Source: Naegleria gruberi (Eukaryota). Taken from it: 64,000 nucleotides of DNA. The stretch is from the NCBI GenBank assembly GCA_000004985.1, contig GG738849.1, one strand, 5' to 3'. Below, piece by piece: positions 1 to 64,000 of the stretch. Position 1 is the first letter of the stretch. Every line of letters begins with the position of its first letter. The position numbers were made by a program, and so were the translations under genes. Below the pieces are notes generated by a model, which ran no database searches, was not told the origin of the DNA, and was given only the letters and a program-made list of their open reading frames with translations.

Positions 1-3000
1 NNNNNNNNNNNNNNNNNNNNNNNNNNNNNNNNNNNNNNNNNNNNNNNNNNNNNNNNNNNNNNNNNNNNNNNNNNNNNNNNNNNNNNNNNNNNNNNNNNNN
101 NNNNNNNNNNNNNNNNNNNNNNNNNNNNNNNNNNNNNNNNNNNNNNNNNNNNNNNNNNNNNNNNNNNNNNNNNNNNNNNNNNNNNNNNNNNNNNNNNNNN
201 NNNNNNNNNNNNNNNNNNNNNNNNNNNNNNNNNNNNNNNNNNNNNNNNNNNNNNNNNNNNNNNNNNNNNNNNNNNNNNNNNNNNNNNNNNNNNNNNNNNN
301 NNNNNNNNNNNNNNNNNNNNNNNNNNNNNNNNNNNNNNNNNNNNNNNNNNNNNNNNNNNNNNNNNNNNNNNNNNNNNNNNNNNNNNNNNNNNNNNNNNNN
401 NNNNNNNNNNNNNNNNNNNNNNNNNNNNNNNNNNNNNNNNNNNNNNNNNNNNNNNNNNNNNNNNNNNNNNNNNNNNNNNNNNNNNNNNNNNNNNNNNNNN
501 NNNNNNNNNNNNNNNNNNNNNNNNNNNNNNNNNNNNNNNNNNNNNNNNNNNNNNNNNNNNNNNNNNNNNNNNNNNNNNNNNNNNNNNNNNNNNNNNNNNN
601 NNNNNNNNNNNNNNNNNNNNNNNNNNNNNNNNNNNNNNNNNNNNNNNNNNNNNNNNNNNNNNNNNNNNNNNNNNNNNNNNNNNNNNNNNNNNNNNNNNNN
701 NNNNNNNNNNNNNNNNNNNNNNNNNNNNNNNNNNNNNNNNNNNNNNNNNNNNNNNNNNNNNNNNNNNNNNNNNNNNNNNNNNNNNNNNNNNNNNNNNNNN
801 NNNNNNNNNNNNNNNNNNNNNNNNNNNNNNNNNNNNNNNNNNNNNNNNNNNNNNNNNNNNNNNNNNNNNNNNNNNNNNNNNNNNNNNNNNNNNNNNNNNN
901 NNNNNNNNNNNNNNNNNNNNNNNNNNNNNNNNNNNNNNNNNNNNNNNNNNNNNNNNNNNNNNNNNNNNNNNNNNNNNNNNNNNNNNNNNNNNNNNNNNNN
1001 NNNNNNNNNNNNNNNNNNNNNNNNNNNNNNNNNNNNNNNNNNNNNNNNNNNNNNNNNNNNNNNNNNNNNNNNNNNNNNNNNNNNNNNNNNNNNNNNNNNN
1101 NNNNNNNNNNNNNNNNNNNNNNNNNNNNNNNNNNNNNNNNNNNNNNNNNNNNNNNNNNNNNNNNNNNNNNNNNNNNNNNNNNNNNNNNNNNNNNNNNNNN
1201 NNNNNNNNNNNNNNNNNNNNNNNNNNNNNNNNNNNNNNNNNNNNNNNNNNNNNNNNNNNNNNNNNNNNNNNNNNNNNNNNNNNNNNNNNNNNNNNNNNNN
1301 NNNNNNNNNNNNNNNNNNNNNNNNNNNNNNNNNNNNNNNNNNNNNNNNNNNNNNNNNNNNNNNNNNNNNNNNNNNNNNNNNNNNNNNNNNNNNNNNNNNN
1401 NNNNNNNNNNNNNNNNNNNNNNNNNNNNNNNNNNNNNNNNNNNNNNNNNNNNNNNNNNNNNNNNNNNNNNNNNNNNNNNNNNNNNNNNNNNNNNNNNNNN
1501 NNNNNNNNNNNNNNNNNNNNNNNNNNNNNNNNNNNNNNNNNNNNNNNNNNNNNNNNNNNNNNNNNNNNNNNNNNNNNNNNNNNNNNNNNNNNNNNNNNNN
1601 NNNNNNNNNNNNNNNNNNNNNNNNNNNNNNNNNNNNNNNNNNNNNNNNNNNNNNNNNNNNNNNNNNNNNNNNNNNNNNNNNNNNNNNNNNNNNNNNNNNN
1701 NNNNNNNNNNNNNNNNNNNNNNNNNNNNNNNNNNNNNNNNNNNNNNNNNNNNNNNNNNNNNNNNNNNNNNNNNNNNNNNNNNNNNNNNNNNNNNNNNNNN
1801 NNNNNNNNNNNNNNNNNNNNNNNNNNNNNNNNNNNNNNNNNNNNNNNNNNNNNNNNNNNNNNNNNNNNNNNNNNNNNNNNNNNNNNNNNNNNNNNNNNNN
1901 NNNNNNNNNNNNNNNNNNNNNNNNNNNNNNNNNNNNNNNNNNNNNNNNNNNNNNNNNNNNNNNNNNNNNNNNNNNNNNNNNNNNNNNNNNNNNNNNNNNN
2001 NNNNNNNNNNNNNNNNNNNNNNNNNNNNNNNNNNNNNNNNNNNNNNNNNNNNNNNNNNNNNNNNNNNNNNNNNNNNNNNNNNNNNNNNNNNNNNNNNNNN
2101 NNNNNNNNNNNNNNNNNNNNNNNNNNNNNNNNNNNNNNNNNNNNNNNNNNNNNNNNNNNNNNNNNNNNNNNNNNNNNNNNNNNNNNNNNNNNNNNNNNNN
2201 NNNNNNNNNNNNNNNNNNNNNNNNNNNNNNNNNNNNNNNNNNNNNNNNNNNNNNNNNNNNNNNNNNNNNNNNNNNNNNNNNNNNNNNNNNNNNNNNNNNN
2301 NNNNNNNNNNNNNNNNNNNNNNNNNNNNNNNNNNNNNNNNNNNNNNNNNNNNNNNNNNNNNNNNNNNNNNNNNNNNNNNNNNNNNNNNNNNNNNNNNNNN
2401 NNNNNNNNNNNNNNNNNNNNNNNNNNNNNNNNNNNNNNNNNNNNNNNNNNNNNNNNNNNNNNNNNNNNNNNNNNNNNNNNNNNNNNNNNNNNNNNNNNNN
2501 NNNNNNNNNNNNNNNNNNNNNNNNNNNNNNNNNNNNNNNNNNNNNNNNNNNNNNNNNNNNNNNNNNNNNNNNNNNNNNNNNNNNNNNNNNNNNNNNNNNN
2601 NNNNNNNNNNNNNNNNNNNNNNNNNNNNNNNNNNNNNNNNNNNNNNNNNNNNNNNNNNNNNNNNNNNNNNNNNNNNNNNNNNNNNNNNNNNNNNNNNNNN
2701 NNNNNNNNNNNNNNNNNNNNNNNNNNNNNNNNNNNNNNNNNNNNNNNNNNNNNNNNNNNNNNNNNNNNNNNNNNNNNNNNNNNNNNNNNNNNNNNNNNNN
2801 NNNNNNNNNNNNNNNNNNNNNNNNNNNNNNNNNNNNNNNNNNNNNNNNNNNNNNNNNNNNNNNNNNNNNNNNNNNNNNNNNNNNNNNNNNNNNNNNNNNN
2901 NNNNNNNNNNNNNNNNNNNNNNNNNNNNNNNNNNNNNNNNNNNNNNNNNNNNNNNNNNNNNNNNNNNNNNNNNNNNNNNNNNNNNNNNNNNNNNNNNNNN

Positions 3001-6000
3001 NNNNNNNNNNNNNNNNNNNNNNNNNNNNNNNNNNNNNNNNNNNNNNNNNNNNNNNNNNNNNNNNNNNNNNNNNNNNNNNNNNNNNNNNNNNNNNNNNNNN
3101 NNNNNNNNNNNNNNNNNNNNNNNNNNNNNNNNNNNNNNNNNNNNNNNNNNNNNNNNNNNNNNNNNNNNNNNNNNNNNNNNNNNNNNNNNNNNNNNNNNNN
3201 NNNNNNNNNNNNNNNNNNNNNNNNNNNNNNNNNNNNNNNNNNNNNNNNNNNNNNNNNNNNNNNNNNNNNNNNNNNNNNNNNNNNNNNNNNNNNNNNNNNN
3301 NNNNNNNNNNNNNNNNNNNNNNNNNNNNNNNNNNNNNNNNNNNNNNNNNNNNNNNNNNNNNNNNNNNNNNNNNNNNNNNNNNNNNNNNNNNNNNNNNNNN
3401 NNNNNNNNNNNNNNNNNNNNNNNNNNNNNNNNNNNNNNNNNNNNNNNNNNNNNNNNNNNNNNNNNNNNNNNNNNNNNNNNNNNNNNNNNNNNNNNNNNNN
3501 NNNNNNNNNNNNNNNNNNNNNNNNNNNNNNNNNNNNNNNNNNNNNNNNNNNNNNNNNNNNNNNNNNNNNNNNNNNNNNNNNNNNNNNNNNNNNNNNNNNN
3601 NNNNNNNNNNNNNNNNNNNNNNNNNNNNNNNNNNNNNNNNNNNNNNNNNNNNNNNNNNNNNNNNNNNNNNNNNNNNNNNNNNNNNNNNNNNNNNNNNNNN
3701 NNNNNNNNNNNNNNNNNNNNNNNNNNNNNNNNNNNNNNNNNNNNNNNNNNNNNNNNNNNNNNNNNNNNNNNNNNNNNNNNNNNNNNNNNNNNNNNNNNNN
3801 NNNNNNNNNNNNNNNNNNNNNNNNNNNNNNNNNNNNNNNNNNNNNNNNNNNNNNNNNNNNNNNNNNNNNNNNNNNNNNNNNNNNNNNNNNNNNNNNNNNN
3901 NNNNNNNNNNNNNNNNNNNNNNNNNNNNNNNNNNNNNNNNNNNNNNNNNNNNNNNNNNNNNNNNNNNNNNNNNNNNNNNNNNNNNNNNNNNNNNNNNNNN
4001 NNNNNNNNNNNNNNNNNNNNNNNNNNNNNNNNNNNNNNNNNNNNNNNNNNNNNNNNNNNNNNNNNNNNNNNNNNNNNNNNNNNNNNNNNNNNNNNNNNNN
4101 NNNNNNNNNNNNNNNNNNNNNNNNNNNNNNNNNNNNNNNNNNNNNNNNNNNNNNNNNNNNNNNNNNNNNNNNNNNNNNNNNNNNNNNNNNNNNNNNNNNN
4201 NNNNNNNNNNNNNNNNNNNNNNNNNNNNNNNNNNNNNNNNNNNNNNNNNNNNNNNNNNNNNNNNNNNNNNNNNNNNNNNNNNNNNNNNNNNNNNNNNNNN
4301 NNNNNNNNNNNNNNNNNNNNNNNNNNNNNNNNNNNNNNNNNNNNNNNNNNNNNNNNNNNNNNNNNNNNNNNNNNNNNNNNNNNNNNNNNNNNNNNNNNNN
4401 NNNNNNNNNNNNNNNNNNNNNNNNNNNNNNNNNNNNNNNNNNNNNNNNNNNNNNNNNNNNNNNNNNNNNNNNNNNNNNNNNNNNNNNNNNNNNNNNNNNN
4501 NNNNNNNNNNNNNNNNNNNNNNNNNNNNNNNNNNNNNNNNNNNNNNNNNNNNNNNNNNNNNNNNNNNNNNNNNNNNNNNNNNNNNNNNNNNNNNNNNNNN
4601 NNNNNNNNNNNNNNNNNNNNNNNNNNNNNNNNNNNNNNNNNNNNNNNNNNNNNNNNNNNNNNNNNNNNNNNNNNNNNNNNNNNNNNNNNNNNNNNNNNNN
4701 NNNNNNNNNNNNNNNNNNNNNNNNNNNNNNNNNNNNNNNNNNNNNNNNNNNNNNNNNNNNNNNNNNNNNNNNNNNNNNNNNNNNNNNNNNNNNNNNNNNN
4801 NNNNNNNNNNNNNNNNNNNNNNNNNNNNNNNNNNNNNNNNNNNNNNNNNNNNNNNNNNNNNNNNNNNNNNNNNNNNNNNNNNNNNNNNNNNNNNNNNNNN
4901 NNNNNNNNNNNNNNNNNNNNNNNNNNNNNNNNNNNNNNNNNNNNNNNNNNNNNNNNNNNNNNNNNNNNNNNNNNNNNNNNNNNNNNNNNNNNNNNNNNNN
5001 NNNNNNNNNNNNNNNNNNNNNNNNNNNNNNNNNNNNNNNNNNNNNNNNNNNNNNNNNNNNNNNNNNNNNNNNNNNNNNNNNNNNNNNNNNNNNNNNNNNN
5101 NNNNNNNNNNNNNNNNNNNNNNNNNNNNNNNNNNNNNNNNNNNNNNNNNNNNNNNNNNNNNNNNNNNNNNNNNNNNNNNNNNNNNNNNNNNNNNNNNNNN
5201 NNNNNNNNNNNNNNNNNNNNNNNNNNNNNNNNNNNNNNNNNNNNNNNNNNNNNNNNNNNNNNNNNNNNNNNNNNNNNNNNNNNNNNNNNNNNNNNNNNNN
5301 NNNNNNNNNNNNNNNNNNNNNNNNNNNNNNNNNNNNNNNNNNNNNNNNNNNNNNNNNNNNNNNNNNNNNNNNNNNNNNNNNNNNNNNNNNNNNNNNNNNN
5401 NNNNNNNNNNNNNNNNNNNNNNNNNNNNNNNNNNNNNNNNNNNNNNNNNNNNNNNNNNNNNNNNNNNNNNNNNNNNNNNNNNNNNNNNNNNNNNNNNNNN
5501 NNNNNNNNNNNNNNNNNNNNNNNNNNNNNNNNNNNNNNNNNNNNNNNNNNNNNNNNNNNNNNNNNNNNNNNNNNNNNNNNNNNNNNNNNNNNNNNNNNNN
5601 NNNNNNNNNNNNNNNNNNNNNNNNNNNNNNNNNNNNNNNNNNNNNNNNNNNNNNNNNNNNNNNNNNNNNNNNNNNNNNNNNNNNNNNNNNNNNNNNNNNN
5701 NNNNNNNNNNNNNNNNNNNNNNNNNNNNNNNNNNNNNNNNNNNNNNNNNNNNNNNNNNNNNNNNNNNNNNNNNNNNNNNNNNNNNNNNNNNNNNNNNNNN
5801 NNNNNNNNNNNNNNNNNNNNNNNNNNNNNNNNNNNNNNNNNNNNNNNNNNNNNNNNNNNNNNNNNNNNNNNNNNNNNNNNNNNNNNNNNNNNNNNNNNNN
5901 NNNNNNNNNNNNNNNNNNNNNNNNNNNNNNNNNNNNNNNNNNNNNNNNNNNNNNNNNNNNNNNNNNNNNNNNNNNNNNNNNNNNNNNNNNNNNNNNNNNN

Positions 6001-9000
6001 NNNNNNNNNNNNNNNNNNNNNNNNNNNNNNNNNNNNNNNNNNNNNNNNNNNNNNNNNNNNNNNNNNNNNNNNNNNNNNNNNNNNNNNNNNNNNNNNNNNN
6101 NNNNNNNNNNNNNNNNNNNNNNNNNNNNNNNNNNNNNNNNNNNNNNNNNNNNNNNNNNNNNNNNNNNNNNNNNNNNNNNNNNNNNNNNNNNNNNNNNNNN
6201 NNNNNNNNNNNNNNNNNNNNNNNNNNNNNNNNNNNNNNNNNNNNNNNNNNNNNNNNNNNNNNNNNNNNNNNNNNNNNNNNNNNNNNNNNNNNNNNNNNNN
6301 NNNNNNNNNNNNNNNNNNNNNNNNNNNNNNNNNNNNNNNNNNNNNNNNNNNNNNNNNNNNNNNNNNNNNNNNNNNNNNNNNNNNNNNNNNNNNNNNNNNN
6401 NNNNNNNNNNNNNNNNNNNNNNNNNNNNNNNNNNNNNNNNNNNNNNNNNNNNNNNNNNNNNNNNNNNNNNNNNNNNNNNNNNNNNNNNNNNNNNNNNNNN
6501 NNNNNNNNNNNNNNNNNNNNNNNNNNNNNNNNNNNNNNNNNNNNNNNNNNNNNNNNNNNNNNNNNNNNNNNNNNNNNNNNNNNNNNNNNNNNNNNNNNNN
6601 NNNNNNNNNNNNNNNNNNNNNNNNNNNNNNNNNNNNNNNNNNNNNNNNNNNNNNNNNNNNNNNNNNNNNNNNNNNNNNNNNNNNNNNNNNNNNNNNNNNN
6701 NNNNNNNNNNNNNNNNNNNNNNNNNNNNNNNNNNNNNNNNNNNNNNNNNNNNNNNNNNNNNNNNNNNNNNNNNNNNNNNNNNNNNNNNNNNNNNNNNNNN
6801 NNNNNNNNNNNNNNNNNNNNNNNNNNNNNNNNNNNNNNNNNNNNNNNNNNNNNNNNNNNNNNNNNNNNNNNNNNNNNNNNNNNNNNNNNNNNNNNNNNNN
6901 NNNNNNNNNNNNNNNNNNNNNNNNNNNNNNNNNNNNNNNNNNNNNNNNNNNNNNNNNNNNNNNNNNNNNNNNNNNNNNNNNNNNNNNNNNNNNNNNNNNN
7001 NNNNNNNNNNNNNNNNNNNNNNNNNNNNNNNNNNNNNNNNNNNNNNNNNNNNNNNNNNNNNNNNNNNNNNNNNNNNNNNNNNNNNNNNNNNNNNNNNNNN
7101 NNNNNNNNNNNNNNNNNNNNNNNNNNNNNNNNNNNNNNNNNNNNNNNNNNNNNNNNNNNNNNNNNNNNNNNNNNNNNNNNNNNNNNNNNNNNNNNNNNNN
7201 NNNNNNNNNNNNNNNNNNNNNNNNNNNNNNNNNNNNNNNNNNNNNNNNNNNNNNNNNNNNNNNNNNNNNNNNNNNNNNNNNNNNNNNNNNNNNNNNNNNN
7301 NNNNNNNNNNNNNNNNNNNNNNNNNNNNNNNNNNNNNNNNNNNNNNNNNNNNNNNNNNNNNNNNNNNNNNNNNNNNNNNNNNNNNNNNNNNNNNNNNNNN
7401 NNNNNNNNNNNNNNNNNNNNNNNNNNNNNNNNNNNNNNNNNNNNNNNNNNNNNNNNNNNNNNNNNNNNNNNNNNNNNNNNNNNNNNNNNNNNNNNNNNNN
7501 NNNNNNNNNNNNNNNNNNNNNNNNNNNNNNNNNNNNNNNNNNNNNNNNNNNNNNNNNNNNNNNNNNNNNNNNNNNNNNNNNNNNNNNNNNNNNNNNNNNN
7601 NNNNNNNNNNNNNNNNNNNNNNNNNNNNNNNNNNNNNNNNNNNNNNNNNNNNNNNNNNNNNNNNNNNNNNNNNNNNNNNNNNNNNNNNNNNNNNNNNNNN
7701 NNNNNNNNNNNNNNNNNNNNNNNNNNNNNNNNNNNNNNNNNNNNNNNNNNNNNNNNNNNNNNNNNNNNNNNNNNNNNNNNNNNNNNNNNNNNNNNNNNNN
7801 NNNNNNNNNNNNNNNNNNNNNNNNNNNNNNNNNNNNNNNNNNNNNNNNNNNNNNNNNNNNNNNNNNNNNNNNNNNNNNNNNNNNNNNNNNNNNNNNNNNN
7901 NNNNNNNNNNNNNNNNNNNNNNNNNNNNNNNNNNNNNNNNNNNNNNNNNNNNNNNNNNNNNNNNNNNNNNNNNNNNNNNNNNNNNNNNNNNNNNNNNNNN
8001 NNNNNNNNNNNNNNNNNNNNNNNNNNNNNNNNNNNNNNNNNNNNNNNNNNNNNNNNNNNNNNNNNNNNNNNNNNNNNNNNNNNNNNNNNNNNNNNNNNNN
8101 NNNNNNNNNNNNNNNNNNNNNNNNNNNNNNNNNNNNNNNNNNNNNNNNNNNNNNNNNNNNNNNNNNNNNNNNNNNNNNNNNNNNNNNNNNNNNNNNNNNN
8201 NNNNNNNNNNNNNNNNNNNNNNNNNNNNNNNNNNNNNNNNNNNNNNNNNNNNNNNNNNNNNNNNNNNNNNNNNNNNNNNNNNNNNNNNNNNNNNNNNNNN
8301 NNNNNNNNNNNNNNNNNNNNNNNNNNNNNNNNNNNNNNNNNNNNNNNNNNNNNNNNNNNNNNNNNNNNNNNNNNNNNNNNNNNNNNNNNNNNNNNNNNNN
8401 NNNNNNNNNNNNNNNNNNNNNNNNNNNNNNNNNNNNNNNNNNNNNNNNNNNNNNNNNNNNNNNNNNNNNNNNNNNNNNNNNNNNNNNNNNNNNNNNNNNN
8501 NNNNNNNNNNNNNNNNNNNNNNNNNNNNNNNNNNNNNNNNNNNNNNNNNNNNNNNNNNNNNNNNNNNNNNNNNNNNNNNNNNNNNNNNNNNNNNNNNNNN
8601 NNNNNNNNNNNNNNNNNNNNNNNNNNNNNNNNNNNNNNNNNNNNNNNNNNNNNNNNNNNNNNNNNNNNNNNNNNNNNNNNNNNNNNNNNNNNNNNNNNNN
8701 NNNNNNNNNNNNNNNNNNNNNNNNNNNNNNNNNNNNNNNNNNNNNNNNNNNNNNNNNNNNNNNNNNNNNNNNNNNNNNNNNNNNNNNNNNNNNNNNNNNN
8801 NNNNNNNNNNNNNNNNNNNNNNNNNNNNNNNNNNNNNNNNNNNNNNNNNNNNNNNNNNNNNNNNNNNNNNNNNNNNNNNNNNNNNNNNNNNNNNNNNNNN
8901 NNNNNNNNNNNNNNNNNNNNNNNNNNNNNNNNNNNNNNNNNNNNNNNNNNNNNNNNNNNNNNNNNNNNNNNNNNNNNNNNNNNNNNNNNNNNNNNNNNNN

Positions 9001-12000
9001 NNNNNNNNNNNNNNNNNNNNNNNNNNNNNNNNNNNNNNNNNNNNNNNNNNNNNNNNNNNNNNNNNNNNNNNNNNNNNNNNNNNNNNNNNNNNNNNNNNNN
9101 NNNNNNNNNNNNNNNNNNNNNNNNNNNNNNNNNNNNNNNNNNNNNNNNNNNNNNNNNNNNNNNNNNNNNNNNNNNNNNNNNNNNNNNNNNNNNNNNNNNN
9201 NNNNNNNNNNNNNNNNNNNNNNNNNNNNNNNNNNNNNNNNNNNNNNNNNNNNNNNNNNNNNNNNNNNNNNNNNNNNNNNNNNNNNNNNNNNNNNNNNNNN
9301 NNNNNNNNNNNNNNNNNNNNNNNNNNNNNNNNNNNNNNNNNNNNNNNNNNNNNNNNNNNNNNNNNNNNNNNNNNNNNNNNNNNNNNNNNNNNNNNNNNNN
9401 NNNNNNNNNNNNNNNNNNNNNNNNNNNNNNNNNNNNNNNNNNNNNNNNNNNNNNNNNNNNNNNNNNNNNNNNNNNNNNNNNNNNNNNNNNNNNNNNNNNN
9501 NNNNNNNNNNNNNNNNNNNNNNNNNNNNNNNNNNNNNNNNNNNNNNNNNNNNNNNNNNNNNNNNNNNNNNNNNNNNNNNNNNNNNNNNNNNNNNNNNNNN
9601 NNNNNNNNNNNNNNNNNNNNNNNNNNNNNNNNNNNNNNNNNNNNNNNNNNNNNNNNNNNNNNNNNNNNNNNNNNNNNNNNNNNNNNNNNNNNNNNNNNNN
9701 NNNNNNNNNNNNNNNNNNNNNNNNNNNNNNNNNNNNNNNNNNNNNNNNNNNNNNNNNNNNNNNNNNNNNNNNNNNNNNNNNNNNNNNNNNNNNNNNNNNN
9801 NNNNNNNNNNNNNNNNNNNNNNNNNNNNNNNNNNNNNNNNNNNNNNNNNNNNNNNNNNNNNNNNNNNNNNNNNNNNNNNNNNNNNNNNNNNNNNNNNNNN
9901 NNNNNNNNNNNNNNNNNNNNNNNNNNNNNNNNNNNNNNNNNNNNNNNNNNNNNNNNNNNNNNNNNNNNNNNNNNNNNNNNNNNNNNNNNNNNNNNNNNNN
10001 NNNNNNNNNNNNNNNNNNNNNNNNNNNNNNNNNNNNNNNNNNNNNNNNNNNNNNNNNNNNNNNNNNNNNNNNNNNNNNNNNNNNNNNNNNNNNNNNNNNN
10101 NNNNNNNNNNNNNNNNNNNNNNNNNNNNNNNNNNNNNNNNNNNNNNNNNNNNNNNNNNNNNNNNNNNNNNNNNNNNNNNNNNNNNNNNNNNNNNNNNNNN
10201 NNNNNNNNNNNNNNNNNNNNNNNNNNNNNNNNNNNNNNNNNNNNNNNNNNNNNNNNNNNNNNNNNNNNNNNNNNNNNNNNNNNNNNNNNNNNNNNNNNNN
10301 NNNNNNNNNNNNNNNNNNNNNNNNNNNNNNNNNNNNNNNNNNNNNNNNNNNNNNNNNNNNNNNNNNNNNNNNNNNNNNNNNNNNNNNNNNNNNNNNNNNN
10401 NNNNNNNNNNNNNNNNNNNNNNNNNNNNNNNNNNNNNNNNNNNNNNNNNNNNNNNNNNNNNNNNNNNNNNNNNNNNNNNNNNNNNNNNNNNNNNNNNNNN
10501 NNNNNNNNNNNNNNNNNNNNNNNNNNNNNNNNNNNNNNNNNNNNNNNNNNNNNNNNNNNNNNNNNNNNNNNNNNNNNNNNNNNNNNNNNNNNNNNNNNNN
10601 NNNNNNNNNNNNNNNNNNNNNNNNNNNNNNNNNNNNNNNNNNNNNNNNNNNNNNNNNNNNNNNNNNNNNNNNNNNNNNNNNNNNNNNNNNNNNNNNNNNN
10701 NNNNNNNNNNNNNNNNNNNNNNNNNNNNNNNNNNNNNNNNNNNNNNNNNNNNNNNNNNNNNNNNNNNNNNNNNNNNNNNNNNNNNNNNNNNNNNNNNNNN
10801 NNNNNNNNNNNNNNNNNNNNNNNNNNNNNNNNNNNNNNNNNNNNNNNNNNNNNNNNNNNNNNNNNNNNNNNNNNNNNNNNNNNNNNNNNNNNNNNNNNNN
10901 NNNNNNNNNNNNNNNNNNNNNNNNNNNNNNNNNNNNNNNNNNNNNNNNNNNNNNNNNNNNNNNNNNNNNNNNNNNNNNNNNNNNNNNNNNNNNNNNNNNN
11001 NNNNNNNNNNNNNNNNNNNNNNNNNNNNNNNNNNNNNNNNNNNNNNNNNNNNNNNNNNNNNNNNNNNNNNNNNNNNNNNNNNNNNNNNNNNNNNNNNNNN
11101 NNNNNNNNNNNNNNNNNNNNNNNNNNNNNNNNNNNNNNNNNNNNNNNNNNNNNNNNNNNNNNNNNNNNNNNNNNNNNNNNNNNNNNNNNNNNNNNNNNNN
11201 NNNNNNNNNNNNNNNNNNNNNNNNNNNNNNNNNNNNNNNNNNNNNNNNNNNNNNNNNNNNNNNNNNNNNNNNNNNNNNNNNNNNNNNNNNNNNNNNNNNN
11301 NNNNNNNNNNNNNNNNNNNNNNNNNNNNNNNNNNNNNNNNNNNNNNNNNNNNNNNNNNNNNNNNNNNNNNNNNNNNNNNNNNNNNNNNNNNNNNNNNNNN
11401 NNNNNNNNNNNNNNNNNNNNNNNNNNNNNNNNNNNNNNNNNNNNNNNNNNNNNNNNNNNNNNNNNNNNNNNNNNNNNNNNNNNNNNNNNNNNNNNNNNNN
11501 NNNNNNNNNNNNNNNNNNNNNNNNNNNNNNNNNNNNNNNNNNNNNNNNNNNNNNNNNNNNNNNNNNNNNNNNNNNNNNNNNNNNNNNNNNNNNNNNNNNN
11601 NNNNNNNNNNNNNNNNNNNNNNNNNNNNNNNNNNNNNNNNNNNNNNNNNNNNNNNNNNNNNNNNNNNNNNNNNNNNNNNNNNNNNNNNNNNNNNNNNNNN
11701 NNNNNNNNNNNNNNNNNNNNNNNNNNNNNNNNNNNNNNNNNNNNNNNNNNNNNNNNNNNNNNNNNNNNNNNNNNNNNNNNNNNNNNNNNNNNNNNNNNNN
11801 NNNNNNNNNNNNNNNNNNNNNNNNNNNNNNNNNNNNNNNNNNNNNNNNNNNNNNNNNNNNNNNNNNNNNNNNNNNNNNNNNNNNNNNNNNNNNNNNNNNN
11901 NNNNNNNNNNNNNNNNNNNNNNNNNNNNNNNNNNNNNNNNNNNNNNNNNNNNNNNNNNNNNNNNNNNNNNNNNNNNNNNNNNNNNNNNNNNNNNNNNNNN

Positions 12001-15000
12001 NNNNNNNNNNNNNNNNNNNNNNNNNNNNNNNNNNNNNNNNNNNNNNNNNNNNNNNNNNNNNNNNNNNNNNNNNNNNNNNNNNNNNNNNNNNNNNNNNNNN
12101 NNNNNNNNNNNNNNNNNNNNNNNNNNNNNNNNNNNNNNNNNNNNNNNNNNNNNNNNNNNNNNNNNNNNNNNNNNNNNNNNNNNNNNNNNNNNNNNNNNNN
12201 NNNNNNNNNNNNNNNNNNNNNNNNNNNNNNNNNNNNNNNNNNNNNNNNNNNNNNNNNNNNNNNNNNNNNNNNNNNNNNNNNNNNNNNNNNNNNNNNNNNN
12301 NNNNNNNNNNNNNNNNNNNNNNNNNNNNNNNNNNNNNNNNNNNNNNNNNNNNNNNNNNNNNNNNNNNNNNNNNNNNNNNNNNNNNNNNNNNNNNNNNNNN
12401 NNNNNNNNNNNNNNNNNNNNNNNNNNNNNNNNNNNNNNNNNNNNNNNNNNNNNNNNNNNNNNNNNNNNNNNNNNNNNNNNNNNNNNNNNNNNNNNNNNNN
12501 NNNNNNNNNNNNNNNNNNNNNNNNNNNNNNNNNNNNNNNNNNNNNNNNNNNNNNNNNNNNNNNNNNNNNNNNNNNNNNNNNNNNNNNNNNNNNNNNNNNN
12601 NNNNNNNNNNNNNNNNNNNNNNNNNNNNNNNNNNNNNNNNNNNNNNNNNNNNNNNNNNNNNNNNNNNNNNNNNNNNNNNNNNNNNNNNNNNNNNNNNNNN
12701 NNNNNNNNNNNNNNNNNNNNNNNNNNNNNNNNNNNNNNNNNNNNNNNNNNNNNNNNNNNNNNNNNNNNNNNNNNNNNNNNNNNNNNNNNNNNNNNNNNNN
12801 NNNNNNNNNNNNNNNNNNNNNNNNNNNNNNNNNNNNNNNNNNNNNNNNNNNNNNNNNNNNNNNNNNNNNNNNNNNNNNNNNNNNNNNNNNNNNNNNNNNN
12901 NNNNNNNNNNNNNNNNNNNNNNNNNNNNNNNNNNNNNNNNNNNNNNNNNNNNNNNNNNNNNNNNNNNNNNNNNNNNNNNNNNNNNNNNNNNNNNNNNNNN
13001 NNNNNNNNNNNNNNNNNNNNNNNNNNNNNNNNNNNNNNNNNNNNNNNNNNNNNNNNNNNNNNNNNNNNNNNNNNNNNNNNNNNNNNNNNNNNNNNNNNNN
13101 NNNNNNNNNNNNNNNNNNNNNNNNNNNNNNNNNNNNNNNNNNNNNNNNNNNNNNNNNNNNNNNNNNNNNNNNNNNNNNNNNNNNNNNNNNNNNNNNNNNN
13201 NNNNNNNNNNNNNNNNNNNNNNNNNNNNNNNNNNNNNNNNNNNNNNNNNNNNNNNNNNNNNNNNNNNNNNNNNNNNNNNNNNNNNNNNNNNNNNNNNNNN
13301 NNNNNNNNNNNNNNNNNNNNNNNNNNNNNNNNNNNNNNNNNNNNNNNNNNNNNNNNNNNNNNNNNNNNNNNNNNNNNNNNNNNNNNNNNNNNNNNNNNNN
13401 NNNNNNNNNNNNNNNNNNNNNNNNNNNNNNNNNNNNNNNNNNNNNNNNNNNNNNNNNNNNNNNNNNNNNNNNNNNNNNNNNNNNNNNNNNNNNNNNNNNN
13501 NNNNNNNNNNNNNNNNNNNNNNNNNNNNNNNNNNNNNNNNNNNNNNNNNNNNNNNNNNNNNNNNNNNNNNNNNNNNNNNNNNNNNNNNNNNNNNNNNNNN
13601 NNNNNNNNNNNNNNNNNNNNNNNNNNNNNNNNNNNNNNNNNNNNNNNNNNNNNNNNNNNNNNNNNNNNNNNNNNNNNNNNNNNNNNNNNNNNNNNNNNNN
13701 NNNNNNNNNNNNNNNNNNNNNNNNNNNNNNNNNNNNNNNNNNNNNNNNNNNNNNNNNNNNNNNNNNNNNNNNNNNNNNNNNNNNNNNNNNNNNNNNNNNN
13801 NNNNNNNNNNNNNNNNNNNNNNNNNNNNNNNNNNNNNNNNNNNNNNNNNNNNNNNNNNNNNNNNNNNNNNNNNNNNNNNNNNNNNNNNNNNNNNNNNNNN
13901 NNNNNNNNNNNNNNNNNNNNNNNNNNNNNNNNNNNNNNNNNNNNNNNNNNNNNNNNNNNNNNNNNNNNNNNNNNNNNNNNNNNNNNNNNNNNNNNNNNNN
14001 NNNNNNNNNNNNNNNNNNNNNNNNNNNNNNNNNNNNNNNNNNNNNNNNNNNNNNNNNNNNNNNNNNNNNNNNNNNNNNNNNNNNNNNNNNNNNNNNNNNN
14101 NNNNNNNNNNNNNNNNNNNNNNNNNNNNNNNNNNNNNNNNNNNNNNNNNNNNNNNNNNNNNNNNNNNNNNNNNNNNNNNNNNNNNNNNNNNNNNNNNNNN
14201 NNNNNNNNNNNNNNNNNNNNNNNNNNNNNNNNNNNNNNNNNNNNNNNNNNNNNNNNNNNNNNNNNNNNNNNNNNNNNNNNNNNNNNNNNNNNNNNNNNNN
14301 NNNNNNNNNNNNNNNNNNNNNNNNNNNNNNNNNNNNNNNNNNNNNNNNNNNNNNNNNNNNNNNNNNNNNNNNNNNNNNNNNNNNNNNNNNNNNNNNNNNN
14401 NNNNNNNNNNNNNNNNNNNNNNNNNNNNNNNNNNNNNNNNNNNNNNNNNNNNNNNNNNNNNNNNNNNNNNNNNNNNNNNNNNNNNNNNNNNNNNNNNNNN
14501 NNNNNNNNNNNNNNNNNNNNNNNNNNNNNNNNNNNNNNNNNNNNNNNNNNNNNNNNNNNNNNNNNNNNNNNNNNNNNNNNNNNNNNNNNNNNNNNNNNNN
14601 NNNNNNNNNNNNNNNNNNNNNNNNNNNNNNNNNNNNNNNNNNNNNNNNNNNNNNNNNNNNNNNNNNNNNNNNNNNNNNNNNNNNNNNNNNNNNNNNNNNN
14701 NNNNNNNNNNNNNNNNNNNNNNNNNNNNNNNNNNNNNNNNNNNNNNNNNNNNNNNNNNNNNNNNNNNNNNNNNNNNNNNNNNNNNNNNNNNNNNNNNNNN
14801 NNNNNNNNNNNNNNNNNNNNNNNNNNNNNNNNNNNNNNNNNNNNNNNNNNNNNNNNNNNNNNNNNNNNNNNNNNNNNNNNNNNNNNNNNNNNNNNNNNNN
14901 NNNNNNNNNNNNNNNNNNNNNNNNNNNNNNNNNNNNNNNNNNNNNNNNNNNNNNNNNNNNNNNNNNNNNNNNNNNNNNNNNNNNNNNNNNNNNNNNNNNN

Positions 15001-18000
15001 NNNNNNNNNNNNNNNNNNNNNNNNNNNNNNNNNNNNNNNNNNNNNNNNNNNNNNNNNNNNNNNNNNNNNNNNNNNNNNNNNNNNNNNNNNNNNNNNNNNN
15101 NNNNNNNNNNNNNNNNNNNNNNNNNNNNNNNNNNNNNNNNNNNNNNNNNNNNNNNNNNNNNNNNNNNNNNNNNNNNNNNNNNNNNNNNNNNNNNNNNNNN
15201 NNNNNNNNNNNNNNNNNNNNNNNNNNNNNNNNNNNNNNNNNNNNNNNNNNNNNNNNNNNNNNNNNNNNNNNNNNNNNNNNNNNNNNNNNNNNNNNNNNNN
15301 NNNNNNNNNNNNNNNNNNNNNNNNNNNNNNNNNNNNNNNNNNNNNNNNNNNNNNNNNNNNNNNNNNNNNNNNNNNNNNNNNNNNNNNNNNNNNNNNNNNN
15401 NNNNNNNNNNNNNNNNNNNNNNNNNNNNNNNNNNNNNNNNNNNNNNNNNNNNNNNNNNNNNNNNNNNNNNNNNNNNNNNNNNNNNNNNNNNNNNNNNNNN
15501 NNNNNNNNNNNNNNNNNNNNNNNNNNNNNNNNNNNNNNNNNNNNNNNNNNNNNNNNNNNNNNNNNNNNNNNNNNNNNNNNNNNNNNNNNNNNNNNNNNNN
15601 NNNNNNNNNNNNNNNNNNNNNNNNNNNNNNNNNNNNNNNNNNNNNNNNNNNNNNNNNNNNNNNNNNNNNNNNNNNNNNNNNNNNNNNNNNNNNNNNNNNN
15701 NNNNNNNNNNNNNNNNNNNNNNNNNNNNNNNNNNNNNNNNNNNNNNNNNNNNNNNNNNNNNNNNNNNNNNNNNNNNNNNNNNNNNNNNNNNNNNNNNNNN
15801 NNNNNNNNNNNNNNNNNNNNNNNNNNNNNNNNNNNNNNNNNNNNNNNNNNNNNNNNNNNNNNNNNNNNNNNNNNNNNNNNNNNNNNNNNNNNNNNNNNNN
15901 NNNNNNNNNNNNNNNNNNNNNNNNNNNNNNNNNNNNNNNNNNNNNNNNNNNNNNNNNNNNNNNNNNNNNNNNNNNNNNNNNNNNNNNNNNNNNNNNNNNN
16001 NNNNNNNNNNNNNNNNNNNNNNNNNNNNNNNNNNNNNNNNNNNNNNNNNNNNNNNNNNNNNNNNNNNNNNNNNNNNNNNNNNNNNNNNNNNNNNNNNNNN
16101 NNNNNNNNNNNNNNNNNNNNNNNNNNNNNNNNNNNNNNNNNNNNNNNNNNNNNNNNNNNNNNNNNNNNNNNNNNNNNNNNNNNNNNNNNNNNNNNNNNNN
16201 NNNNNNNNNNNNNNNNNNNNNNNNNNNNNNNNNNNNNNNNNNNNNNNNNNNNNNNNNNNNNNNNNNNNNNNNNNNNNNNNNNNNNNNNNNNNNNNNNNNN
16301 NNNNNNNNNNNNNNNNNNNNNNNNNNNNNNNNNNNNNNNNNNNNNNNNNNNNNNNNNNNNNNNNNNNNNNNNNNNNNNNNNNNNNNNNNNNNNNNNNNNN
16401 NNNNNNNNNNNNNNNNNNNNNNNNNNNNNNNNNNNNNNNNNNNNNNNNNNNNNNNNNNNNNNNNNNNNNNNNNNNNNNNNNNNNNNNNNNNNNNNNNNNN
16501 NNNNNNNNNNNNNNNNNNNNNNNNNNNNNNNNNNNNNNNNNNNNNNNNNNNNNNNNNNNNNNNNNNNNNNNNNNNNNNNNNNNNNNNNNNNNNNNNNNNN
16601 NNNNNNNNNNNNNNNNNNNNNNNNNNNNNNNNNNNNNNNNNNNNNNNNNNNNNNNNNNNNNNNNNNNNNNNNNNNNNNNNNNNNNNNNNNNNNNNNNNNN
16701 NNNNNNNNNNNNNNNNNNNNNNNNNNNNNNNNNNNNNNNNNNNNNNNNNNNNNNNNNNNNNNNNNNNNNNNNNNNNNNNNNNNNNNNNNNNNNNNNNNNN
16801 NNNNNNNNNNNNNNNNNNNNNNNNNNNNNNNNNNNNNNNNNNNNNNNNNNNNNNNNNNNNNNNNNNNNNNNNNNNNNNNNNNNNNNNNNNNNNNNNNNNN
16901 NNNNNNNNNNNNNNNNNNNNNNNNNNNNNNNNNNNNNNNNNNNNNNNNNNNNNNNNNNNNNNNNNNNNNNNNNNNNNNNNNNNNNNNNNNNNNNNNNNNN
17001 NNNNNNNNNNNNNNNNNNNNNNNNNNNNNNNNNNNNNNNNNNNNNNNNNNNNNNNNNNNNNNNNNNNNNNNNNNNNNNNNNNNNNNNNNNNNNNNNNNNN
17101 NNNNNNNNNNNNNNNNNNNNNNNNNNNNNNNNNNNNNNNNNNNNNNNNNNNNNNNNNNNNNNNNNNNNNNNNNNNNNNNNNNNNNNNNNNNNNNNNNNNN
17201 NNNNNNNNNNNNNNNNNNNNNNNNNNNNNNNNNNNNNNNNNNNNNNNNNNNNNNNNNNNNNNNNNNNNNNNNNNNNNNNNNNNNNNNNNNNNNNNNNNNN
17301 NNNNNNNNNNNNNNNNNNNNNNNNNNNNNNNNNNNNNNNNNNNNNNNNNNNNNNNNNNNNNNNNNNNNNNNNNNNNNNNNNNNNNNNNNNNNNNNNNNNN
17401 NNNNNNNNNNNNNNNNNNNNNNNNNNNNNNNNNNNNNNNNNNNNNNNNNNNNNNNNNNNNNNNNNNNNNNNNNNNNNNNNNNNNNNNNNNNNNNNNNNNN
17501 NNNNNNNNNNNNNNNNNNNNNNNNNNNNNNNNNNNNNNNNNNNNNNNNNNNNNNNNNNNNNNNNNNNNNNNNNNNNNNNNNNNNNNNNNNNNNNNNNNNN
17601 NNNNNNNNNNNNNNNNNNNNNNNNNNNNNNNNNNNNNNNNNNNNNNNNNNNNNNNNNNNNNNNNNNNNNNNNNNNNNNNNNNNNNNNNNNNNNNNNNNNN
17701 NNNNNNNNNNNNNNNNNNNNNNNNNNNNNNNNNNNNNNNNNNNNNNNNNNNNNNNNNNNNNNNNNNNNNNNNNNNNNNNNNNNNNNNNNNNNNNNNNNNN
17801 NNNNNNNNNNNNNNNNNNNNNNNNNNNNNNNNNNNNNNNNNNNNNNNNNNNNNNNNNNNNNNNNNNNNNNNNNNNNNNNNNNNNNNNNNNNNNNNNNNNN
17901 NNNNNNNNNNNNNNNNNNNNNNNNNNNNNNNNNNNNNNNNNNNNNNNNNNNNNNNNNNNNNNNNNNNNNNNNNNNNNNNNNNNNNNNNNNNNNNNNNNNN

Positions 18001-21000
18001 NNNNNNNNNNNNNNNNNNNNNNNNNNNNNNNNNNNNNNNNNNNNNNNNNNNNNNNNNNNNNNNNNNNNNNNNNNNNNNNNNNNNNNNNNNNNNNNNNNNN
18101 NNNNNNNNNNNNNNNNNNNNNNNNNNNNNNNNNNNNNNNNNNNNNNNNNNNNNNNNNNNNNNNNNNNNNNNNNNNNNNNNNNNNNNNNNNNNNNNNNNNN
18201 NNNNNNNNNNNNNNNNNNNNNNNNNNNNNNNNNNNNNNNNNNNNNNNNNNNNNNNNNNNNNNNNNNNNNNNNNNNNNNNNNNNNNNNNNNNNNNNNNNNN
18301 NNNNNNNNNNNNNNNNNNNNNNNNNNNNNNNNNNNNNNNNNNNNNNNNNNNNNNNNNNNNNNNNNNNNNNNNNNNNNNNNNNNNNNNNNNNNNNNNNNNN
18401 NNNNNNNNNNNNNNNNNNNNNNNNNNNNNNNNNNNNNNNNNNNNNNNNNNNNNNNNNNNNNNNNNNNNNNNNNNNNNNNNNNNNNNNNNNNNNNNNNNNN
18501 NNNNNNNNNNNNNNNNNNNNNNNNNNNNNNNNNNNNNNNNNNNNNNNNNNNNNNNNNNNNNNNNNNNNNNNNNNNNNNNNNNNNNNNNNNNNNNNNNNNN
18601 NNNNNNNNNNNNNNNNNNNNNNNNNNNNNNNNNNNNNNNNNNNNNNNNNNNNNNNNNNNNNNNNNNNNNNNNNNNNNNNNNNNNNNNNNNNNNNNNNNNN
18701 NNNNNNNNNNNNNNNNNNNNNNNNNNNNNNNNNNNNNNNNNNNNNNNNNNNNNNNNNNNNNNNNNNNNNNNNNNNNNNNNNNNNNNNNNNNNNNNNNNNN
18801 NNNNNNNNNNNNNNNNNNNNNNNNNNNNNNNNNNNNNNNNNNNNNNNNNNNNNNNNNNNNNNNNNNNNNNNNNNNNNNNNNNNNNNNNNNNNNNNNNNNN
18901 NNNNNNNNNNNNNNNNNNNNNNNNNNNNNNNNNNNNNNNNNNNNNNNNNNNNNNNNNNNNNNNNNNNNNNNNNNNNNNNNNNNNNNNNNNNNNNNNNNNN
19001 NNNNNNNNNNNNNNNNNNNNNNNNNNNNNNNNNNNNNNNNNNNNNNNNNNNNNNNNNNNNNNNNNNNNNNNNNNNNNNNNNNNNNNNNNNNNNNNNNNNN
19101 NNNNNNNNNNNNNNNNNNNNNNNNNNNNNNNNNNNNNNNNNNNNNNNNNNNNNNNNNNNNNNNNNNNNNNNNNNNNNNNNNNNNNNNNNNNNNNNNNNNN
19201 NNNNNNNNNNNNNNNNNNNNNNNNNNNNNNNNNNNNNNNNNNNNNNNNNNNNNNNNNNNNNNNNNNNNNNNNNNNNNNNNNNNNNNNNNNNNNNNNNNNN
19301 NNNNNNNNNNNNNNNNNNNNNNNNNNNNNNNNNNNNNNNNNNNNNNNNNNNNNNNNNNNNNNNNNNNNNNNNNNNNNNNNNNNNNNNNNNNNNNNNNNNN
19401 NNNNNNNNNNNNNNNNNNNNNNNNNNNNNNNNNNNNNNNNNNNNNNNNNNNNNNNNNNNNNNNNNNNNNNNNNNNNNNNNNNNNNNNNNNNNNNNNNNNN
19501 NNNNNNNNNNNNNNNNNNNNNNNNNNNNNNNNNNNNNNNNNNNNNNNNNNNNNNNNNNNNNNNNNNNNNNNNNNNNNNNNNNNNNNNNNNNNNNNNNNNN
19601 NNNNNNNNNNNNNNNNNNNNNNNNNNNNNNNNNNNNNNNNNNNNNNNNNNNNNNNNNNNNNNNNNNNNNNNNNNNNNNNNNNNNNNNNNNNNNNNNNNNN
19701 NNNNNNNNNNNNNNNNNNNNNNNNNNNNNNNNNNNNNNNNNNNNNNNNNNNNNNNNNNNNNNNNNNNNNNNNNNNNNNNNNNNNNNNNNNNNNNNNNNNN
19801 NNNNNNNNNNNNNNNNNNNNNNNNNNNNNNNNNNNNNNNNNNNNNNNNNNNNNNNNNNNNNNNNNNNNNNNNNNNNNNNNNNNNNNNNNNNNNNNNNNNN
19901 NNNNNNNNNNNNNNNNNNNNNNNNNNNNNNNNNNNNNNNNNNNNNNNNNNNNNNNNNNNNNNNNNNNNNNNNNNNNNNNNNNNNNNNNNNNNNNNNNNNN
20001 NNNNNNNNNNNNNNNNNNNNNNNNNNNNNNNNNNNNNNNNNNNNNNNNNNNNNNNNNNNNNNNNNNNNNNNNNNNNNNNNNNNNNNNNNNNNNNNNNNNN
20101 NNNNNNNNNNNNNNNNNNNNNNNNNNNNNNNNNNNNNNNNNNNNNNNNNNNNNNNNNNNNNNNNNNNNNNNNNNNNNNNNNNNNNNNNNNNNNNNNNNNN
20201 NNNNNNNNNNNNNNNNNNNNNNNNNNNNNNNNNNNNNNNNNNNNNNNNNNNNNNNNNNNNNNNNNNNNNNNNNNNNNNNNNNNNNNNNNNNNNNNNNNNN
20301 NNNNNNNNNNNNNNNNNNNNNNNNNNNNNNNNNNNNNNNNNNNNNNNNNNNNNNNNNNNNNNNNNNNNNNNNNNNNNNNNNNNNNNNNNNNNNNNNNNNN
20401 NNNNNNNNNNNNNNNNNNNNNNNNNNNNNNNNNNNNNNNNNNNNNNNNNNNNNNNNNNNNNNNNNNNNNNNNNNNNNNNNNNNNNNNNNNNNNNNNNNNN
20501 NNNNNNNNNNNNNNNNNNNNNNNNNNNNNNNNNNNNNNNNNNNNNNNNNNNNNNNNNNNNNNNNNNNNNNNNNNNNNNNNNNNNNNNNNNNNNNNNNNNN
20601 NNNNNNNNNNNNNNNNNNNNNNNNNNNNNNNNNNNNNNNNNNNNNNNNNNNNNNNNNNNNNNNNNNNNNNNNNNNNNNNNNNNNNNNNNNNNNNNNNNNN
20701 NNNNNNNNNNNNNNNNNNNNNNNNNNNNNNNNNNNNNNNNNNNNNNNNNNNNNNNNNNNNNNNNNNNNNNNNNNNNNNNNNNNNNNNNNNNNNNNNNNNN
20801 NNNNNNNNNNNNNNNNNNNNNNNNNNNNNNNNNNNNNNNNNNNNNNNNNNNNNNNNNNNNNNNNNNNNNNNNNNNNNNNNNNNNNNNNNNNNNNNNNNNN
20901 NNNNNNNNNNNNNNNNNNNNNNNNNNNNNNNNNNNNNNNNNNNNNNNNNNNNNNNNNNNNNNNNNNNNNNNNNNNNNNNNNNNNNNNNNNNNNNNNNNNN

Positions 21001-24000
21001 NNNNNNNNNNNNNNNNNNNNNNNNNNNNNNNNNNNNNNNNNNNNNNNNNNNNNNNNNNNNNNNNNNNNNNNNNNNNNNNNNNNNNNNNNNNNNNNNNNNN
21101 NNNNNNNNNNNNNNNNNNNNNNNNNNNNNNNNNNNNNNNNNNNNNNNNNNNNNNNNNNNNNNNNNNNNNNNNNNNNNNNNNNNNNNNNNNNNNNNNNNNN
21201 NNNNNNNNNNNNNNNNNNNNNNNNNNNNNNNNNNNNNNNNNNNNNNNNNNNNNNNNNNNNNNNNNNNNNNNNNNNNNNNNNNNNNNNNNNNNNNNNNNNN
21301 NNNNNNNNNNNNNNNNNNNNNNNNNNNNNNNNNNNNNNNNNNNNNNNNNNNNNNNNNNNNNNNNNNNNNNNNNNNNNNNNNNNNNNNNNNNNNNNNNNNN
21401 NNNNNNNNNNNNNNNNNNNNNNNNNNNNNNNNNNNNNNNNNNNNNNNNNNNNNNNNNNNNNNNNNNNNNNNNNNNNNNNNNNNNNNNNNNNNNNNNNNNN
21501 NNNNNNNNNNNNNNNNNNNNNNNNNNNNNNNNNNNNNNNNNNNNNNNNNNNNNNNNNNNNNNNNNNNNNNNNNNNNNNNNNNNNNNNNNNNNNNNNNNNN
21601 NNNNNNNNNNNNNNNNNNNNNNNNNNNNNNNNNNNNNNNNNNNNNNNNNNNNNNNNNNNNNNNNNNNNNNNNNNNNNNNNNNNNNNNNNNNNNNNNNNNN
21701 NNNNNNNNNNNNNNNNNNNNNNNNNNNNNNNNNNNNNNNNNNNNNNNNNNNNNNNNNNNNNNNNNNNNNNNNNNNNNNNNNNNNNNNNNNNNNNNNNNNN
21801 NNNNNNNNNNNNNNNNNNNNNNNNNNNNNNNNNNNNNNNNNNNNNNNNNNNNNNNNNNNNNNNNNNNNNNNNNNNNNNNNNNNNNNNNNNNNNNNNNNNN
21901 NNNNNNNNNNNNNNNNNNNNNNNNNNNNNNNNNNNNNNNNNNNNNNNNNNNNNNNNNNNNNNNNNNNNNNNNNNNNNNNNNNNNNNNNNNNNNNNNNNNN
22001 NNNNNNNNNNNNNNNNNNNNNNNNNNNNNNNNNNNNNNNNNNNNNNNNNNNNNNNNNNNNNNNNNNNNNNNNNNNNNNNNNNNNNNNNNNNNNNNNNNNN
22101 NNNNNNNNNNNNNNNNNNNNNNNNNNNNNNNNNNNNNNNNNNNNNNNNNNNNNNNNNNNNNNNNNNNNNNNNNNNNNNNNNNNNNNNNNNNNNNNNNNNN
22201 NNNNNNNNNNNNNNNNNNNNNNNNNNNNNNNNNNNNNNNNNNNNNNNNNNNNNNNNNNNNNNNNNNNNNNNNNNNNNNNNNNNNNNNNNNNNNNNNNNNN
22301 NNNNNNNNNNNNNNNNNNNNNNNNNNNNNNNNNNNNNNNNNNNNNNNNNNNNNNNNNNNNNNNNNNNNNNNNNNNNNNNNNNNNNNNNNNNNNNNNNNNN
22401 NNNNNNNNNNNNNNNNNNNNNNNNNNNNNNNNNNNNNNNNNNNNNNNNNNNNNNNNNNNNNNNNNNNNNNNNNNNNNNNNNNNNNNNNNNNNNNNNNNNN
22501 NNNNNNNNNNNNNNNNNNNNNNNNNNNNNNNNNNNNNNNNNNNNNNNNNNNNNNNNNNNNNNNNNNNNNNNNNNNNNNNNNNNNNNNNNNNNNNNNNNNN
22601 NNNNNNNNNNNNNNNNNNNNNNNNNNNNNNNNNNNNNNNNNNNNNNNNNNNNNNNNNNNNNNNNNNNNNNNNNNNNNNNNNNNNNNNNNNNNNNNNNNNN
22701 NNNNNNNNNNNNNNNNNNNNNNNNNNNNNNNNNNNNNNNNNNNNNNNNNNNNNNNNNNNNNNNNNNNNNNNNNNNNNNNNNNNNNNNNNNNNNNNNNNNN
22801 NNNNNNNNNNNNNNNNNNNNNNNNNNNNNNNNNNNNNNNNNNNNNNNNNNNNNNNNNNNNNNNNNNNNNNNNNNNNNNNNNNNNNNNNNNNNNNNNNNNN
22901 NNNNNNNNNNNNNNNNNNNNNNNNNNNNNNNNNNNNNNNNNNNNNNNNNNNNNNNNNNNNNNNNNNNNNNNNNNNNNNNNNNNNNNNNNNNNNNNNNNNN
23001 NNNNNNNNNNNNNNNNNNNNNNNNNNNNNNNNNNNNNNNNNNNNNNNNNNNNNNNNNNNNNNNNNNNNNNNNNNNNNNNNNNNNNNNNNNNNNNNNNNNN
23101 NNNNNNNNNNNNNNNNNNNNNNNNNNNNNNNNNNNNNNNNNNNNNNNNNNNNNNNNNNNNNNNNNNNNNNNNNNNNNNNNNNNNNNNNNNNNNNNNNNNN
23201 NNNNNNNNNNNNNNNNNNNNNNNNNNNNNNNNNNNNNNNNNNNNNNNNNNNNNNNNNNNNNNNNNNNNNNNNNNNNNNNNNNNNNNNNNNNNNNNNNNNN
23301 NNNNNNNNNNNNNNNNNNNNNNNNNNNNNNNNNNNNNNNNNNNNNNNNNNNNNNNNNNNNNNNNNNNNNNNNNNNNNNNNNNNNNNNNNNNNNNNNNNNN
23401 NNNNNNNNNNNNNNNNNNNNNNNNNNNNNNNNNNNNNNNNNNNNNNNNNNNNNNNNNNNNNNNNNNNNNNNNNNNNNNNNNNNNNNNNNNNNNNNNNNNN
23501 NNNNNNNNNNNNNNNNNNNNNNNNNNNNNNNNNNNNNNNNNNNNNNNNNNNNNNNNNNNNNNNNNNNNNNNNNNNNNNNNNNNNNNNNNNNNNNNNNNNN
23601 NNNNNNNNNNNNNNNNNNNNNNNNNNNNNNNNNNNNNNNNNNNNNNNNNNNNNNNNNNNNNNNNNNNNNNNNNNNNNNNNNNNNNNNNNNNNNNNNNNNN
23701 NNNNNNNNNNNNNNNNNNNNNNNNNNNNNNNNNNNNNNNNNNNNNNNNNNNNNNNNNNNNNNNNNNNNNNNNNNNNNNNNNNNNNNNNNNNNNNNNNNNN
23801 NNNNNNNNNNNNNNNNNNNNNNNNNNNNNNNNNNNNNNNNNNNNNNNNNNNNNNNNNNNNNNNNNNNNNNNNNNNNNNNNNNNNNNNNNNNNNNNNNNNN
23901 NNNNNNNNNNNNNNNNNNNNNNNNNNNNNNNNNNNNNNNNNNNNNNNNNNNNNNNNNNNNNNNNNNNNNNNNNNNNNNNNNNNNNNNNNNNNNNNNNNNN

Positions 24001-25951
24001 NNNNNNNNNNNNNNNNNNNNNNNNNNNNNNNNNNNNNNNNNNNNNNNNNNNNNNNNNNNNNNNNNNNNNNNNNNNNNNNNNNNNNNNNNNNNNNNNNNNN
24101 NNNNNNNNNNNNNNNNNNNNNNNNNNNNNNNNNNNNNNNNNNNNNNNNNNNNNNNNNNNNNNNNNNNNNNNNNNNNNNNNNNNNNNNNNNNNNNNNNNNN
24201 NNNNNNNNNNNNNNNNNNNNNNNNNNNNNNNNNNNNNNNNNNNNNNNNNNNNNNNNNNNNNNNNNNNNNNNNNNNNNNNNNNNNNNNNNNNNNNNNNNNN
24301 NNNNNNNNNNNNNNNNNNNNNNNNNNNNNNNNNNNNNNNNNNNNNNNNNNNNNNNNNNNNNNNNNNNNNNNNNNNNNNNNNNNNNNNNNNNNNNNNNNNN
24401 NNNNNNNNNNNNNNNNNNNNNNNNNNNNNNNNNNNNNNNNNNNNNNNNNNNNNNNNNNNNNNNNNNNNNNNNNNNNNNNNNNNNNNNNNNNNNNNNNNNN
24501 NNNNNNNNNNNNNNNNNNNNNNNNNNNNNNNNNNNNNNNNNNNNNNNNNNNNNNNNNNNNNNNNNNNNNNNNNNNNNNNNNNNNNNNNNNNNNNNNNNNN
24601 NNNNNNNNNNNNNNNNNNNNNNNNNNNNNNNNNNNNNNNNNNNNNNNNNNNNNNNNNNNNNNNNNNNNNNNNNNNNNNNNNNNNNNNNNNNNNNNNNNNN
24701 NNNNNNNNNNNNNNNNNNNNNNNNNNNNNNNNNNNNNNNNNNNNNNNNNNNNNNNNNNNNNNNNNNNNNNNNNNNNNNNNNNNNNNNNNNNNNNNNNNNN
24801 NNNNNNNNNNNNNNNNNNNNNNNNNNNNNNNNNNNNNNNNNNNNNNNNNNNNNNNNNNNNNNNNNNNNNNNNNNNNNNNNNNNNNNNNNNNNNNNNNNNN
24901 NNNNNNNNNNNNNNNNNNNNNNNNNNNNNNNNNNNNNNNNNNNNNNNNNNNNNNNNNNNNNNNNNNNNNNNNNNNNNNNNNNNNNNNNNNNNNNNNNNNN
25001 NNNNNNNNNNNNNNNNNNNNNNNNNNNNNNNNNNNNNNNNNNNNNNNNNNNNNNNNNNNNNNNNNNNNNNNNNNNNNNNNNNNNNNNNNNNNNNNNNNNN
25101 NNNNNNNNNNNNNNNNNNNNNNNNNNNNNNNNNNNNNNNNNNNNNNNNNNNNNNNNNNNNNNNNNNNNNNNNNNNNNNNNNNNNNNNNNNNNNNNNNNNN
25201 NNNNNNNNNNNNNNNNNNNNNNNNNNNNNNNNNNNNNNNNNNNNNNNNNNNNNNNNNNNNNNNNNNNNNNNNNNNNNNNNNNNNNNNNNNNNNNNNNNNN
25301 NNNNNNNNNNNNNNNNNNNNNNNNNNNNNNNNNNNNNNNNNNNNNNNNNNNNNNNNNNNNNNNNNNNNNNNNNNNNNNNNNNNNNNNNNNNNNNNNNNNN
25401 NNNNNNNNNNNNNNNNNNNNNNNNNNNNNNNNNNNNNNNNNNNNNNNNNNNNNNNNNNNNNNNNNNNNNNNNNNNNNNNNNNNNNNNNNNNNNNNNNNNN
25501 NNNNNNNNNNNNNNNNNNNNNNNNNNNNNNNNNNNNNNNNNNNNNNNNNNNNNNNNNNNNNNNNNNNNNNNNNNNNNNNNNNNNNNNNNNNNNNNNNNNN
25601 NNNNNNNNNNNNNNNNNNNNNNNNNNNNNNNNNNNNNNNNNNNNNNNNNNNNNNNNNNNNNNNNNNNNNNNNNNNNNNNNNNNNNNNNNNNNNNNNNNNN
25701 NNNNNNNNNNNNNNNNNNNNNNNNNNNNNNNNNNNNNNNNNNNNNNNNNNNNNNNNNNNNNNNNNNNNNNNNNNNNNNNNNNNNNNNNNNNNNNNNNNNN
25801 NNNNNNNNNNNNNNNNNNNNNNNNNNNNNNNNNNNNNNNNNNNNNNNNNNNNNNNNNNNNNNNNNNNNNNNNNNNNNNNNNNNNNNNNNNNNNNNNNNNN
25901 NNNNNNNNNNNNNNNNNNNNNNNNNNNNNNNNNNNNNNNNNNNNNNNNNNN
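1..25951. other. Hard-masked or gap sequence (continuous N run); no information available
   Basis: Every base in this range is 'n' in the supplied sequence. Confidence 1.
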
Positions 25952-26844
25952 ACATTTAGAGATTGGATTGAATTGAAAAATCCAAGACTCACTGGAATAA
26001 CCATTGCAGGTAATAATTCCACTAAATTAAATAATAACCAAAAAGCCACAACTCTCTTCCTTTCATTTCTTTGTTTGAATATAATCATCTGAGGATGATC
26101 TTGAATATTTTCATAAGAATCCACTTCTCTGGTTCCTTTCAAAAATTGATATGATTTCCAAGATTTGTAAAAGCAAAAACCAGTCAAAATTAACAGTGTC
26201 AGAGTAACAAATGTTGCAAATAGGAATGGTACTAAAAGTGTTCCCACAAAATCCGAGTCATCATCCCACAAATAAGAAATCTTTAAATTTCCAATCACTG
26301 ACAGGTATTTGAAATATTTTACATTTGATAGATGCCATGGCAGATGAAAATCCGTGAACAATGTAATCCACTGAGCCAGTAATATAAAATGGCACACCAA
26401 TGACACCATTCCCTTATTTGAATGTTTGAAAATCTTGCCAAATAATCGTTCTTTCAAAGAAGACGCGTTTCGTTTCGAGTGTGTTGATGGAGTTGGCATC
26501 TTTTCCAAATCATCATCATTTCCAAAATACAAATACAATTCATAAAAGAAGTAATACAATCCCTTTTCTCTATCCTTCAAAGATAATTGTGGATATAATT
26601 TCTCATAACAAACATCATGATCAGACAATACACTTGCCGATGATACAATATTAGGAATTATTCTCGTGGTTGTTGTTGTTGTTGTAGATATTTGTTGTTG
26701 TTGCTGCTGATGATTATCTCCTCCTCCATTGGATACGATCAAACGAGTAGCCATCTGTTGTTGCTGTTGTGTGTTACTATTGCTATTCATCATCTGGGTC
26801 GCAGATAAATATTGTTGCTCCTCCTGTGGATGATTCGTAGACAT
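25952..26844 (-). CDS. Partial CDS, 5'-complete and 3'-truncated by the N block. Hypothetical membrane protein with an N-terminal Gln/Thr-rich low-complexity region and at least 3 predicted transmembrane segments. Translation: MSTNHPQEEQQYLSATQMMNSNSNTQQQQQMATRLIVSNGGGDNHQQQQQQISTTTTTTTRIIPNIVSSASVLSDHDVCYEKLYPQLSLKDREKGLYYFFYELYLYFGNDDDLEKMPTPSTHSKRNASSLKERLFGKIFKHSNKGMVSLVCHFILLAQWITLFTDFHLPWHLSNVKYFKYLSVIGNLKISYLWDDDSDFVGTLLVPFLFATFVTLTLLILTGFCFYKSWKSYQFLKGTREVDSYENIQDHPQMIIFKQRNERKRVVAFWLLFNLVELLPAMVIPVSLGFFNSIQSLN...
   Basis: I reverse-complemented and translated the sequence by hand. The ATG is the complement of 26842..26844. The frame stays open for 297 codons plus 2 nt down to 25952, where it meets the Ns. 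A stop-free run this long is very unlikely by chance at roughly 35% GC. An in-frame TAA lies 12 codons upstream (complement of 26878..26880) and there is no in-frame ATG between it and 26844. The start context is A-rich (aagaaaaaATGtct). Codon usage is coherent: AGA for Arg, TTG/TTA for Leu, CAA over CAG for Gln. The ORF is absent from the track, presumably because it has no stop in the visible sequence. Confidence 0.8.
25975..26052 (-). other. Predicted transmembrane segment 3 (VVAFWLLFNLVELLPAMVIPVSLGFF). It follows a basic loop KQRNERKR
   Basis: A hydrophobic stretch of about 25 residues. A positively charged loop (KQRNERKR) lies immediately on its N-terminal side, consistent with the positive-inside rule. 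Coordinates are approximate, and the protein continues into the masked region. Confidence 0.55.
26167..26250 (-). other. Predicted transmembrane segment 2 (FVGTLLVPFLFATFVTLTLLILTGFCFY), preceded by an acidic patch WDDDSD
   Basis: About 26 consecutive hydrophobic or small residues with no charge. This is the strongest hydrophobic segment in the ORF. Confidence 0.6.
26347..26412 (-). other. Predicted transmembrane segment 1 of the hypothetical protein (GMVSLVCHFILLAQWITLFTDF)
   Basis: A run of about 20 hydrophobic residues in the hand translation. Coordinates are approximate. Confidence 0.45.
26665..26685 (-). repeat. Imperfect (ACA)5-ACC-ACG trinucleotide tract on the coding strand, (GTT)n on the + strand, encoding Thr7
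   Basis: The + strand reads cgtggttgttgttgttgttgt. The minus-strand codons are ACA ACA ACA ACA ACA ACC ACG. Confidence 0.85.
26692..26709 (-). repeat. Imperfect CAG/CAA trinucleotide tract, (TTG)4(CTG)2 on the + strand, encoding Gln6
   Basis: The + strand reads ttgttgttgttgctgctg. The minus-strand codons are CAG CAG CAA CAA CAA CAA, preceded by CAT (His). Confidence 0.85.
26755..26769 (-). repeat. Imperfect CAA/CAG trinucleotide tract encoding Gln5
   Basis: The + strand reads ctgttgttgctgttg. The minus-strand codons are CAA CAG CAA CAA CAG. Confidence 0.8.
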
Positions 26845-27262
26845 TTTTTCTTGGAGAGTTTTTGGAAAGGCGCCACATTACAATTCAATAAACAAATAAA
26901 TTGGTTGTGAATATTGGAATATTGATAAATGTAGGCAAGAAAGACTGTAATGAAGGGAACATTTGAGGTAATAATCAGCAATAGAGTCATGACGATGAGA
27001 GAGTGAATTTATTGTTGATCGACTTGGTCATAGAGAAGAGAGTGAATGAGGGAAGGAATGGAAGTTTTTGATTCTTGAGCTTGGAGGGAAAGGAGATTGG
27101 CCAGCTCTGGATCTTTTTGGAGGTGAGTGAACATGCTGGTGGCTCTAATGTTTTCCAATTGAATGTTGTAATAGATGTGGATGTATTCAGTGTTGAAAGA
27201 GGAGAGGATGAGGACCAGTTCATTATTGTGTCGGGGAGTGAGCGAAAATTTTCCACAATAAC
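26845..27262 (-). promoter_or_regulatory. Putative 5' flank and promoter of the minus-strand gene. It is pyrimidine (CT)-rich on the gene's sense strand. Two CCAAT motifs lie at + 26900..26904 and 26913..26917 (attgg on the + strand). The ATG context is A-rich
   Basis: The region lies upstream of a well-supported ATG. The + strand is conspicuously purine-rich (for example gagaagagagtgaatgagggaaggaatggaag, ggagggaaaggagattgg, gaaagaggagaggatgaggaccag). The only minus-strand ORFs here are low-complexity and one starts at GTG. The assignment as promoter is inference. Confidence 0.35.
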
Positions 27263-30200
27263 NNNNNNNNNNNNNNNNNNNNNNNNNNNNNNNNNNNNNN
27301 NNNNNNNNNNNNNNNNNNNNNNNNNNNNNNNNNNNNNNNNNNNNNNNNNNNNNNNNNNNNNNNNNNNNNNNNNNNNNNNNNNNNNNNNNNNNNNNNNNNN
27401 NNNNNNNNNNNNNNNNNNNNNNNNNNNNNNNNNNNNNNNNNNNNNNNNNNNNNNNNNNNNNNNNNNNNNNNNNNNNNNNNNNNNNNNNNNNNNNNNNNNN
27501 NNNNNNNNNNNNNNNNNNNNNNNNNNNNNNNNNNNNNNNNNNNNNNNNNNNNNNNNNNNNNNNNNNNNNNNNNNNNNNNNNNNNNNNNNNNNNNNNNNNN
27601 NNNNNNNNNNNNNNNNNNNNNNNNNNNNNNNNNNNNNNNNNNNNNNNNNNNNNNNNNNNNNNNNNNNNNNNNNNNNNNNNNNNNNNNNNNNNNNNNNNNN
27701 NNNNNNNNNNNNNNNNNNNNNNNNNNNNNNNNNNNNNNNNNNNNNNNNNNNNNNNNNNNNNNNNNNNNNNNNNNNNNNNNNNNNNNNNNNNNNNNNNNNN
27801 NNNNNNNNNNNNNNNNNNNNNNNNNNNNNNNNNNNNNNNNNNNNNNNNNNNNNNNNNNNNNNNNNNNNNNNNNNNNNNNNNNNNNNNNNNNNNNNNNNNN
27901 NNNNNNNNNNNNNNNNNNNNNNNNNNNNNNNNNNNNNNNNNNNNNNNNNNNNNNNNNNNNNNNNNNNNNNNNNNNNNNNNNNNNNNNNNNNNNNNNNNNN
28001 NNNNNNNNNNNNNNNNNNNNNNNNNNNNNNNNNNNNNNNNNNNNNNNNNNNNNNNNNNNNNNNNNNNNNNNNNNNNNNNNNNNNNNNNNNNNNNNNNNNN
28101 NNNNNNNNNNNNNNNNNNNNNNNNNNNNNNNNNNNNNNNNNNNNNNNNNNNNNNNNNNNNNNNNNNNNNNNNNNNNNNNNNNNNNNNNNNNNNNNNNNNN
28201 NNNNNNNNNNNNNNNNNNNNNNNNNNNNNNNNNNNNNNNNNNNNNNNNNNNNNNNNNNNNNNNNNNNNNNNNNNNNNNNNNNNNNNNNNNNNNNNNNNNN
28301 NNNNNNNNNNNNNNNNNNNNNNNNNNNNNNNNNNNNNNNNNNNNNNNNNNNNNNNNNNNNNNNNNNNNNNNNNNNNNNNNNNNNNNNNNNNNNNNNNNNN
28401 NNNNNNNNNNNNNNNNNNNNNNNNNNNNNNNNNNNNNNNNNNNNNNNNNNNNNNNNNNNNNNNNNNNNNNNNNNNNNNNNNNNNNNNNNNNNNNNNNNNN
28501 NNNNNNNNNNNNNNNNNNNNNNNNNNNNNNNNNNNNNNNNNNNNNNNNNNNNNNNNNNNNNNNNNNNNNNNNNNNNNNNNNNNNNNNNNNNNNNNNNNNN
28601 NNNNNNNNNNNNNNNNNNNNNNNNNNNNNNNNNNNNNNNNNNNNNNNNNNNNNNNNNNNNNNNNNNNNNNNNNNNNNNNNNNNNNNNNNNNNNNNNNNNN
28701 NNNNNNNNNNNNNNNNNNNNNNNNNNNNNNNNNNNNNNNNNNNNNNNNNNNNNNNNNNNNNNNNNNNNNNNNNNNNNNNNNNNNNNNNNNNNNNNNNNNN
28801 NNNNNNNNNNNNNNNNNNNNNNNNNNNNNNNNNNNNNNNNNNNNNNNNNNNNNNNNNNNNNNNNNNNNNNNNNNNNNNNNNNNNNNNNNNNNNNNNNNNN
28901 NNNNNNNNNNNNNNNNNNNNNNNNNNNNNNNNNNNNNNNNNNNNNNNNNNNNNNNNNNNNNNNNNNNNNNNNNNNNNNNNNNNNNNNNNNNNNNNNNNNN
29001 NNNNNNNNNNNNNNNNNNNNNNNNNNNNNNNNNNNNNNNNNNNNNNNNNNNNNNNNNNNNNNNNNNNNNNNNNNNNNNNNNNNNNNNNNNNNNNNNNNNN
29101 NNNNNNNNNNNNNNNNNNNNNNNNNNNNNNNNNNNNNNNNNNNNNNNNNNNNNNNNNNNNNNNNNNNNNNNNNNNNNNNNNNNNNNNNNNNNNNNNNNNN
29201 NNNNNNNNNNNNNNNNNNNNNNNNNNNNNNNNNNNNNNNNNNNNNNNNNNNNNNNNNNNNNNNNNNNNNNNNNNNNNNNNNNNNNNNNNNNNNNNNNNNN
29301 NNNNNNNNNNNNNNNNNNNNNNNNNNNNNNNNNNNNNNNNNNNNNNNNNNNNNNNNNNNNNNNNNNNNNNNNNNNNNNNNNNNNNNNNNNNNNNNNNNNN
29401 NNNNNNNNNNNNNNNNNNNNNNNNNNNNNNNNNNNNNNNNNNNNNNNNNNNNNNNNNNNNNNNNNNNNNNNNNNNNNNNNNNNNNNNNNNNNNNNNNNNN
29501 NNNNNNNNNNNNNNNNNNNNNNNNNNNNNNNNNNNNNNNNNNNNNNNNNNNNNNNNNNNNNNNNNNNNNNNNNNNNNNNNNNNNNNNNNNNNNNNNNNNN
29601 NNNNNNNNNNNNNNNNNNNNNNNNNNNNNNNNNNNNNNNNNNNNNNNNNNNNNNNNNNNNNNNNNNNNNNNNNNNNNNNNNNNNNNNNNNNNNNNNNNNN
29701 NNNNNNNNNNNNNNNNNNNNNNNNNNNNNNNNNNNNNNNNNNNNNNNNNNNNNNNNNNNNNNNNNNNNNNNNNNNNNNNNNNNNNNNNNNNNNNNNNNNN
29801 NNNNNNNNNNNNNNNNNNNNNNNNNNNNNNNNNNNNNNNNNNNNNNNNNNNNNNNNNNNNNNNNNNNNNNNNNNNNNNNNNNNNNNNNNNNNNNNNNNNN
29901 NNNNNNNNNNNNNNNNNNNNNNNNNNNNNNNNNNNNNNNNNNNNNNNNNNNNNNNNNNNNNNNNNNNNNNNNNNNNNNNNNNNNNNNNNNNNNNNNNNNN
30001 NNNNNNNNNNNNNNNNNNNNNNNNNNNNNNNNNNNNNNNNNNNNNNNNNNNNNNNNNNNNNNNNNNNNNNNNNNNNNNNNNNNNNNNNNNNNNNNNNNNN
30101 NNNNNNNNNNNNNNNNNNNNNNNNNNNNNNNNNNNNNNNNNNNNNNNNNNNNNNNNNNNNNNNNNNNNNNNNNNNNNNNNNNNNNNNNNNNNNNNNNNNN

Positions 30201-33200
30201 NNNNNNNNNNNNNNNNNNNNNNNNNNNNNNNNNNNNNNNNNNNNNNNNNNNNNNNNNNNNNNNNNNNNNNNNNNNNNNNNNNNNNNNNNNNNNNNNNNNN
30301 NNNNNNNNNNNNNNNNNNNNNNNNNNNNNNNNNNNNNNNNNNNNNNNNNNNNNNNNNNNNNNNNNNNNNNNNNNNNNNNNNNNNNNNNNNNNNNNNNNNN
30401 NNNNNNNNNNNNNNNNNNNNNNNNNNNNNNNNNNNNNNNNNNNNNNNNNNNNNNNNNNNNNNNNNNNNNNNNNNNNNNNNNNNNNNNNNNNNNNNNNNNN
30501 NNNNNNNNNNNNNNNNNNNNNNNNNNNNNNNNNNNNNNNNNNNNNNNNNNNNNNNNNNNNNNNNNNNNNNNNNNNNNNNNNNNNNNNNNNNNNNNNNNNN
30601 NNNNNNNNNNNNNNNNNNNNNNNNNNNNNNNNNNNNNNNNNNNNNNNNNNNNNNNNNNNNNNNNNNNNNNNNNNNNNNNNNNNNNNNNNNNNNNNNNNNN
30701 NNNNNNNNNNNNNNNNNNNNNNNNNNNNNNNNNNNNNNNNNNNNNNNNNNNNNNNNNNNNNNNNNNNNNNNNNNNNNNNNNNNNNNNNNNNNNNNNNNNN
30801 NNNNNNNNNNNNNNNNNNNNNNNNNNNNNNNNNNNNNNNNNNNNNNNNNNNNNNNNNNNNNNNNNNNNNNNNNNNNNNNNNNNNNNNNNNNNNNNNNNNN
30901 NNNNNNNNNNNNNNNNNNNNNNNNNNNNNNNNNNNNNNNNNNNNNNNNNNNNNNNNNNNNNNNNNNNNNNNNNNNNNNNNNNNNNNNNNNNNNNNNNNNN
31001 NNNNNNNNNNNNNNNNNNNNNNNNNNNNNNNNNNNNNNNNNNNNNNNNNNNNNNNNNNNNNNNNNNNNNNNNNNNNNNNNNNNNNNNNNNNNNNNNNNNN
31101 NNNNNNNNNNNNNNNNNNNNNNNNNNNNNNNNNNNNNNNNNNNNNNNNNNNNNNNNNNNNNNNNNNNNNNNNNNNNNNNNNNNNNNNNNNNNNNNNNNNN
31201 NNNNNNNNNNNNNNNNNNNNNNNNNNNNNNNNNNNNNNNNNNNNNNNNNNNNNNNNNNNNNNNNNNNNNNNNNNNNNNNNNNNNNNNNNNNNNNNNNNNN
31301 NNNNNNNNNNNNNNNNNNNNNNNNNNNNNNNNNNNNNNNNNNNNNNNNNNNNNNNNNNNNNNNNNNNNNNNNNNNNNNNNNNNNNNNNNNNNNNNNNNNN
31401 NNNNNNNNNNNNNNNNNNNNNNNNNNNNNNNNNNNNNNNNNNNNNNNNNNNNNNNNNNNNNNNNNNNNNNNNNNNNNNNNNNNNNNNNNNNNNNNNNNNN
31501 NNNNNNNNNNNNNNNNNNNNNNNNNNNNNNNNNNNNNNNNNNNNNNNNNNNNNNNNNNNNNNNNNNNNNNNNNNNNNNNNNNNNNNNNNNNNNNNNNNNN
31601 NNNNNNNNNNNNNNNNNNNNNNNNNNNNNNNNNNNNNNNNNNNNNNNNNNNNNNNNNNNNNNNNNNNNNNNNNNNNNNNNNNNNNNNNNNNNNNNNNNNN
31701 NNNNNNNNNNNNNNNNNNNNNNNNNNNNNNNNNNNNNNNNNNNNNNNNNNNNNNNNNNNNNNNNNNNNNNNNNNNNNNNNNNNNNNNNNNNNNNNNNNNN
31801 NNNNNNNNNNNNNNNNNNNNNNNNNNNNNNNNNNNNNNNNNNNNNNNNNNNNNNNNNNNNNNNNNNNNNNNNNNNNNNNNNNNNNNNNNNNNNNNNNNNN
31901 NNNNNNNNNNNNNNNNNNNNNNNNNNNNNNNNNNNNNNNNNNNNNNNNNNNNNNNNNNNNNNNNNNNNNNNNNNNNNNNNNNNNNNNNNNNNNNNNNNNN
32001 NNNNNNNNNNNNNNNNNNNNNNNNNNNNNNNNNNNNNNNNNNNNNNNNNNNNNNNNNNNNNNNNNNNNNNNNNNNNNNNNNNNNNNNNNNNNNNNNNNNN
32101 NNNNNNNNNNNNNNNNNNNNNNNNNNNNNNNNNNNNNNNNNNNNNNNNNNNNNNNNNNNNNNNNNNNNNNNNNNNNNNNNNNNNNNNNNNNNNNNNNNNN
32201 NNNNNNNNNNNNNNNNNNNNNNNNNNNNNNNNNNNNNNNNNNNNNNNNNNNNNNNNNNNNNNNNNNNNNNNNNNNNNNNNNNNNNNNNNNNNNNNNNNNN
32301 NNNNNNNNNNNNNNNNNNNNNNNNNNNNNNNNNNNNNNNNNNNNNNNNNNNNNNNNNNNNNNNNNNNNNNNNNNNNNNNNNNNNNNNNNNNNNNNNNNNN
32401 NNNNNNNNNNNNNNNNNNNNNNNNNNNNNNNNNNNNNNNNNNNNNNNNNNNNNNNNNNNNNNNNNNNNNNNNNNNNNNNNNNNNNNNNNNNNNNNNNNNN
32501 NNNNNNNNNNNNNNNNNNNNNNNNNNNNNNNNNNNNNNNNNNNNNNNNNNNNNNNNNNNNNNNNNNNNNNNNNNNNNNNNNNNNNNNNNNNNNNNNNNNN
32601 NNNNNNNNNNNNNNNNNNNNNNNNNNNNNNNNNNNNNNNNNNNNNNNNNNNNNNNNNNNNNNNNNNNNNNNNNNNNNNNNNNNNNNNNNNNNNNNNNNNN
32701 NNNNNNNNNNNNNNNNNNNNNNNNNNNNNNNNNNNNNNNNNNNNNNNNNNNNNNNNNNNNNNNNNNNNNNNNNNNNNNNNNNNNNNNNNNNNNNNNNNNN
32801 NNNNNNNNNNNNNNNNNNNNNNNNNNNNNNNNNNNNNNNNNNNNNNNNNNNNNNNNNNNNNNNNNNNNNNNNNNNNNNNNNNNNNNNNNNNNNNNNNNNN
32901 NNNNNNNNNNNNNNNNNNNNNNNNNNNNNNNNNNNNNNNNNNNNNNNNNNNNNNNNNNNNNNNNNNNNNNNNNNNNNNNNNNNNNNNNNNNNNNNNNNNN
33001 NNNNNNNNNNNNNNNNNNNNNNNNNNNNNNNNNNNNNNNNNNNNNNNNNNNNNNNNNNNNNNNNNNNNNNNNNNNNNNNNNNNNNNNNNNNNNNNNNNNN
33101 NNNNNNNNNNNNNNNNNNNNNNNNNNNNNNNNNNNNNNNNNNNNNNNNNNNNNNNNNNNNNNNNNNNNNNNNNNNNNNNNNNNNNNNNNNNNNNNNNNNN

Positions 33201-36200
33201 NNNNNNNNNNNNNNNNNNNNNNNNNNNNNNNNNNNNNNNNNNNNNNNNNNNNNNNNNNNNNNNNNNNNNNNNNNNNNNNNNNNNNNNNNNNNNNNNNNNN
33301 NNNNNNNNNNNNNNNNNNNNNNNNNNNNNNNNNNNNNNNNNNNNNNNNNNNNNNNNNNNNNNNNNNNNNNNNNNNNNNNNNNNNNNNNNNNNNNNNNNNN
33401 NNNNNNNNNNNNNNNNNNNNNNNNNNNNNNNNNNNNNNNNNNNNNNNNNNNNNNNNNNNNNNNNNNNNNNNNNNNNNNNNNNNNNNNNNNNNNNNNNNNN
33501 NNNNNNNNNNNNNNNNNNNNNNNNNNNNNNNNNNNNNNNNNNNNNNNNNNNNNNNNNNNNNNNNNNNNNNNNNNNNNNNNNNNNNNNNNNNNNNNNNNNN
33601 NNNNNNNNNNNNNNNNNNNNNNNNNNNNNNNNNNNNNNNNNNNNNNNNNNNNNNNNNNNNNNNNNNNNNNNNNNNNNNNNNNNNNNNNNNNNNNNNNNNN
33701 NNNNNNNNNNNNNNNNNNNNNNNNNNNNNNNNNNNNNNNNNNNNNNNNNNNNNNNNNNNNNNNNNNNNNNNNNNNNNNNNNNNNNNNNNNNNNNNNNNNN
33801 NNNNNNNNNNNNNNNNNNNNNNNNNNNNNNNNNNNNNNNNNNNNNNNNNNNNNNNNNNNNNNNNNNNNNNNNNNNNNNNNNNNNNNNNNNNNNNNNNNNN
33901 NNNNNNNNNNNNNNNNNNNNNNNNNNNNNNNNNNNNNNNNNNNNNNNNNNNNNNNNNNNNNNNNNNNNNNNNNNNNNNNNNNNNNNNNNNNNNNNNNNNN
34001 NNNNNNNNNNNNNNNNNNNNNNNNNNNNNNNNNNNNNNNNNNNNNNNNNNNNNNNNNNNNNNNNNNNNNNNNNNNNNNNNNNNNNNNNNNNNNNNNNNNN
34101 NNNNNNNNNNNNNNNNNNNNNNNNNNNNNNNNNNNNNNNNNNNNNNNNNNNNNNNNNNNNNNNNNNNNNNNNNNNNNNNNNNNNNNNNNNNNNNNNNNNN
34201 NNNNNNNNNNNNNNNNNNNNNNNNNNNNNNNNNNNNNNNNNNNNNNNNNNNNNNNNNNNNNNNNNNNNNNNNNNNNNNNNNNNNNNNNNNNNNNNNNNNN
34301 NNNNNNNNNNNNNNNNNNNNNNNNNNNNNNNNNNNNNNNNNNNNNNNNNNNNNNNNNNNNNNNNNNNNNNNNNNNNNNNNNNNNNNNNNNNNNNNNNNNN
34401 NNNNNNNNNNNNNNNNNNNNNNNNNNNNNNNNNNNNNNNNNNNNNNNNNNNNNNNNNNNNNNNNNNNNNNNNNNNNNNNNNNNNNNNNNNNNNNNNNNNN
34501 NNNNNNNNNNNNNNNNNNNNNNNNNNNNNNNNNNNNNNNNNNNNNNNNNNNNNNNNNNNNNNNNNNNNNNNNNNNNNNNNNNNNNNNNNNNNNNNNNNNN
34601 NNNNNNNNNNNNNNNNNNNNNNNNNNNNNNNNNNNNNNNNNNNNNNNNNNNNNNNNNNNNNNNNNNNNNNNNNNNNNNNNNNNNNNNNNNNNNNNNNNNN
34701 NNNNNNNNNNNNNNNNNNNNNNNNNNNNNNNNNNNNNNNNNNNNNNNNNNNNNNNNNNNNNNNNNNNNNNNNNNNNNNNNNNNNNNNNNNNNNNNNNNNN
34801 NNNNNNNNNNNNNNNNNNNNNNNNNNNNNNNNNNNNNNNNNNNNNNNNNNNNNNNNNNNNNNNNNNNNNNNNNNNNNNNNNNNNNNNNNNNNNNNNNNNN
34901 NNNNNNNNNNNNNNNNNNNNNNNNNNNNNNNNNNNNNNNNNNNNNNNNNNNNNNNNNNNNNNNNNNNNNNNNNNNNNNNNNNNNNNNNNNNNNNNNNNNN
35001 NNNNNNNNNNNNNNNNNNNNNNNNNNNNNNNNNNNNNNNNNNNNNNNNNNNNNNNNNNNNNNNNNNNNNNNNNNNNNNNNNNNNNNNNNNNNNNNNNNNN
35101 NNNNNNNNNNNNNNNNNNNNNNNNNNNNNNNNNNNNNNNNNNNNNNNNNNNNNNNNNNNNNNNNNNNNNNNNNNNNNNNNNNNNNNNNNNNNNNNNNNNN
35201 NNNNNNNNNNNNNNNNNNNNNNNNNNNNNNNNNNNNNNNNNNNNNNNNNNNNNNNNNNNNNNNNNNNNNNNNNNNNNNNNNNNNNNNNNNNNNNNNNNNN
35301 NNNNNNNNNNNNNNNNNNNNNNNNNNNNNNNNNNNNNNNNNNNNNNNNNNNNNNNNNNNNNNNNNNNNNNNNNNNNNNNNNNNNNNNNNNNNNNNNNNNN
35401 NNNNNNNNNNNNNNNNNNNNNNNNNNNNNNNNNNNNNNNNNNNNNNNNNNNNNNNNNNNNNNNNNNNNNNNNNNNNNNNNNNNNNNNNNNNNNNNNNNNN
35501 NNNNNNNNNNNNNNNNNNNNNNNNNNNNNNNNNNNNNNNNNNNNNNNNNNNNNNNNNNNNNNNNNNNNNNNNNNNNNNNNNNNNNNNNNNNNNNNNNNNN
35601 NNNNNNNNNNNNNNNNNNNNNNNNNNNNNNNNNNNNNNNNNNNNNNNNNNNNNNNNNNNNNNNNNNNNNNNNNNNNNNNNNNNNNNNNNNNNNNNNNNNN
35701 NNNNNNNNNNNNNNNNNNNNNNNNNNNNNNNNNNNNNNNNNNNNNNNNNNNNNNNNNNNNNNNNNNNNNNNNNNNNNNNNNNNNNNNNNNNNNNNNNNNN
35801 NNNNNNNNNNNNNNNNNNNNNNNNNNNNNNNNNNNNNNNNNNNNNNNNNNNNNNNNNNNNNNNNNNNNNNNNNNNNNNNNNNNNNNNNNNNNNNNNNNNN
35901 NNNNNNNNNNNNNNNNNNNNNNNNNNNNNNNNNNNNNNNNNNNNNNNNNNNNNNNNNNNNNNNNNNNNNNNNNNNNNNNNNNNNNNNNNNNNNNNNNNNN
36001 NNNNNNNNNNNNNNNNNNNNNNNNNNNNNNNNNNNNNNNNNNNNNNNNNNNNNNNNNNNNNNNNNNNNNNNNNNNNNNNNNNNNNNNNNNNNNNNNNNNN
36101 NNNNNNNNNNNNNNNNNNNNNNNNNNNNNNNNNNNNNNNNNNNNNNNNNNNNNNNNNNNNNNNNNNNNNNNNNNNNNNNNNNNNNNNNNNNNNNNNNNNN

Positions 36201-39200
36201 NNNNNNNNNNNNNNNNNNNNNNNNNNNNNNNNNNNNNNNNNNNNNNNNNNNNNNNNNNNNNNNNNNNNNNNNNNNNNNNNNNNNNNNNNNNNNNNNNNNN
36301 NNNNNNNNNNNNNNNNNNNNNNNNNNNNNNNNNNNNNNNNNNNNNNNNNNNNNNNNNNNNNNNNNNNNNNNNNNNNNNNNNNNNNNNNNNNNNNNNNNNN
36401 NNNNNNNNNNNNNNNNNNNNNNNNNNNNNNNNNNNNNNNNNNNNNNNNNNNNNNNNNNNNNNNNNNNNNNNNNNNNNNNNNNNNNNNNNNNNNNNNNNNN
36501 NNNNNNNNNNNNNNNNNNNNNNNNNNNNNNNNNNNNNNNNNNNNNNNNNNNNNNNNNNNNNNNNNNNNNNNNNNNNNNNNNNNNNNNNNNNNNNNNNNNN
36601 NNNNNNNNNNNNNNNNNNNNNNNNNNNNNNNNNNNNNNNNNNNNNNNNNNNNNNNNNNNNNNNNNNNNNNNNNNNNNNNNNNNNNNNNNNNNNNNNNNNN
36701 NNNNNNNNNNNNNNNNNNNNNNNNNNNNNNNNNNNNNNNNNNNNNNNNNNNNNNNNNNNNNNNNNNNNNNNNNNNNNNNNNNNNNNNNNNNNNNNNNNNN
36801 NNNNNNNNNNNNNNNNNNNNNNNNNNNNNNNNNNNNNNNNNNNNNNNNNNNNNNNNNNNNNNNNNNNNNNNNNNNNNNNNNNNNNNNNNNNNNNNNNNNN
36901 NNNNNNNNNNNNNNNNNNNNNNNNNNNNNNNNNNNNNNNNNNNNNNNNNNNNNNNNNNNNNNNNNNNNNNNNNNNNNNNNNNNNNNNNNNNNNNNNNNNN
37001 NNNNNNNNNNNNNNNNNNNNNNNNNNNNNNNNNNNNNNNNNNNNNNNNNNNNNNNNNNNNNNNNNNNNNNNNNNNNNNNNNNNNNNNNNNNNNNNNNNNN
37101 NNNNNNNNNNNNNNNNNNNNNNNNNNNNNNNNNNNNNNNNNNNNNNNNNNNNNNNNNNNNNNNNNNNNNNNNNNNNNNNNNNNNNNNNNNNNNNNNNNNN
37201 NNNNNNNNNNNNNNNNNNNNNNNNNNNNNNNNNNNNNNNNNNNNNNNNNNNNNNNNNNNNNNNNNNNNNNNNNNNNNNNNNNNNNNNNNNNNNNNNNNNN
37301 NNNNNNNNNNNNNNNNNNNNNNNNNNNNNNNNNNNNNNNNNNNNNNNNNNNNNNNNNNNNNNNNNNNNNNNNNNNNNNNNNNNNNNNNNNNNNNNNNNNN
37401 NNNNNNNNNNNNNNNNNNNNNNNNNNNNNNNNNNNNNNNNNNNNNNNNNNNNNNNNNNNNNNNNNNNNNNNNNNNNNNNNNNNNNNNNNNNNNNNNNNNN
37501 NNNNNNNNNNNNNNNNNNNNNNNNNNNNNNNNNNNNNNNNNNNNNNNNNNNNNNNNNNNNNNNNNNNNNNNNNNNNNNNNNNNNNNNNNNNNNNNNNNNN
37601 NNNNNNNNNNNNNNNNNNNNNNNNNNNNNNNNNNNNNNNNNNNNNNNNNNNNNNNNNNNNNNNNNNNNNNNNNNNNNNNNNNNNNNNNNNNNNNNNNNNN
37701 NNNNNNNNNNNNNNNNNNNNNNNNNNNNNNNNNNNNNNNNNNNNNNNNNNNNNNNNNNNNNNNNNNNNNNNNNNNNNNNNNNNNNNNNNNNNNNNNNNNN
37801 NNNNNNNNNNNNNNNNNNNNNNNNNNNNNNNNNNNNNNNNNNNNNNNNNNNNNNNNNNNNNNNNNNNNNNNNNNNNNNNNNNNNNNNNNNNNNNNNNNNN
37901 NNNNNNNNNNNNNNNNNNNNNNNNNNNNNNNNNNNNNNNNNNNNNNNNNNNNNNNNNNNNNNNNNNNNNNNNNNNNNNNNNNNNNNNNNNNNNNNNNNNN
38001 NNNNNNNNNNNNNNNNNNNNNNNNNNNNNNNNNNNNNNNNNNNNNNNNNNNNNNNNNNNNNNNNNNNNNNNNNNNNNNNNNNNNNNNNNNNNNNNNNNNN
38101 NNNNNNNNNNNNNNNNNNNNNNNNNNNNNNNNNNNNNNNNNNNNNNNNNNNNNNNNNNNNNNNNNNNNNNNNNNNNNNNNNNNNNNNNNNNNNNNNNNNN
38201 NNNNNNNNNNNNNNNNNNNNNNNNNNNNNNNNNNNNNNNNNNNNNNNNNNNNNNNNNNNNNNNNNNNNNNNNNNNNNNNNNNNNNNNNNNNNNNNNNNNN
38301 NNNNNNNNNNNNNNNNNNNNNNNNNNNNNNNNNNNNNNNNNNNNNNNNNNNNNNNNNNNNNNNNNNNNNNNNNNNNNNNNNNNNNNNNNNNNNNNNNNNN
38401 NNNNNNNNNNNNNNNNNNNNNNNNNNNNNNNNNNNNNNNNNNNNNNNNNNNNNNNNNNNNNNNNNNNNNNNNNNNNNNNNNNNNNNNNNNNNNNNNNNNN
38501 NNNNNNNNNNNNNNNNNNNNNNNNNNNNNNNNNNNNNNNNNNNNNNNNNNNNNNNNNNNNNNNNNNNNNNNNNNNNNNNNNNNNNNNNNNNNNNNNNNNN
38601 NNNNNNNNNNNNNNNNNNNNNNNNNNNNNNNNNNNNNNNNNNNNNNNNNNNNNNNNNNNNNNNNNNNNNNNNNNNNNNNNNNNNNNNNNNNNNNNNNNNN
38701 NNNNNNNNNNNNNNNNNNNNNNNNNNNNNNNNNNNNNNNNNNNNNNNNNNNNNNNNNNNNNNNNNNNNNNNNNNNNNNNNNNNNNNNNNNNNNNNNNNNN
38801 NNNNNNNNNNNNNNNNNNNNNNNNNNNNNNNNNNNNNNNNNNNNNNNNNNNNNNNNNNNNNNNNNNNNNNNNNNNNNNNNNNNNNNNNNNNNNNNNNNNN
38901 NNNNNNNNNNNNNNNNNNNNNNNNNNNNNNNNNNNNNNNNNNNNNNNNNNNNNNNNNNNNNNNNNNNNNNNNNNNNNNNNNNNNNNNNNNNNNNNNNNNN
39001 NNNNNNNNNNNNNNNNNNNNNNNNNNNNNNNNNNNNNNNNNNNNNNNNNNNNNNNNNNNNNNNNNNNNNNNNNNNNNNNNNNNNNNNNNNNNNNNNNNNN
39101 NNNNNNNNNNNNNNNNNNNNNNNNNNNNNNNNNNNNNNNNNNNNNNNNNNNNNNNNNNNNNNNNNNNNNNNNNNNNNNNNNNNNNNNNNNNNNNNNNNNN

Positions 39201-42200
39201 NNNNNNNNNNNNNNNNNNNNNNNNNNNNNNNNNNNNNNNNNNNNNNNNNNNNNNNNNNNNNNNNNNNNNNNNNNNNNNNNNNNNNNNNNNNNNNNNNNNN
39301 NNNNNNNNNNNNNNNNNNNNNNNNNNNNNNNNNNNNNNNNNNNNNNNNNNNNNNNNNNNNNNNNNNNNNNNNNNNNNNNNNNNNNNNNNNNNNNNNNNNN
39401 NNNNNNNNNNNNNNNNNNNNNNNNNNNNNNNNNNNNNNNNNNNNNNNNNNNNNNNNNNNNNNNNNNNNNNNNNNNNNNNNNNNNNNNNNNNNNNNNNNNN
39501 NNNNNNNNNNNNNNNNNNNNNNNNNNNNNNNNNNNNNNNNNNNNNNNNNNNNNNNNNNNNNNNNNNNNNNNNNNNNNNNNNNNNNNNNNNNNNNNNNNNN
39601 NNNNNNNNNNNNNNNNNNNNNNNNNNNNNNNNNNNNNNNNNNNNNNNNNNNNNNNNNNNNNNNNNNNNNNNNNNNNNNNNNNNNNNNNNNNNNNNNNNNN
39701 NNNNNNNNNNNNNNNNNNNNNNNNNNNNNNNNNNNNNNNNNNNNNNNNNNNNNNNNNNNNNNNNNNNNNNNNNNNNNNNNNNNNNNNNNNNNNNNNNNNN
39801 NNNNNNNNNNNNNNNNNNNNNNNNNNNNNNNNNNNNNNNNNNNNNNNNNNNNNNNNNNNNNNNNNNNNNNNNNNNNNNNNNNNNNNNNNNNNNNNNNNNN
39901 NNNNNNNNNNNNNNNNNNNNNNNNNNNNNNNNNNNNNNNNNNNNNNNNNNNNNNNNNNNNNNNNNNNNNNNNNNNNNNNNNNNNNNNNNNNNNNNNNNNN
40001 NNNNNNNNNNNNNNNNNNNNNNNNNNNNNNNNNNNNNNNNNNNNNNNNNNNNNNNNNNNNNNNNNNNNNNNNNNNNNNNNNNNNNNNNNNNNNNNNNNNN
40101 NNNNNNNNNNNNNNNNNNNNNNNNNNNNNNNNNNNNNNNNNNNNNNNNNNNNNNNNNNNNNNNNNNNNNNNNNNNNNNNNNNNNNNNNNNNNNNNNNNNN
40201 NNNNNNNNNNNNNNNNNNNNNNNNNNNNNNNNNNNNNNNNNNNNNNNNNNNNNNNNNNNNNNNNNNNNNNNNNNNNNNNNNNNNNNNNNNNNNNNNNNNN
40301 NNNNNNNNNNNNNNNNNNNNNNNNNNNNNNNNNNNNNNNNNNNNNNNNNNNNNNNNNNNNNNNNNNNNNNNNNNNNNNNNNNNNNNNNNNNNNNNNNNNN
40401 NNNNNNNNNNNNNNNNNNNNNNNNNNNNNNNNNNNNNNNNNNNNNNNNNNNNNNNNNNNNNNNNNNNNNNNNNNNNNNNNNNNNNNNNNNNNNNNNNNNN
40501 NNNNNNNNNNNNNNNNNNNNNNNNNNNNNNNNNNNNNNNNNNNNNNNNNNNNNNNNNNNNNNNNNNNNNNNNNNNNNNNNNNNNNNNNNNNNNNNNNNNN
40601 NNNNNNNNNNNNNNNNNNNNNNNNNNNNNNNNNNNNNNNNNNNNNNNNNNNNNNNNNNNNNNNNNNNNNNNNNNNNNNNNNNNNNNNNNNNNNNNNNNNN
40701 NNNNNNNNNNNNNNNNNNNNNNNNNNNNNNNNNNNNNNNNNNNNNNNNNNNNNNNNNNNNNNNNNNNNNNNNNNNNNNNNNNNNNNNNNNNNNNNNNNNN
40801 NNNNNNNNNNNNNNNNNNNNNNNNNNNNNNNNNNNNNNNNNNNNNNNNNNNNNNNNNNNNNNNNNNNNNNNNNNNNNNNNNNNNNNNNNNNNNNNNNNNN
40901 NNNNNNNNNNNNNNNNNNNNNNNNNNNNNNNNNNNNNNNNNNNNNNNNNNNNNNNNNNNNNNNNNNNNNNNNNNNNNNNNNNNNNNNNNNNNNNNNNNNN
41001 NNNNNNNNNNNNNNNNNNNNNNNNNNNNNNNNNNNNNNNNNNNNNNNNNNNNNNNNNNNNNNNNNNNNNNNNNNNNNNNNNNNNNNNNNNNNNNNNNNNN
41101 NNNNNNNNNNNNNNNNNNNNNNNNNNNNNNNNNNNNNNNNNNNNNNNNNNNNNNNNNNNNNNNNNNNNNNNNNNNNNNNNNNNNNNNNNNNNNNNNNNNN
41201 NNNNNNNNNNNNNNNNNNNNNNNNNNNNNNNNNNNNNNNNNNNNNNNNNNNNNNNNNNNNNNNNNNNNNNNNNNNNNNNNNNNNNNNNNNNNNNNNNNNN
41301 NNNNNNNNNNNNNNNNNNNNNNNNNNNNNNNNNNNNNNNNNNNNNNNNNNNNNNNNNNNNNNNNNNNNNNNNNNNNNNNNNNNNNNNNNNNNNNNNNNNN
41401 NNNNNNNNNNNNNNNNNNNNNNNNNNNNNNNNNNNNNNNNNNNNNNNNNNNNNNNNNNNNNNNNNNNNNNNNNNNNNNNNNNNNNNNNNNNNNNNNNNNN
41501 NNNNNNNNNNNNNNNNNNNNNNNNNNNNNNNNNNNNNNNNNNNNNNNNNNNNNNNNNNNNNNNNNNNNNNNNNNNNNNNNNNNNNNNNNNNNNNNNNNNN
41601 NNNNNNNNNNNNNNNNNNNNNNNNNNNNNNNNNNNNNNNNNNNNNNNNNNNNNNNNNNNNNNNNNNNNNNNNNNNNNNNNNNNNNNNNNNNNNNNNNNNN
41701 NNNNNNNNNNNNNNNNNNNNNNNNNNNNNNNNNNNNNNNNNNNNNNNNNNNNNNNNNNNNNNNNNNNNNNNNNNNNNNNNNNNNNNNNNNNNNNNNNNNN
41801 NNNNNNNNNNNNNNNNNNNNNNNNNNNNNNNNNNNNNNNNNNNNNNNNNNNNNNNNNNNNNNNNNNNNNNNNNNNNNNNNNNNNNNNNNNNNNNNNNNNN
41901 NNNNNNNNNNNNNNNNNNNNNNNNNNNNNNNNNNNNNNNNNNNNNNNNNNNNNNNNNNNNNNNNNNNNNNNNNNNNNNNNNNNNNNNNNNNNNNNNNNNN
42001 NNNNNNNNNNNNNNNNNNNNNNNNNNNNNNNNNNNNNNNNNNNNNNNNNNNNNNNNNNNNNNNNNNNNNNNNNNNNNNNNNNNNNNNNNNNNNNNNNNNN
42101 NNNNNNNNNNNNNNNNNNNNNNNNNNNNNNNNNNNNNNNNNNNNNNNNNNNNNNNNNNNNNNNNNNNNNNNNNNNNNNNNNNNNNNNNNNNNNNNNNNNN

Positions 42201-45200
42201 NNNNNNNNNNNNNNNNNNNNNNNNNNNNNNNNNNNNNNNNNNNNNNNNNNNNNNNNNNNNNNNNNNNNNNNNNNNNNNNNNNNNNNNNNNNNNNNNNNNN
42301 NNNNNNNNNNNNNNNNNNNNNNNNNNNNNNNNNNNNNNNNNNNNNNNNNNNNNNNNNNNNNNNNNNNNNNNNNNNNNNNNNNNNNNNNNNNNNNNNNNNN
42401 NNNNNNNNNNNNNNNNNNNNNNNNNNNNNNNNNNNNNNNNNNNNNNNNNNNNNNNNNNNNNNNNNNNNNNNNNNNNNNNNNNNNNNNNNNNNNNNNNNNN
42501 NNNNNNNNNNNNNNNNNNNNNNNNNNNNNNNNNNNNNNNNNNNNNNNNNNNNNNNNNNNNNNNNNNNNNNNNNNNNNNNNNNNNNNNNNNNNNNNNNNNN
42601 NNNNNNNNNNNNNNNNNNNNNNNNNNNNNNNNNNNNNNNNNNNNNNNNNNNNNNNNNNNNNNNNNNNNNNNNNNNNNNNNNNNNNNNNNNNNNNNNNNNN
42701 NNNNNNNNNNNNNNNNNNNNNNNNNNNNNNNNNNNNNNNNNNNNNNNNNNNNNNNNNNNNNNNNNNNNNNNNNNNNNNNNNNNNNNNNNNNNNNNNNNNN
42801 NNNNNNNNNNNNNNNNNNNNNNNNNNNNNNNNNNNNNNNNNNNNNNNNNNNNNNNNNNNNNNNNNNNNNNNNNNNNNNNNNNNNNNNNNNNNNNNNNNNN
42901 NNNNNNNNNNNNNNNNNNNNNNNNNNNNNNNNNNNNNNNNNNNNNNNNNNNNNNNNNNNNNNNNNNNNNNNNNNNNNNNNNNNNNNNNNNNNNNNNNNNN
43001 NNNNNNNNNNNNNNNNNNNNNNNNNNNNNNNNNNNNNNNNNNNNNNNNNNNNNNNNNNNNNNNNNNNNNNNNNNNNNNNNNNNNNNNNNNNNNNNNNNNN
43101 NNNNNNNNNNNNNNNNNNNNNNNNNNNNNNNNNNNNNNNNNNNNNNNNNNNNNNNNNNNNNNNNNNNNNNNNNNNNNNNNNNNNNNNNNNNNNNNNNNNN
43201 NNNNNNNNNNNNNNNNNNNNNNNNNNNNNNNNNNNNNNNNNNNNNNNNNNNNNNNNNNNNNNNNNNNNNNNNNNNNNNNNNNNNNNNNNNNNNNNNNNNN
43301 NNNNNNNNNNNNNNNNNNNNNNNNNNNNNNNNNNNNNNNNNNNNNNNNNNNNNNNNNNNNNNNNNNNNNNNNNNNNNNNNNNNNNNNNNNNNNNNNNNNN
43401 NNNNNNNNNNNNNNNNNNNNNNNNNNNNNNNNNNNNNNNNNNNNNNNNNNNNNNNNNNNNNNNNNNNNNNNNNNNNNNNNNNNNNNNNNNNNNNNNNNNN
43501 NNNNNNNNNNNNNNNNNNNNNNNNNNNNNNNNNNNNNNNNNNNNNNNNNNNNNNNNNNNNNNNNNNNNNNNNNNNNNNNNNNNNNNNNNNNNNNNNNNNN
43601 NNNNNNNNNNNNNNNNNNNNNNNNNNNNNNNNNNNNNNNNNNNNNNNNNNNNNNNNNNNNNNNNNNNNNNNNNNNNNNNNNNNNNNNNNNNNNNNNNNNN
43701 NNNNNNNNNNNNNNNNNNNNNNNNNNNNNNNNNNNNNNNNNNNNNNNNNNNNNNNNNNNNNNNNNNNNNNNNNNNNNNNNNNNNNNNNNNNNNNNNNNNN
43801 NNNNNNNNNNNNNNNNNNNNNNNNNNNNNNNNNNNNNNNNNNNNNNNNNNNNNNNNNNNNNNNNNNNNNNNNNNNNNNNNNNNNNNNNNNNNNNNNNNNN
43901 NNNNNNNNNNNNNNNNNNNNNNNNNNNNNNNNNNNNNNNNNNNNNNNNNNNNNNNNNNNNNNNNNNNNNNNNNNNNNNNNNNNNNNNNNNNNNNNNNNNN
44001 NNNNNNNNNNNNNNNNNNNNNNNNNNNNNNNNNNNNNNNNNNNNNNNNNNNNNNNNNNNNNNNNNNNNNNNNNNNNNNNNNNNNNNNNNNNNNNNNNNNN
44101 NNNNNNNNNNNNNNNNNNNNNNNNNNNNNNNNNNNNNNNNNNNNNNNNNNNNNNNNNNNNNNNNNNNNNNNNNNNNNNNNNNNNNNNNNNNNNNNNNNNN
44201 NNNNNNNNNNNNNNNNNNNNNNNNNNNNNNNNNNNNNNNNNNNNNNNNNNNNNNNNNNNNNNNNNNNNNNNNNNNNNNNNNNNNNNNNNNNNNNNNNNNN
44301 NNNNNNNNNNNNNNNNNNNNNNNNNNNNNNNNNNNNNNNNNNNNNNNNNNNNNNNNNNNNNNNNNNNNNNNNNNNNNNNNNNNNNNNNNNNNNNNNNNNN
44401 NNNNNNNNNNNNNNNNNNNNNNNNNNNNNNNNNNNNNNNNNNNNNNNNNNNNNNNNNNNNNNNNNNNNNNNNNNNNNNNNNNNNNNNNNNNNNNNNNNNN
44501 NNNNNNNNNNNNNNNNNNNNNNNNNNNNNNNNNNNNNNNNNNNNNNNNNNNNNNNNNNNNNNNNNNNNNNNNNNNNNNNNNNNNNNNNNNNNNNNNNNNN
44601 NNNNNNNNNNNNNNNNNNNNNNNNNNNNNNNNNNNNNNNNNNNNNNNNNNNNNNNNNNNNNNNNNNNNNNNNNNNNNNNNNNNNNNNNNNNNNNNNNNNN
44701 NNNNNNNNNNNNNNNNNNNNNNNNNNNNNNNNNNNNNNNNNNNNNNNNNNNNNNNNNNNNNNNNNNNNNNNNNNNNNNNNNNNNNNNNNNNNNNNNNNNN
44801 NNNNNNNNNNNNNNNNNNNNNNNNNNNNNNNNNNNNNNNNNNNNNNNNNNNNNNNNNNNNNNNNNNNNNNNNNNNNNNNNNNNNNNNNNNNNNNNNNNNN
44901 NNNNNNNNNNNNNNNNNNNNNNNNNNNNNNNNNNNNNNNNNNNNNNNNNNNNNNNNNNNNNNNNNNNNNNNNNNNNNNNNNNNNNNNNNNNNNNNNNNNN
45001 NNNNNNNNNNNNNNNNNNNNNNNNNNNNNNNNNNNNNNNNNNNNNNNNNNNNNNNNNNNNNNNNNNNNNNNNNNNNNNNNNNNNNNNNNNNNNNNNNNNN
45101 NNNNNNNNNNNNNNNNNNNNNNNNNNNNNNNNNNNNNNNNNNNNNNNNNNNNNNNNNNNNNNNNNNNNNNNNNNNNNNNNNNNNNNNNNNNNNNNNNNNN

Positions 45201-48200
45201 NNNNNNNNNNNNNNNNNNNNNNNNNNNNNNNNNNNNNNNNNNNNNNNNNNNNNNNNNNNNNNNNNNNNNNNNNNNNNNNNNNNNNNNNNNNNNNNNNNNN
45301 NNNNNNNNNNNNNNNNNNNNNNNNNNNNNNNNNNNNNNNNNNNNNNNNNNNNNNNNNNNNNNNNNNNNNNNNNNNNNNNNNNNNNNNNNNNNNNNNNNNN
45401 NNNNNNNNNNNNNNNNNNNNNNNNNNNNNNNNNNNNNNNNNNNNNNNNNNNNNNNNNNNNNNNNNNNNNNNNNNNNNNNNNNNNNNNNNNNNNNNNNNNN
45501 NNNNNNNNNNNNNNNNNNNNNNNNNNNNNNNNNNNNNNNNNNNNNNNNNNNNNNNNNNNNNNNNNNNNNNNNNNNNNNNNNNNNNNNNNNNNNNNNNNNN
45601 NNNNNNNNNNNNNNNNNNNNNNNNNNNNNNNNNNNNNNNNNNNNNNNNNNNNNNNNNNNNNNNNNNNNNNNNNNNNNNNNNNNNNNNNNNNNNNNNNNNN
45701 NNNNNNNNNNNNNNNNNNNNNNNNNNNNNNNNNNNNNNNNNNNNNNNNNNNNNNNNNNNNNNNNNNNNNNNNNNNNNNNNNNNNNNNNNNNNNNNNNNNN
45801 NNNNNNNNNNNNNNNNNNNNNNNNNNNNNNNNNNNNNNNNNNNNNNNNNNNNNNNNNNNNNNNNNNNNNNNNNNNNNNNNNNNNNNNNNNNNNNNNNNNN
45901 NNNNNNNNNNNNNNNNNNNNNNNNNNNNNNNNNNNNNNNNNNNNNNNNNNNNNNNNNNNNNNNNNNNNNNNNNNNNNNNNNNNNNNNNNNNNNNNNNNNN
46001 NNNNNNNNNNNNNNNNNNNNNNNNNNNNNNNNNNNNNNNNNNNNNNNNNNNNNNNNNNNNNNNNNNNNNNNNNNNNNNNNNNNNNNNNNNNNNNNNNNNN
46101 NNNNNNNNNNNNNNNNNNNNNNNNNNNNNNNNNNNNNNNNNNNNNNNNNNNNNNNNNNNNNNNNNNNNNNNNNNNNNNNNNNNNNNNNNNNNNNNNNNNN
46201 NNNNNNNNNNNNNNNNNNNNNNNNNNNNNNNNNNNNNNNNNNNNNNNNNNNNNNNNNNNNNNNNNNNNNNNNNNNNNNNNNNNNNNNNNNNNNNNNNNNN
46301 NNNNNNNNNNNNNNNNNNNNNNNNNNNNNNNNNNNNNNNNNNNNNNNNNNNNNNNNNNNNNNNNNNNNNNNNNNNNNNNNNNNNNNNNNNNNNNNNNNNN
46401 NNNNNNNNNNNNNNNNNNNNNNNNNNNNNNNNNNNNNNNNNNNNNNNNNNNNNNNNNNNNNNNNNNNNNNNNNNNNNNNNNNNNNNNNNNNNNNNNNNNN
46501 NNNNNNNNNNNNNNNNNNNNNNNNNNNNNNNNNNNNNNNNNNNNNNNNNNNNNNNNNNNNNNNNNNNNNNNNNNNNNNNNNNNNNNNNNNNNNNNNNNNN
46601 NNNNNNNNNNNNNNNNNNNNNNNNNNNNNNNNNNNNNNNNNNNNNNNNNNNNNNNNNNNNNNNNNNNNNNNNNNNNNNNNNNNNNNNNNNNNNNNNNNNN
46701 NNNNNNNNNNNNNNNNNNNNNNNNNNNNNNNNNNNNNNNNNNNNNNNNNNNNNNNNNNNNNNNNNNNNNNNNNNNNNNNNNNNNNNNNNNNNNNNNNNNN
46801 NNNNNNNNNNNNNNNNNNNNNNNNNNNNNNNNNNNNNNNNNNNNNNNNNNNNNNNNNNNNNNNNNNNNNNNNNNNNNNNNNNNNNNNNNNNNNNNNNNNN
46901 NNNNNNNNNNNNNNNNNNNNNNNNNNNNNNNNNNNNNNNNNNNNNNNNNNNNNNNNNNNNNNNNNNNNNNNNNNNNNNNNNNNNNNNNNNNNNNNNNNNN
47001 NNNNNNNNNNNNNNNNNNNNNNNNNNNNNNNNNNNNNNNNNNNNNNNNNNNNNNNNNNNNNNNNNNNNNNNNNNNNNNNNNNNNNNNNNNNNNNNNNNNN
47101 NNNNNNNNNNNNNNNNNNNNNNNNNNNNNNNNNNNNNNNNNNNNNNNNNNNNNNNNNNNNNNNNNNNNNNNNNNNNNNNNNNNNNNNNNNNNNNNNNNNN
47201 NNNNNNNNNNNNNNNNNNNNNNNNNNNNNNNNNNNNNNNNNNNNNNNNNNNNNNNNNNNNNNNNNNNNNNNNNNNNNNNNNNNNNNNNNNNNNNNNNNNN
47301 NNNNNNNNNNNNNNNNNNNNNNNNNNNNNNNNNNNNNNNNNNNNNNNNNNNNNNNNNNNNNNNNNNNNNNNNNNNNNNNNNNNNNNNNNNNNNNNNNNNN
47401 NNNNNNNNNNNNNNNNNNNNNNNNNNNNNNNNNNNNNNNNNNNNNNNNNNNNNNNNNNNNNNNNNNNNNNNNNNNNNNNNNNNNNNNNNNNNNNNNNNNN
47501 NNNNNNNNNNNNNNNNNNNNNNNNNNNNNNNNNNNNNNNNNNNNNNNNNNNNNNNNNNNNNNNNNNNNNNNNNNNNNNNNNNNNNNNNNNNNNNNNNNNN
47601 NNNNNNNNNNNNNNNNNNNNNNNNNNNNNNNNNNNNNNNNNNNNNNNNNNNNNNNNNNNNNNNNNNNNNNNNNNNNNNNNNNNNNNNNNNNNNNNNNNNN
47701 NNNNNNNNNNNNNNNNNNNNNNNNNNNNNNNNNNNNNNNNNNNNNNNNNNNNNNNNNNNNNNNNNNNNNNNNNNNNNNNNNNNNNNNNNNNNNNNNNNNN
47801 NNNNNNNNNNNNNNNNNNNNNNNNNNNNNNNNNNNNNNNNNNNNNNNNNNNNNNNNNNNNNNNNNNNNNNNNNNNNNNNNNNNNNNNNNNNNNNNNNNNN
47901 NNNNNNNNNNNNNNNNNNNNNNNNNNNNNNNNNNNNNNNNNNNNNNNNNNNNNNNNNNNNNNNNNNNNNNNNNNNNNNNNNNNNNNNNNNNNNNNNNNNN
48001 NNNNNNNNNNNNNNNNNNNNNNNNNNNNNNNNNNNNNNNNNNNNNNNNNNNNNNNNNNNNNNNNNNNNNNNNNNNNNNNNNNNNNNNNNNNNNNNNNNNN
48101 NNNNNNNNNNNNNNNNNNNNNNNNNNNNNNNNNNNNNNNNNNNNNNNNNNNNNNNNNNNNNNNNNNNNNNNNNNNNNNNNNNNNNNNNNNNNNNNNNNNN

Positions 48201-51200
48201 NNNNNNNNNNNNNNNNNNNNNNNNNNNNNNNNNNNNNNNNNNNNNNNNNNNNNNNNNNNNNNNNNNNNNNNNNNNNNNNNNNNNNNNNNNNNNNNNNNNN
48301 NNNNNNNNNNNNNNNNNNNNNNNNNNNNNNNNNNNNNNNNNNNNNNNNNNNNNNNNNNNNNNNNNNNNNNNNNNNNNNNNNNNNNNNNNNNNNNNNNNNN
48401 NNNNNNNNNNNNNNNNNNNNNNNNNNNNNNNNNNNNNNNNNNNNNNNNNNNNNNNNNNNNNNNNNNNNNNNNNNNNNNNNNNNNNNNNNNNNNNNNNNNN
48501 NNNNNNNNNNNNNNNNNNNNNNNNNNNNNNNNNNNNNNNNNNNNNNNNNNNNNNNNNNNNNNNNNNNNNNNNNNNNNNNNNNNNNNNNNNNNNNNNNNNN
48601 NNNNNNNNNNNNNNNNNNNNNNNNNNNNNNNNNNNNNNNNNNNNNNNNNNNNNNNNNNNNNNNNNNNNNNNNNNNNNNNNNNNNNNNNNNNNNNNNNNNN
48701 NNNNNNNNNNNNNNNNNNNNNNNNNNNNNNNNNNNNNNNNNNNNNNNNNNNNNNNNNNNNNNNNNNNNNNNNNNNNNNNNNNNNNNNNNNNNNNNNNNNN
48801 NNNNNNNNNNNNNNNNNNNNNNNNNNNNNNNNNNNNNNNNNNNNNNNNNNNNNNNNNNNNNNNNNNNNNNNNNNNNNNNNNNNNNNNNNNNNNNNNNNNN
48901 NNNNNNNNNNNNNNNNNNNNNNNNNNNNNNNNNNNNNNNNNNNNNNNNNNNNNNNNNNNNNNNNNNNNNNNNNNNNNNNNNNNNNNNNNNNNNNNNNNNN
49001 NNNNNNNNNNNNNNNNNNNNNNNNNNNNNNNNNNNNNNNNNNNNNNNNNNNNNNNNNNNNNNNNNNNNNNNNNNNNNNNNNNNNNNNNNNNNNNNNNNNN
49101 NNNNNNNNNNNNNNNNNNNNNNNNNNNNNNNNNNNNNNNNNNNNNNNNNNNNNNNNNNNNNNNNNNNNNNNNNNNNNNNNNNNNNNNNNNNNNNNNNNNN
49201 NNNNNNNNNNNNNNNNNNNNNNNNNNNNNNNNNNNNNNNNNNNNNNNNNNNNNNNNNNNNNNNNNNNNNNNNNNNNNNNNNNNNNNNNNNNNNNNNNNNN
49301 NNNNNNNNNNNNNNNNNNNNNNNNNNNNNNNNNNNNNNNNNNNNNNNNNNNNNNNNNNNNNNNNNNNNNNNNNNNNNNNNNNNNNNNNNNNNNNNNNNNN
49401 NNNNNNNNNNNNNNNNNNNNNNNNNNNNNNNNNNNNNNNNNNNNNNNNNNNNNNNNNNNNNNNNNNNNNNNNNNNNNNNNNNNNNNNNNNNNNNNNNNNN
49501 NNNNNNNNNNNNNNNNNNNNNNNNNNNNNNNNNNNNNNNNNNNNNNNNNNNNNNNNNNNNNNNNNNNNNNNNNNNNNNNNNNNNNNNNNNNNNNNNNNNN
49601 NNNNNNNNNNNNNNNNNNNNNNNNNNNNNNNNNNNNNNNNNNNNNNNNNNNNNNNNNNNNNNNNNNNNNNNNNNNNNNNNNNNNNNNNNNNNNNNNNNNN
49701 NNNNNNNNNNNNNNNNNNNNNNNNNNNNNNNNNNNNNNNNNNNNNNNNNNNNNNNNNNNNNNNNNNNNNNNNNNNNNNNNNNNNNNNNNNNNNNNNNNNN
49801 NNNNNNNNNNNNNNNNNNNNNNNNNNNNNNNNNNNNNNNNNNNNNNNNNNNNNNNNNNNNNNNNNNNNNNNNNNNNNNNNNNNNNNNNNNNNNNNNNNNN
49901 NNNNNNNNNNNNNNNNNNNNNNNNNNNNNNNNNNNNNNNNNNNNNNNNNNNNNNNNNNNNNNNNNNNNNNNNNNNNNNNNNNNNNNNNNNNNNNNNNNNN
50001 NNNNNNNNNNNNNNNNNNNNNNNNNNNNNNNNNNNNNNNNNNNNNNNNNNNNNNNNNNNNNNNNNNNNNNNNNNNNNNNNNNNNNNNNNNNNNNNNNNNN
50101 NNNNNNNNNNNNNNNNNNNNNNNNNNNNNNNNNNNNNNNNNNNNNNNNNNNNNNNNNNNNNNNNNNNNNNNNNNNNNNNNNNNNNNNNNNNNNNNNNNNN
50201 NNNNNNNNNNNNNNNNNNNNNNNNNNNNNNNNNNNNNNNNNNNNNNNNNNNNNNNNNNNNNNNNNNNNNNNNNNNNNNNNNNNNNNNNNNNNNNNNNNNN
50301 NNNNNNNNNNNNNNNNNNNNNNNNNNNNNNNNNNNNNNNNNNNNNNNNNNNNNNNNNNNNNNNNNNNNNNNNNNNNNNNNNNNNNNNNNNNNNNNNNNNN
50401 NNNNNNNNNNNNNNNNNNNNNNNNNNNNNNNNNNNNNNNNNNNNNNNNNNNNNNNNNNNNNNNNNNNNNNNNNNNNNNNNNNNNNNNNNNNNNNNNNNNN
50501 NNNNNNNNNNNNNNNNNNNNNNNNNNNNNNNNNNNNNNNNNNNNNNNNNNNNNNNNNNNNNNNNNNNNNNNNNNNNNNNNNNNNNNNNNNNNNNNNNNNN
50601 NNNNNNNNNNNNNNNNNNNNNNNNNNNNNNNNNNNNNNNNNNNNNNNNNNNNNNNNNNNNNNNNNNNNNNNNNNNNNNNNNNNNNNNNNNNNNNNNNNNN
50701 NNNNNNNNNNNNNNNNNNNNNNNNNNNNNNNNNNNNNNNNNNNNNNNNNNNNNNNNNNNNNNNNNNNNNNNNNNNNNNNNNNNNNNNNNNNNNNNNNNNN
50801 NNNNNNNNNNNNNNNNNNNNNNNNNNNNNNNNNNNNNNNNNNNNNNNNNNNNNNNNNNNNNNNNNNNNNNNNNNNNNNNNNNNNNNNNNNNNNNNNNNNN
50901 NNNNNNNNNNNNNNNNNNNNNNNNNNNNNNNNNNNNNNNNNNNNNNNNNNNNNNNNNNNNNNNNNNNNNNNNNNNNNNNNNNNNNNNNNNNNNNNNNNNN
51001 NNNNNNNNNNNNNNNNNNNNNNNNNNNNNNNNNNNNNNNNNNNNNNNNNNNNNNNNNNNNNNNNNNNNNNNNNNNNNNNNNNNNNNNNNNNNNNNNNNNN
51101 NNNNNNNNNNNNNNNNNNNNNNNNNNNNNNNNNNNNNNNNNNNNNNNNNNNNNNNNNNNNNNNNNNNNNNNNNNNNNNNNNNNNNNNNNNNNNNNNNNNN

Positions 51201-54200
51201 NNNNNNNNNNNNNNNNNNNNNNNNNNNNNNNNNNNNNNNNNNNNNNNNNNNNNNNNNNNNNNNNNNNNNNNNNNNNNNNNNNNNNNNNNNNNNNNNNNNN
51301 NNNNNNNNNNNNNNNNNNNNNNNNNNNNNNNNNNNNNNNNNNNNNNNNNNNNNNNNNNNNNNNNNNNNNNNNNNNNNNNNNNNNNNNNNNNNNNNNNNNN
51401 NNNNNNNNNNNNNNNNNNNNNNNNNNNNNNNNNNNNNNNNNNNNNNNNNNNNNNNNNNNNNNNNNNNNNNNNNNNNNNNNNNNNNNNNNNNNNNNNNNNN
51501 NNNNNNNNNNNNNNNNNNNNNNNNNNNNNNNNNNNNNNNNNNNNNNNNNNNNNNNNNNNNNNNNNNNNNNNNNNNNNNNNNNNNNNNNNNNNNNNNNNNN
51601 NNNNNNNNNNNNNNNNNNNNNNNNNNNNNNNNNNNNNNNNNNNNNNNNNNNNNNNNNNNNNNNNNNNNNNNNNNNNNNNNNNNNNNNNNNNNNNNNNNNN
51701 NNNNNNNNNNNNNNNNNNNNNNNNNNNNNNNNNNNNNNNNNNNNNNNNNNNNNNNNNNNNNNNNNNNNNNNNNNNNNNNNNNNNNNNNNNNNNNNNNNNN
51801 NNNNNNNNNNNNNNNNNNNNNNNNNNNNNNNNNNNNNNNNNNNNNNNNNNNNNNNNNNNNNNNNNNNNNNNNNNNNNNNNNNNNNNNNNNNNNNNNNNNN
51901 NNNNNNNNNNNNNNNNNNNNNNNNNNNNNNNNNNNNNNNNNNNNNNNNNNNNNNNNNNNNNNNNNNNNNNNNNNNNNNNNNNNNNNNNNNNNNNNNNNNN
52001 NNNNNNNNNNNNNNNNNNNNNNNNNNNNNNNNNNNNNNNNNNNNNNNNNNNNNNNNNNNNNNNNNNNNNNNNNNNNNNNNNNNNNNNNNNNNNNNNNNNN
52101 NNNNNNNNNNNNNNNNNNNNNNNNNNNNNNNNNNNNNNNNNNNNNNNNNNNNNNNNNNNNNNNNNNNNNNNNNNNNNNNNNNNNNNNNNNNNNNNNNNNN
52201 NNNNNNNNNNNNNNNNNNNNNNNNNNNNNNNNNNNNNNNNNNNNNNNNNNNNNNNNNNNNNNNNNNNNNNNNNNNNNNNNNNNNNNNNNNNNNNNNNNNN
52301 NNNNNNNNNNNNNNNNNNNNNNNNNNNNNNNNNNNNNNNNNNNNNNNNNNNNNNNNNNNNNNNNNNNNNNNNNNNNNNNNNNNNNNNNNNNNNNNNNNNN
52401 NNNNNNNNNNNNNNNNNNNNNNNNNNNNNNNNNNNNNNNNNNNNNNNNNNNNNNNNNNNNNNNNNNNNNNNNNNNNNNNNNNNNNNNNNNNNNNNNNNNN
52501 NNNNNNNNNNNNNNNNNNNNNNNNNNNNNNNNNNNNNNNNNNNNNNNNNNNNNNNNNNNNNNNNNNNNNNNNNNNNNNNNNNNNNNNNNNNNNNNNNNNN
52601 NNNNNNNNNNNNNNNNNNNNNNNNNNNNNNNNNNNNNNNNNNNNNNNNNNNNNNNNNNNNNNNNNNNNNNNNNNNNNNNNNNNNNNNNNNNNNNNNNNNN
52701 NNNNNNNNNNNNNNNNNNNNNNNNNNNNNNNNNNNNNNNNNNNNNNNNNNNNNNNNNNNNNNNNNNNNNNNNNNNNNNNNNNNNNNNNNNNNNNNNNNNN
52801 NNNNNNNNNNNNNNNNNNNNNNNNNNNNNNNNNNNNNNNNNNNNNNNNNNNNNNNNNNNNNNNNNNNNNNNNNNNNNNNNNNNNNNNNNNNNNNNNNNNN
52901 NNNNNNNNNNNNNNNNNNNNNNNNNNNNNNNNNNNNNNNNNNNNNNNNNNNNNNNNNNNNNNNNNNNNNNNNNNNNNNNNNNNNNNNNNNNNNNNNNNNN
53001 NNNNNNNNNNNNNNNNNNNNNNNNNNNNNNNNNNNNNNNNNNNNNNNNNNNNNNNNNNNNNNNNNNNNNNNNNNNNNNNNNNNNNNNNNNNNNNNNNNNN
53101 NNNNNNNNNNNNNNNNNNNNNNNNNNNNNNNNNNNNNNNNNNNNNNNNNNNNNNNNNNNNNNNNNNNNNNNNNNNNNNNNNNNNNNNNNNNNNNNNNNNN
53201 NNNNNNNNNNNNNNNNNNNNNNNNNNNNNNNNNNNNNNNNNNNNNNNNNNNNNNNNNNNNNNNNNNNNNNNNNNNNNNNNNNNNNNNNNNNNNNNNNNNN
53301 NNNNNNNNNNNNNNNNNNNNNNNNNNNNNNNNNNNNNNNNNNNNNNNNNNNNNNNNNNNNNNNNNNNNNNNNNNNNNNNNNNNNNNNNNNNNNNNNNNNN
53401 NNNNNNNNNNNNNNNNNNNNNNNNNNNNNNNNNNNNNNNNNNNNNNNNNNNNNNNNNNNNNNNNNNNNNNNNNNNNNNNNNNNNNNNNNNNNNNNNNNNN
53501 NNNNNNNNNNNNNNNNNNNNNNNNNNNNNNNNNNNNNNNNNNNNNNNNNNNNNNNNNNNNNNNNNNNNNNNNNNNNNNNNNNNNNNNNNNNNNNNNNNNN
53601 NNNNNNNNNNNNNNNNNNNNNNNNNNNNNNNNNNNNNNNNNNNNNNNNNNNNNNNNNNNNNNNNNNNNNNNNNNNNNNNNNNNNNNNNNNNNNNNNNNNN
53701 NNNNNNNNNNNNNNNNNNNNNNNNNNNNNNNNNNNNNNNNNNNNNNNNNNNNNNNNNNNNNNNNNNNNNNNNNNNNNNNNNNNNNNNNNNNNNNNNNNNN
53801 NNNNNNNNNNNNNNNNNNNNNNNNNNNNNNNNNNNNNNNNNNNNNNNNNNNNNNNNNNNNNNNNNNNNNNNNNNNNNNNNNNNNNNNNNNNNNNNNNNNN
53901 NNNNNNNNNNNNNNNNNNNNNNNNNNNNNNNNNNNNNNNNNNNNNNNNNNNNNNNNNNNNNNNNNNNNNNNNNNNNNNNNNNNNNNNNNNNNNNNNNNNN
54001 NNNNNNNNNNNNNNNNNNNNNNNNNNNNNNNNNNNNNNNNNNNNNNNNNNNNNNNNNNNNNNNNNNNNNNNNNNNNNNNNNNNNNNNNNNNNNNNNNNNN
54101 NNNNNNNNNNNNNNNNNNNNNNNNNNNNNNNNNNNNNNNNNNNNNNNNNNNNNNNNNNNNNNNNNNNNNNNNNNNNNNNNNNNNNNNNNNNNNNNNNNNN

Positions 54201-57200
54201 NNNNNNNNNNNNNNNNNNNNNNNNNNNNNNNNNNNNNNNNNNNNNNNNNNNNNNNNNNNNNNNNNNNNNNNNNNNNNNNNNNNNNNNNNNNNNNNNNNNN
54301 NNNNNNNNNNNNNNNNNNNNNNNNNNNNNNNNNNNNNNNNNNNNNNNNNNNNNNNNNNNNNNNNNNNNNNNNNNNNNNNNNNNNNNNNNNNNNNNNNNNN
54401 NNNNNNNNNNNNNNNNNNNNNNNNNNNNNNNNNNNNNNNNNNNNNNNNNNNNNNNNNNNNNNNNNNNNNNNNNNNNNNNNNNNNNNNNNNNNNNNNNNNN
54501 NNNNNNNNNNNNNNNNNNNNNNNNNNNNNNNNNNNNNNNNNNNNNNNNNNNNNNNNNNNNNNNNNNNNNNNNNNNNNNNNNNNNNNNNNNNNNNNNNNNN
54601 NNNNNNNNNNNNNNNNNNNNNNNNNNNNNNNNNNNNNNNNNNNNNNNNNNNNNNNNNNNNNNNNNNNNNNNNNNNNNNNNNNNNNNNNNNNNNNNNNNNN
54701 NNNNNNNNNNNNNNNNNNNNNNNNNNNNNNNNNNNNNNNNNNNNNNNNNNNNNNNNNNNNNNNNNNNNNNNNNNNNNNNNNNNNNNNNNNNNNNNNNNNN
54801 NNNNNNNNNNNNNNNNNNNNNNNNNNNNNNNNNNNNNNNNNNNNNNNNNNNNNNNNNNNNNNNNNNNNNNNNNNNNNNNNNNNNNNNNNNNNNNNNNNNN
54901 NNNNNNNNNNNNNNNNNNNNNNNNNNNNNNNNNNNNNNNNNNNNNNNNNNNNNNNNNNNNNNNNNNNNNNNNNNNNNNNNNNNNNNNNNNNNNNNNNNNN
55001 NNNNNNNNNNNNNNNNNNNNNNNNNNNNNNNNNNNNNNNNNNNNNNNNNNNNNNNNNNNNNNNNNNNNNNNNNNNNNNNNNNNNNNNNNNNNNNNNNNNN
55101 NNNNNNNNNNNNNNNNNNNNNNNNNNNNNNNNNNNNNNNNNNNNNNNNNNNNNNNNNNNNNNNNNNNNNNNNNNNNNNNNNNNNNNNNNNNNNNNNNNNN
55201 NNNNNNNNNNNNNNNNNNNNNNNNNNNNNNNNNNNNNNNNNNNNNNNNNNNNNNNNNNNNNNNNNNNNNNNNNNNNNNNNNNNNNNNNNNNNNNNNNNNN
55301 NNNNNNNNNNNNNNNNNNNNNNNNNNNNNNNNNNNNNNNNNNNNNNNNNNNNNNNNNNNNNNNNNNNNNNNNNNNNNNNNNNNNNNNNNNNNNNNNNNNN
55401 NNNNNNNNNNNNNNNNNNNNNNNNNNNNNNNNNNNNNNNNNNNNNNNNNNNNNNNNNNNNNNNNNNNNNNNNNNNNNNNNNNNNNNNNNNNNNNNNNNNN
55501 NNNNNNNNNNNNNNNNNNNNNNNNNNNNNNNNNNNNNNNNNNNNNNNNNNNNNNNNNNNNNNNNNNNNNNNNNNNNNNNNNNNNNNNNNNNNNNNNNNNN
55601 NNNNNNNNNNNNNNNNNNNNNNNNNNNNNNNNNNNNNNNNNNNNNNNNNNNNNNNNNNNNNNNNNNNNNNNNNNNNNNNNNNNNNNNNNNNNNNNNNNNN
55701 NNNNNNNNNNNNNNNNNNNNNNNNNNNNNNNNNNNNNNNNNNNNNNNNNNNNNNNNNNNNNNNNNNNNNNNNNNNNNNNNNNNNNNNNNNNNNNNNNNNN
55801 NNNNNNNNNNNNNNNNNNNNNNNNNNNNNNNNNNNNNNNNNNNNNNNNNNNNNNNNNNNNNNNNNNNNNNNNNNNNNNNNNNNNNNNNNNNNNNNNNNNN
55901 NNNNNNNNNNNNNNNNNNNNNNNNNNNNNNNNNNNNNNNNNNNNNNNNNNNNNNNNNNNNNNNNNNNNNNNNNNNNNNNNNNNNNNNNNNNNNNNNNNNN
56001 NNNNNNNNNNNNNNNNNNNNNNNNNNNNNNNNNNNNNNNNNNNNNNNNNNNNNNNNNNNNNNNNNNNNNNNNNNNNNNNNNNNNNNNNNNNNNNNNNNNN
56101 NNNNNNNNNNNNNNNNNNNNNNNNNNNNNNNNNNNNNNNNNNNNNNNNNNNNNNNNNNNNNNNNNNNNNNNNNNNNNNNNNNNNNNNNNNNNNNNNNNNN
56201 NNNNNNNNNNNNNNNNNNNNNNNNNNNNNNNNNNNNNNNNNNNNNNNNNNNNNNNNNNNNNNNNNNNNNNNNNNNNNNNNNNNNNNNNNNNNNNNNNNNN
56301 NNNNNNNNNNNNNNNNNNNNNNNNNNNNNNNNNNNNNNNNNNNNNNNNNNNNNNNNNNNNNNNNNNNNNNNNNNNNNNNNNNNNNNNNNNNNNNNNNNNN
56401 NNNNNNNNNNNNNNNNNNNNNNNNNNNNNNNNNNNNNNNNNNNNNNNNNNNNNNNNNNNNNNNNNNNNNNNNNNNNNNNNNNNNNNNNNNNNNNNNNNNN
56501 NNNNNNNNNNNNNNNNNNNNNNNNNNNNNNNNNNNNNNNNNNNNNNNNNNNNNNNNNNNNNNNNNNNNNNNNNNNNNNNNNNNNNNNNNNNNNNNNNNNN
56601 NNNNNNNNNNNNNNNNNNNNNNNNNNNNNNNNNNNNNNNNNNNNNNNNNNNNNNNNNNNNNNNNNNNNNNNNNNNNNNNNNNNNNNNNNNNNNNNNNNNN
56701 NNNNNNNNNNNNNNNNNNNNNNNNNNNNNNNNNNNNNNNNNNNNNNNNNNNNNNNNNNNNNNNNNNNNNNNNNNNNNNNNNNNNNNNNNNNNNNNNNNNN
56801 NNNNNNNNNNNNNNNNNNNNNNNNNNNNNNNNNNNNNNNNNNNNNNNNNNNNNNNNNNNNNNNNNNNNNNNNNNNNNNNNNNNNNNNNNNNNNNNNNNNN
56901 NNNNNNNNNNNNNNNNNNNNNNNNNNNNNNNNNNNNNNNNNNNNNNNNNNNNNNNNNNNNNNNNNNNNNNNNNNNNNNNNNNNNNNNNNNNNNNNNNNNN
57001 NNNNNNNNNNNNNNNNNNNNNNNNNNNNNNNNNNNNNNNNNNNNNNNNNNNNNNNNNNNNNNNNNNNNNNNNNNNNNNNNNNNNNNNNNNNNNNNNNNNN
57101 NNNNNNNNNNNNNNNNNNNNNNNNNNNNNNNNNNNNNNNNNNNNNNNNNNNNNNNNNNNNNNNNNNNNNNNNNNNNNNNNNNNNNNNNNNNNNNNNNNNN

Positions 57201-60200
57201 NNNNNNNNNNNNNNNNNNNNNNNNNNNNNNNNNNNNNNNNNNNNNNNNNNNNNNNNNNNNNNNNNNNNNNNNNNNNNNNNNNNNNNNNNNNNNNNNNNNN
57301 NNNNNNNNNNNNNNNNNNNNNNNNNNNNNNNNNNNNNNNNNNNNNNNNNNNNNNNNNNNNNNNNNNNNNNNNNNNNNNNNNNNNNNNNNNNNNNNNNNNN
57401 NNNNNNNNNNNNNNNNNNNNNNNNNNNNNNNNNNNNNNNNNNNNNNNNNNNNNNNNNNNNNNNNNNNNNNNNNNNNNNNNNNNNNNNNNNNNNNNNNNNN
57501 NNNNNNNNNNNNNNNNNNNNNNNNNNNNNNNNNNNNNNNNNNNNNNNNNNNNNNNNNNNNNNNNNNNNNNNNNNNNNNNNNNNNNNNNNNNNNNNNNNNN
57601 NNNNNNNNNNNNNNNNNNNNNNNNNNNNNNNNNNNNNNNNNNNNNNNNNNNNNNNNNNNNNNNNNNNNNNNNNNNNNNNNNNNNNNNNNNNNNNNNNNNN
57701 NNNNNNNNNNNNNNNNNNNNNNNNNNNNNNNNNNNNNNNNNNNNNNNNNNNNNNNNNNNNNNNNNNNNNNNNNNNNNNNNNNNNNNNNNNNNNNNNNNNN
57801 NNNNNNNNNNNNNNNNNNNNNNNNNNNNNNNNNNNNNNNNNNNNNNNNNNNNNNNNNNNNNNNNNNNNNNNNNNNNNNNNNNNNNNNNNNNNNNNNNNNN
57901 NNNNNNNNNNNNNNNNNNNNNNNNNNNNNNNNNNNNNNNNNNNNNNNNNNNNNNNNNNNNNNNNNNNNNNNNNNNNNNNNNNNNNNNNNNNNNNNNNNNN
58001 NNNNNNNNNNNNNNNNNNNNNNNNNNNNNNNNNNNNNNNNNNNNNNNNNNNNNNNNNNNNNNNNNNNNNNNNNNNNNNNNNNNNNNNNNNNNNNNNNNNN
58101 NNNNNNNNNNNNNNNNNNNNNNNNNNNNNNNNNNNNNNNNNNNNNNNNNNNNNNNNNNNNNNNNNNNNNNNNNNNNNNNNNNNNNNNNNNNNNNNNNNNN
58201 NNNNNNNNNNNNNNNNNNNNNNNNNNNNNNNNNNNNNNNNNNNNNNNNNNNNNNNNNNNNNNNNNNNNNNNNNNNNNNNNNNNNNNNNNNNNNNNNNNNN
58301 NNNNNNNNNNNNNNNNNNNNNNNNNNNNNNNNNNNNNNNNNNNNNNNNNNNNNNNNNNNNNNNNNNNNNNNNNNNNNNNNNNNNNNNNNNNNNNNNNNNN
58401 NNNNNNNNNNNNNNNNNNNNNNNNNNNNNNNNNNNNNNNNNNNNNNNNNNNNNNNNNNNNNNNNNNNNNNNNNNNNNNNNNNNNNNNNNNNNNNNNNNNN
58501 NNNNNNNNNNNNNNNNNNNNNNNNNNNNNNNNNNNNNNNNNNNNNNNNNNNNNNNNNNNNNNNNNNNNNNNNNNNNNNNNNNNNNNNNNNNNNNNNNNNN
58601 NNNNNNNNNNNNNNNNNNNNNNNNNNNNNNNNNNNNNNNNNNNNNNNNNNNNNNNNNNNNNNNNNNNNNNNNNNNNNNNNNNNNNNNNNNNNNNNNNNNN
58701 NNNNNNNNNNNNNNNNNNNNNNNNNNNNNNNNNNNNNNNNNNNNNNNNNNNNNNNNNNNNNNNNNNNNNNNNNNNNNNNNNNNNNNNNNNNNNNNNNNNN
58801 NNNNNNNNNNNNNNNNNNNNNNNNNNNNNNNNNNNNNNNNNNNNNNNNNNNNNNNNNNNNNNNNNNNNNNNNNNNNNNNNNNNNNNNNNNNNNNNNNNNN
58901 NNNNNNNNNNNNNNNNNNNNNNNNNNNNNNNNNNNNNNNNNNNNNNNNNNNNNNNNNNNNNNNNNNNNNNNNNNNNNNNNNNNNNNNNNNNNNNNNNNNN
59001 NNNNNNNNNNNNNNNNNNNNNNNNNNNNNNNNNNNNNNNNNNNNNNNNNNNNNNNNNNNNNNNNNNNNNNNNNNNNNNNNNNNNNNNNNNNNNNNNNNNN
59101 NNNNNNNNNNNNNNNNNNNNNNNNNNNNNNNNNNNNNNNNNNNNNNNNNNNNNNNNNNNNNNNNNNNNNNNNNNNNNNNNNNNNNNNNNNNNNNNNNNNN
59201 NNNNNNNNNNNNNNNNNNNNNNNNNNNNNNNNNNNNNNNNNNNNNNNNNNNNNNNNNNNNNNNNNNNNNNNNNNNNNNNNNNNNNNNNNNNNNNNNNNNN
59301 NNNNNNNNNNNNNNNNNNNNNNNNNNNNNNNNNNNNNNNNNNNNNNNNNNNNNNNNNNNNNNNNNNNNNNNNNNNNNNNNNNNNNNNNNNNNNNNNNNNN
59401 NNNNNNNNNNNNNNNNNNNNNNNNNNNNNNNNNNNNNNNNNNNNNNNNNNNNNNNNNNNNNNNNNNNNNNNNNNNNNNNNNNNNNNNNNNNNNNNNNNNN
59501 NNNNNNNNNNNNNNNNNNNNNNNNNNNNNNNNNNNNNNNNNNNNNNNNNNNNNNNNNNNNNNNNNNNNNNNNNNNNNNNNNNNNNNNNNNNNNNNNNNNN
59601 NNNNNNNNNNNNNNNNNNNNNNNNNNNNNNNNNNNNNNNNNNNNNNNNNNNNNNNNNNNNNNNNNNNNNNNNNNNNNNNNNNNNNNNNNNNNNNNNNNNN
59701 NNNNNNNNNNNNNNNNNNNNNNNNNNNNNNNNNNNNNNNNNNNNNNNNNNNNNNNNNNNNNNNNNNNNNNNNNNNNNNNNNNNNNNNNNNNNNNNNNNNN
59801 NNNNNNNNNNNNNNNNNNNNNNNNNNNNNNNNNNNNNNNNNNNNNNNNNNNNNNNNNNNNNNNNNNNNNNNNNNNNNNNNNNNNNNNNNNNNNNNNNNNN
59901 NNNNNNNNNNNNNNNNNNNNNNNNNNNNNNNNNNNNNNNNNNNNNNNNNNNNNNNNNNNNNNNNNNNNNNNNNNNNNNNNNNNNNNNNNNNNNNNNNNNN
60001 NNNNNNNNNNNNNNNNNNNNNNNNNNNNNNNNNNNNNNNNNNNNNNNNNNNNNNNNNNNNNNNNNNNNNNNNNNNNNNNNNNNNNNNNNNNNNNNNNNNN
60101 NNNNNNNNNNNNNNNNNNNNNNNNNNNNNNNNNNNNNNNNNNNNNNNNNNNNNNNNNNNNNNNNNNNNNNNNNNNNNNNNNNNNNNNNNNNNNNNNNNNN

Positions 60201-63200
60201 NNNNNNNNNNNNNNNNNNNNNNNNNNNNNNNNNNNNNNNNNNNNNNNNNNNNNNNNNNNNNNNNNNNNNNNNNNNNNNNNNNNNNNNNNNNNNNNNNNNN
60301 NNNNNNNNNNNNNNNNNNNNNNNNNNNNNNNNNNNNNNNNNNNNNNNNNNNNNNNNNNNNNNNNNNNNNNNNNNNNNNNNNNNNNNNNNNNNNNNNNNNN
60401 NNNNNNNNNNNNNNNNNNNNNNNNNNNNNNNNNNNNNNNNNNNNNNNNNNNNNNNNNNNNNNNNNNNNNNNNNNNNNNNNNNNNNNNNNNNNNNNNNNNN
60501 NNNNNNNNNNNNNNNNNNNNNNNNNNNNNNNNNNNNNNNNNNNNNNNNNNNNNNNNNNNNNNNNNNNNNNNNNNNNNNNNNNNNNNNNNNNNNNNNNNNN
60601 NNNNNNNNNNNNNNNNNNNNNNNNNNNNNNNNNNNNNNNNNNNNNNNNNNNNNNNNNNNNNNNNNNNNNNNNNNNNNNNNNNNNNNNNNNNNNNNNNNNN
60701 NNNNNNNNNNNNNNNNNNNNNNNNNNNNNNNNNNNNNNNNNNNNNNNNNNNNNNNNNNNNNNNNNNNNNNNNNNNNNNNNNNNNNNNNNNNNNNNNNNNN
60801 NNNNNNNNNNNNNNNNNNNNNNNNNNNNNNNNNNNNNNNNNNNNNNNNNNNNNNNNNNNNNNNNNNNNNNNNNNNNNNNNNNNNNNNNNNNNNNNNNNNN
60901 NNNNNNNNNNNNNNNNNNNNNNNNNNNNNNNNNNNNNNNNNNNNNNNNNNNNNNNNNNNNNNNNNNNNNNNNNNNNNNNNNNNNNNNNNNNNNNNNNNNN
61001 NNNNNNNNNNNNNNNNNNNNNNNNNNNNNNNNNNNNNNNNNNNNNNNNNNNNNNNNNNNNNNNNNNNNNNNNNNNNNNNNNNNNNNNNNNNNNNNNNNNN
61101 NNNNNNNNNNNNNNNNNNNNNNNNNNNNNNNNNNNNNNNNNNNNNNNNNNNNNNNNNNNNNNNNNNNNNNNNNNNNNNNNNNNNNNNNNNNNNNNNNNNN
61201 NNNNNNNNNNNNNNNNNNNNNNNNNNNNNNNNNNNNNNNNNNNNNNNNNNNNNNNNNNNNNNNNNNNNNNNNNNNNNNNNNNNNNNNNNNNNNNNNNNNN
61301 NNNNNNNNNNNNNNNNNNNNNNNNNNNNNNNNNNNNNNNNNNNNNNNNNNNNNNNNNNNNNNNNNNNNNNNNNNNNNNNNNNNNNNNNNNNNNNNNNNNN
61401 NNNNNNNNNNNNNNNNNNNNNNNNNNNNNNNNNNNNNNNNNNNNNNNNNNNNNNNNNNNNNNNNNNNNNNNNNNNNNNNNNNNNNNNNNNNNNNNNNNNN
61501 NNNNNNNNNNNNNNNNNNNNNNNNNNNNNNNNNNNNNNNNNNNNNNNNNNNNNNNNNNNNNNNNNNNNNNNNNNNNNNNNNNNNNNNNNNNNNNNNNNNN
61601 NNNNNNNNNNNNNNNNNNNNNNNNNNNNNNNNNNNNNNNNNNNNNNNNNNNNNNNNNNNNNNNNNNNNNNNNNNNNNNNNNNNNNNNNNNNNNNNNNNNN
61701 NNNNNNNNNNNNNNNNNNNNNNNNNNNNNNNNNNNNNNNNNNNNNNNNNNNNNNNNNNNNNNNNNNNNNNNNNNNNNNNNNNNNNNNNNNNNNNNNNNNN
61801 NNNNNNNNNNNNNNNNNNNNNNNNNNNNNNNNNNNNNNNNNNNNNNNNNNNNNNNNNNNNNNNNNNNNNNNNNNNNNNNNNNNNNNNNNNNNNNNNNNNN
61901 NNNNNNNNNNNNNNNNNNNNNNNNNNNNNNNNNNNNNNNNNNNNNNNNNNNNNNNNNNNNNNNNNNNNNNNNNNNNNNNNNNNNNNNNNNNNNNNNNNNN
62001 NNNNNNNNNNNNNNNNNNNNNNNNNNNNNNNNNNNNNNNNNNNNNNNNNNNNNNNNNNNNNNNNNNNNNNNNNNNNNNNNNNNNNNNNNNNNNNNNNNNN
62101 NNNNNNNNNNNNNNNNNNNNNNNNNNNNNNNNNNNNNNNNNNNNNNNNNNNNNNNNNNNNNNNNNNNNNNNNNNNNNNNNNNNNNNNNNNNNNNNNNNNN
62201 NNNNNNNNNNNNNNNNNNNNNNNNNNNNNNNNNNNNNNNNNNNNNNNNNNNNNNNNNNNNNNNNNNNNNNNNNNNNNNNNNNNNNNNNNNNNNNNNNNNN
62301 NNNNNNNNNNNNNNNNNNNNNNNNNNNNNNNNNNNNNNNNNNNNNNNNNNNNNNNNNNNNNNNNNNNNNNNNNNNNNNNNNNNNNNNNNNNNNNNNNNNN
62401 NNNNNNNNNNNNNNNNNNNNNNNNNNNNNNNNNNNNNNNNNNNNNNNNNNNNNNNNNNNNNNNNNNNNNNNNNNNNNNNNNNNNNNNNNNNNNNNNNNNN
62501 NNNNNNNNNNNNNNNNNNNNNNNNNNNNNNNNNNNNNNNNNNNNNNNNNNNNNNNNNNNNNNNNNNNNNNNNNNNNNNNNNNNNNNNNNNNNNNNNNNNN
62601 NNNNNNNNNNNNNNNNNNNNNNNNNNNNNNNNNNNNNNNNNNNNNNNNNNNNNNNNNNNNNNNNNNNNNNNNNNNNNNNNNNNNNNNNNNNNNNNNNNNN
62701 NNNNNNNNNNNNNNNNNNNNNNNNNNNNNNNNNNNNNNNNNNNNNNNNNNNNNNNNNNNNNNNNNNNNNNNNNNNNNNNNNNNNNNNNNNNNNNNNNNNN
62801 NNNNNNNNNNNNNNNNNNNNNNNNNNNNNNNNNNNNNNNNNNNNNNNNNNNNNNNNNNNNNNNNNNNNNNNNNNNNNNNNNNNNNNNNNNNNNNNNNNNN
62901 NNNNNNNNNNNNNNNNNNNNNNNNNNNNNNNNNNNNNNNNNNNNNNNNNNNNNNNNNNNNNNNNNNNNNNNNNNNNNNNNNNNNNNNNNNNNNNNNNNNN
63001 NNNNNNNNNNNNNNNNNNNNNNNNNNNNNNNNNNNNNNNNNNNNNNNNNNNNNNNNNNNNNNNNNNNNNNNNNNNNNNNNNNNNNNNNNNNNNNNNNNNN
63101 NNNNNNNNNNNNNNNNNNNNNNNNNNNNNNNNNNNNNNNNNNNNNNNNNNNNNNNNNNNNNNNNNNNNNNNNNNNNNNNNNNNNNNNNNNNNNNNNNNNN

Positions 63201-64000
63201 NNNNNNNNNNNNNNNNNNNNNNNNNNNNNNNNNNNNNNNNNNNNNNNNNNNNNNNNNNNNNNNNNNNNNNNNNNNNNNNNNNNNNNNNNNNNNNNNNNNN
63301 NNNNNNNNNNNNNNNNNNNNNNNNNNNNNNNNNNNNNNNNNNNNNNNNNNNNNNNNNNNNNNNNNNNNNNNNNNNNNNNNNNNNNNNNNNNNNNNNNNNN
63401 NNNNNNNNNNNNNNNNNNNNNNNNNNNNNNNNNNNNNNNNNNNNNNNNNNNNNNNNNNNNNNNNNNNNNNNNNNNNNNNNNNNNNNNNNNNNNNNNNNNN
63501 NNNNNNNNNNNNNNNNNNNNNNNNNNNNNNNNNNNNNNNNNNNNNNNNNNNNNNNNNNNNNNNNNNNNNNNNNNNNNNNNNNNNNNNNNNNNNNNNNNNN
63601 NNNNNNNNNNNNNNNNNNNNNNNNNNNNNNNNNNNNNNNNNNNNNNNNNNNNNNNNNNNNNNNNNNNNNNNNNNNNNNNNNNNNNNNNNNNNNNNNNNNN
63701 NNNNNNNNNNNNNNNNNNNNNNNNNNNNNNNNNNNNNNNNNNNNNNNNNNNNNNNNNNNNNNNNNNNNNNNNNNNNNNNNNNNNNNNNNNNNNNNNNNNN
63801 NNNNNNNNNNNNNNNNNNNNNNNNNNNNNNNNNNNNNNNNNNNNNNNNNNNNNNNNNNNNNNNNNNNNNNNNNNNNNNNNNNNNNNNNNNNNNNNNNNNN
63901 NNNNNNNNNNNNNNNNNNNNNNNNNNNNNNNNNNNNNNNNNNNNNNNNNNNNNNNNNNNNNNNNNNNNNNNNNNNNNNNNNNNNNNNNNNNNNNNNNNNN
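27263..64000. other. Hard-masked or gap sequence (continuous N run); no information available
   Basis: Every base in this range is 'n'. Confidence 1.

What the first reader, a model, noticed from the sequence alone, without database searches (positions are those of the whole stretch)
25952..26844. Long minus-strand gene absent from the supplied ORF track
The only convincing coding region in the window is a 297-codon stop-free reading frame on the minus strand. It begins at an ATG at 26844, and that ATG is the first in-frame Met after an in-frame TAA. The ORF track omits it, almost certainly because it runs into the N block and so has no stop codon. Any annotation built from the track alone would miss the real gene and report two spurious ORFs instead.
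Basis: seen in the sequence. Interest (0 to 1): 0.5.

Follow-up and report, generated by a model that had tools for sequence, protein, structure and literature searches.

The report
Truncated Naegleria gruberi membrane-protein gene
The open frame is real but ordinary: it is the first half of an already catalogued, uncharacterised membrane-protein gene of the amoeba Naegleria gruberi, cut off by masked sequence, so it is a book-keeping gap in the ORF list and not a discovery.

Summary
Only 25952-27262 (1311 bp, 35% GC) of the window is real sequence; the rest is N. The minus-strand frame is there as described: ATG at 26844, in-frame TAA 12 codons upstream, then 297 codons plus 2 bases running into the N block. 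It exceeds all 2000 dinucleotide shuffles. It is 295/297 identical and colinear with residues 1-297 of Naegleria gruberi 'predicted protein' NAEGRDRAFT_62913 (XP_002681754.1, 587 aa). Orthologs exist only in N. fowleri, N. lovaniensis, Willaertia magna and one environmental amoeba. dN/dS is about 0.19. This is therefore eukaryotic nuclear DNA, not a prokaryotic or phage locus. The product is an about 8-helix, N-in/C-in membrane protein with a disordered Q/T/N-rich N-terminus and a conserved cytosolic C-terminal helical domain. There is no Pfam, NCBIfam or PDB sequence match. AlphaFold models were too poor (pLDDT 39-45) for a fold search, so biochemical function stays unknown. Verdict: observation confirmed, interpretation right. 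The gene is already in public databases. Low interest.

The parts
25952..26844 (-). 5' part of the coding sequence: codons 1-297 plus the first 2 nt of codon 298 of the Naegleria gruberi NAEGRDRAFT_62913 gene. It runs into the masked block. If the gene is intronless and 587 codons long like the reference model, the stop would lie at about 25081-25083.
   Evidence: Translation. phmmer hit P0001, E 1.6e-196, query 1-297 against protein 1-297. Source names. 295/297 identical, and the trailing GT fits V298.
26842..26844 (-). Start codon ATG in an A-rich context (AAAAAATGTC), with no Shine-Dalgarno motif upstream.
   Evidence: Sequence read. It coincides with M1 of the reference protein.
26878..26880 (-). 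In-frame TAA that closes the frame 12 codons upstream of the ATG.
26665..26841 (-). Residues 2-60: a Q/T/N/S-rich low-complexity N-terminal tail. It is predicted disordered and is not conserved among the orthologs.
   Evidence: Translation. Alignment. No secondary structure and pLDDT about 30 in the AF2 model.
26527..26559 (-). Residues 96-106 (YYFFYELYLYF): the first strongly conserved family motif, a pre-TM1 aromatic helix.
   Evidence: Invariant F99, Y101, E102, Y104, L105 in the 5-species alignment.
26350..26412 (-). Residues 145-165: predicted transmembrane helix 1, followed by the invariant LPW motif (168-170).
   Evidence: Hydropathy. Conservation.
26167..26247 (-). Residues 200-226: predicted transmembrane helix 2, containing the invariant PFLF motif (206-209).
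25978..26052 (-). Residues 265-289: predicted transmembrane helix 3 (motif LPxxxIP). It is preceded by a K/R-rich loop (9 K/R in 38 residues) that is predicted to be cytosolic.
26845..27008 (-). 164-bp intergenic spacer between the stop of the upstream gene and the ATG. It is the presumed 3' UTR, promoter and 5' UTR.
   Evidence: Coordinates. No terminator-like site and no excess of sigma-70-like sites.
27009..27262 (-). 3' end of the upstream same-strand neighbour, an Itfg2-like beta-propeller gene: 83 codons at 27260-27012, then TAA at 27009-27011. It runs into the other N block.
   Evidence: tblastn gives 62% identity over 79 aa (E 2e-28) to the C-terminus of the N. lovaniensis gene and 57% (E 2e-25) to the N. 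fowleri gene directly upstream of the orthologs. Those genes carry PF15907 Itfg2 hits.

Best explanation
The frame is the 5' half (residues 1-297 of about 590-640) of a single-copy nuclear gene of the heterolobosean amoeba Naegleria gruberi. The gene is NAEGRDRAFT_62913 (XP_002681754.1 / UniProt D2V284), here in a strain or haplotype that differs by two residues (A127V, L172R). It is cut off only because the rest of the locus is masked. SHOWN: identity and colinearity with the reference protein; orthologs in N. fowleri, N. lovaniensis, Willaertia magna and an environmental relative; purifying selection; conserved gene order with an Itfg2-like gene upstream; spliceosomal introns in two orthologs; and composition equal to the N. 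gruberi genome. INFERRED from sequence: the product is a polytopic membrane protein with about 8 transmembrane helices, of which TM1-TM3 lie in the window. Both ends are predicted cytosolic. The N-terminal tail is disordered and low-complexity. A conserved C-terminal helical domain of about 130-180 residues begins at the invariant FEVEM-x2-RTI motif. It is transcribed as an ordinary monocistronic eukaryotic mRNA and translated from the A-rich ATG at 26844. MECHANISTIC GUESS (low confidence, about 0.3): the invariant polar or charged residues placed in or at the ends of helices in the masked half (H355, D371, K390/N394, E433) and the conserved cytosolic tail suggest a membrane transporter, channel-like or signal-transducing protein, rather than a passive scaffold. 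The helical tail would then regulate or couple it. The confidence figure below refers to the identity and membrane-protein statement, not to this guess.
For: Exhaustive phmmer: P0001 at E 1.6e-196, 99% identity, 1-297 against 1-297. P0001 is N. gruberi NAEGRDRAFT_62913 on an 850-kb contig. Only two substitutions, and the dangling GT matches V298. Profile searches add N. fowleri FDP41_005841 and N. lovaniensis C9374_011360, and nothing outside Naegleriidae even at E<=10. dN/dS is 0.19 at dS 0.8 for N. fowleri against N. lovaniensis, and about 0.18-0.19 for the window against either. The upstream Itfg2-like neighbour is conserved. Introns are GT..AG and sit at the same codon in the metagenomic and Willaertia orthologs. 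Island GC is 35.2% against 35% for the N. gruberi genome (PMC6125883, Table 1). The ORF is longer than in all 2000 shuffles and shows codon-position bias. Eight hydrophobic segments are conserved across 5 species. K/R counts are about 22 on the predicted inside against about 5 outside.
Against: The 3' half and the stop codon cannot be seen, so an inactivating lesion in this particular copy cannot be excluded. No transcript evidence was available. Function has no direct support. There is no Pfam, NCBIfam or PDB sequence match. No usable 3D model was obtained (pLDDT 45 and 39). No internal repeat of the kind many transporters show was found. No paper mentions any of the locus tags. The helix count comes from hydropathy only.
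Confidence: 0.93

Rival explanations
1. The open frame is a chance stop-free run, or non-coding DNA, in an AT-rich sequence.
For: AT-rich DNA and repetitive CAA/ACA tracts can give long open frames. One shuffle in 2000 reached 243 codons. The first word-indexed protein search found nothing.
Against: The observed 308-codon run exceeds every shuffle. The frame matches an annotated protein at 99% identity. Orthologs exist in four other species, with dN/dS about 0.19.
Confidence: 0.01
2. It is a bacterial, archaeal, plasmid or phage gene, which is the kind of locus a table-11 ORF track assumes. It might come, for example, from a symbiont or a giant virus of amoebae.
For: The pipeline and ORF track are prokaryote-oriented. 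Naegleria hosts intracellular bacteria (title of PMC12482156).
Against: There is no Shine-Dalgarno motif. There is no excess of sigma-70-like sites and no terminator-like site. blastn found nothing in 50,697 phage and 72,556 plasmid records. Exact-pattern scans found nothing in the viral or prokaryotic genome collections, and there is no relative among the prokaryotic genome contigs. The orthologs lie on 450-810 kb nuclear contigs next to CHMP7, Itfg2, WD40 and myosin genes, and two have spliceosomal introns.
Confidence: 0.01
3. This copy is a pseudogene or an assembly fragment: intact for 297 codons but disrupted in the masked part, or a diverged duplicate of the reference locus.
For: The 3' half is invisible. 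There are two non-synonymous differences from the reference in 297 codons. The reference model's own C-terminus is aberrant compared with the orthologs.
Against: 297 intact codons, with every family-invariant residue of this half retained. The syntenic neighbour is retained. The gene appears single-copy in each species: only one representative per species was found.
Confidence: 0.05
4. The protein is a very diverged member of a known membrane-protein superfamily, for example the membrane module of protist cyclase-linked or TmcB-like proteins, or a known transporter fold. It would then not be a lineage-restricted family of its own.
For: Fast-evolving polytopic proteins often lose detectable sequence similarity. 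The layout of a multi-TM block followed by a helical cytosolic domain is common. This is a recollection-level lead only.
Against: Exhaustive HMMER over 1.84 billion representatives gave 3 hits, all from this family. The 3-species profile gave nothing else at E<=10 in the large protein collection. The 5-species profile gave nothing at E<=10 against PDB sequences. Pfam scans at E<=10 gave only noise.
Confidence: 0.3

Closest known systems
Naegleria gruberi NEG-M predicted protein NAEGRDRAFT_62913 (XP_002681754.1, EFC49010.1, UniProt D2V284), 587 aa
   Same: Colinear over residues 1-297 with 295 of 297 identical. Same start codon. The next codon begins GT, which fits V298.
   Different: Two substitutions, A127V and L172R. 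Only the first half is visible here. The reference model's last 20 or so residues differ from all the orthologs and may be mis-modelled.
Orthologs: N. lovaniensis C9374_011360 (632 aa), N. fowleri FDP41_005841 (642 aa), an unnamed protein on JGI metagenome 3300002220 contig MLSBCLC_10262723, and Willaertia magna ABK040_009766 (574 aa)
   Same: 35-51% identity to P0001 over the full length, or 29-44% for the window fragment against three of them. The same eight hydrophobic segments. Shared motifs within the window part: FFYELYLY, LPW, PFLF, LPxxxIP. The same Itfg2-like upstream neighbour in N. fowleri and N. lovaniensis.
   Different: The N-terminal low-complexity tail and the loop before TM1 are not conserved. 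Willaertia has a different upstream neighbour (Acyl_transf_3). Introns are present in Willaertia and the metagenomic gene but absent from N. fowleri and N. lovaniensis.
Generic lineage-restricted ('orphan') polytopic membrane proteins of protists
   Same: Multi-pass topology, disordered low-complexity termini, and no Pfam domain.
   Different: This is a descriptive category, not a homology family. No mechanistic information transfers from it.
ITFG2 / KICSTOR-component-like beta-propeller (Pfam PF15907), for the neighbouring gene fragment only
   Same: The 83-residue C-terminal fragment at 27012-27260 (-) aligns to the C-termini of the N. lovaniensis and N. fowleri genes that carry PF15907 hits.
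   Different: The fragment itself gives no Pfam hit. The assignment is by transitive homology only.

Membership tests
NAEGRDRAFT_62913 orthogroup (Naegleriidae-restricted ~8-TM protein) | Colinear, significant sequence similarity to the named members | tested here: met
   E 1.6e-196 at 99% identity to N. gruberi, E 1.8e-56 to the metagenomic member and E 2.9e-6 to Willaertia with the single sequence. Profile hits to N. fowleri and N. lovaniensis at E of about 1e-205.
NAEGRDRAFT_62913 orthogroup (Naegleriidae-restricted ~8-TM protein) | Family-invariant residues of the N-terminal half (L89, E93, F99, Y101, E102, Y104, L105, G145, Q158, LPW168-170, PFLF206-209, T214, C224, K230, P279, I283, P284, N297) | tested here: met
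   All are present in the window translation.
NAEGRDRAFT_62913 orthogroup (Naegleriidae-restricted ~8-TM protein) | Conserved gene order: an Itfg2-like gene immediately upstream on the same strand | tested here: met
   The feature is not shared by Willaertia.
NAEGRDRAFT_62913 orthogroup (Naegleriidae-restricted ~8-TM protein) | C-terminal half with YEWRF, AKSxxRLD, KTAMNI and FEVEMxxRTI motifs and TM4-TM8 | not testable with these tools
   The DNA below 25952 is masked as N.
Prokaryotic or phage protein-coding gene (what the table-11 ORF track assumes) | Prokaryotic translation and transcription signals, and prokaryotic or viral homologs or context | tested here: not met
   No Shine-Dalgarno motif. 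No signal excess. No phage or plasmid DNA match. No NCBIfam hit. No relative in the prokaryotic genome contigs. The orthologs sit in eukaryotic nuclear context.
Any curated protein family (Pfam-A, NCBIfam) or protein of solved structure | A score above the curated threshold, or a significant E-value | tested here: not met
   Only sub-threshold noise: DUF6429 and DUF4728 at E 0.18-0.4, COX14 at 0.025. PDB sequence and profile searches were empty at E<=10.
ITFG2 (PF15907), neighbouring fragment at 27009-27262 (-) | Match to the Itfg2 profile | tested here: inconclusive
   The fragment alone gives no Pfam hit. It is homologous (E 2e-28) to the C-terminus of genes with precomputed PF15907 hits.

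The most novel reading that the evidence does not exclude
The gene family this fragment belongs to, which is single-copy, under purifying selection, restricted to Naegleria and Willaertia and present in the lethal pathogen N. fowleri, could be a membrane-protein family with no relatives of known fold. It would be an 8-helix protein with a dedicated cytosolic helical domain that carries out a Naegleriidae-specific transport or signalling function, and it would have no human counterpart.
Probability: 0.3. Interest if true: 0.35.

Novelty: already known. Interest (0 to 1): 0.08.

Why it matters
For the scan, the lesson is methodological. The window is 98% masked, and the surviving island is eukaryotic (Naegleria gruberi) nuclear DNA. 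A bacterial-code ORF list that drops ORFs without a stop therefore misses both real genes on the island. It reports two wrong-frame ORFs instead. Biologically, the gene is already in GenBank and UniProt as an uncharacterised predicted protein, so nothing new is discovered. The modest added value has four parts. First, the family is confined to Naegleriidae and conserved in N. fowleri. Second, there is now a topology and a motif map. Third, the N. gruberi reference model probably has a mis-modelled 3' end. Fourth, one metagenomic homolog was truncated at an intron by a prokaryotic gene caller.

Tried and rejected
1. The single-sequence word-indexed search returned nothing, although a 99%-identical protein is in that collection. 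Taken alone it would have suggested an orphan. The exhaustive phmmer search corrected this.

2. Exact DNA patterns from the island were absent from genome contigs, viral contigs and metagenome contigs. blastn against phages and plasmids was empty. The source contig could not be fetched, and P0001 has no encoding contig on record, so the masked 3' half could not be recovered.

3. Rfam at E<=1 gave only two sub-threshold chance matches.

4. AlphaFold2 on the fragment alone gave pLDDT 45. On the full-length protein with a 4-sequence alignment it gave pLDDT 39. I deliberately did not run fold searches on these models, because the matches would be meaningless.

5. Pfam at E<=10 on every ortholog and on the isolated C-terminal tails, and PDB profile searches, gave nothing.

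6. hhalign of TM1-4 against TM5-8 found no internal repeat (probability 0.7%).

7. Pattern-seeded scans of the metagenome and prokaryotic genome contigs with the 5-species alignment found no further relatives.

8. Literature searches for all locus tags, the UniProt accession and the JGI number gave no paper.

9. My first guess from codon usage was a nematode-like eukaryote. I dropped it once the Naegleria match appeared.

10. From memory I considered a link to protist TmcB-like or cyclase-associated membrane modules. Nothing in Pfam or HMMER supports it, so it remains only a rival.

11. The 91-codon frame at 26987-27262 (-) and the 63-codon plus-strand frame were considered as the neighbour's coding frame. 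They were rejected because only the other minus-strand frame (27012-27260) is conserved.

Full report
WHAT IS IN THE WINDOW. Of the 64,000 positions, 62,689 are N. The only real sequence is 25952-27262, which is 1311 bp at 35.2% GC. Everything below concerns that island.

CHECK OF THE OBSERVATION. On the minus strand an ATG at 26842-26844 opens a frame of 297 sense codons. Two more bases (GT) follow before the N block, so 25952-26844 is 893 nt. The frame is closed upstream by TAA at 26878-26880, and no Met occurs in the 11 codons between. The 308-codon stop-free run is longer than in any of 2000 dinucleotide-preserving shuffles (mean 87, sd 20, max 243). Codon-position composition is strongly non-uniform, with C at 8% in position 3. 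The mechanical ORF list leaves this frame out. At 60 aa or more it offers only 26790..26990 (-) at 66 aa and 26987..27256 (-) at 89 aa.

WHAT IT IS. Pfam, NCBIfam and PDB sequences gave nothing, and the word-indexed protein search returned no hit. The exhaustive phmmer search over 1.84 billion representatives found three proteins:
- P0001, 587 aa, 99% identity, query 1-297 against protein 1-297, E 1.6e-196.
- P0002, 49% identity.
- P0003, 32% identity.

P0001 is Naegleria gruberi 'predicted protein' NAEGRDRAFT_62913 (XP_002681754.1, EFC49010.1, UniProt D2V284) on an 850-kb contig. P0003 is a hypothetical protein of Willaertia magna. P0002 and P0004 are unnamed environmental sequences. The window differs from P0001 at two residues, A127V and L172R. 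The dangling GT fits the next residue, V298. Profile searches added N. fowleri FDP41_005841 (642 aa) and N. lovaniensis C9374_011360 (632 aa), and nothing else even at E<=10. Pattern-seeded scans of metagenome and prokaryotic genome contigs found no more relatives. Naegleria and Willaertia both belong to Naegleriidae in the Heterolobosea.

EVIDENCE THAT IT IS A REAL, CONSTRAINED EUKARYOTIC GENE.
[quoted passage not shown] It is about 0.18-0.19 between the window and either species.
2. The orthologs lie on 450-810 kb nuclear contigs among CHMP7, Itfg2, WD40, myosin, calpain and thioredoxin genes.
3. The metagenomic and Willaertia genes carry a short GT..AG intron at the same codon, after SNF[VI] and before ESK. 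A prokaryotic gene caller read into that intron, and this is what truncated P0002.
4. The island's GC content equals the 35% published for the N. gruberi genome (PMC6125883, Table 1).
5. There is no Shine-Dalgarno motif, no excess of sigma-70-like sites and no terminator-like site. There is no similarity to phage or plasmid records.

THE NEIGHBOUR. In N. fowleri and N. lovaniensis the gene directly upstream on the same strand is an Itfg2-like beta-propeller. In the island, the minus-strand frame 27260-27012 holds 83 codons and ends at TAA 27009-27011. It aligns to the C-termini of those genes at 62% (E 2e-28) and 57% (E 2e-25) identity. Gene order is therefore conserved, and the island holds two real gene fragments separated by 164 bp. 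The 89-aa ORF of the track lies over this region in the wrong frame, and the 66-aa ORF spans the spacer. Neither is conserved.

ANATOMY OF THE PROTEIN. A 5-species alignment and family-averaged hydropathy give the following layout, in P0001 numbering:
- Residues 1-60 to 80: a non-conserved Q/T/N/S-rich tail.
- Residues 96-106: a conserved aromatic helix, FFYELYLY.
- Eight hydrophobic helices at about 145-165, 200-226, 265-289, 296-319, 342-359, 362-386, 394-417 and 433-455.
- A conserved C-terminal soluble helical region, starting at the invariant FEVEM-x2-RTI motif (486-495).

K/R counts in the loops (about 22 on one side, about 5 on the other) fit N-in/C-in. The window encodes the tail, the aromatic helix, TM1-TM3 and the short loop before TM4. 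Invariant polar residues H355, D371, K390, N394 and E433 lie in the masked half. No internal repeat was detected.

FUNCTION. Nothing transfers by homology. No Pfam or PDB match was found with single sequences or profiles. No paper mentions any of the locus tags. AlphaFold2 gave unusable models, at pLDDT 45 for the fragment and 39 for the full length with 4 sequences, so I ran no fold search. My committed reading is a polytopic membrane protein whose conserved intramembrane polar residues and cytosolic tail point to a transporter, channel-like or signal-transducing role. That part is inference only, and I give it about 0.3.

COMPARISON AND NOVELTY. The feature is an already catalogued gene of a sequenced model amoeba. 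The family is lineage-restricted and uncharacterised. Interest is low. The most novel reading not excluded is that this Naegleriidae-only family, which is conserved in the pathogen N. fowleri, has a fold or function without known relatives.

SIDE OBSERVATIONS. The N. gruberi reference model lacks the C-terminal RYCxWxWLDVRxMFYxRTRFWFE block that all four other orthologs share, so its 3' end is probably mis-modelled. The word-indexed search missed a 99% match that the same collection contains.

Noticed in passing
window 27009-27262 (-): The 3' end of a second real gene: 83 codons plus TAA, homologous to the C-terminus of the Itfg2-like beta-propeller genes that precede the orthologs in N. fowleri and N. 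lovaniensis. It lies in a different frame from the 89-aa ORF that the ORF list shows there.
   Followed up: yes
window 1-25951 and 27263-64000: 98% of the window is N. The island is only 1311 bp and is eukaryotic, so the bacterial-code ORF list, the promoter and terminator scans and the phage and plasmid collections are not the right instruments for it.
   Followed up: yes
P0001 residues ~568-587 (would lie in the masked part, below window 25952): The N. gruberi reference protein ends ...SDNISDTCSTLEQGIGLSVNY. It lacks the block RYCxWxWLDVRxMFYxRTRFWFE that is conserved in N. fowleri, N. lovaniensis, the metagenomic gene and Willaertia. The reference gene model's 3' end is probably wrong (a missed intron or a frameshift).
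   Followed up: partly
L002 1779-1814 and L001 (Willaertia) within 6001-7812: A short GTAAG..AG intron sits at the same codon (after SNF[VI], before ESK) in the metagenomic and Willaertia orthologs. The JGI protein P0002 and its Logan cluster-mate P0004 both stop at ...GKFLD. On L002, a prokaryotic gene caller read into this intron to produce that ending. N. fowleri and N. lovaniensis have no intron in this gene.
   Followed up: yes
tool behaviour: The single-sequence word-indexed protein search returned no hit for a query that is 99% identical to a representative in the same collection. The profile search and the exhaustive phmmer search both found it. A conclusion of 'no homolog' alone would have been wrong.
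   Followed up: partly
window 26876-26878, about 26960-26962, and 26988-26990 (-): Three out-of-frame upstream ATGs lie in the 164-bp spacer before the main ATG, the closest only 34 nt away. Either the 5' UTR is very short or these are upstream ORFs. This is not testable without transcript data.
   Followed up: no
L001 (Willaertia magna, 13.8 kb): The locus is only 23% GC, much lower than the Naegleria loci (35-38%). Its gene order around the ortholog differs too, with an Acyl_transf_3 gene upstream instead of the Itfg2-like gene.
   Followed up: no
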